A DNA stretch of 35,127 nt from Planctomycetota bacterium (GTDB lineage: Bacteria; Planctomycetota; SZUA-567; H5-PLA8). Of this stretch, positions 1 through 35,127 are shown in pieces. The notes beneath the pieces were generated by a model, which was given only the letters and a program-made list of their open reading frames with translations, did no database searches and was not told where the DNA came from. Location: the NCBI GenBank assembly GCA_038227875.1, contig JBBRPR010000080.1, positions 1 through 35,127 of the forward strand, in the 5' to 3' direction. How positions within the stretch are numbered: the stretch's first letter is position 1; each line of letters opens with the position of its first letter. Both the position numbers and the translations under genes were made by a program.

Positions 1-105
1 CACCCTTGTGCTTCGAAAAAGACTGGCCGACGAATTTCGAACTCTATCTCGTCAGCCGCTGCTCTTGCGATCCTTCATCCAACATACCAAGCTTCCACTG
101 CTCCT

Positions 106-2100
106 TTAGGTAGTCTCTTTAGATGTGCGCGGGTCAATAATCACGCGCACTTTCAATTCGGGAAAGTATTTGCGCAGCAGTTCGACGGCCGCCAGCGTTT
201 CCAGTGTCGGCACGTCGCCGGCGCACGCCATGACGACATCGGGTTCGCAACCCTGATCGTTGCTGGCCCACTCCCAGATACTGATTCCCGCAGTGCAATG
301 TTTGACTGCTTCCTCCATGGACAGCCATTGCGGCGCCGGTTGTTTGCCGGCCACAACCACGTTGACGTAGTTGCGACTGCGCAGGCAATGATCGGTGACC
401 GAAAGGAGCGTGTTGGCGTCGGGCGGCAAGTAGACGCGGATCACTTCTGACTTCTTGTTTACCACGTGATCAAGGAATCCCGGATCCTGGTGGCTGAATC
501 CGTTGTGGTCCTGACGCCAGACGTGAGACGTGAGCAGGTAATTGAGCGATGCGATCGGCCGACGCCACGGAATGTGGCGCGTGGTCTTGAGCCATTTCGC
601 GTGCTGATTGAACATCGAATCGATGATGTGAATGAAGGCTTCGTAGCACGAGAAAAATCCGTGGCGCCCCGTGAGCAGGTAGCCTTCCAGCCAGCCTTCG
701 CACTGATGCTCGCTCAGCATTTCCATGATGCGGCCGTTGGGCGACATCTTTTCGTCCACGCTGGCGATCTCGGCCATCCACGTGCGCTCGGTGACTTCGA
801 AGATTGCATTCCAGCGGTTTGAGTTGGTCTCATCGGGCGAGAAGACGCGGAAATTCTTCGTGGCGGCATTCTGTTTCATCACGTCGCGCAGGAACATGCC
901 CTGCACGCGCGTCGCTTCGCCATTGACGCCGCCCGGGCGCGGGACATCGATGGCGTAGCTGCGGAAATCGGGCATGGTCAGGTCGCGCAGCAGCAAGCCG
1001 CCGTTGGCGTGTGGATTGGCTCCCATGCGCAGCGTGCCCTTTGGCGCAAGTTCCGCCAACTCGGGCAGCAGCTTTCCGGCCTTGTCGAACAACTCTTCGG
1101 GCTTGTAGCTCTTCATCCACTGCTCAAGCAATTTGACATGGCCGGGATTGTTGGCCATTTCAGAGAACGGCACCTGATGCGAGCGGAACGTGCCTTCGGA
1201 AGGTTTGCCGTCCACTTCCTTCGGACCCGTCCACCCCTTGGGGGTGCGCATCACGATCATCGGCCACATCGGACGCTGGACTGAGCCCTGCGTGCGCGCG
1301 TTGGACTGAATCTGCTTGATCTCGGCGACGCAGGTGTCGAGTGTCGCGGCCATTTGTTGATGTACAACTTTCGGATCGTTTCCTTCGACGAAGTACGGCT
1401 TGTAGCCGTAGCCCTTGAAGAGATTTTCGAGTTCATCGTGACTGATGCGAGCGAGGACCGTCGGACCGGCGATTTTCGCGCCGTTAAGGTGAAGAATCGG
1501 CAGCACGGCGCCGTCTCGCGCAGGATTGAGAAATTTGTTCGAATGCCAGCTCGTCGCCAGCGCGCCGGTTTCGGCTTCGCCGTCGCCAACGACCGCGCAG
1601 ACCAGCAGATCGGGATTATCGAACGCTGCGCCGAACGCGTGTGAGAGTGCGTATCCCAATTCTCCGCCTTCGTGAATCGAACCCGGTGTTTCAGGCGCGA
1701 CGTGGCTGGGGATTCCGCCTGGAAATGAGAACTGGGTGAAGAGGTGCTTCATTCCCGCCTCGTCCTGAGAGATCCCGGGATAAAACTCCGAGTAGGTACC
1801 CTCCAGGTAAACATTGGCGACCAGACCGGGACCGCCGTGTCCGGGCCCGGTGACGTAAAGCGTGCTCAGGTTGTGGTTCTTAATGATGCGGTTGAGGTGA
1901 ACGTAGATGAAATTCAAGCCCGGCGTCGTGCCCCAATGTCCCAGCAGGCGCGGCTTGATGTGCTTCATCGTCAGTGGTTCGCGCAGAAGTGGATTGTCGA
2001 AGAGATAAATCTGGCCGACGGAAAGATAGTTCGCCGCGCGCCAGTATGCATCCATCAGGCGCAGCTCCTGGGCACTTAGCGGAGAGGCATTCACAGTCAT
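106..2100 (-). pseudogene. xfp: Xylulose-5-phosphate/fructose-6-phosphate phosphoketolase, C-terminally truncated (664 aa)
   Basis: Motifs [56 protein letters not shown]. Start MTVNAS follows RBS GAAAGGA. Similarity ends at ELKVRVI (normally continues NVVDLM...) and a stop follows 10 unrelated codons later. Full-length family members are about 790 aa. Confidence 0.85.
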
Positions 2101-2158
2101 GTAATTTCCTTTCTCAAGAGTTGCGTGCGTCAACATAGCCGATCAAGGGATTACCACT

Positions 2159-3379
2159 TCACGGTTTACTCCGGGCGTTAATGCAATCAACCGTCAAGCG
2201 CAGCAGTTCCAGCTCTTCGTTGGTCGGAATGACCAGAATCTTCACGCGATTTGTGTCCGTGGATTCTGCCTGAATTTCGTTAATGCCGTGTGAACTTGCG
2301 CGGTTCCTGGTGTCGTCGAGAACAATGCCCAGCCGCTCCAAGCCGCGGCACGAGCGCGCGCGGACAGTGGCGCTGTGTTCGCCGATACCCGCTGTAAATA
2401 CGATCGCATCGGCGCCGCCGAGCGCCGCGAGATACGCGCCGATGTATTTTTTGACGCGGTAGCAGAAAATTTCGAGCGCCAATTCCGCGTCCGCATTGCC
2501 GGAAGCGGCCAATCGCTCCACCTCACGCATGTCGTTGACGCCGCAGAGGCCTTTCAGGCCGCTGGCGGAGTTCAACATTTTTTCCACTTCGGCATAGCTC
2601 AATCCGGCGACGCGCATCAAGTACGTTGGAATCTCCGGGTCGAGATCGCCGCAGCGTGTGCCCATCATCAGACCTTCCAGCGGAGTCATGCCCATGGAGG
2701 TATCGATGCTTGCGCCGTGCTGAATGGCCGCGGCGCTTGCGCCGTTGCCAAGATGGAGCGTAATCAGCTTGAGCGATTCCAGCGGCCGTTGCAGATACGC
2801 CGCGGCCTGCCTGGCGACAAAACTGTGAGACGTGCCGTGAAACCCGTAACGTCGAATGTGGTGCGCGTCCCGGATCTCGCGGGGCAGGGGATAGGTGAAG
2901 GCGCGCGGGGGCATAGTCTGGTGAAATGCGGTATCGAAGACAGCGACCTGAGGCACGCGCGGAAAAAGCTCGCGAGCGATTTCAATCCCGGCCAAATTGG
3001 GTCCGTTATGCAAGGGCGCCAGCGGAATCATCGCACGGATCTCTGAAATGACCGCGTCGTCGATCAGCGCCGGGTCTTCAAATTTCCCGCCGTGAACCAC
3101 GCGATGCCCGATGCCGAACAGATCCGCATCGCCGTGCAGCGCGCCGCACTGCTTCAAGGCTTCAACAATCAGCGCATAACCCGCACGGGCATCGGCCACA
3201 GACAGAAGGCGTTCGCTGTCCCGCATCGTGCCGTCAGGAGCGCAGAGATGTTGGACAAAACGCCCGCCAGGTTCCCCGATTTTTTCAATTGTTCCCACCG
3301 TCAGCACGCGGGCGTCGCGTGCTTCGAAGAGCTGATATTTGATCGAAGAACTTCCGGAATTCAGAACCAGGACATTCAT
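2159..3379 (-). CDS. ackA: Acetate kinase
   Basis: VLNSGSSSIKY, GHRVVHGG, APLHN, FDTAFH, RYGFHGTSH, HLGNGAS, DTSMGMTPLEGLMMGTRCGD, FTAGIGE, IPTNEE. Confidence 0.97.
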   Translation of the reverse strand: MNVLVLNSGSSSIKYQLFEARDARVLTVGTIEKIGEPGGRFVQHLCAPDGTMRDSERLLSVADARAGYALIVEALKQCGALHGDADLFGIGHRVVHGGKFEDPALIDDAVISEIRAMIPLAPLHNGPNLAGIEIARELFPRVPQVAVFDTAFHQTMPPRAFTYPLPREIRDAHHIRRYGFHGTSHSFVARQAAAYLQRPLESLKLITLHLGNGASAAAIQHGASIDTSMGMTPLEGLMMGTRCGDLDPEIPTYLMRVAGLSYAEVEKMLNSASGLKGLCGVNDMREVERLAASGNADAELALEIFCYRVKKYIGAYLAALGGADAIVFTAGIGEHSATVRARSCRGLERLGIVLDDTRNRASSHGINEIQAESTDTNRVKILVIPTNEELELLRLTVDCINARSKP

Positions 3380-3408
3380 TCACCGCGCCTCTGGCTGACC
3401 GGTCGAGC

Positions 3409-4746
3409 TTACTCGTGAACTCCCGAGCTTGGAGCATCGCCGAGGTAACGGTAGAGGGACGATAGCGAAATGCCAAGTTCCTTCGCGGCTTTGCGCTTGT
3501 CGCCGGCACAGTGCTTTAGAATGCGGTTTACATGCATCTGCTCAAACGTACGCACGGCGTCTTTGAGCTGCGAGGTATTGAAGCCGTTGATCGCCGGTGC
3601 GGCGGACGACGCCAGATCGGATTCTTTGATCAGGGGCTCGACGCCATTGATTACTGCGCGCTCGAGCACGTTCTGCAATTCCCGAACGTTGCCCTTCCAC
3701 GGCGCTTGAATCAGCGCTTTCATCGCCCCTTCTTCGACGCCCGAGAAGTTGCGGTTCAGCACGTGATTGATGCGTCGGAGCAGATGATTCACCAGCAGCG
3801 GAATGTCTTCGCGCCGTTCGCGCAACGGCGGCGCGTGGATGTTCGTTTCGGAGAGTCGTTGCAGCAACTCCGGGAGGAATGCGCCCTTGGCGGAATCCTC
3901 AGCCAGGTTCTGCCGCGTGGATGCCACGATGCGGGCCTCGAAGGGGATTGCATGGGTTCCCCCCGAAGGCATCACTGATTTTTCATCCATCGCGCGCAGC
4001 AGTTTCGCCTGGGTGCTCAGCGGCAGGATCGTCACCTCGTCAAGGAAGAGTGTGCCCTTGCGCGCAGAGCGGAGCAGCCCTTCCGAGTCCTTCACTGCGC
4101 CATTGAACGCGCCTTTTTGATAGCCGAAGAGTTCCGATTCGAGAAGTGTTTCCGGAATCGCCGCACAGTTGACCTGGACGAACGGTTCTCGCTTCATGCC
4201 CGACAATGCGTGGATCGCTCGCGCCAGCAACTCCTTGCCGGTGCCGCATTCGCCGGTGATCAAGACCGCGGAGCGTGAGGCCGCGGCGGCGCTGATGGTC
4301 TCGCGGATGGTTTCCAGCGCGGGGCTCTGGCCGATCATGTCGAATTGCCCGACCTTGCGCTGCAGGTCGCATCGCAGAATCCGGTTGCACTGCTTAAGTT
4401 CGGAAATTTCCAGAACCCGTGCGGCGCGGAGGGCGATGTCTTCTGCCAGAAGCGGTTTGATCAGGCAGTCGGCGGCACCCACGGTTGCGGAGCCGTCGCC
4501 AGCTTCTGAAATGACAATGAACTGCGTGTCGGGTGCGAGAGCGCGCGCCTGTTGAATGACATCGACGCCGTCCTCATGCGGCAGCTGCAGATCGGCAATC
4601 AGGAGTTGCACCGGATTGTCCAGCAATTGCGCCATGGCGCTCGCGCCGTTATCAGCGGTCAATACCCGGTGGCCCCGCCGTGACAGTGCCGCCGCGACAT
4701 CGTCTCGTACCGACACTTCATCGTCTGCAATCAGAATCGTGCTCAT
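3409..4746 (-). CDS. NtrC/AtoC-family response regulator (receiver, AAA+, Fis-type HTH)
   Basis: Receiver ILIADDE...LIADLQLP; Walker A GECGTGKE; ELFG...GAFNGA; Walker B LFLDEV; WKGNVRELQN; C-terminal AAKELGISLSSLYRY. ATG at 4746 follows GAGAGGA. Confidence 0.92.
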   Translation of the reverse strand: MSTILIADDEVSVRDDVAAALSRRGHRVLTADNGASAMAQLLDNPVQLLIADLQLPHEDGVDVIQQARALAPDTQFIVISEAGDGSATVGAADCLIKPLLAEDIALRAARVLEISELKQCNRILRCDLQRKVGQFDMIGQSPALETIRETISAAAASRSAVLITGECGTGKELLARAIHALSGMKREPFVQVNCAAIPETLLESELFGYQKGAFNGAVKDSEGLLRSARKGTLFLDEVTILPLSTQAKLLRAMDEKSVMPSGGTHAIPFEARIVASTRQNLAEDSAKGAFLPELLQRLSETNIHAPPLRERREDIPLLVNHLLRRINHVLNRNFSGVEEGAMKALIQAPWKGNVRELQNVLERAVINGVEPLIKESDLASSAAPAINGFNTSQLKDAVRTFEQMHVNRILKHCAGDKRKAAKELGISLSSLYRYLGDAPSSGVHE

Positions 4747-4792
4747 GCGAATCGTCCTCTCAATCAAGTGCGTCGACAACGGAGCTGTCAGG

Positions 4793-5245
4793 TTAGCTCA
4801 GCTTGGGACGCACGGTCATTACCGGGCAGGTACTCATGCGGACCACTCGTTCTGCCACAGAACCAAACAGGAAGTGCGAGAATCCGGTGCGGCCATGCGT
4901 CGCGATCACGATGCAATCGCTCTGCAGGTCCTTCGCGGCTTTCAGAATTTCAGCTGCGCCCAGTCCTTCGCGAAGACACGGCACACAGGTGACGGATTCG
5001 TTTTTTTGAATCTTCTCAGCCAGCATGGAAAGTCTGGCTTCTCGTTCGATGCGCGCGGCATTGACCCAGTCCAGCGACATCACCGGCTCGCCCGGCATTC
5101 CCGTGACCAGCGCAGTGTCTTCAAAAACGTACAGCAGCCGGATTGTTCCGCCAAACTTACGCGCCAACTCCGCAGCAATGGGAACTGCGACTTCGGCATT
5201 GGGTGAAAAGTCGGTCGTCAGAAGAATATTCTTGAAGCTGGCCAT
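4793..5245 (-). CDS. Universal stress protein (UspA family)
   Basis: KNILLTTDFS...IVIATHGRTG...FGSVAERVVR..CPVMTV; RBS AGGAGGA before ATG at 5245. Confidence 0.95.
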   Translation of the reverse strand: MASFKNILLTTDFSPNAEVAVPIAAELARKFGGTIRLLYVFEDTALVTGMPGEPVMSLDWVNAARIEREARLSMLAEKIQKNESVTCVPCLREGLGAAEILKAAKDLQSDCIVIATHGRTGFSHFLFGSVAERVVRMSTCPVMTVRPKLS

Positions 5246-5288
5246 AGGTTCGATCCTCCTCACGGCAACCGATATTTAGTCCAAGAGC

Positions 5289-5316
5289 GAGACTGTGAAT
5301 GCCGTTTCTCAGTCTC
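5289..5316 (-). other. Hairpin in the probable 5' UTR of the uspA operon
   Basis: GAGACTGTGAA...TTCTCAGTCTC inverted repeat between the putative promoter and the RBS. Confidence 0.4.
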
Positions 5317-5329
5317 CGGAATGCTATGA

Positions 5330-5345
5330 ATCACATTTCGTGCCA
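5330..5345 (-). promoter_or_regulatory. Possible non-canonical sigma54 promoter of the uspA-ntrC-ackA-xfp operon
   Basis: Minus strand TGGCACGAAATGTGAT has a perfect -24 TGGCACG, but GG-N10-GA instead of GG-N10-GC. Confidence 0.5.
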
Positions 5346-5397
5346 GCACGAAATCCGTTCAAATTTCTGAGTGTTCATAGGTGAAAACGAACCAGCG

Positions 5398-5419
5398 CCC
5401 GTTGGCGAAAGCCGACGGG
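5398..5419 (-). terminator. GC-rich hairpin, possible terminator of the GbsR-family gene
   Basis: CCCGTTGGC-GAAA-GCCGACGGG, about 110 nt downstream of the 5529 stop; T tract is weak. Confidence 0.35.
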
Positions 5420-5528
5420 GGTTCTGTTGAATGAGAATCTGTTTTCAGGAATGACACGAAAACTGCTTGGAATTAAAATGCCAAATATTTACCTAATATA
5501 CTGCGTTTGATAAGGCACACGTCTGTGC

Positions 5529-6062
5529 CTAGGAGATCAGTTTCATTACCTTTTTCACTTTGTCTCCGGCGCGCGCAAACTTGCGAAGCGTCGCAGGCGA
5601 AAGCGTGTGGAATTGATCGTAAACGGAATTCATGGTTTCGAAAAATTCCAGCAACTCGCCCAATCGTTCGCGTTCCAGCGATTCCGACGATCCGGATTTC
5701 TGGGCTTCGGCGACACAATCCTTCAACAGCGCGCGCGTGGGATCAATTTCGCGGCGTTTGCGTTCGTTGAGAATGACCTGGAACATTTCCCAAACGTCTT
5801 TCATCGCTTCAAAGTGATCGCGGCGGTCACCGAGTACATGAACGACGCGGACGATGCCCCAGCCCTGAAGTTCATGCAGGCTGGTGCTGACGTTGGAGCG
5901 TGCGACGCCCAGGGTCTCGGTGATCTCTTCGGCATGCAGGGGTTGCGAGGAGATGTAGAGCAGCGCGTGAATCTGCGCGACCGTGCGGTTGATACCCCAG
6001 CGCGTACCCATTTCGCCCCAGTGGAGGACGAACTTCTGAGCGGCGGGCGAAAGTTTGACCAT
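5529..6062 (-). CDS. GbsR/MarR-family transcriptional regulator
   Basis: FVLHWGEMGTRWGINRTVAQIHALLY...ARSNVSTSLHELQGWG...GDRRDHF is the typical GbsR-family pattern. Confidence 0.9.
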   Translation of the reverse strand: MVKLSPAAQKFVLHWGEMGTRWGINRTVAQIHALLYISSQPLHAEEITETLGVARSNVSTSLHELQGWGIVRVVHVLGDRRDHFEAMKDVWEMFQVILNERKRREIDPTRALLKDCVAEAQKSGSSESLERERLGELLEFFETMNSVYDQFHTLSPATLRKFARAGDKVKKVMKLIS

Positions 6063-6078
6063 GATGCGATTCCCCTGA

Positions 6079-6119
6079 TTCTGTTAAAACAGAAATAGGA
6101 GAATTTTCGGAAATGTCAA
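6079..6119 (-). promoter_or_regulatory. Promoter and probable autoregulatory operator of the GbsR-family gene
   Basis: Minus-strand TTGACA at 6119-6114; palindrome TTCTGT-TAAA-ACAGAA at 6079-6094 just upstream of RBS AGGGGA. Confidence 0.55.
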
Positions 6120-6143
6120 GGCGCGAGTAAACCTGGCGTTCGG

Positions 6144-6833
6144 CTACTTCTTTGCCGTGAGCGTTGTGAGCACGAGCTCCACGGCTTTGCACAGCTTTTC
6201 CTTGTCGAACGAGCCGCCCAACGGGTCTTTCGTCCCAAAAGGAGGCACATGGATGAAGCCGCGTGCGCTGACCTTCAAATCGGCCTGCATCAGCCGGTAA
6301 AAACATTCGTTGCAGAGGTACCCGCCGGCATCCTTGGAAAGCTGCGCGCCAATATGGGCGTCCTTCAGGGCCTTCAGAATGGCATCGGCCGGCAGCGCGG
6401 TGGGAATTTCCGCGGCGGCGGCAGGGACAATCTTTTCCCGCGGTGGCGGTTTGGATTTGTTATCCAGTGGCTTCATTGGGTGATAGCTGTTGCGCGCCAC
6501 CGTTTCGATCTGGACGACAGCTGAGCCGACTCCAAACGAAATCACAATCGAGGGATGCGCCGCCTGGATGGCATTGAGCAGCGGCTTTTCCATCTCATCG
6601 TAAACCACCGGCAGCAGCGCGGTCTTGACGGTGTAGCCTCCGATTTCCCGGCCGTCGAAGGTCTTCACCACTTCCCAGGAAGCATTGATCGGATCGCCGC
6701 CGAACGGCTCGAAACCTGTCAGCAGAATTACCGGCTTGGCTGTAGTCGCGGGCTGGGGGGACTGCTCCGCGAAAGCGGATGAACTCCATGCGACGCACAC
6801 GACGACAAGGCTGGCGATGATTCGCTGACGCAT
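6144..6833 (-). CDS. pcp: Pyroglutamyl-peptidase I (peptidase C15) with N-terminal signal peptide
   Basis: ILLTGFEPFGGDPINASW, catalytic-type E (QIETVA), C (AGGYLCN) and H (GFIHVP). N-terminus MRQRIIASLVVVCVAWSSSAFA ends in AFA; RBS GGAGGA. Confidence 0.9.
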   Translation of the reverse strand: MRQRIIASLVVVCVAWSSSAFAEQSPQPATTAKPVILLTGFEPFGGDPINASWEVVKTFDGREIGGYTVKTALLPVVYDEMEKPLLNAIQAAHPSIVISFGVGSAVVQIETVARNSYHPMKPLDNKSKPPPREKIVPAAAAEIPTALPADAILKALKDAHIGAQLSKDAGGYLCNECFYRLMQADLKVSARGFIHVPPFGTKDPLGGSFDKEKLCKAVELVLTTLTAKK

Positions 6834-7081
6834 GAACGATTCCTCCACATTGCGACTGCAACGTACCGCAATGGTTTCGACAGTCAACGCGAGTGGAATT
6901 TACGGAGCGATTCTAACAGTGCGCATCTCGACGAATCTCTACATCTTATTGCAATTGGGTCGGTTTCAATCTTGCGATGAATATTGCAGAAGCAAGAAAA
7001 AATCAAGCCAAGCAGTTCTTTCCAGACTCCCTAAGTACGAGTGATCAAATAGGTTGTGCAACGTTTTTGAAAACGGTCCGG

Positions 7082-7097
7082 CGGCACGAACGTTGCA
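7082..7097 (+). promoter_or_regulatory. Sigma54 (-24/-12) promoter of the pilin operon
   Basis: CGGCACGAACGTTGCA is GG-N10-GC with near-consensus (T/C)GGCACG-N4-TTGCA, 38 nt upstream of the ATG at 7135. Confidence 0.8.
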
Positions 7098-7134
7098 CTC
7101 CCACAAGTGAGGAACCACTTTGGAGGGGCGGGTA

Positions 7135-7740
7135 ATGTTCACGCGGAAGAGACACTCCGGCTTCACCTTGGTTGAACTGATGATTGCTCTGACCATCGTC
7201 TCGATCGCCAGCACGGCAGCTCTGACGGTTTACTTCTCCCATTCACTTTCTGCACAATTGAGCGGGCAGCGGCGCACAGCCAGTCTTGCGGCGCAGGAAA
7301 AATTGGAGGAGATCCGCATCGCGCTGGTCAGCGGTTCGACGACCGATCAAGTGTGGGCCGACTACGGCCCGCTGCCGACCACATCGGGCGGACCGAAAGC
7401 AACCTTTGCCGTACCTGGACTGATGCAGGACGGTACCGTCGTGCAGGGCACAGTCACCATAATCAACGACGAAACGCCCGACGAATCGCAGTTTGGTTAC
7501 AACTACAACGGCGGCGTGCCGACGCGGTTTGGTGTCGACCTGAATGGAAATCGCAGTTACTCGGACCTGATCCCCGCACCATTTCCTCTGGATCTGAACA
7601 GCAACGGCAAGCTGGATGACCACAACGTGACCTCCGGATTCGTGTTGCTTCCGGTTGTGGTCACGATCCGCTGGGTGGGGCCTTACGGTTCAGAACGACT
7701 GGACATGTTCGCGATCATCGCGCGCGACAGCCAGCCGTAA
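7135..7740 (+). CDS. Type IV minor pilin, PilV-like, with prepilin cleavage site
   Basis: RKRHSG/FTLVELMIALTIV class III signal; AAQEKLEEIR; C-terminal VVVTIRW; RBS GGAGGG. Confidence 0.85.
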   Translation: MFTRKRHSGFTLVELMIALTIVSIASTAALTVYFSHSLSAQLSGQRRTASLAAQEKLEEIRIALVSGSTTDQVWADYGPLPTTSGGPKATFAVPGLMQDGTVVQGTVTIINDETPDESQFGYNYNGGVPTRFGVDLNGNRSYSDLIPAPFPLDLNSNGKLDDHNVTSGFVLLPVVVTIRWVGPYGSERLDMFAIIARDSQP

Positions 7741-7750
7741 GGAGCGCATC

Positions 7751-8416
7751 ATGAGACAGACGCGAGGTACGACATTGATCGAGTTGATGTTCGGCATGGT
7801 GATACTCAGCATTCTGTTCATCATGTCGATGCACATCCTGAGTTCCATGACGCTGAGTTATGGTGTGGAAATGGCCGACGCCGAACAGCAACGGTCGGTC
7901 ACCGGTGCGATCTACGATCTGATGAGCGATGTGGGCAGTTACACCGTGCTTTCGCCCATCGGACCCGCGAGTAACTCGCATCTCAGCGCCAGCGGCGACC
8001 GCATTACATTCCGCCTGCCGACAGGGACTGACTCCGCCGGCAAAATCACGTGGGGTGAGCAGATTACCTACTGCCGCGAATTGAATCCACGCGAAGTTCA
8101 ATTCAATGGCGTGGACGACGACGCCAACGGCCTGGTCGACGACGATGACGGCATTCTCGTCCGCCGCGTTGAAGATGCCGCGACCGGAAATGTCATCTCG
8201 AAGACAGTACTGGCGACCAACATTCCCACCGGCGGCTTCCACATCGATCAGCTGGGCTTTTCCGCCCTGCCGACGCCTCATTTTGGACCGGATCTGCAGG
8301 GGCAGAGCCTCCGCATCCGAATCACCCGGGTGTACTCCAATCGCGCCATTGCGGACGCGACGAAAATGACTGCGGCGACTCAGCGCACGTTTTACCTGCG
8401 CAACGCGCAACAGTAG
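7751..8416 (+). CDS. Type IV minor pilin, PilW/GspJ-like
   Basis: MRQTRG/TTLIELMFGMVIL; ends with FYLRN as in many PilW/GspJ-like proteins; RBS AAGGAG. Confidence 0.8.
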   Translation: MRQTRGTTLIELMFGMVILSILFIMSMHILSSMTLSYGVEMADAEQQRSVTGAIYDLMSDVGSYTVLSPIGPASNSHLSASGDRITFRLPTGTDSAGKITWGEQITYCRELNPREVQFNGVDDDANGLVDDDDGILVRRVEDAATGNVISKTVLATNIPTGGFHIDQLGFSALPTPHFGPDLQGQSLRIRITRVYSNRAIADATKMTAATQRTFYLRNAQQ

Positions 8417-8428
8417 ATCGGAGCCATC

Positions 8429-10438
8429 ATGACTAGCATCGAATCCACGACATTGCTGATCGACAAGAAACGGGGCTCGGCGTTGTTCTTCGCCCTGGTC
8501 CTGGTCACGATTCTGGCGGCGCTGACGCTCGCGTTCACGGTGCGCATCAAGTGGACGGAAGTGCGCATGGAAAGCGATCTCGCCGGCACACAGGCCGTGC
8601 AGGTTGCGCAGTCCGCCAGCGACTTGAGAGTTCAGGCCATCTGGAAAAATTTCGAGACCCAGCCCACGAATCTTCGCATTGTCTGGCTGGCCGGCGAAGA
8701 TCTCAATGGCAACGGCGCGCTCGATCCCGGCGAAGACATCAACGGCAACGGCAGACTCGATGTCGCCGCGCTCTCCACCTACAGCGACGCCGATTGGATC
8801 ACGACAGGGCACGGACAATCGAAGACCACGTTGTCTGTGATCGGGCGCGACGATCCGAATTTTTGGGTGGATGTGCGCATGGTAACCTCAGCGCGCGTGC
8901 AGGACGCGATGACCGGTCGCTGGACGTCGCGTGAATTCGAACGCGTGGTTCGATTCGGTGTGACCAACGCCAACGTTTTCGATTTCGTCTACTTCGCCAA
9001 TAACTACGGTTGGATGTACGGTAATGCAATTTACATCTACGGCAACATGGGCGCCAATGCCAACATCGGCCTGCAGAGCGGCCCGACGGTCGACGGCATG
9101 ATCTACGCAGCGCAGAACACGGACCTCGGTGCCCTGGGCACCATTAATGGCACGGCCCGCGCTGATACGCTCGATCAATACAAGACTATCGCGACTAGCA
9201 ACCCACTGATGCGTCCAACCAACCCGACCGCCGTCTCTGAAGACGTCAACAACAACGGCGTGCTGAATTCAGGTGAGGACCTCAACGGCAACGGACTGCT
9301 CGATAATTATCCCTACGATCTCGGCTACAGCGGTTTACAGCTACCGATGGCCGGCCAGGACATGCTCGACATGCCGTACCTCGGTGATTTGGGCCTCTAC
9401 AAAAATCTGGCCGGAAATTACGCGCGAAATCCGAATCCGGTCATCGGCGAAGTCTCTGCTGCAAGCGGTGGCATCGTCAAACAACTGAAGGCTCCCGGTC
9501 TTGATCCGACCAAACCGGAAAACTACAACGTCATTGTCAGCGGGATATACGGCAGCCAAACCGGGCAGAATGGAATGTTCTCGACAGTGGACAATGCGGG
9601 TGCTGTCACAGTCACCACGATTCCCGCTCCGTTAAATGCCGGTCGCCAGGAAGCCAACGGCAACCTAGCCCTGATCGGCACCCCGCGGCAACCGATCATC
9701 GTGATGGGACCCGTGGTCGTCACCAATGATCTCGTGATCAAAGGCACCATCACAGGGCAGGGCACGTTTTACGTCGGACGAAACACACACGTCGTCGGCG
9801 ACTTGAACTACGCGAACCCGCCCAGCTGGAAGCAGAACGACACTAATTTCGCCTCCACAGTGGCCACGAACAAGTCCAGTGATGCTGTCGGATTTGCCGC
9901 GAAAGGCAGCGTGGTGCTCGGCAACTACACCGACGCCGCCAGCGGTGCGGACGGCTGGAACACCACGACCCAGTATATGCGTCCTCCGTTCACGCAGGCC
10001 TATCCGGTCGATGCCACGGACTCTGTCAACGGTTACATCACAGGCCACAATGCCAGCGGCAACCCCACGTTCCATGGCGACTACACACAACTCGATGGCA
10101 GCTCGAAATTCGCCGAAGCGGCAAACCTCCATGCCACGGCTCGCAAGTATTACGAATCCACTTTCTCGGACGCGTACATCGCTTCGATCGCTTCCAAGCC
10201 GACGTCGGTTCATGGCGCGTTCTACACCAATCACTACCTCGGTGGCCGCGTCAACCAGCCCACGTTCTACGGCAGCATCACGATGCGCGATGAAGGCATC
10301 GTCTTCGACGGGTCCATCCGCTTTTCCTACGACCCGCGGCTGTCGCAAAAATCGCAGAGTTCCTTTGTCGAACTGTTCCTCCCACGGCAGCCGATGTACC
10401 GCACCCTGCTGTGGCGTGAAATCCCGGCGGTGGACTGA
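8429..10438 (+). CDS. Large PilX/GspK-like minor pilin with tandem DxNGNG loops (669 aa)
   Basis: KKRG/SALFFALVLVTIL (no E5, typical of PilX); EDLNGNGALDPGEDINGNGRLD and EDVNNNGVLNSGEDLNGNGLLD; G/N-rich beta-type C-terminus ending SYDPRL...LLWRE. Confidence 0.8.
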   Translation: MTSIESTTLLIDKKRGSALFFALVLVTILAALTLAFTVRIKWTEVRMESDLAGTQAVQVAQSASDLRVQAIWKNFETQPTNLRIVWLAGEDLNGNGALDPGEDINGNGRLDVAALSTYSDADWITTGHGQSKTTLSVIGRDDPNFWVDVRMVTSARVQDAMTGRWTSREFERVVRFGVTNANVFDFVYFANNYGWMYGNAIYIYGNMGANANIGLQSGPTVDGMIYAAQNTDLGALGTINGTARADTLDQYKTIATSNPLMRPTNPTAVSEDVNNNGVLNSGEDLNGNGLLDNYPYDLGYSGLQLPMAGQDMLDMPYLGDLGLYKNLAGNYARNPNPVIGEVSAASGGIVKQLKAPGLDPTKPENYNVIVSGIYGSQTGQNGMFSTVDNAGAVTVTTIPAPLNAGRQEANGNLALIGTPRQPIIVMGPVVVTNDLVIKGTITGQGTFYVGRNTHVVGDLNYANPPSWKQNDTNFASTVATNKSSDAVGFAAKGSVVLGNYTDAASGADGWNTTTQYMRPPFTQAYPVDATDSVNGYITGHNASGNPTFHGDYTQLDGSSKFAEAANLHATARKYYESTFSDAYIASIASKPTSVHGAFYTNHYLGGRVNQPTFYGSITMRDEGIVFDGSIRFSYDPRLSQKSQSSFVELFLPRQPMYRTLLWREIPAVD

Positions 10439-10451
10439 GGACGGTGTCATC

Positions 10452-10940
10452 ATGCTGACGCGCTTACTGTTTTGCCTGCTGTTCGTCTGCGCCGTGCCGG
10501 TGCTCCAGGCTGCTGTCTCGTCCGGTGGAACTGACGCCGAACAACAACGACTGTCCATCGAGGCCGCTCGCAACGAACGCATGAACATGGTCTCGAGCAA
10601 TCGAGTCGCCAGAGAAAATGCCGACGCGCTGAACCTCGTGCGGGAGCAGCAGCTGCTCGACCTGCGCAAAGCGCCCCTGGCCCTGCCCACGTCGGCTGCA
10701 GTTTCCGTCAGCCCCATCCAACGGCGAAATTCGGGAATGATGGTGTTTGGCGGGATCGTGTTTCTAATCGCGGTCGTCGGCGTCGCCGCAGCCATCGTGG
10801 CCCGGCGCCAGATCGCGGAACGCGACCGCGTGCGGCGGATGATCCGCCACATTCCTCTCGCGCCGAGCATCCTGATGCTCAATCACTTGAACGACGTGGA
10901 GACAGTACCGGAAACGGCCGGCGATAAGGCGGGAATATAG
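10452..10940 (+). CDS. Hypothetical protein with signal peptide and C-terminal transmembrane helix (162 aa)
   Basis: MLTRLLFCLLFVCAVPVLQA; helical region; TM segment MMVFGGIVFLIAVVGVAAAIVA followed by RR. Sits in the operon and its stop overlaps the next start. Confidence 0.7.
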   Translation: MLTRLLFCLLFVCAVPVLQAAVSSGGTDAEQQRLSIEAARNERMNMVSSNRVARENADALNLVREQQLLDLRKAPLALPTSAAVSVSPIQRRNSGMMVFGGIVFLIAVVGVAAAIVARRQIAERDRVRRMIRHIPLAPSILMLNHLNDVETVPETAGDKAGI

Positions 10941-13213
10941 TGGCGATTGAATTTGAACGCAGCGCTGCGGGCTTGGCGCAGAAGTCTACGCGAACTCCCG
11001 CGGATTACGTCCGGCAGCTGGAGGATCAGCGGCACCTGCTCACGCCCCTGTTGCGGATTCTGGTTCAGAAGAAGCCCATTCACGCGGCAGATGGGATGGC
11101 CGCGATCTCTGCAAGCCTGCGCAAAGTCAGTGACACGGTACAGGCACAGATGGGCGCTTTTCTGATGGGATCTCCGGAACGACACGAGTTGCAAGTCGTG
11201 GGCGTAGCGCTTTCTTCGCGGTTATTACAGCGCAGTGGCACCCGGACGCAGGAGGATTTGGATAACCTGACTGTGCGGTTGCAGAATCACCCCTTGAGCG
11301 CGAAGGGCTGCGCGGAAGCTCATGCAATCGCGACCGGCATTCTGTGTTGTAATTCCGGTGTCCCCTCCTGCTTCAATGACACCCTTGTCGGCCTGGGGTA
11401 TCCCGTGCAGTCGTTGCTGGTGGCGCCGGTCAAAGGTGGTGGCTCGCACGCGGTAGGGTGCGCCACATTTCTCAACCGCTATGCCAACGACCGCCAGTTC
11501 ACCCACTTTTCGGACGAAGACCTCGCCCTCGTCGAGAGTTTCGCCCGTCACAGCGGTCGCGTAATGGCACGCGTGCTTGAACCGCACACGCCGCTGAACG
11601 ATCACGAACTGGCCGGATACTTCGCGCGTCTGGCGAAGTGCGAATTGATCACCGATCTAAAGCCGGATCTGGCGTTGGTCTCGGCCATTGGCGCGGAGAA
11701 GCTTCGCAGGCATCTCGTCATTCCGCTGGGCAAGTCCGGCTCCACAGCCATCCGTGCCGCGCTCGTCAATCCTTTGGACTTCCAGCGCATCAGCGATTTT
11801 GAAGCGGACGTCGGCCTGCGCATCGAAGAGCGCTGCGTTGCCTCCGAATCCGATATCCGGCAGGCGCTCGAGCATGCATCGCCGCAGAGCTCCCGCGTCT
11901 CGCTGGTGGCCGAACGCATCAGCAAGGAATTCACGGAGATCGTTCCCGACGAGTCGGCGTTCGGCAACGAGAGCAACGAAAACTCCGCGCTGATCATCAA
12001 CCTGGCCAACCGCATCATCGAGGACGCCTTCCAGCTCGGTGCCAGCGACATCCATGTCGAACCAGCCGAGACCAAGCTGGTGATCCGCTACCGCATCGAC
12101 GGCGTCTGCCGCAACAAGCTCTCGCTGCCCTACGCCGCGCACCGGCCGCTGGTGACGCGCCTGAAAATCATGAGCGATCTGGATATCGCCGAACATCGCC
12201 TGCCGCAGGACGGCAAGATTACGTTCAAAAAATTCAGCCCGAAGTACGATGTCGACCTGCGCGTCTCTGTCGCGCCCATGGCTCACGGCGAAGCGGTGGT
12301 GCTGCGTTTGCTGGACAAACAGAAGTCGATGCTGCCCCTCGATCGCCTCGGATTTTCGGACTACAACTTGAAGCTCTACCGCAACATGCTCGCCGCGCCT
12401 TACGGCATGATCCTGCACTGCGGGCCCACGGGCTCGGGCAAGTCGATGACGCTCTACGCGGCGTTGAATGAAATCAACACGCCCGAGTTGAAAGTGCTCA
12501 CCGCCGAAGACCCGATCGAATACACGCTGCCGGGCATCAACCAGCTTCAGGTCAAACGCGACATCGGCCTGACTTTCGCCTCGGCGCTGCGCTGCTTCCT
12601 GCGTCAGGATCCCGACATCATCCTCGTCGGCGAAATCCGCGACAAGGAAACCGCGGAAATCGCCACCGAAGCCGCGCTGACCGGGCACATTCTTTTCTCG
12701 ACGCTGCACACCAACGACGCCTGTTCAACTGTGCTGCGCCTGGGTGAAATCGGTGTCGAATCGTTCCTGATCGCCTCGACGCTGGTCGGCATCTGCGCCC
12801 AGCGCCTGGTACGGCGGCTCTGCTCGTGCAAACAGGATGTGGACGTGACCAGCGACCAGCGGGACCTGCTCCGCCGTGGCACCCGCAACGGACCGCTCGG
12901 CCGGATTTTTGGCCCGGGCGGTTGCGAGAAATGCGAGCAGAGCGGCTACAAGGGCCGCACCGGAGTCCACGAACTGCTGCACGTCACCGATGAACTCCGC
13001 GAGCTGATCAATCGGGGCGTCAATACCGAAACTCTGAAACACAATGCGCGTCGCCTGGGCATGCGCACGCTGTTTGAAGATGTCATGGAAAAAGTGAACG
13101 CCGGCATTACGTCGCTGCCGGAAGCTCTCACCACCGTCTGGCCGGATGAAGAACCGCCGGAGACGTTTGTAAAGGACAACTCAAAGACCCAAGGGGCAGG
13201 AGGCATATCATGA
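10940..13213 (+). CDS. PilB/GspE-family secretion ATPase with N-terminal GAF-like domain
   Basis: ASDIHVEP, RYRIDG, DIAEHRLPQDG, Walker A GPTGSGKS, EDPIEY, LRQDPDIILVGEIRD, STLHTND, Zn site RLCSC...GCEKC. N-terminal SLLVAPV...VGCATFLNR...FSDEDLALVESFA is GAF-like. Confidence 0.92.
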   Translation: MAIEFERSAAGLAQKSTRTPADYVRQLEDQRHLLTPLLRILVQKKPIHAADGMAAISASLRKVSDTVQAQMGAFLMGSPERHELQVVGVALSSRLLQRSGTRTQEDLDNLTVRLQNHPLSAKGCAEAHAIATGILCCNSGVPSCFNDTLVGLGYPVQSLLVAPVKGGGSHAVGCATFLNRYANDRQFTHFSDEDLALVESFARHSGRVMARVLEPHTPLNDHELAGYFARLAKCELITDLKPDLALVSAIGAEKLRRHLVIPLGKSGSTAIRAALVNPLDFQRISDFEADVGLRIEERCVASESDIRQALEHASPQSSRVSLVAERISKEFTEIVPDESAFGNESNENSALIINLANRIIEDAFQLGASDIHVEPAETKLVIRYRIDGVCRNKLSLPYAAHRPLVTRLKIMSDLDIAEHRLPQDGKITFKKFSPKYDVDLRVSVAPMAHGEAVVLRLLDKQKSMLPLDRLGFSDYNLKLYRNMLAAPYGMILHCGPTGSGKSMTLYAALNEINTPELKVLTAEDPIEYTLPGINQLQVKRDIGLTFASALRCFLRQDPDIILVGEIRDKETAEIATEAALTGHILFSTLHTNDACSTVLRLGEIGVESFLIASTLVGICAQRLVRRLCSCKQDVDVTSDQRDLLRRGTRNGPLGRIFGPGGCEKCEQSGYKGRTGVHELLHVTDELRELINRGVNTETLKHNARRLGMRTLFEDVMEKVNAGITSLPEALTTVWPDEEPPETFVKDNSKTQGAGGIS

Positions 13214-14568
13214 CCGCAGAACTTCGAAAAGCCATTCGGCTGCATGTGGATAAAGGTGTCGCGGTGCTGCGTTACTCCGGTTGCCCACCGTTCGCCTGCC
13301 CGCTGCAGGATTTAAGCGACAGTGGTTGCCAGTGCGAAGTGTCACTGGACAGCATCGATGCGGAAACGGCCAGGCAGTGGACTGCGCTGCTCAAGCCCGG
13401 ACTGCGGCTGAGCGTGAACATCACGCGCCCCCCGGCATTCGTCAGCTTTGAATTGATGGGTGATTTGACCCACGTCGAAGCCATGGGGCCACACAAGCTG
13501 AACCTGGGCATCCGCTTCCTGCCCATCAACAGCCAGGTCGACCTGCTGAAAAAGGGCGTGCTGGCCATCGCGATGGAGAAACTGCAGACACCCACCTCGA
13601 CGTTGCCGACGGGAGAACCGTCTGGCGATTCCGACCTGGTGGTCTCCGACGCCCATCATCCCCACGATGCGGCGCAAGCGGGAAAACCCGCGGGTGAGCA
13701 CATCCATCATCACAAGAACCCGCCGCTCAGCGATATTCTCGTGGATCGCGGCCGGCTGACCAAGGCCGCCGCTCACGCGGCGCACAAGGAAGCCACGGCA
13801 ACGAACACCAGCATCACGCGCTTCCTGATCAAGAATCGTTCCGTGAAGCCCCTGGATCTCTGCCAGGCGCTGGCGATTCAGTCCGGGCTGCCCACCACGC
13901 GGCTGGAGGGCGTGGACGTTCCCCTGGCGCTGCGCAAGGTCTTCTCTTTCCTGACCATGCAGCGCTACGAAATCGTGCCGTTCTCGGAATCCCGTGAGAT
14001 GATGTGCATCGCTGCCGCGCATCCACTCACCGACATGGCTCGCATGGAACTGGAGAAACTGGCCAAGCGCAATCTGCTGGTCTTCCTGGCCCCGATCGAT
14101 CAGATCCAGGATCTCCAATTCCGGATCCGGCCGCGCGGACCCAACCAGGAACGCCGCCATGCGCGCGTCAAGATTGCCGTTCACGCCGACTATCAATTCT
14201 GCGACGAGCACGGTGTAAATCTCGACGAGACTGTGCGCGAAGGCATCGTGGAGAACATGAGCGATGGCGGCTTCCTTATCGTCGGCCCTGTCGAGACGGC
14301 GCATTCAGCCAACGAATTGGTGCGGCAGGGTTCCTGCCTGCGTATCGGTTTCCTCTGTGGAGAACGATCGATTCACGCCATCTGCAAGATCCGCCACATT
14401 GAACCGGCACCAGCGGTTCCAGAAGGTGGCCAGAAGCAGTGGCATTTCGGCCTGGAGATCGCCCAGGTGGAACCGGAAGACCTGAACCAGTTGAAGGACG
14501 CCTGCGCCCGCTCGACGATGGACCAGATGAAGAAGCGCAGCCGTGGCTTCAATCCCGACGAGCAGTAA
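13210..14568 (+). CDS. PilZ - MshEN(T2SSE_N)-like - PilZ domain protein, probable c-di-GMP receptor
   Basis: N-terminal RKAIR...DLSDSG and C-terminal RRHAR...NMSDGG match PilZ RxxxR and D/NxSxxG. Central LSDILVDRGRLT...LCQALAIQSGLP...RYEIVPF...IAAAHPL resembles the GspE N-terminal MshEN domain. ATGA overlap with the ATPase. Confidence 0.75.
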   Translation: MTAELRKAIRLHVDKGVAVLRYSGCPPFACPLQDLSDSGCQCEVSLDSIDAETARQWTALLKPGLRLSVNITRPPAFVSFELMGDLTHVEAMGPHKLNLGIRFLPINSQVDLLKKGVLAIAMEKLQTPTSTLPTGEPSGDSDLVVSDAHHPHDAAQAGKPAGEHIHHHKNPPLSDILVDRGRLTKAAAHAAHKEATATNTSITRFLIKNRSVKPLDLCQALAIQSGLPTTRLEGVDVPLALRKVFSFLTMQRYEIVPFSESREMMCIAAAHPLTDMARMELEKLAKRNLLVFLAPIDQIQDLQFRIRPRGPNQERRHARVKIAVHADYQFCDEHGVNLDETVREGIVENMSDGGFLIVGPVETAHSANELVRQGSCLRIGFLCGERSIHAICKIRHIEPAPAVPEGGQKQWHFGLEIAQVEPEDLNQLKDACARSTMDQMKKRSRGFNPDEQ

Positions 14569-14591
14569 GCAAAAGTTGTGTCCTGGAAACA

Positions 14592-14619
14592 AAACAGCCC
14601 GCGTTCCCGCGGGCTGTTT
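14592..14619. terminator. Bidirectional intrinsic terminator between the pilus operon and metK
   Basis: AAACAGCCCGCG-TTCC-CGCGGGCTGTTT perfect 12-bp stem between convergent genes, with A/T tracts on both sides. Confidence 0.85.
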
Positions 14620-14641
14620 CGTTGTTCGAGGAGCCGGATCG

Positions 14642-15856
14642 TTACTTGCGCTTCACCAGCTTCTTGCTGGTGCTGCCGACGCCGACGATCACCTTGCGGT
14701 GTGCGTCTGCCTTCAGCGCCTCGGCCTTGTCCGTCTTCTCCCAGGTGAAGTTCGGGAGGTTGCGGCCGAAGTGGCCATTGCGGGCCGTTTCCAGGTAGAT
14801 CGGGCGGCGCAGGTTCAGGTGTTCGATGATCGCGCGCGGGCGGAAGTCGAAGTGCTTGCGCACCAGCTTCGAAATCTGCTCTTCGTCGATCTTCGACGTA
14901 CCCTTGGTGTCAACCAGCACGCTCACCGGTTCGGCGACGCCAATCGCGTACGCGACCTGGACCTGGGCTTCTTCGGCCAGGTCGGCGGCGACGATGTTCT
15001 TGGCGACGTAGCGGGCGAAGTACGCGGCGCTGCGGTCGACCTTCGTCGGATCCTTGCCCGAGAACGCGCCTCCGCCGTGCGGGGCGTAGCCGCCGTACGT
15101 GTCGACGATGATCTTGCGTCCGGTCAGTCCGCAGTCGCCGTGCGGTCCGCCGATTTCAAAGCGGCCCGTCGGGTTGACGTGGTAGATCGTGTCCTTGTCG
15201 AGCAACGCGGCGGGAATCGACTTCTTGACGATCTTTTCGATCGTGTCGCGCTTGAGCACGTCCTGCTTGCTGTTCATTTCCGGCGTGTGCTGCAGGCTGA
15301 CGACGACGGTGTGCACGCGGACCGGCTTGCGGCCCTCGTATTCGATCGTGACCTGGCACTTGCCGTCCGGGCGCAGGTACTTGAGTTCGCCGCTGCGGCG
15401 AATGTCAAAGGCGCGTTCGGAGATGGCGTGGGCCAGCGAGATCGGCAGCGGCATCAGCGACTTGGTGTCGCGGTTGGCGTAGCCAAACATCATGCCCTGG
15501 TCGCCGGCGCCCATTTCCTTCTTGGGGCCTTCGTCGACACCGCGGGCAATGTCCGCCGACTGGCGGTCGAGCGAGACCATCACGGCGCACGAATTGGCGT
15601 CAAAGCCCATCCGCGGGTCCACGTATCCAATATCGCTGACCACTTTGCGAACGATATCGGGGATGTGGACGTACGTGTTGGTGGTGACTTCACCGGCGAT
15701 GACCGCGACTCCGGTCGTGACCAGCGTTTCGCAGGCCACGCGCGACAGCGGGTCGTCTTTCAACATCGCGTCGAGAATGGCGTCCGAGATCTGATCGGCG
15801 ACCTTGTCCGGATGACCCGGAAACACGGACTCCGATGTAAACAGCGTGCGAGACAT
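14642..15856 (-). CDS. metK: S-adenosylmethionine synthetase
   Basis: [64 protein letters not shown]. Confidence 0.97.
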
Positions 15857-15990
15857 GTTGCTCCCTTCATTTGTACGGGTGAGTGATCGGGATTGCGGCA
15901 ACTTCACCGCGCCTCACCAAAGGAGAAAACTGCCAGCCGGTATCCAGACCTCCCCCATCCGGAACGGCTTCCTGCAACACGCAGGGTTAC
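15857..15990 (-). ncRNA. Structured 5' leader of metK, candidate translational riboswitch
   Basis: Several stems plus an anti-SD (CUCCUUU) that can pair either with the SD or with a G-rich hairpin loop; details in findings. Confidence 0.55.
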
Positions 15991-16073
15991 GAACCGTAAA
16001 AATTCCGCGTGGCAGGCTTGAAACAAATTAGCCCTTTGCCGGCGCTGAATAGTTCACGGCTCGAAATTTGGTC

Positions 16074-16898
16074 TTACAATACCAGGTCCAGAGTTTGTGC
16101 GGCGTAGTGATGGCTGGCGACCACCTGCTGTGCCAGCGTCTTGCTGCCCTTCTCGAGTTCCACCGTTGCCCAGCCGGAGAATTCAGCGGCCAGCAGCGTG
16201 TCTACGAACTCTTCAAGGTCCAGCATGCCCTTCCCGAGTTCGACGGTCTGGAACTTGGAATCTTCGCCCTTTTTCTTTTTTCCGGTCGCAGGCTTGATGT
16301 CGCGCAAATGGACCGCGCCGATGCGCTTCTTGTGTTCCTTGATGAACTTCGCGGCGGGAATCTCGGCCTGCGCCAGGAACCCGACGTCCACGCACAATCG
16401 CATCGCGCTGGCGTCGGAATGTTCGATGAATTTCTCGAGCGACTTCTGATCGTAGACCAGCGTGCCGATCTCCGGATGGAGGCAGGCCATGATCCCGAGC
16501 TCTTCGGTCCGGCGCGCAATTTCGCCGTACGCCGTGGCCACGGGGATCAGGTCCGTTTCGTCTTCGATCGGCTGATCGGGATTCGGGCGCGGCGGCATCA
16601 GCGTCAGAATCTTGGCATTCGCGGACTTCAGGAAGCGGACGATGTTGAGGCTGCGTTCGACTTCCTCTTCCAGGCTCATCCCCGGCCACATCGCGCCGCC
16701 GGAAGTGATCGCCACCAGATGCATCTGGTGCTGGACGAGAATTTCGTTGAATACCTCGACCCGGTCCTCGAATTGTTCGACGACGCCGGTCGTGGTCTCA
16801 ATGCCTTTAAAGCCCGCCTTTTCAATGTCGGAAAGCGCATTGATAAAGCGATCATCGCCCCACGCGGAGGTGTGGCAAGCCAGTTCAATGTCGGCCAT
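16074..16898 (-). CDS. Sugar phosphate isomerase/epimerase (IolE-like TIM barrel)
   Basis: AGFKGIE, CLHPEIGT, LCVDVGF, AVHLRDI, ELGKGMLD, GWATVELE. Confidence 0.85.
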   Translation of the reverse strand: MADIELACHTSAWGDDRFINALSDIEKAGFKGIETTTGVVEQFEDRVEVFNEILVQHQMHLVAITSGGAMWPGMSLEEEVERSLNIVRFLKSANAKILTLMPPRPNPDQPIEDETDLIPVATAYGEIARRTEELGIMACLHPEIGTLVYDQKSLEKFIEHSDASAMRLCVDVGFLAQAEIPAAKFIKEHKKRIGAVHLRDIKPATGKKKKGEDSKFQTVELGKGMLDLEEFVDTLLAAEFSGWATVELEKGSKTLAQQVVASHHYAAQTLDLVL

Positions 16899-17083
16899 AA
16901 ATTGGATTTAATTCCTGATGTGGAACACTTCGACTTTGCGGGCTGACATCGAATTTTCGCTGCCAGACTTCGCGATGGCAGTCTGTTGCCCGCTTCACCT
17001 TACGCCATGCCCGGAACTATAGCGCCAGCGGTCTTTTAGCGCTACTGCTCTTTATACGGGCGTCCGCCTTGCAGTTCCTTGAA

Positions 17084-18574
17084 CTACTGGTCGAACTTGA
17101 AGCCCGCTTTGGCCTGATCCTTCAGCCACTTCGTGTAGATCTGCTCGAGCTTGTCGGCCGGCATGCCGAAGGCACCGAGGATCGCTTCGTCTTCCGTTTT
17201 CCCGGCCTTGATCAAGTTGATCATCTTGGGGATCGACTGGTGGTCGAAGGACCGGTAGAGGAATTCCATCTTCGACCACGCGTACGAGTAGCCGACCAGG
17301 TCCATGCCGCCCATCGGCCGCTGGCGCGTCTCCTCCCAGGTCAGCAGATCGCCCATGCGCACCAGGCGCGCCATCGACGTGGCTCGCTCGCGGCGGTCCT
17401 TGCCGTAGGCGTTGTTGGCGGTGCCTTCCTTCTCGACCCAGAATTCCATGAACTGCGCCAGCCCCTCATGCAGCCAGCGGCTCAGCGGCACGTCTTCGCC
17501 ATTGAGCTGCAAAAAAGCATGCGTGCCTTCGTGAACGACGGTATCGCGAGCGTGGTGCTCGGCTTCCTGCTGGCTGCCGGCCTTCTGTACGTCGAACGGA
17601 ATGCAGACGTGAACTTCGCGGCCCATCGCCATGAAGTATCCGCCGGAATTTCCCGCGCCCGGCGAACCGTCAATCACGGCGGCGAATTTCTGGAACTGCT
17701 CGAACTTCTCGAAGTAATAGATCGGGCACTTGTTGTTCCAGAGCTTGTCGCCTTCCTTATGCATCAGCATGCGGCTGACGCGGTCGTAGAAAATGTGCTC
17801 GTTCCAGTCCGTGGCGATGCGCTTGTGGACGTCTTCCTTGATATTCGCAAAGCAGTAGAAATGCGCCGTCTCGATCATGCGCCACGTGCCGCCGATCTGA
17901 TCGTCGAGATCCTTCTTGCGCTTCTCGAGAAACGCCTTCATCTCGTCGGGCGACTTGGGTGGCACGACCGCGCGCTTGAACTTCGCCGCGAAGTCTTCTG
18001 AAGACTTGCCGGTGCCGCCCGAATCTTCGTCGTCCTTACCCACTTCAATGACTTTAGTGGTGGACGGATCTTTCTTGGGGTCGACCTTCTTGGAGTCATC
18101 CTTGGCGAGATCGTCCTTCTTCTCCGGTTCCTTGGCCGGTGCCGCGACGGTCTTGACGCCCAGCGCCTGATGGATTTGCTCGATCAGCGGGTCGATTTCA
18201 GCCTTGAGATTGGCATCGATGCGCAGCGCCGCCTGCAATTCGTCTTCGGCGGGCTTGTAGAGCTTCGACTTGAAGTAGTACTTCCCCATGTCGTAGTGCC
18301 AGTGGACATTGAACATGTCCGGCTTCAGTTTCGCGCACTCGGCGACGCTCTTGGGGTCGACCTTGTCCAGCGCGTAGACGACTTCCTTGCCATCGACCTT
18401 CAGTTTCACGCCGTCTTTGTCAACGCCGAGAACATCGGCCATCACCACTTTGCCTTCTTTGAGCAAAATACCGGTCTGTTCCGCGCGAGCCACTGGGCTA
18501 TGCGCGATCAGAATTAGGCCCAAGGCCGGTAGCAAAGAAGTGATTCGCTTATTGTGCAAATAAGAAGCCTTCAA
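17084..18574 (-). CDS. Secreted TPR and HExxH metallopeptidase-like protein (peptidase MA / DUF1570-like)
   Basis: TTG start after GGAGGA; signal peptide ending ARA; TPR-like WHYDMGKYYF...AEDELQAALRIDAN; K/D-rich linker; ETAHF, VVHEGTHAF, WLHEGLAQFME, YSYAWS. Confidence 0.75.
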   Translation of the reverse strand: MKASYLHNKRITSLLPALGLILIAHSPVARAEQTGILLKEGKVVMADVLGVDKDGVKLKVDGKEVVYALDKVDPKSVAECAKLKPDMFNVHWHYDMGKYYFKSKLYKPAEDELQAALRIDANLKAEIDPLIEQIHQALGVKTVAAPAKEPEKKDDLAKDDSKKVDPKKDPSTTKVIEVGKDDEDSGGTGKSSEDFAAKFKRAVVPPKSPDEMKAFLEKRKKDLDDQIGGTWRMIETAHFYCFANIKEDVHKRIATDWNEHIFYDRVSRMLMHKEGDKLWNNKCPIYYFEKFEQFQKFAAVIDGSPGAGNSGGYFMAMGREVHVCIPFDVQKAGSQQEAEHHARDTVVHEGTHAFLQLNGEDVPLSRWLHEGLAQFMEFWVEKEGTANNAYGKDRRERATSMARLVRMGDLLTWEETRQRPMGGMDLVGYSYAWSKMEFLYRSFDHQSIPKMINLIKAGKTEDEAILGAFGMPADKLEQIYTKWLKDQAKAGFKFDQ

Positions 18575-18672
18575 GAGCGCTCCTCCATATATAGGTTGTC
18601 ACTGACCCAGCAACTGTATACCCTTAGACCCCGCGGTCAACGATTCCGTACGGGTATTCTGGAGAATTCGTA

Positions 18673-19584
18673 GTGCCATCCAAGCCCAACGCACAAGGGC
18701 AGGCTGGCGCAGAACATGCGCTGGTTAACTATTTCCTCCAACACATGGCTGTGAGCACCCATGTTTGCAGTTTCCAGAAGCACGACCATGGTTACACCTT
18801 AGTTAGTCGCACCGTCCCCGACTACAATTACATCTTTGTTACGCGCGGCACGGTCGTTTGGGTGGTTGAAGGCGAAGAATTTCCGCTCGGACCCGGCGAC
18901 CTCGTCATCGTTCCGCCCGGAATTGAGCACCATGCGTACTCGCTCAAACGCCGTATCACGCTGATTTCGATCCACGTCACCGCCACGCTTCCCGGTGGCC
19001 AGGATGCCTTCTCTCTCCTCTGCCCGCCGCGTTTTCAGCACGTTCCGTCCCGCTCGCCGTTGGACCGTTATCTTCGCGGCGCGGAAGCGGAGTACCGCCG
19101 GCCCGCGGCCGAAGCCGCTCACATGCAACAATTCTGGGCGCAACTTGTCACCCATGAAGTTTTCCGCAGCAACGCCAGACTCGGCCTGTTGCGTTACCGC
19201 AGCGCCGACCCGCTGATCGCCGGAATGCTCGAAGACCTCGAACGCCGCATCGCCGAGCCGGTGACGCTGGAGGCGCTCGCGAAGCGCTCCGGATTTTCCG
19301 CGCAGCATCTCAATCGTACTTTTCAGCGCGTGCTCGGCGTTACGCCGCTGAAATACCTGGCGCGCCTGCGCCTGCAGCGCGCCGCCGAACTGCTGCGCGA
19401 CGGCCGGCTCACCGTCGCGGCCGTCGGCGCGCGCGTGGGTTTTGACGATCCGTATTACTTCAGCCGCCAGTTCAGTGCTCTTTTTCAGATCAGTCCTTCC
19501 GAGTACGCTGAGCGGGCAGGTTCAGAATCTCCATCCCGGCGTTCAGCCGCTCCATTCCCTGTTTCCCGCTCCCGCGGTAAATAG
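18673..19584 (+). CDS. AraC-family transcriptional regulator with cupin domain
   Basis: Cupin FVTRGTVVWVVEG...PGDLVIVPPGIEH; HTH VTLEALAKRSGFS...VGFDDPYYFSRQF. Start codon is uncertain. Confidence 0.92.
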   Translation: MPSKPNAQGQAGAEHALVNYFLQHMAVSTHVCSFQKHDHGYTLVSRTVPDYNYIFVTRGTVVWVVEGEEFPLGPGDLVIVPPGIEHHAYSLKRRITLISIHVTATLPGGQDAFSLLCPPRFQHVPSRSPLDRYLRGAEAEYRRPAAEAAHMQQFWAQLVTHEVFRSNARLGLLRYRSADPLIAGMLEDLERRIAEPVTLEALAKRSGFSAQHLNRTFQRVLGVTPLKYLARLRLQRAAELLRDGRLTVAAVGARVGFDDPYYFSRQFSALFQISPSEYAERAGSESPSRRSAAPFPVSRSRGK

Positions 19585-19634
19585 AGACCGTCGAACGAAC
19601 GCGGTTTCTTACGGCATTCAAAGGAGCGCATGCA

Positions 19635-20477
19635 ATGAATTCCATTCTGACCAACGAACAGTGGTGGCAGTATCACGAGCAGGGCTACCTGCATCTCGGG
19701 AAACTGCTCGACGACGCGCAGCTCAAGCAGCTGCAGCAGCGCATCGACGACATCATGCTCGGCAAGGTCACCTATGATAAAATGTTCATGCAGCTCGACG
19801 CCGGTGGCGCGTACGAAAATCTGAACTTCCAGGAGACCGGCTACAAAGGACCGCGCCTGGATTACCGCAAGATCGAAGACCTCGAACGCGATCCGCTGTT
19901 CCTGTCGTTCATGCAGCGGCCGATCTTCCGCGAAATCTGCGACTACCATTACGGCGCGCATGCTGCCGTCTCCGTCTTCCGCTCGATGTTCATGAACAAG
20001 CCCGCACAGAAAGGCACACTCCTCCCCTGGCATCAGGACGGCGGCGACGGCTGGGGCCTCGATCGCGATCCGCTGGCGACGCTCTGGACGGCGCTCGATC
20101 CCGCGACCATCGCCAACGGCTGCGTGCAGGTGATTCCCGGCAGCCACAAGCTGGGTCTGCTGAGCAAACGCGGACACACGCTCTCGCCCGCCCACGTCGA
20201 ACAGTACTGCCCTGAGAACAAGATCGTTTATCTCGAGTTGAAGCCCGGCGAAGCCGTGTTGCTCCACAATTGGCTGGTCCACCGCAGCGACGTGAACAAG
20301 ACCGACATCCCGCGCCGCGCCTTCAGCGTATGCTACATGGACGCCCGTACCCGCGGCACCAAAGACGGCCGCTCGTACCCCGTCATCTTCGGCGAACCGC
20401 GGCAGAGCCGCGAGGGGTCAGGGGTCAGGGGCCAGGGGTCAGAGGTGGGCGCGCGTGCAGTGGCCACAGTGTCCTAA
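19635..20477 (+). CDS. Phytanoyl-CoA dioxygenase (PhyH) family Fe(II)/2-oxoglutarate oxygenase
   Basis: YHEQGYL, PWHQD, WTALD.AT..NGC..VIPGSH, HNWLVHRS..N...PRRA; RBS AAGGAG. The last ~25 residues are encoded by the repeat element. Confidence 0.92.
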   Translation: MNSILTNEQWWQYHEQGYLHLGKLLDDAQLKQLQQRIDDIMLGKVTYDKMFMQLDAGGAYENLNFQETGYKGPRLDYRKIEDLERDPLFLSFMQRPIFREICDYHYGAHAAVSVFRSMFMNKPAQKGTLLPWHQDGGDGWGLDRDPLATLWTALDPATIANGCVQVIPGSHKLGLLSKRGHTLSPAHVEQYCPENKIVYLELKPGEAVLLHNWLVHRSDVNKTDIPRRAFSVCYMDARTRGTKDGRSYPVIFGEPRQSREGSGVRGQGSEVGARAVATVS

Positions 20478-20776
20478 GCGCGGTCGTTGTCATTGTGCCA
20501 CGGATGCGCGGCCACTTGAGCGTAGCGAAAGTGGCCGTTCATCCGTGCGTTGCGTAAAGCATTCATGAACGCGCGTTGGCAGTTCGAACGCGTCACGCAC
20601 GGATGAACGACTTTCTTCGCTACGCTCAGAAATTCGCGCATCCGTGGCACCATGTCCGCAGCCTCCTGCCTTCTGCTTTCTTCCCCCCAAATGCAAACCC
20701 ACACCCACTCCCCCCGTGCCCGCCCTCTACTCTGACCCCTGGCACCTGACCCCTAACCCCTCGCGGCTATGCCGCG
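20398..20776. repeat. Nested inverted-repeat element (REP/MITE-like), 379 bp
   Basis: Outer 47-bp inverted repeats at 20398-20444 and 20730-20776 (44/47 identical); inner 56-bp inverted units at 20495-20550 and 20595-20650. Confidence 0.9.
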
Positions 20777-20840
20777 CTCGCCGCTGGACCGCAGAGAGCC
20801 ATCGTGTAGTCTCTTCCGGACACTCAACTCGGATGATCGA

Positions 20841-22205
20841 ATGACGCGCTCCAGTGGTATTCTGCTTCACATCGTTTCGCTTCCCGGTGGGCATGGCATC
20901 GGGGATCTCGGCAAACCGGCGTACGAATGGGTCGACTTTCTTGTTGCCGGCAAGCAGAGGTATTGGCAGATCCTCCCCACGGGACCGACGGGGTTTGGGA
21001 ACTCGCCGTACTCCTCCTGCTCGGCGTTCGCGGGCAATCCGCTGCTGATCAGTCTGGATGAATTGGCCAGCCAGGAACTGCTCCGCCACGACGAGCTCGA
21101 GCGCTGGCACGACACGCATCCGCATTGGGTCAACTTCGATCAGGTTCAGAAATTCAAGCGCCAGCATCTGCTCAAGGCCTTCGTTCATTTCAAAGACCGC
21201 AAAGACTTGCGCGCGGCGTACGCGCAATTTCTCGAGAGTAGTCCGTGGCTGGAAACGTTCGCGAAGTATCTTGCGCCGAAGGAAGATTGCGATCCGGATT
21301 TCATCCGATTCACGCAGTTCATCTTTGCCGGGCAGATGCAGCGGCTGAAGGCGCACGCGAATCAGAAGGGGATCAAGCTGATCGGCGATCTGCCGATGTA
21401 CGTCGCCGAAGACAGCGCCGACAAACTCGACCGGCCGGAATTGTTCGAACTCGACACCGGCTACACAGCCGGCACACCGCCCAACCGCGAGAACAAGAAG
21501 GGCCAGCGCTGGGGAAATCCGCTCTTCCGCTGGGAGGCGCACAAGGACGAAGGCTACCGCTGGTGGCTCAACCGTGTCCGCGCGCAACTGCAGCAAGTCG
21601 ACGTGGTGCGGCTGGATTACTTCAACGGCTATGTGAAGTACTGGGCGTTCAGCAAGAATTCGGGCCGCTGGCGGCGCGGGCCGGGCGCGGATTTGTTCCA
21701 CATCGCGAAGCAGGAGCTTGGCGGCATGCCGTTTGTCGCCGAAGACCTGGGCGAGTTGACCAAGGAGATCCATCACCTCCGCGACAGCTTCTCGATTCCC
21801 AGCACCAAGGTGCTGCAGTTTGGTTTCGATGGCCTGGCCGGCAACCCATACCATCCGGAGAAGTTTACGGACAACGCGGTGGTCTACACGTCGACGCACG
21901 ACACGGATACCTGCAAGGGTTGGTGGCGGACGGCGCCGGACTACGTGAAGGAAAACTGCCGCCGCGCGATCAAGGCCGACGGCCGCGACATCTCGTGGGA
22001 CATGATCAAGCTCGCCGCACACAGCAAGGCAAAGCTGCTGGTGTTGCTCTATCAGGATGTCTTGTGTCTGGGGAGCGACGCGCGCTTCAATACACCGGGC
22101 GCAGTCTCGAGCGCCAACTGGTCCTGGCGCGCACAACCGACGCAGATCACGCCGAAAATCGCGGAGTCGCTGGCGTGGTTGGCGAAGGCGAGCAATCGGT
22201 TGTGA
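20841..22205 (+). CDS. malQ: 4-alpha-glucanotransferase (amylomaltase, GH77)
   Basis: RSSGILLHIVSLP..GIGDLG, WQILPTGPT, SPYSSCSAFAGN, IGDLPMYV, GQRWGNPL, RLDYF, AEDLG, YTSTHD, RFNTPG, NWSWR. Confidence 0.93.
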   Translation: MTRSSGILLHIVSLPGGHGIGDLGKPAYEWVDFLVAGKQRYWQILPTGPTGFGNSPYSSCSAFAGNPLLISLDELASQELLRHDELERWHDTHPHWVNFDQVQKFKRQHLLKAFVHFKDRKDLRAAYAQFLESSPWLETFAKYLAPKEDCDPDFIRFTQFIFAGQMQRLKAHANQKGIKLIGDLPMYVAEDSADKLDRPELFELDTGYTAGTPPNRENKKGQRWGNPLFRWEAHKDEGYRWWLNRVRAQLQQVDVVRLDYFNGYVKYWAFSKNSGRWRRGPGADLFHIAKQELGGMPFVAEDLGELTKEIHHLRDSFSIPSTKVLQFGFDGLAGNPYHPEKFTDNAVVYTSTHDTDTCKGWWRTAPDYVKENCRRAIKADGRDISWDMIKLAAHSKAKLLVLLYQDVLCLGSDARFNTPGAVSSANWSWRAQPTQITPKIAESLAWLAKASNRL

Positions 22206-22215
22206 GTGGCGGGAA

Positions 22216-22836
22216 TCAGCAGCAAATGAAGATGAGGTCCTGCTTCGCTTCGCGAGCATGTTTGAGCCAGTTATAGATTGAGATCAAACACAGTGCGACA
22301 GGCTTGTCAATGCCCATGATGTCGAATGGCTCAAGCCGCTCCAGGATCCACATCACATTCTCATATTCGACATACCCGATGCCCCGGTCGCCAGCCTCAT
22401 CACCCGGACTAAATCCCAGTGGATTGACGCTGGGTTCAACTTCGATGATGCCGTAGTAACGGATTTTTTCGGCTACACCTTTTTTCAGGAGCACTAAATC
22501 GAGTTTGCCGGTGACGGAGTCTGACGGAAGTGATTCAAAACCTTGCGCATCGAGTAATGTGCCAAATTGCTCACAGAGACTCTTTGACATCCAATAATAT
22601 TGCTGAGCTAACCCTGTGTTTGAGACGTCGATATTCCCCTCTATATAGTTCCGTAGTGCCTGGCGGATAGTGATTCCATCTTCATGTTGATCGTGCGGTT
22701 CCAACCCCCTTTCGTCTTCATTCAGGGCATCGACAAGCGCTGCTTCATACCGCGACAAAATTTGGGCATCACCCGATCCACGTGAATCTCGCAGTGGTTG
22801 CAGGTTAATTGCGAAGACCTCCAGCCCAACGCTCAT
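22216..22836 (-). CDS. Hypothetical protein (206 aa), AT-richer than its neighbours
   Basis: Clean ORF with RBS AAGGA filling the gap; codon usage differs from flanking genes; no function recognised. Confidence 0.7.
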   Translation of the reverse strand: MSVGLEVFAINLQPLRDSRGSGDAQILSRYEAALVDALNEDERGLEPHDQHEDGITIRQALRNYIEGNIDVSNTGLAQQYYWMSKSLCEQFGTLLDAQGFESLPSDSVTGKLDLVLLKKGVAEKIRYYGIIEVEPSVNPLGFSPGDEAGDRGIGYVEYENVMWILERLEPFDIMGIDKPVALCLISIYNWLKHAREAKQDLIFICC

Positions 22837-22899
22837 TTGATTCCTTAAAGAATTCGCTCGGCGACTCGGAGCAACCCATTGGTACTATGGTGAATTTTA

Positions 22900-22976
22900 A
22901 CCACCTGGCAAATTTGCCAGGTGGTAGATACGACAAGAAGTGCCTTGTGCCAATTGGCACAAGGCACTTTCTTGTC
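22900..22976. repeat. Two adjacent perfect palindromes, probably terminator or REP-like
   Basis: ACCACCTGGCAAA|TTTGCCAGGTGGT (22900-22925) and AAGTGCCTTGTGCCAA|TTGGCACAAGGCACTT (22938-22969, extended by GACAAG/CTTGTC), directly after the anti-sigma stop. Confidence 0.85.
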
Positions 22977-22987
22977 AAATTGAGGCG

Positions 22988-24877
22988 TTACTTCGTTGCT
23001 GCGCGGTCGATTTCCCGCTGGATCTGTCCGAGGACCGGGCTGTTCTCGTCGAGCGGGAAGAGGACTTTGAAATCCTGCTCGACCAGCTTGGCCTTGTCGA
23101 CCTGACCGGCGCCGACGTATTCGTGAGCCAGGCCCATCAGCGCGGCCTGCTTCAGACCTTCGCCGAGCTTGCGGATCGGATCGGAGCAGCCGGCCAGCGA
23201 CGTCGAGAGAATGTCGTCGTACGCGGCGATCGCTTTTTCGCGCTGTCCGGCGAGGCCATACGCGGCAGCCTGACCGTAGCGGGCGGCGAGCGCTTCGATG
23301 TGGCGACCCAGCTGCGTGTGGAGCGCTTCGAATTCATCGGCGGCTTCGCCGGCGCGGCGGGCGTCGCCGGTGCGGGCCTGCCAGTAGAGCGCCACAGCGT
23401 GGTTGAACGCGGCCAACAGAGCGGACTGGTCGGCGGCGGTCAGGTTGGAGAGCACCGAGCCGGGCGTGTTCATCGACTGTGCCCAGGTCGAGGGCTTCTG
23501 CGTGTTGTCGTCGGCGCTGGTGCGCAGCGCTTCTTCGAAGGCCACCGTGGCGGCTTCGAACGCGGAGGTCGCGGCGGCATTGCGTTCGCCGTTCTGATCC
23601 AGAGCCAGCAGCACCTGACCGCGGGCGGCATGCGCCAGACCTTCGAGCATGCGGCCGTAAGGGCGGCGGGCGTCGTCGACCGAGAGCATTTCTGAAGCGC
23701 GGCGCAGTTCGGCCTGAGCCGACGCGAGCTTGACCACGCGTTCGGTTGGCGAGTTGGTGTCGAGCGCCGTCTGCAGGCCCTTCAAGGCTTCCGGCAGCGC
23801 GTCGGGAACTTTGACGTCCATCTTCAGGCGCTTGCCGAGGTCCATGAAATCCGGCGTCTGGAGCAGTCCCACAATCGGGCGGTCCTGCGGGCCGGTGTCC
23901 TGCGTGTTCCAGCAATTCTGATCGTCGCGCGCCGTCTGCGCATGGGTGTTGGCCAGGTCGAGCTTCTGCGTGACCGCGGCCTGAGCACTGAAGAGCGCGC
24001 GGTCGCCGGCGTTGAGCGTCGTGCCGGTCGGAGTCTTCTCGTTGGCGAAGCTGACCGAGCCGCGGAAGACAGTGACGATCGCGGGAACCGGCGGCTTTTC
24101 AGCCGACGTCGAATGCGCCTGCGGAGGCAGCGTCGCCAGCAGGTCCGGCCACGTGATCTTCGATTCCTGCGGAAGCCACACTTCGACCCAGGCTCCGGCG
24201 GGAATCGTGACGCTGCCCTGCGGCAGGTAGATGACAGTGGTGTGGCGCGAGCCGCGGGCGTTGACGCCCAGTCGGCCGCTCTGCATGTGGAATTCCGGCG
24301 CGTTGCCGCCCTTGTCCACGACCACGCGGGAAAATTCGTCGACATCCAGCAGCGCGTCGCTGGTCAGATGGAGGCGCACGAACTGACCCTGCGTGGCGAT
24401 GATCGCGTCGCCTTCGTAAATGCGGCTGTCGTGGGTCAGCGCGCGGCGTTCGCCGCTGCGGGTGATCAGACTGGCGACCGTGCCGGATTCCGACAGACCC
24501 GCGGCATCGCGCGGACGGATGAGGAAGAAGCAGAGCGCCACGGCGGCGGCGAGGCCGAAGCCGATGGAGATCTGGCGGCGCCACTTGCGGTTGCGGATGA
24601 CCTGCTGGCGTTTGCGTTCTTCGGAGTAAAGCGTGAAGAGCACTTTGTCGGCGATGCGGTGCGCGGGTTCGACGCGGGGTTCGAAGGCTTCGCGGATCAG
24701 AGTCTGTTCTTCGCGGAGCGCGTCCAGCGTGCGGCGGGCCGTGGCATTGACGCGGAGGAGTTCATCGACGGTGCTGCGTTCCTTGGAATCCAGGCGGCCT
24801 TCCAGGTAGCGGTGCAGAACCAGTTCATCGAGCGGTTCGGCACTGCCGAGCTTTATATTCTGGTTGCTGTCACTCAT
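22988..24877 (-). CDS. Transmembrane anti-sigma factor with FecR-like domain and C-terminal TPR-like helices
   Basis: N-terminal LHRYLEGRL...; TM GFGLAAAVALCFFLI; FecR-like IYEGDAI...LDVDEFSRV...MQSGRL...VTVFRGSV...LNAGD; helical C-terminus; directly downstream of an ECF sigma. Confidence 0.75.
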   Translation of the reverse strand: MSDSNQNIKLGSAEPLDELVLHRYLEGRLDSKERSTVDELLRVNATARRTLDALREEQTLIREAFEPRVEPAHRIADKVLFTLYSEERKRQQVIRNRKWRRQISIGFGLAAAVALCFFLIRPRDAAGLSESGTVASLITRSGERRALTHDSRIYEGDAIIATQGQFVRLHLTSDALLDVDEFSRVVVDKGGNAPEFHMQSGRLGVNARGSRHTTVIYLPQGSVTIPAGAWVEVWLPQESKITWPDLLATLPPQAHSTSAEKPPVPAIVTVFRGSVSFANEKTPTGTTLNAGDRALFSAQAAVTQKLDLANTHAQTARDDQNCWNTQDTGPQDRPIVGLLQTPDFMDLGKRLKMDVKVPDALPEALKGLQTALDTNSPTERVVKLASAQAELRRASEMLSVDDARRPYGRMLEGLAHAARGQVLLALDQNGERNAAATSAFEAATVAFEEALRTSADDNTQKPSTWAQSMNTPGSVLSNLTAADQSALLAAFNHAVALYWQARTGDARRAGEAADEFEALHTQLGRHIEALAARYGQAAAYGLAGQREKAIAAYDDILSTSLAGCSDPIRKLGEGLKQAALMGLAHEYVGAGQVDKAKLVEQDFKVLFPLDENSPVLGQIQREIDRAATK

Positions 24878-24937
24878 AACACACCCGTCGTTTCTTTCGC
24901 GTTTGGTATGGTCGTTTTACTTCTGTACACATTTCCT

Positions 24938-25516
24938 TCAGCGTTGTCTTTTTTCCAGCTTCTCGCGCAGCATGGCTTTGGCGCGGAAGATTCTTGTTTC
25001 CACCGTCGAGACCGGAACTTCCAGAATCTCGGCGATCTTTTCGTAACTCAACTCTTCCTGGTACCGCAAAATCAATACCTCGCGGTATTTTTCGTCCAGC
25101 TCACCGATGGTTTCGCGTACCTGAGTCGACTGCACGCGGTGCTCGTAAACCTCTTCGGGGCGCGGCGTCTTGACGTCTGCTGCGCGGTCCATTTCCTCGT
25201 CGTCGGCGTAGCGCGGTTTCTTCTTCCGCAGCAGGTCGATCGACAAGTTATGCGCGATGCGGTAACACCACTTGACGTAACCGCCGGGAACATCCGGATC
25301 GACCTGATTCCACGTCCGGTATGCCTGCAGGAGCGCATCCTGCGTGATGTCCTCCGCGTCTTCACGGCTCCCGACCAGCCGCAGCACCGCGGTAAAGATG
25401 CTGGTCTGATGCTCGCGTACAAACTGCGCGTACTGGCGCAGGTTGGATTCGCGAGGGTCGTCACCGTGATCGTCGTTTGGCAAAATGCTCAATCCGCTCT
25501 CAAAGCTGATCGGCAT
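24938..25516 (-). CDS. ECF sigma-70 factor (RpoE/SigW-like)
   Basis: DAEDITQDALLQAY, WCYRIAHNLSIDLLRK, REVLILRYQEELSYEKIAEILEVPVSTVETRIFRA. Confidence 0.93.
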   Translation of the reverse strand: MPISFESGLSILPNDDHGDDPRESNLRQYAQFVREHQTSIFTAVLRLVGSREDAEDITQDALLQAYRTWNQVDPDVPGGYVKWCYRIAHNLSIDLLRKKKPRYADDEEMDRAADVKTPRPEEVYEHRVQSTQVRETIGELDEKYREVLILRYQEELSYEKIAEILEVPVSTVETRIFRAKAMLREKLEKRQR

Positions 25517-25947
25517 TCATCACTCCCTTACCAATCAGTTAACGTGTAGCTGAAATTAAACTTGCATCACCCGTGCGTAAATTTTTACACCGAGTGTAAC
25601 TGGTTCTCCTGTAGTCGTTTATGACTACGAAATTCGGTTTTATTTTAGGATGCACAGGGTGCGAAGCACCCCGCTTGTCAGGCTCCAGGCTCTCAGGCCA
25701 GCGCGTTTACAGCTCGTTTTACGCGTTCCGGTAGTGAGCACAGATATAGGGCGATTTCCGGCAATAGCAACCTGCGGAAATGGGCGCCGCTACTGTATTG
25801 CCGTTGCAGGGGCGCGGTTTGATGGAGAATTCTTGGGGTTTTTAAATCTCGCGCAAAGACGAAAAGAACGGCAGTGAATTGGACAGAACTGGTGCAGTGT
25901 GATTTATTGCGTGGACTCACGGCTCCCTTCTCGCTTGGAATTGACGG

Positions 25948-26442
25948 ATGAGTAACGAAGAAAAAATTCGATTGTTGCGTCAACGGTCGAAGGACCTTCA
26001 GGCGCGACTTACAGCGAACGACGACGAAGTTCTGCCGTCCGTTCTTCAATTTTTTGCATCGTCGGATGACGACAAAGTTCAGTTCATTCCTCCTCGTCTA
26101 ACCGGGCACATATACACGATCAATGAAAGTGGAGACCAATCGGAGAATCCATTATTATTCTATTGCCACGCTGCTTATGAAATTCTGAGTCGGGATCTAA
26201 ACAGAAATCGGGACGAATCGCACGTAATATCTGAGATGGTTGGACTGTTGGATATCATGTTTCATTGTCAAGCTAGCGGCATGTTCGAGTGCTGGTCCTT
26301 GGATTCGAAGAACAACCTTGGCAATATCGGCGCGACTTCGAATGCACAGGTCTGGTGCGTTCTTCGCCGACTGGCCAAGCTGGCACTCGTCGAACGGGGC
26401 TGGCCACTCGCCTTTCCTCAGGTCCCCTTTATAAAGAGTTAA
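25948..26442 (+). CDS. Hypothetical protein (164 aa), AT-richer orphan
   Basis: Longest ORF in the gap with protein-like composition; no recognised motif. Confidence 0.55.
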   Translation: MSNEEKIRLLRQRSKDLQARLTANDDEVLPSVLQFFASSDDDKVQFIPPRLTGHIYTINESGDQSENPLLFYCHAAYEILSRDLNRNRDESHVISEMVGLLDIMFHCQASGMFECWSLDSKNNLGNIGATSNAQVWCVLRRLAKLALVERGWPLAFPQVPFIKS

Positions 26443-26476
26443 GTTTCGAAGGCATGCGGACGCGCTAGTTCCCGAT

Positions 26477-26506
26477 CGAATGCCGAATCCCGATTCCCGA
26501 ATCCCG
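26477..26506. repeat. Heptamer tandem repeat (CGAATCC)n
   Basis: CGAATGC CGAATCC CGATTCC CGAATCC CG between convergent genes. Confidence 0.8.
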
Positions 26507-26516
26507 CTCTTACGAC

Positions 26517-27539
26517 TCACGGCTGCGACCCGCCATTTCCGATCACGTTCGACGACTTGTTCGCTCTATTCCGATCCGAATCCTTCGCGTGTCGGCCGTA
26601 GTCGGCGCTGGTGATTTGGGAGGTTAGTTCGCCGTACCAGCTCAGCCAGGCGTAGGGGAGGTTGCCGAGGTTTTTGCCGGCGATCTGCTGGATCATCTGC
26701 GCGCCGGGGCTGTCGGTGTTCTGAGCTACGCCGCTGACTTCCTGAGAACCGGTGGTGACGGGCATCGTCATGCCGCCGGGGCCGACGGGCAGGCCGCGGG
26801 TGCGCGTGGTTACGGGGCCGTTGTTGGCGGTGACTTCCGGAATGGGGATCGACTTGATCAGCGCCAGCATCAGGCGCGTGTCGTTGAGCTCCCGGACCAC
26901 CCACGCGGCAGCGCTGCGGGTGCTCTGGTCGGACGACGAGAGATACTTCGCGATCTCCGCGGTGGCGACGTCGTCCTGCATTTTCTTGATCGTGTGGCAG
27001 GCTTCCCGGCGTGCTTCGTAGTAGGGATCGCGGATGGTTTCGAAGGCCAGCGTTTTCGAGGCAAGATCGTCCAGCGGCGCGAAGTCGGCGAGGATGCGCA
27101 GGATTTCGATGCGTGTGTATTCCGGCGTCTTCTGCTTCGGATCGAGCATTCCCAAAAGTACCGGGATGATCTGTGTGCCTGCCTGTTTGACCACATCGGC
27201 GGCGGCCTTGCGTTCGGAGGCGACCGTCGAGCCCAGCCCGTTCACTTTCTCGATCAGTGCCGCCGTGGAGTCCTGCACCGGCGCCATGATTTCCTTCTTC
27301 AACGTCGCGGCCGGAGCCTTCGCCACGGAATTCTTATCGCGTTGAATCTTCGAGATGTCGGCGCGGTCGATGCCGTGCTCTTCGCCGTTCTTCTCGCGAA
27401 TGAAGACGGTGTCTTCCGTCTCCTTGGTGATCGTGCCGTCGATCGGCTTGCCGTCCTTGAGGATCACGACGTCCTCGGCATAAGCCACGCCGGAGAATAT
27501 CGCTATCGCGGCGACGAGAAATGCGGTTCGAATAACCAT
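26517..27539 (-). CDS. Secreted HEAT-repeat protein
   Basis: Signal peptide ending AYA; DVVILKDGKPIDGTITKE module; HEAT-like repeats (DPYYEARREAC, DQSTRSAAAWVV); RBS GAAGGGA. Confidence 0.8.
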   Translation of the reverse strand: MVIRTAFLVAAIAIFSGVAYAEDVVILKDGKPIDGTITKETEDTVFIREKNGEEHGIDRADISKIQRDKNSVAKAPAATLKKEIMAPVQDSTAALIEKVNGLGSTVASERKAAADVVKQAGTQIIPVLLGMLDPKQKTPEYTRIEILRILADFAPLDDLASKTLAFETIRDPYYEARREACHTIKKMQDDVATAEIAKYLSSSDQSTRSAAAWVVRELNDTRLMLALIKSIPIPEVTANNGPVTTRTRGLPVGPGGMTMPVTTGSQEVSGVAQNTDSPGAQMIQQIAGKNLGNLPYAWLSWYGELTSQITSADYGRHAKDSDRNRANKSSNVIGNGGSQP

Positions 27540-27551
27540 TGCGATTCCCTT

Positions 27552-27587
27552 CTGCTCTACTGTTTTCTGCCACTGCCTACTGCCGAC
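27552..27587. repeat. Degenerate heptamer repeat (CTGCCTA-like)
   Basis: CTGCTCTA CTGTTTT CTGCCA CTGCCTA CTGCCGA in the short intergenic gap. Confidence 0.55.
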
Positions 27588-27607
27588 GCTCATCTAATCC
27601 CTGATTG

Positions 27608-28534
27608 CTATTCCGTCTTGAACGCAAACTTCTCCCGCCCCTTCTCCCACCATTCCGTCCACGTTTTTACTTCCTTCTCGGCCTTTGGGAAGGACTGGCC
27701 GGTGACTTCTTTCATCGCGTTGGTGGCGGGGTAGAGGTCCTGGTCGCTGAGGTGCAGGTCGGGCGTTGCGTCGGGCATGCCGATGGGGTTGTCGGTGCCG
27801 AGTCCACCCTTGGGCACGCCGCGCAGGCGGTTGTGCGTGTCGAGCGGGTTGCCGCCGGCGAGTTCGAAGGTCACTTCGGTCAGGATGCGATCGACGCTCT
27901 CTTTGTCTCCGTAGTAGCGCAGCGCCGCGCAGGCGTTTTTGCGGATGGGCCAGGGGATGTGCTGGTAGTCGCGGCTGCAGGCGACGTCGACGAGCTTGCG
28001 CATCGTCACCGGTTCGTTGAGCAGCGGCAGGGCCTTGCTCGCGGCGATGCGGACGGATTCTTCCGGGTCGTAGCAGCTCGAATTGAGCAGCGCGATCATC
28101 GTGCGGCGGTCGCCGGCGCGGCCGAGAATCCACGCGGCACGCGCGCGGATCGGACCAGTGGCGGCGACGACGGTGTTGGGTTGCTGCGGCGGAATAATCA
28201 GGCGCATGAACACTTCCGGCCGGGTCTTGCCGAGTTCGACGAGGTCCGTGGCGTCCGGCGACCCTTCCCACGCGCTGTCGGACTTCGGCGGCACCGGCGC
28301 CGCGCCCGGTTGCGCGGGTGGAGTGGGGGCGGGGAGGTTCTTGCCCAGCCGCTTGACCATCTCGTCGAGCTCCGGCCGGCCGATCTCTTCCGGCTTGATC
28401 GCTCGCGTACCGATGCGCATCTCGCCGGGGTCGGACGGGGGTGGTGTAGCCCCGTGCGCCGCCGAGGCAAGCGCGAGGACCATAAGAGGGAGGAGTGTCG
28501 TGTTCCGCATGGTGCTAATTAGACGGAGGAGCAT
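27608..28534 (-). CDS. Secreted HEAT-repeat protein (start may be 28510)
   Basis: Signal peptide LLPLMVLALASAAHG; Pro-rich linker; RARAAWILG, DPEESVRIAASKAL, IRKNACAAL; C-terminal MKEVTGQSF...WTEWWEK typical of planctomycete HEAT proteins. Confidence 0.8.
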   Translation of the reverse strand: MLLRLISTMRNTTLLPLMVLALASAAHGATPPPSDPGEMRIGTRAIKPEEIGRPELDEMVKRLGKNLPAPTPPAQPGAAPVPPKSDSAWEGSPDATDLVELGKTRPEVFMRLIIPPQQPNTVVAATGPIRARAAWILGRAGDRRTMIALLNSSCYDPEESVRIAASKALPLLNEPVTMRKLVDVACSRDYQHIPWPIRKNACAALRYYGDKESVDRILTEVTFELAGGNPLDTHNRLRGVPKGGLGTDNPIGMPDATPDLHLSDQDLYPATNAMKEVTGQSFPKAEKEVKTWTEWWEKGREKFAFKTE

Positions 28535-28744
28535 GACTTTTAATTCCGATTCCCGTCCGAAAGTAACAGAATGTTACATTCTTTCGGCAAGATCCCATTT
28601 TGCAATATGCAGGCGAGCCCTCCAAGATTTCATGTTACCTCTTACTGACACGCCTGTTATAACAGCAATGGAAGCGCTAACGCGGTTTATGGTCTGGGTT
28701 AAGTTGCGCAGAGCTGCTGAGCGACCCGCGAAGAAAAAATGGTT

Positions 28745-29440
28745 TCAGTTGCATTTAACTACAGTTGACTGACCTTCGCCACAATTCGCGAGATGATCAA
28801 ACGGCTTATTCCAATGAAGGCTTAGGCTTGCGTCGTCCAATTCGCATTTCAAACTGAAGATTTCGAGAAGCTCACGTTTTACGGTCCAGTTTGAAATATG
28901 CCACGTTTCAGCGGCGCGCTGGGTGAGATTGAAAACGGCTTCGGCGGTCTCGATGAACGTGGCGTTGACCTGCGAGTCGCGCATTTCCTCCTGCTTAATG
29001 CGTTCCACCTCGTCGCGGATTTCCAGTGCCTTGCGGTCGTAGATGGCCTTCTCCACTGATCCGCCGATAAAGGCATCCAGAAGGCGTTCCAGCTTGGTTT
29101 CGAGCTCACTGCGGTGCTTCTTCAATTGTGCCTGCTTGTTGCGGTGGAACTCGGCCTCATTGGATAGCGAGGACTTGAGTGTGGTGCGGAACCAATCCGT
29201 GACCGCCTGCGATGGCAACTTCAAGGTGATCAACTGCGCGACGATAGCATTCTCGAGCGACTCGCCCGTCCAACCGCCGGCTAGCGGCATGGCATGCTTG
29301 AACTTCTTCTTGCGGTCCGTGCCACTCAATATCGCCGATGTAGAAGTGGTTATTCAGAATGTAACGGAGCGTAGTCCGTTCAAACTTGGGGTGGTGCTCA
29401 AGGTAAATGTGTCCTTCCGGCCTGAGTATCTCCGATAGGG
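28745..29440 (-). pseudogene. Remnant of a large serine recombinase (integrase)
   Basis: Recombinase-domain fragment LRYILNNHFYIGDIEWHG in one frame; coiled coil and C-terminus (LETKLERLLDAFIGG...KRELLEIF...WNKPFDHL) in another. No catalytic N-terminal domain or Zn ribbon. Confidence 0.8.
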
Positions 29441-29666
29441 AGTCGTAGCTACCGGCAAGCCGCGTGAGCCAGGACAGCACTTGCTCCGCCGAGTGGCACA
29501 ATAAAAATTCAAGCAAGAGCTCCACGAGGGCCTACGTCTTTTCTCTGCAAACGACAAAGTCCACCTGACGCTGCGGTCGTCAGGTTTCGCGAGTTGCACT
29601 CCGTTAAAATTTGAAGAGCTTTGTTGAACGGAATTTATTTGCCTTCTGTTCATCTCACCGTTCCAC

Positions 29667-30497
29667 TCACATGCCCAATAGCAGCTTCAAATCCCCAGCC
29701 AGCGCCTGCCGAATTTTCTGCGTCCGCGCGGCTTCGAGCTCAAACGTGTTAATGCTGAAAACCAGCGTGTTGACGCCGTCCATACCCTCGTAACAATCCA
29801 CGCGCAACAACGCGTGGTTTAGATTTTCGACAATCGCCTGCAGATAGTGGTCAGTGTGACTGACCTTGCGCACGATGCCGTTCAAGCGTTCGGTGCCGAT
29901 AGTGAGATCGAAGCGGCTGCCGGAGCTGGCGGTTGATAGCTCTGCAGAAAATGGACCACCCGGCGAGACCAGCCGCTTCCAGGCTTCCGAGCAAGGCATC
30001 GAAAGAGCGACGTTCAAACTGATCACTGTGCGCGGTTTTCCGAAGTGGTGATCGACATATTCCTTCAGCTCCCACAACAAAACGTCCCAGCCACGGCTGA
30101 CGCAGTCGTACATCTTGTCCCACTTGGCATCGCTCGAGAATCCGAACGAGACCAGGCGCAGTCGCGACGTGCCGCCGCCGCGGTCTTCGATAAAATAATC
30201 CACGCCCGTCGGCCTTGCCCCCGGGCGATTCGTGCCGCCGTGCAGGATGCGCAGCCGCTGGTTGGGCTCCCAGATGGCGATGGGCCACTCGTCTTTTAGT
30301 GTTGAGCTCCACTGCCGCGTGATCACGCCGCTGGCGCCGGGTTTGAGCTGGATCTGCGGCGCAAACCAGCGCGAGAGCTCCTGGGCGTCGGTGAGCGCCA
30401 GCCACACCGCCTCCGCCGAGACTTTCAAATCGAACTGAATCTCGATCGTCCGTTCGCGGGTTTCATTTTCAATTTGATTCTGAGTATTCGACGACAT
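29667..30497 (-). CDS. SRPBCC (AHSA1/START-like) domain protein
   Basis: EAVWLALTDAQELSRWF...IWEPNQRL...GTSRLRLV..GF...GWDVLLWELKEY. Confidence 0.85.
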   Translation of the reverse strand: MSSNTQNQIENETRERTIEIQFDLKVSAEAVWLALTDAQELSRWFAPQIQLKPGASGVITRQWSSTLKDEWPIAIWEPNQRLRILHGGTNRPGARPTGVDYFIEDRGGGTSRLRLVSFGFSSDAKWDKMYDCVSRGWDVLLWELKEYVDHHFGKPRTVISLNVALSMPCSEAWKRLVSPGGPFSAELSTASSGSRFDLTIGTERLNGIVRKVSHTDHYLQAIVENLNHALLRVDCYEGMDGVNTLVFSINTFELEAARTQKIRQALAGDLKLLLGM

Positions 30498-30543
30498 GAT
30501 TCCCCCATCTTTTGATTTCGTTTAAGAGTCTTTGAATCGCGCA

Positions 30544-30954
30544 TTATTCCCACGGATCGTAAAAACCCGGCCGCAAATCGATACCAAACTCCAGCACCGT
30601 TTTCAGATTCAGCCGCAATGCGCCCCACGCTTGCGCGACAGACGCCAGGCCCTCGGCCGGAACTTCATCGTCAACGATGCGCACCTTGGTCTTCCCATTC
30701 ACATCCGACAGAGTGAACGTGGCGCCCCAATAGGAAACTTCGTATGGCGGCTTGTAAACCTTGAAAGTGCTTTCAGCTCGATTGGACAGATCTGTTTTTT
30801 TCCAGAAGAGAATCACTTTTCCGCCCGGACGCGGTTCCGTCTCCGCCGCGCGCGGCCACCACGTCGCCAGCTTCTCGCCGATCGTGATCGCTTCAAAAAT
30901 CACCGGCGGCGGCGCCGCGATCAAGACAGAACAATCCACACGTGGATGAGCCAT
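30544..30954 (-). CDS. SRPBCC (AHSA1) domain protein
   Basis: IAAPPPVIFEAIT..KLATWW...PRPGG...GKTKVRI...AWGALRLNLKTVLEFG. Confidence 0.85.
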   Translation of the reverse strand: MAHPRVDCSVLIAAPPPVIFEAITIGEKLATWWPRAAETEPRPGGKVILFWKKTDLSNRAESTFKVYKPPYEVSYWGATFTLSDVNGKTKVRIVDDEVPAEGLASVAQAWGALRLNLKTVLEFGIDLRPGFYDPWE

Positions 30955-30989
30955 TGGTTGCCTTCCTTATCAAGCGACTTGGCATTGAT

Positions 30990-31838
30990 CTATTTGCCCA
31001 GATCGTCACTTTTCACCGTCGACCCCAGCGCGTGCGCCAGTTGAGCCACGACCGCCTGCTCGATTTGCTGAAGACGAGCGGGGGCGATGTCAAATGTGCC
31101 GATGCTGAGGTTTATAATGTTGCCTTCGTCCTTGCGGGTGTAACCTTCAACGCGCAGCAACGCATTGTTCAGATTCTCGATGATGCCCTGAAAATAAAAG
31201 TCCGTTCCGCTGGCCTTGCGCACGACGCCATTGAATTCTTCAGTCCCGGCCCTGAATGTGAAACGGGAGCCGGGCGTTGCATCGGACATGTTCTCAGAAA
31301 AAAGACCCTGCGGCGAGAAAATCCGCGGCCAGATTTCCTCGAACGGCGCCGCCGAAACCCCCAGCAGATGTATGACGCAGCGTGGCCGGCCGAGGTGCTT
31401 CTCGAGGTACTCTTTCAAGGCCCACAGAAGTTCATCCCAGCCGAAGCTGATGCCGTCATACATATCCTGGCGCTTTGCGCTGTGAGAAAAACCGAAATGG
31501 ACCAGGCGTACGCGCGTCGAGCCGCCGCCCAAGTCTTCGATGAAATAATCAACGCCAAACAACTCCGCTTCGGGAACATCCGGTTTGCACCACAAAGCGC
31601 GCAGACGTTTGTTGGGTTCCCAGATGGAAATGGGCCACGAATCTTTGCCCCTGGAGTCCCAGATCGGCGAGATCGCTCCGCCGACGCCGGGCGTGACCTG
31701 TGCATCCAGCGCATGCCAGCGCGTCAGTTCCTCGGCACCGGTCAGTGCTTTCCACACAGCCTCCGGTGAAACTTTTATATCGAATTGAATTTCGACCTTT
31801 CCCTTGCCGGATTTGTTCTCACTCTCCTGCTTCGGCAC
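30990..31838 (-). CDS. SRPBCC domain protein, paralog of 29667..30497
   Basis: GTG start after AGGGGGGAATC; EIQFDIKVSPEAVWKALTGAEELTRW...GVDYFIEDLGGGSTRVRLV. Confidence 0.85.
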   Translation of the reverse strand: MPKQESENKSGKGKVEIQFDIKVSPEAVWKALTGAEELTRWHALDAQVTPGVGGAISPIWDSRGKDSWPISIWEPNKRLRALWCKPDVPEAELFGVDYFIEDLGGGSTRVRLVHFGFSHSAKRQDMYDGISFGWDELLWALKEYLEKHLGRPRCVIHLLGVSAAPFEEIWPRIFSPQGLFSENMSDATPGSRFTFRAGTEEFNGVVRKASGTDFYFQGIIENLNNALLRVEGYTRKDEGNIINLSIGTFDIAPARLQQIEQAVVAQLAHALGSTVKSDDLGK

Positions 31839-32490
31839 GATTCCCCCCTTCTTGTTCCTTTTCTTGTTGAGCCTTCGCCAGTTGCGCCTCGGCCTGGGCT
31901 TCCGCTTCGGTCTTGGTGATCGCCGGATAGGCACCGATCGTGAAACGGAAGGTCCGGCCATCGGCGGCGTTGGCATCCGCGTACTTCTGAACCAGCTTCG
32001 CCATCGTGTTGGACAATTCTTCAGTGAACCCATTGAGCGCCGCCTGGGTCGGAAATTTCACGTCGGCGTGGAGTGAAAAAGTCGGCAGCAATTTGCCGAC
32101 GGCATCCGCACGCTCACGAAGAAGGGCGAGTTCACGAATGGTGCGCGCGGCAAGTGCGACGAGATACGCGGCGCTCAGTTTGTCCTGCACGTTCTCCGGA
32201 TCGGCGCCGAGAGTGCCCAGCACTTCCGGGCTGATCACGTAGGACGTGGCCGTGGCCTGGACCATGCGTTCGACGCAATTTCGCTTTTTTTGAGTTTTCA
32301 CCAAGCGCACGAGTCCGGCGCGTTGCAGTTCCCGCAAATGATAGTTAATGCGCTGGCGCGGCAGGCCGGTCGCCCGCGCGAGCCCCGCCGCCGAATCGGG
32401 TTCGACGAGTCGCAAGAGCATCTTGCGTCGCATGGGATCGATCAACACGCGAGCGGCGTCTTCATCGCGAACGATTTGAGCAGCAGACAT
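31819..32490 (-). CDS. ArsR-like winged-helix transcriptional regulator
   Basis: LIDPMRRKMLLRLVEPDSAAGLARATGLPRQRINYHLRELQRAGLV; heads the SRPBCC operon. Confidence 0.88.
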   Translation of the reverse strand: MSAAQIVRDEDAARVLIDPMRRKMLLRLVEPDSAAGLARATGLPRQRINYHLRELQRAGLVRLVKTQKKRNCVERMVQATATSYVISPEVLGTLGADPENVQDKLSAAYLVALAARTIRELALLRERADAVGKLLPTFSLHADVKFPTQAALNGFTEELSNTMAKLVQKYADANAADGRTFRFTIGAYPAITKTEAEAQAEAQLAKAQQEKEQEGGNRAEAGE

Positions 32491-32504
32491 ACTGAGATCC
32501 TCTA

Positions 32505-32542
32505 TTGAAAAATTAATTTGTCAAGACACATTTAATTGTCAA
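32505..32542 (-). promoter_or_regulatory. Tandem palindromic operator and promoter of the ArsR-SRPBCC operon
   Basis: TTGAAAAA-TTAA-TTTGTCAA (32505-32524) and a second related site (32523-32542); each provides a minus-strand TTGACA. Confidence 0.6.
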
Positions 32543-32914
32543 TTGGAATATCTCAAGGATTGTTGGAGGAGTGGTAAGGGCGCGATGGCGGAGATTCGTT
32601 GCGCCGACCGATGTGCGGTGCGCATCGCGGATATCGGAAATATTTTGATTCGTGGCTTCAAATGACGGTGCGACTATCAGTCGCGGCGAGCGGGCAAATC
32701 TCAAGGACTCAAACAAAATATTGCACTGTCAGTGGAGTGCGCTCGTTGTTCGTGGGCTGCGCTGTGTGGACGCATGCCAATTTCAATATGTGGGGAGAGA
32801 ATAGAAATGGAAACTGATCCGCTGAAGCAGGACCCGAGGAACCTCAGTGGGCCGGGTAAGATGGCGACATTTGAGGATTGGATGACATTCACAAATTAGT
32901 TTTCGAGATTGAGA

Positions 32915-34615
32915 CTACGTGTCGAATTTTTCGAGTTCGTTCAAGATATTGAGCAGTACTCTTGCGCCAACCGGCTTGGTGAGGTGGTCATCGAAACCTG
33001 CCTTCAGCGCGCGATCTTTGTCTTTCATCTGACCGAAGCCGGTCATGGCGATCAGTACCATGCCGTCGCAGCCGGAATGTTCGCGAATTCTTTTTGCCAC
33101 TTCGTAGCCGTTCATTTCCGGCAGTCCAATATCTATCAGCGCCAGGTCAAAGGGGCCTTGTAACGCTTTCTCGAGACCTTTCGGGCCGGTCTCCGCCAGG
33201 TCAACGCTGTGGCCAGACATTTTCAGCATCAGCTCCATCGATGCGAGAATGTCGATATTGTCGTCTATGATCAGAATGCGTCTGCTGGGACCTGGAACAA
33301 CATCGTTTTCCGTAGATACCGATAAATTTGCATCAAAAGCCTCCGGAAAGCACACAATGAACTCGCTACCTTTGTCTTTACCTTCGCTCTTAGCCTCCAC
33401 TGTGCCACCTTGCATTTCCACCAATTCCTTTACCAGCTTCAGGCCTAGTCCGAGCCCTCCCTGGTTACGCTCAATCGAGTTTTCAGCCTGAATGAAAAGC
33501 TCAAAAATGGCTTTCAGCATATGCCGTTCAATGCCAATGCCGTTGTCGCGAACTCGGAGGACAGCCATATTCCCCTCGCCACGGACCGCCGAGACGTGGA
33601 TCCGTCCACCTTTCGGGGTATACTTGACGGCATTGAGAATCAAATTGCTGATGATTTGCGTGAGTCGCGCCGGATCGACCTCTATTACTAAAGGCGGATC
33701 GCATTTGACGTCCACAGTTACCAAGTGGTGATGTTGCTGAATGGAATCGTGAGCTGCATCCAGCACTTCCAAAACCGAACTGGCCAAGCTCACGAATTGT
33801 TTACGTAGAGTAACTTTGCGTTGCTGGATGCGCGAGGTATCGAGCAAGTCATCAACCAGCCGGGACATGAAGTCGACCTGCCGTTCGAGAATCATCTGCA
33901 CTTGGATGATCACCGGATCGTTGATTTTTCTCATCCGCAAAACATCCGAAGCGATTTTGAGAGGCGCCAAGGGATTGCGTAGCTCGTGCGCAAGCATCGC
34001 CAGAAACGCATCTTTATTGCGATCCGCCTCGGCCAGCTTCCTCGACAACTCTTTGCGCTCGGCTATTTCCAAACGCAGGGATTCGTTCAAGTTCTCAGCC
34101 GCTTCGGTCAGTTCATGCTGGCGCAACGAACTGAGCACTAACGCCTCGTTCATCTGGCGTTGGTCCATACCGACCGATTTAAGTCGAATCTCCTCCGTCA
34201 CGTCCTCGACGCAATGGATGATCCACGCCACCGAGCCGTTCGCGGCGAGCACCGGTGAGTTCAAGAGTCCCCAGTGACGCTCCTCGATCCCGCCGCCGAA
34301 TTCCTCCGATCGGCGTACTTCGTATTTCTGCACTGCCATTGCATCGCCGGTGCGATTCAGTAGCACCCGTTGGAGCGAGACCTTGAGATTCTGTACACCG
34401 TCGGCGGCTGGCTCCTTCGCGTTGTAGGGAAAGACCTCAAAGATCACCTTTCCGAGAATCTCCTCGCGCTTGTTCATCACAGCTCGCGCGTAGGCATCGC
34501 TTACGGCGACGATGCGCAGTTCCAGATCGAGCACCAAATAGAGTCCGGGAGCGGACTCGAACAGTCTCTTAAAGTCCGGCGACAGCGGCGTGCTTGAGGG
34601 TGGCTCCGTTTTCAA
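32915..34615 (-). CDS. PAS-domain hybrid sensor histidine kinase with receiver domain
   Basis: PAS (LFESAPGLYLVLD...CVEDVTE); H-box FLAMLAHELRNPLAP; N-box NLILNAVKYT; G boxes DNGIG and GGLGLGL; receiver ILIIDDN...LIDIGLP...LTKP. TTG start after GAGGAG. Confidence 0.95.
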   Translation of the reverse strand: MKTEPPSSTPLSPDFKRLFESAPGLYLVLDLELRIVAVSDAYARAVMNKREEILGKVIFEVFPYNAKEPAADGVQNLKVSLQRVLLNRTGDAMAVQKYEVRRSEEFGGGIEERHWGLLNSPVLAANGSVAWIIHCVEDVTEEIRLKSVGMDQRQMNEALVLSSLRQHELTEAAENLNESLRLEIAERKELSRKLAEADRNKDAFLAMLAHELRNPLAPLKIASDVLRMRKINDPVIIQVQMILERQVDFMSRLVDDLLDTSRIQQRKVTLRKQFVSLASSVLEVLDAAHDSIQQHHHLVTVDVKCDPPLVIEVDPARLTQIISNLILNAVKYTPKGGRIHVSAVRGEGNMAVLRVRDNGIGIERHMLKAIFELFIQAENSIERNQGGLGLGLKLVKELVEMQGGTVEAKSEGKDKGSEFIVCFPEAFDANLSVSTENDVVPGPSRRILIIDDNIDILASMELMLKMSGHSVDLAETGPKGLEKALQGPFDLALIDIGLPEMNGYEVAKRIREHSGCDGMVLIAMTGFGQMKDKDRALKAGFDDHLTKPVGARVLLNILNELEKFDT

Positions 34616-34886
34616 AATGCTCCTCTACTCAGCGCCATCAGTTCCGGCGCGGGCCCTTCCGGTTGGCTGTTGAGCTGTGGTGTCCGGTAGTCGGCCCGGC
34701 GTAATCGGTCTGTCGCGAACTGGCGTATGCCAATCGGAACCTTGACTTGCCCTGCCCAAACAGTATACCAGAACAGCTGGGTGTTTTAATTCGCAAGACC
34801 AATTTAGTTTTACCATCCAGCGAAGCGCACGCATTCTTGGGCATGGGCCCGTGCCAGCAAAGCGATGTGGCACGAGGGTGCCGTTC

Positions 34887-35015
34887 ATGCCTGCCAACAA
34901 CCAACCTACTTCAAAAATCCGGGATTTAGCCGAACGTCTCATTGCCTATGAGACGAAGGCCAATAATTCTGAGACAAGACCTGCAACTGTAAACGCCGGT
35001 TTAAAAACGCGGTAG
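34887..35015 (+). pseudogene. N-terminal fragment of a small hypothetical gene interrupted by an IS21-family element
   Basis: MPANNQPTSKIRDLAERLIAYETKANNSETRPAT reads into the IS end at 34988 and stops at 35015; RBS-like GAGGG upstream. Confidence 0.55.
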
Positions 35016-35127
35016 GTGGCGGTTTAAGTCTGCGGCACCCGGCCTGTGTTTGACTGCACCTCTACTCAGAGGTGCAGGTTACTTACTCCTCCTCCTGCTT
35101 CAAGTTTCAACGTGCTCTGCGTTCCTC
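34988..35127 (-). mobile_element. End of an IS21-family insertion sequence (probably the right end), continuing beyond the window
   Basis: Begins TGTAAACGCC, with CGGTTTAA repeated at 34997 and 35020 (23-bp period), as in IS21 multi-repeat ends. Hairpin at 35054-35077; a minus-strand frame ends ...EERRAR*. Confidence 0.7.

Follow-up and report, generated by a model that had tools for sequence, protein, structure and literature searches.

Does the leader of metK in this Planctomycetota bacterium contain an RNA that senses SAM, and if so, does that RNA belong to one of the classes already catalogued? Leaders of metK, the gene for SAM synthetase, are described as the usual home of SAM riboswitches, and the metK riboswitches as SAM-responsive OFF switches (PMC2864571, PMC6914780). 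The window, by which we mean the whole stretch of 35,127 nt that was analysed, had earlier been read by eye as carrying a new or divergent SAM-responsive switch that acts on metK translation and is assembled from five leader elements (the original prediction). We examined this leader through its relatives in genomes and metagenomes, its covariation, its predicted folds and its resemblance to known RNA families.

The metK locus and its leader

The open reading frame at 14642..15856 (minus strand) encodes a protein of 404 amino acids with the three domains S-AdoMet_synt_N, _M and _C (Pfam E = 2.5e-42 to 1.1e-68), which confirms its assignment as metK. Its AUG lies at 15856 (minus strand), and a spacer of 217 nt separates it from the upstream neighbour, a gene for a xylose-isomerase-like TIM-barrel protein (16074-16898). 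The gene is monocistronic, since the next one downstream (13210-14568, plus strand) is convergent to it. The product of that convergent gene, 452 aa long, has a PilZ domain at its N-terminus and also an MshEN domain. The 217-nt spacer contains all five elements that had been proposed, each of them present where it had been placed when the minus strand is read.

The core of the element runs from a first hairpin (P1) through a conserved CGUAC, and this stretch is matched by two covariance models, R1 and R2, at 15873..15975 (minus strand, as are all leader coordinates that follow). P1 (15935..15969), which is the long hairpin (ii) of the original prediction, has 5 + 6 pairs in the window and 11 continuous pairs in most relatives; its loop, UGGGGGAGG (block A, 15957-15949), resembles a Shine-Dalgarno (SD) sequence and includes the stretch GGGGGAGG. 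From P1, a mostly U-rich linker of 7–11 nt leads to the invariant strand UCUCCUUU, a mimic of the anti-SD sequence, which is followed immediately by the second hairpin, P2, and then by CGUAC. The anti-SD-like block UCUCCUUUGG (block B) occupies 15917..15926, its final GG supplying the first two pairs of P2 and U residues standing ahead of it at 15927-15929; the pyrimidine tract UUCUCCUUU spans 15927-15919. P2 (15878..15918) has the base GGUGAG/CUCACC, formed by the predicted stem (iv), in which GGUGAG (15918-15913) pairs with CUCACC (15883-15878) to enclose GCGG/CCGC. Directly 3' of P2, CGUAC (15873..15877) is single-stranded, and inspection by eye found no pairing partner for it that holds across the sequences. 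The true SD sequence, AAGGGAG (15861..15867), is located 4 nt before the AUG and can pair with CUCCUUU at 15925-15919. In the version with the shortest P2 the whole element measures about 90 nt. P2 ranges from 27 to 75 nt (16 leaders), which is the behaviour of a peripheral stem, and the spacing from CGUAC to the SD sequence also varies among leaders, from 8 to 16 nt.

Distribution of the element

MetK was detected in 39 of 41 genomes, and metK with its flanks was taken from 30 relatives. The leader motif is present at seven of these 30 loci (L001, which is the window, L002-L005, L007 and L008), which come from four genera of one Planctomycetota family. Model R1, built from four leaders and searched against 101 genomes, returned matches at E <= 0.003 in those seven genomes only, one in each and always upstream of metK, and its remaining matches reached <= 27.8 bits with E >= 0.02; on the window leader it scored 32.9 bits (E = 0.0026 against the whole genome). 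Model R2, built from 17 distinct sequences, scored 54.4 bits on the window leader (E = 3.7e-9), the sole match in the 9.3-Mb genome. It matched 7 of 62 genomes of the class, all of them within family f1 (7 of 17 genomes), and across the phylum a single one of the 151 sampled genomes, the window's own.

Two exact-pattern scans widened the range. The first covered 185,579 species, as the tool describes its set, with a single genome for each, and found 14 loci, six of which are genomes already known; the other eight were set aside as having neither P1, P2, CGUAC nor metK, and look like chance occurrences, about eight being expected by a hand estimate. In metagenome contigs the scan found 61 loci, 15 of them real, and 14 of these 15 sit directly before the N-terminus of a MetK protein. 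The other 46 were rejected for lack of the other features; L079 and L105 are among them and carry a chance CCGTAC. Ten distinct metagenome sequences were new (L075, L077, L078, L089, L092, L098, L102, L108, L119 and L133), and together with seven from genomes of the one Planctomycetota family they make up the 17 distinct versions of the element, 10 of which were found with a pattern that requires the loop and the anti-SD block and 7 by way of MetK and the models. According to the record titles, the carriers belong to Planctomycetota.

In the genome searches with R1 and R2, the motif was found on no gene besides metK, such as ahcY or metH. From the genome and metagenome searches together, we conclude that the element is narrow in range, single-copy in each genome and specific to metK. 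Conservation in related metK leaders, on which the original prediction had staked itself, is thus borne out: the element is kept, in 17 distinct versions, always directly upstream of metK.

Three other loci deserve mention. L121, a metagenome locus on the minus strand, is near-identical to the window until a point inside P2, where it passes into unrelated GC-rich sequence with no metK; it may reflect a chimeric assembly or a rearrangement by which the leader was cut, and as a likely case of one or the other it was excluded from the 17. At L006 (genome G005, 83% complete) the gene order is that of the window, with the TIM-barrel gene and a metK of 83% identity, and the spacer of about 75 nt has no motif, which suggests that this lineage lost it. 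L021, from an unpublished relative genome (G017) without the motif, enters the negative counts only.

Promoters and the 5' end of the transcript

A sigma-70-like promoter of the pattern TTGNNN-16..18-TANNNT ends 15–25 nt upstream of P1 in 14 of the 17 leaders. Because this predicted promoter lies upstream of P1, the whole element would be placed in the 5' UTR, and because it ends so close to P1, there would be no room for a further sensor upstream. The same pattern has no match in the window leader (L001), its close relative L119 or L007, and a promoter scan of the window's minus strand recognised none. Two RNA-library contigs overlap the leader, X16 record 7 (15830-16000) and X4 record 28 (15937-16118, reaching into the upstream gene); such contigs show neither starts nor strand, and DNA may be present in these libraries.

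The most upstream of the proposed elements, hairpin (i) with the sequence CCUGC-GUGUU-GCAGG (15971..15985), fared less well than the others. It is present in the window and in L119, has a weaker form in L002 and L003, and is absent from the g10-type leaders. In the leaders that have this hairpin, its 5' strand abuts the predicted -10 box; this strand probably lies upstream of the transcription start and is not transcribed. Because of its absence from the g10-type leaders and its position against the -10 box, we rejected hairpin (i) as a core element and regard it as optional and outside the conserved core: it exists in the window, but it is not a conserved helix of the RNA. The supposition that transcription starts upstream of the hairpins therefore stands in part, carried by the predicted promoters in most leaders, but not by any promoter match in the window and probably not for the 5' strand of hairpin (i).

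Most of the 17 leaders also share a short conserved stretch, UUG.A.G(N)U, close to P1 on its 5' side, for example as UUGCAGG, UUGAAG or UUGACG. It lies at 15971-15982 in the window and within the equivalent 10–15 nt 5' of P1 elsewhere. Inspection by eye found no consistent pairing partner for it, and it may be part of the early transcribed region or of the RNA core.

Conservation and covariation

Both conserved hairpins are well supported by their pairing, by double changes and by comparison with shuffled alignments. In alignment A5, in which the 17 distinct sequences were fitted to the model (a caveat for all covariation figures), 96.3% of cells form standard pairs, and double changes, 31 cells in all, affect 11 of the 19 pairs. 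None of 500 shuffles reached any of the five measures of pairing and covariation, and when the partners were slid by 1–3 columns, <= 52% of cells remained paired. In P1 (helices 1 and 2), double changes occur in 7 of 11 pairs and 95–98% of cells pair; at the base of P2 (helix 3), they occur in 3 of 5 pairs, with 96.5% of cells paired and the first two G-C pairs nearly invariant. The covariation that had been anticipated for stems (ii) and (iv) is thus found in both, as compensatory change. An RNA-library contig carries a further variant of P2, in which the pairs 15916/15880 and 15915/15881 change from U-A to C-G and from G-C to A-U; with a depth of 4.1, it lends weak support.

Unlike the stems, which vary, the unpaired blocks are invariant. 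Loop UGGGGGAGG is identical in 16 of the 17 leaders, the exception being L005, where the last letter changes from G to A (GGGGGAGA), and block UCUCCUUUGG is identical in all 17; this invariance of loop and anti-SD strand is an unbiased measure for seven leaders only, the other 10 having been selected by a pattern that demands both blocks. CGUAC is present in 16 of 17 and is replaced by a different sequence in L077. The three mutually exclusive strands that had been proposed, SD-like and anti-SD-like, form the most conserved part of the element.

L077 is the most divergent of the leaders. It keeps P1, the loop and UCUCCUUUGG, its U-run is changed to UUAAG, its P2 is different, CGUAC is absent, and metK follows. 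Read from its sequence, this leader shows which parts are likely to be the least dispensable.

Fold energy was rejected as evidence for the element, since it is not significant: for the 229-nt intergenic region z is -1.73, and 13 of 200 shuffles reach an equally good fold. With so unremarkable an energy, the claim that the structure exceeds chance rests on conservation and covariation.

Competing pairings of the pyrimidine tract

The tract can pair either with the loop of P1 or with the SD sequence, and these pairings exclude each other, as had been proposed. In the window, the duplex of tract and loop has 8 pairs (4 of them G-U) and a predicted energy of -8.5 kcal/mol, against 7 pairs and -7.7 kcal/mol for the duplex of tract and SD. 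Across the leaders, the pairing with the loop consists of 8 pairs (three G-U, G-C, G-C, A-U, G-C and G-U; -8.1 to -9.5 kcal/mol) and that with the SD sequence of 5–7 pairs (-5.6 to -8.2 kcal/mol). The region 5' of GGAG, which is the partner of the tract in the SD-paired state, varies among AAA, AAG, AUA, CC and GC.

Pairing with the loop would create a pseudoknot, for which covariation had also been anticipated. Seven of its eight pairs are the same in every leader and the remaining one shows a one-sided change; in L005, the change of the loop G to A turns a G-U pair of the pseudoknot into A-U. With seven pairs invariant, covariation neither supports nor rejects the pseudoknot. By our estimate, the pseudoknot looks sterically reasonable, with 1 nt before it in the loop and the linker of 7–11 nt crossing P1.

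In the minimum free energy (MFE) fold of the window's spacer, the tract is paired with the SD sequence. The same pairing appears in the unconstrained MFE fold of 9 of the 17 leaders and is predicted in 10 of 17 when the loop is held open. Its net gain spans 0 (in three leaders) to -4.8 kcal/mol around a median of -2.0, and with the anti-SD strand blocked, 16 of 17 predictions still show the SD sequence partly paired to other regions. The pseudoknot lies outside what ViennaRNA can score and the gain from pairing with the SD sequence is small and uneven, so that neither the default state nor the polarity of the putative switch is derivable from these energies. The predicted thermodynamics fit a finely balanced switch that would need an extra input, and fall short of proof of one.

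Two observations on neighbouring leaders concern the same region. In L002, L003 and L133, a local hairpin (GCUCU-GAAA-GGAGC) between CGUAC and the AUG can mask the SD sequence, which adds a third competitor in that sub-group only. L013 and L014, from genus g7, have no motif, and in both a pyrimidine tract lies directly before a purine-rich SD sequence, CUUCUCUCCUCUGGGGAAAGGAA, some 30 nt ahead of the AUG. To mask the SD sequence of metK may be a wider habit in the family.

Comparison with known riboswitch families

The absence of a known SAM or SAH class, which the original prediction had asserted by eye, was confirmed with cmscan: no family of Rfam 15 (4227 families) matched the window at its gathering score, SAM-I, -II, -III, -V and -VI, SAM/SAH and SAH included. 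At E <= 10 over 15700-16200, the only matches were mir-2007 (E = 3.2) and P17 (E = 4.3), both of them noise. The SAM-I (S-box) model, RF00162, had no match in the window, and its positive controls matched in 3 of 14 control genomes. SAM-II (RF00521) and SAM-V (RF01826) had no match in the window or in the whole genome, and nor did SAM-VI (RF02885), SAM/SAH (RF01727) or the SAH riboswitch (RF01057); SAM-III (RF01767) likewise had zero matches in both, and for each of these six models the 14 control genomes were also without a positive. At the metK loci that have no motif, 20 of 23 of which were scanned with Rfam (L014, L029 and L030 being left out), the only match is one tRNA; hence none of these 20 has a known riboswitch in place of the motif.

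SAM-I riboswitches do occur in these organisms. The sole one in the window's genome (G000) lies on contig C12 at 91580-91750 (plus strand; locus L136, 59.9 bits) and precedes a gene for a 477-aa PLP-dependent enzyme (Pfam PALP, E = 6e-71). SAM-I scored above the cut-off in 9 of the 17 genomes of the family, among them five of the seven motif carriers, and never at metK. Judging from these sequences, the organisms would seem to sense SAM with RNA but to control metK differently.

A literature search that stopped short of supplementary motif lists, such as the one with the Rhodopirellula-1 motif (PMC2864571), found no description of the element, in Planctomycetota or elsewhere. Rhodopirellula-1 has no Rfam number; the motif predates all genomes that carry the metK element.

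Among known elements, the functionally nearest are SAM-III and SAM-VI, which are translational, occur on metK and use SD/anti-SD pairing. With SAM-III the metK element would share metK-specific control of translation. The SMK box is ordered as anti-SD strand, internal hairpin, single-stranded linker and SD sequence, and the SD-paired state of the window's tract has the same order. SAM-III is nevertheless described as a three-stem junction in which the SD sequence joins P1 and P3 (PMC6914780), whereas for the predicted SD-paired state of the window two helices can be drawn, that of tract and SD sequence and P2; the 13–21 nt between P2 and the SD sequence show no conserved third helix. SAM-III, like SAM-VI, has the SD sequence built into the junction (PMC6914780), in contrast to its variable distance here, and our element has an extra 5' hairpin with an SD-mimic loop. 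The hosts differ as well, Firmicutes for SAM-III (PMC6914780) and Planctomycetota for the metK element. SAM-VI also occurs on metK and involves the SD sequence, and in its model folding involves competition from an alternative 5' stem, P0 (PMC6914780), analogous to the contest here of the P1 loop and the SD sequence for one strand. It is, however, a three-way junction with the AUG inside P1, found in Bifidobacterium (PMC6914780), and its conserved nucleotides are not those of the metK element.

In shape, the nearest classes are those with an H-type pseudoknot, SAM-II, SAM-V and SAM/SAH. In these, the partner of the loop is a 3' strand that contains or adjoins the SD sequence, so that the pseudoknot hides it. 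Here, by contrast, the SD-like loop would pair with an anti-SD-like strand and the pseudoknot would free the SD sequence. Since the hairpin loop mimics the SD sequence instead of pairing with it, the proposed switching logic is unlike that of the pseudoknot SAM classes. What they have in common with the metK element, as it is proposed here, is a small size, a hairpin loop that pairs with a downstream strand and control of translation (PMC7367207, PMC6061858), and SAM/SAH, reported only upstream of metK in one order, has a comparably narrow range (PMC2864571).

Discussion

The leader of metK in this family is very probably a functional cis-regulatory RNA. It shows the features by which riboswitches are generally recognised, in that a conserved, covarying and structured RNA lies in the predicted 5' UTR of a gene tied to one metabolite, and we regard it as a candidate riboswitch, with putative ligand sensing, of a class not yet catalogued. 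We propose that the anti-SD-like strand would pair either with the loop of P1, giving an H-type pseudoknot that is stacked on P2 and leaves the true SD sequence open, or with the SD sequence itself, in which case binding of the 30S subunit would be blocked. A small molecule might tip the balance between these pairings and so set the translation of metK. The ligand would most likely be SAM or a close relative such as SAH, given that metK is the only gene controlled. That the leader is a translational riboswitch which responds to SAM or a close relative through this competition of strands is our preferred reading, to which we assign slightly less than an even chance.

Sensing of SAM is plausible by analogy with other metK leaders, and for SAM repression would be expected, that is, stabilisation of the state in which the tract pairs with the SD sequence. 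Where pseudoknot and P2 join, the invariant features of the element come together, namely the three G-U pairs, CGUAC and the two G-C pairs at the base of P2. Since this invariant junction exists in the pseudoknot state only, the form with ligand bound could be ON; the proposed structure suggests that the structured form, which may be the one that binds a ligand, is the pseudoknot with the SD sequence left free. To our knowledge, a ligand that activates metK would be unusual for SAM and for this gene. Against our preferred reading count the presence of SAM-I elsewhere in five of the seven motif genomes, the pairing of tract and SD sequence in no more than 9 of 17 unconstrained folds and with a small median gain, the variable distance to the SD sequence and the lack of a promoter match in the window.

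It is also possible, with a probability that we would set somewhat lower than even, that among riboswitches for SAM or a compound related to it the leader opens a further structural family, as its first member and with a competition of three strands that is unseen in the known SAM classes. The SD-mimic loop and the true SD sequence would then compete for a single strand that mimics the anti-SD sequence, and the pocket for the ligand would be placed where the pseudoknot, P2 and CGUAC come together. Such an element could be an ON switch for metK or could bind a ligand other than SAM.

The same architecture might do without a small-molecule ligand, as a constitutive adjustment of metK translation or of mRNA stability, or as an RNA thermometer: the anti-SD strand would damp the SD sequence, the SD-mimic loop would buffer the damping, and the 5' hairpin would protect the mRNA. 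The predicted net energies of the competing states are indeed small and close, the motif-less metK leaders of other genera (L013 and L014) likewise set pyrimidine tracts beside purine-rich SD sequences, the sub-group of L002, L003 and L133 has its local hairpin over the SD sequence, and the constraint that SD/anti-SD recognition by the ribosome would place on the three strands could explain their invariance. In fourU and ROSE thermometers and other ligand-free leaders, too, a strand rich in U and C masks the SD sequence. Little sequence conservation, however, is usual in thermometers and simple damping hairpins, whereas about 25 unpaired nucleotides of the metK element, including CGUAC and the P2 base, are invariant across lineages in which the stems have changed much, and the element is limited to one gene. 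Its longer-range loop competitor, its variable P2 with a conserved base and its CGUAC set it further apart from fourU and ROSE, and we consider a role without ligand fairly unlikely. Invariant single-stranded blocks are equally typical of leaders that bind proteins, such as those of ribosomal-protein genes, and MetK itself, by autoregulation, or another RNA-binding protein might recognise the P1 loop, the junction and CGUAC and thereby shift the anti-SD strand. A G-rich hairpin with CUCCUUU some 10 nt behind it is, we presume, an arrangement loosely like the 3' end of 16S rRNA with helix 45 and the anti-SD sequence, and a rhizobial SAM synthetase is reported to bind diverse RNAs (PMC8244774). 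Such a protein is nonetheless purely hypothetical in these genomes, and the size and pseudoknot potential of the element suit small riboswitch aptamers just as well; a protein effector thus appears unlikely to us.

The direction of the switch may be the reverse of that expected for SAM, if a different ligand, such as SAH or methionine, fixes pseudoknot, P2 junction and CGUAC in place, so that the anti-SD strand is held off the SD sequence and metK is switched on as demand for SAM grows. The convergence of all invariant features on the pseudoknot/P2 junction would agree with this, as would the variability of the tract's partner 5' of GGAG and a distance to the SD sequence that is not fixed; moreover, the loop and the anti-SD strand are transcribed before the SD sequence, so that the pseudoknot would be expected to form first. 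We judge an ON switch of this kind quite unlikely, however, as every validated metK riboswitch that we know of is a SAM-responsive OFF switch, and in the genomes searched the motif lies on no other gene such as ahcY or metH. Finally, P1 and the U-run could be read as a device for intrinsic termination or attenuation, or the AUG within the P1 loop as the start of a leader peptide. GC-rich P1 is followed in 16 of 17 leaders by 4–7 U that begin 4–7 nt later, and 15 of 17 retain the reading frame that starts at the loop AUG and spans the anti-SD block. A terminator scan, with a tool that allows loops of 3–8 nt (that of P1 has 9), nevertheless found none in the window, the U-run stands apart from the stem and is absent in L077, and the short distance from promoter to P1 would leave an attenuator no place for its sensor; on these grounds we rejected termination. 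The putative peptide was rejected as well: its length runs from 7 to 58 aa, L001 and L077 interrupt its frame, the residues that vary in it track the compensatory changes of the RNA, and no SD sequence precedes the loop AUG. Either of these explanations is highly improbable.

Sensing of SAM or a close relative through competition for the anti-SD-like strand remains the reading that we prefer, at the tentative strength given above, and the small size and clear-cut parts of the element make it easy to test in vitro. SAM riboswitches are described as the most varied group, each class offering another way to recognise the cofactor against SAH (PMC6914780), and if the metK element binds SAM, it would add a new fold to them. 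If it binds another ligand, or if metK is activated, the picture of how SAM synthesis is controlled would change. In either case, an RNA of such narrow spread supports the expectation that many rare riboswitch classes with a limited range remain in lineages represented by metagenomes only.
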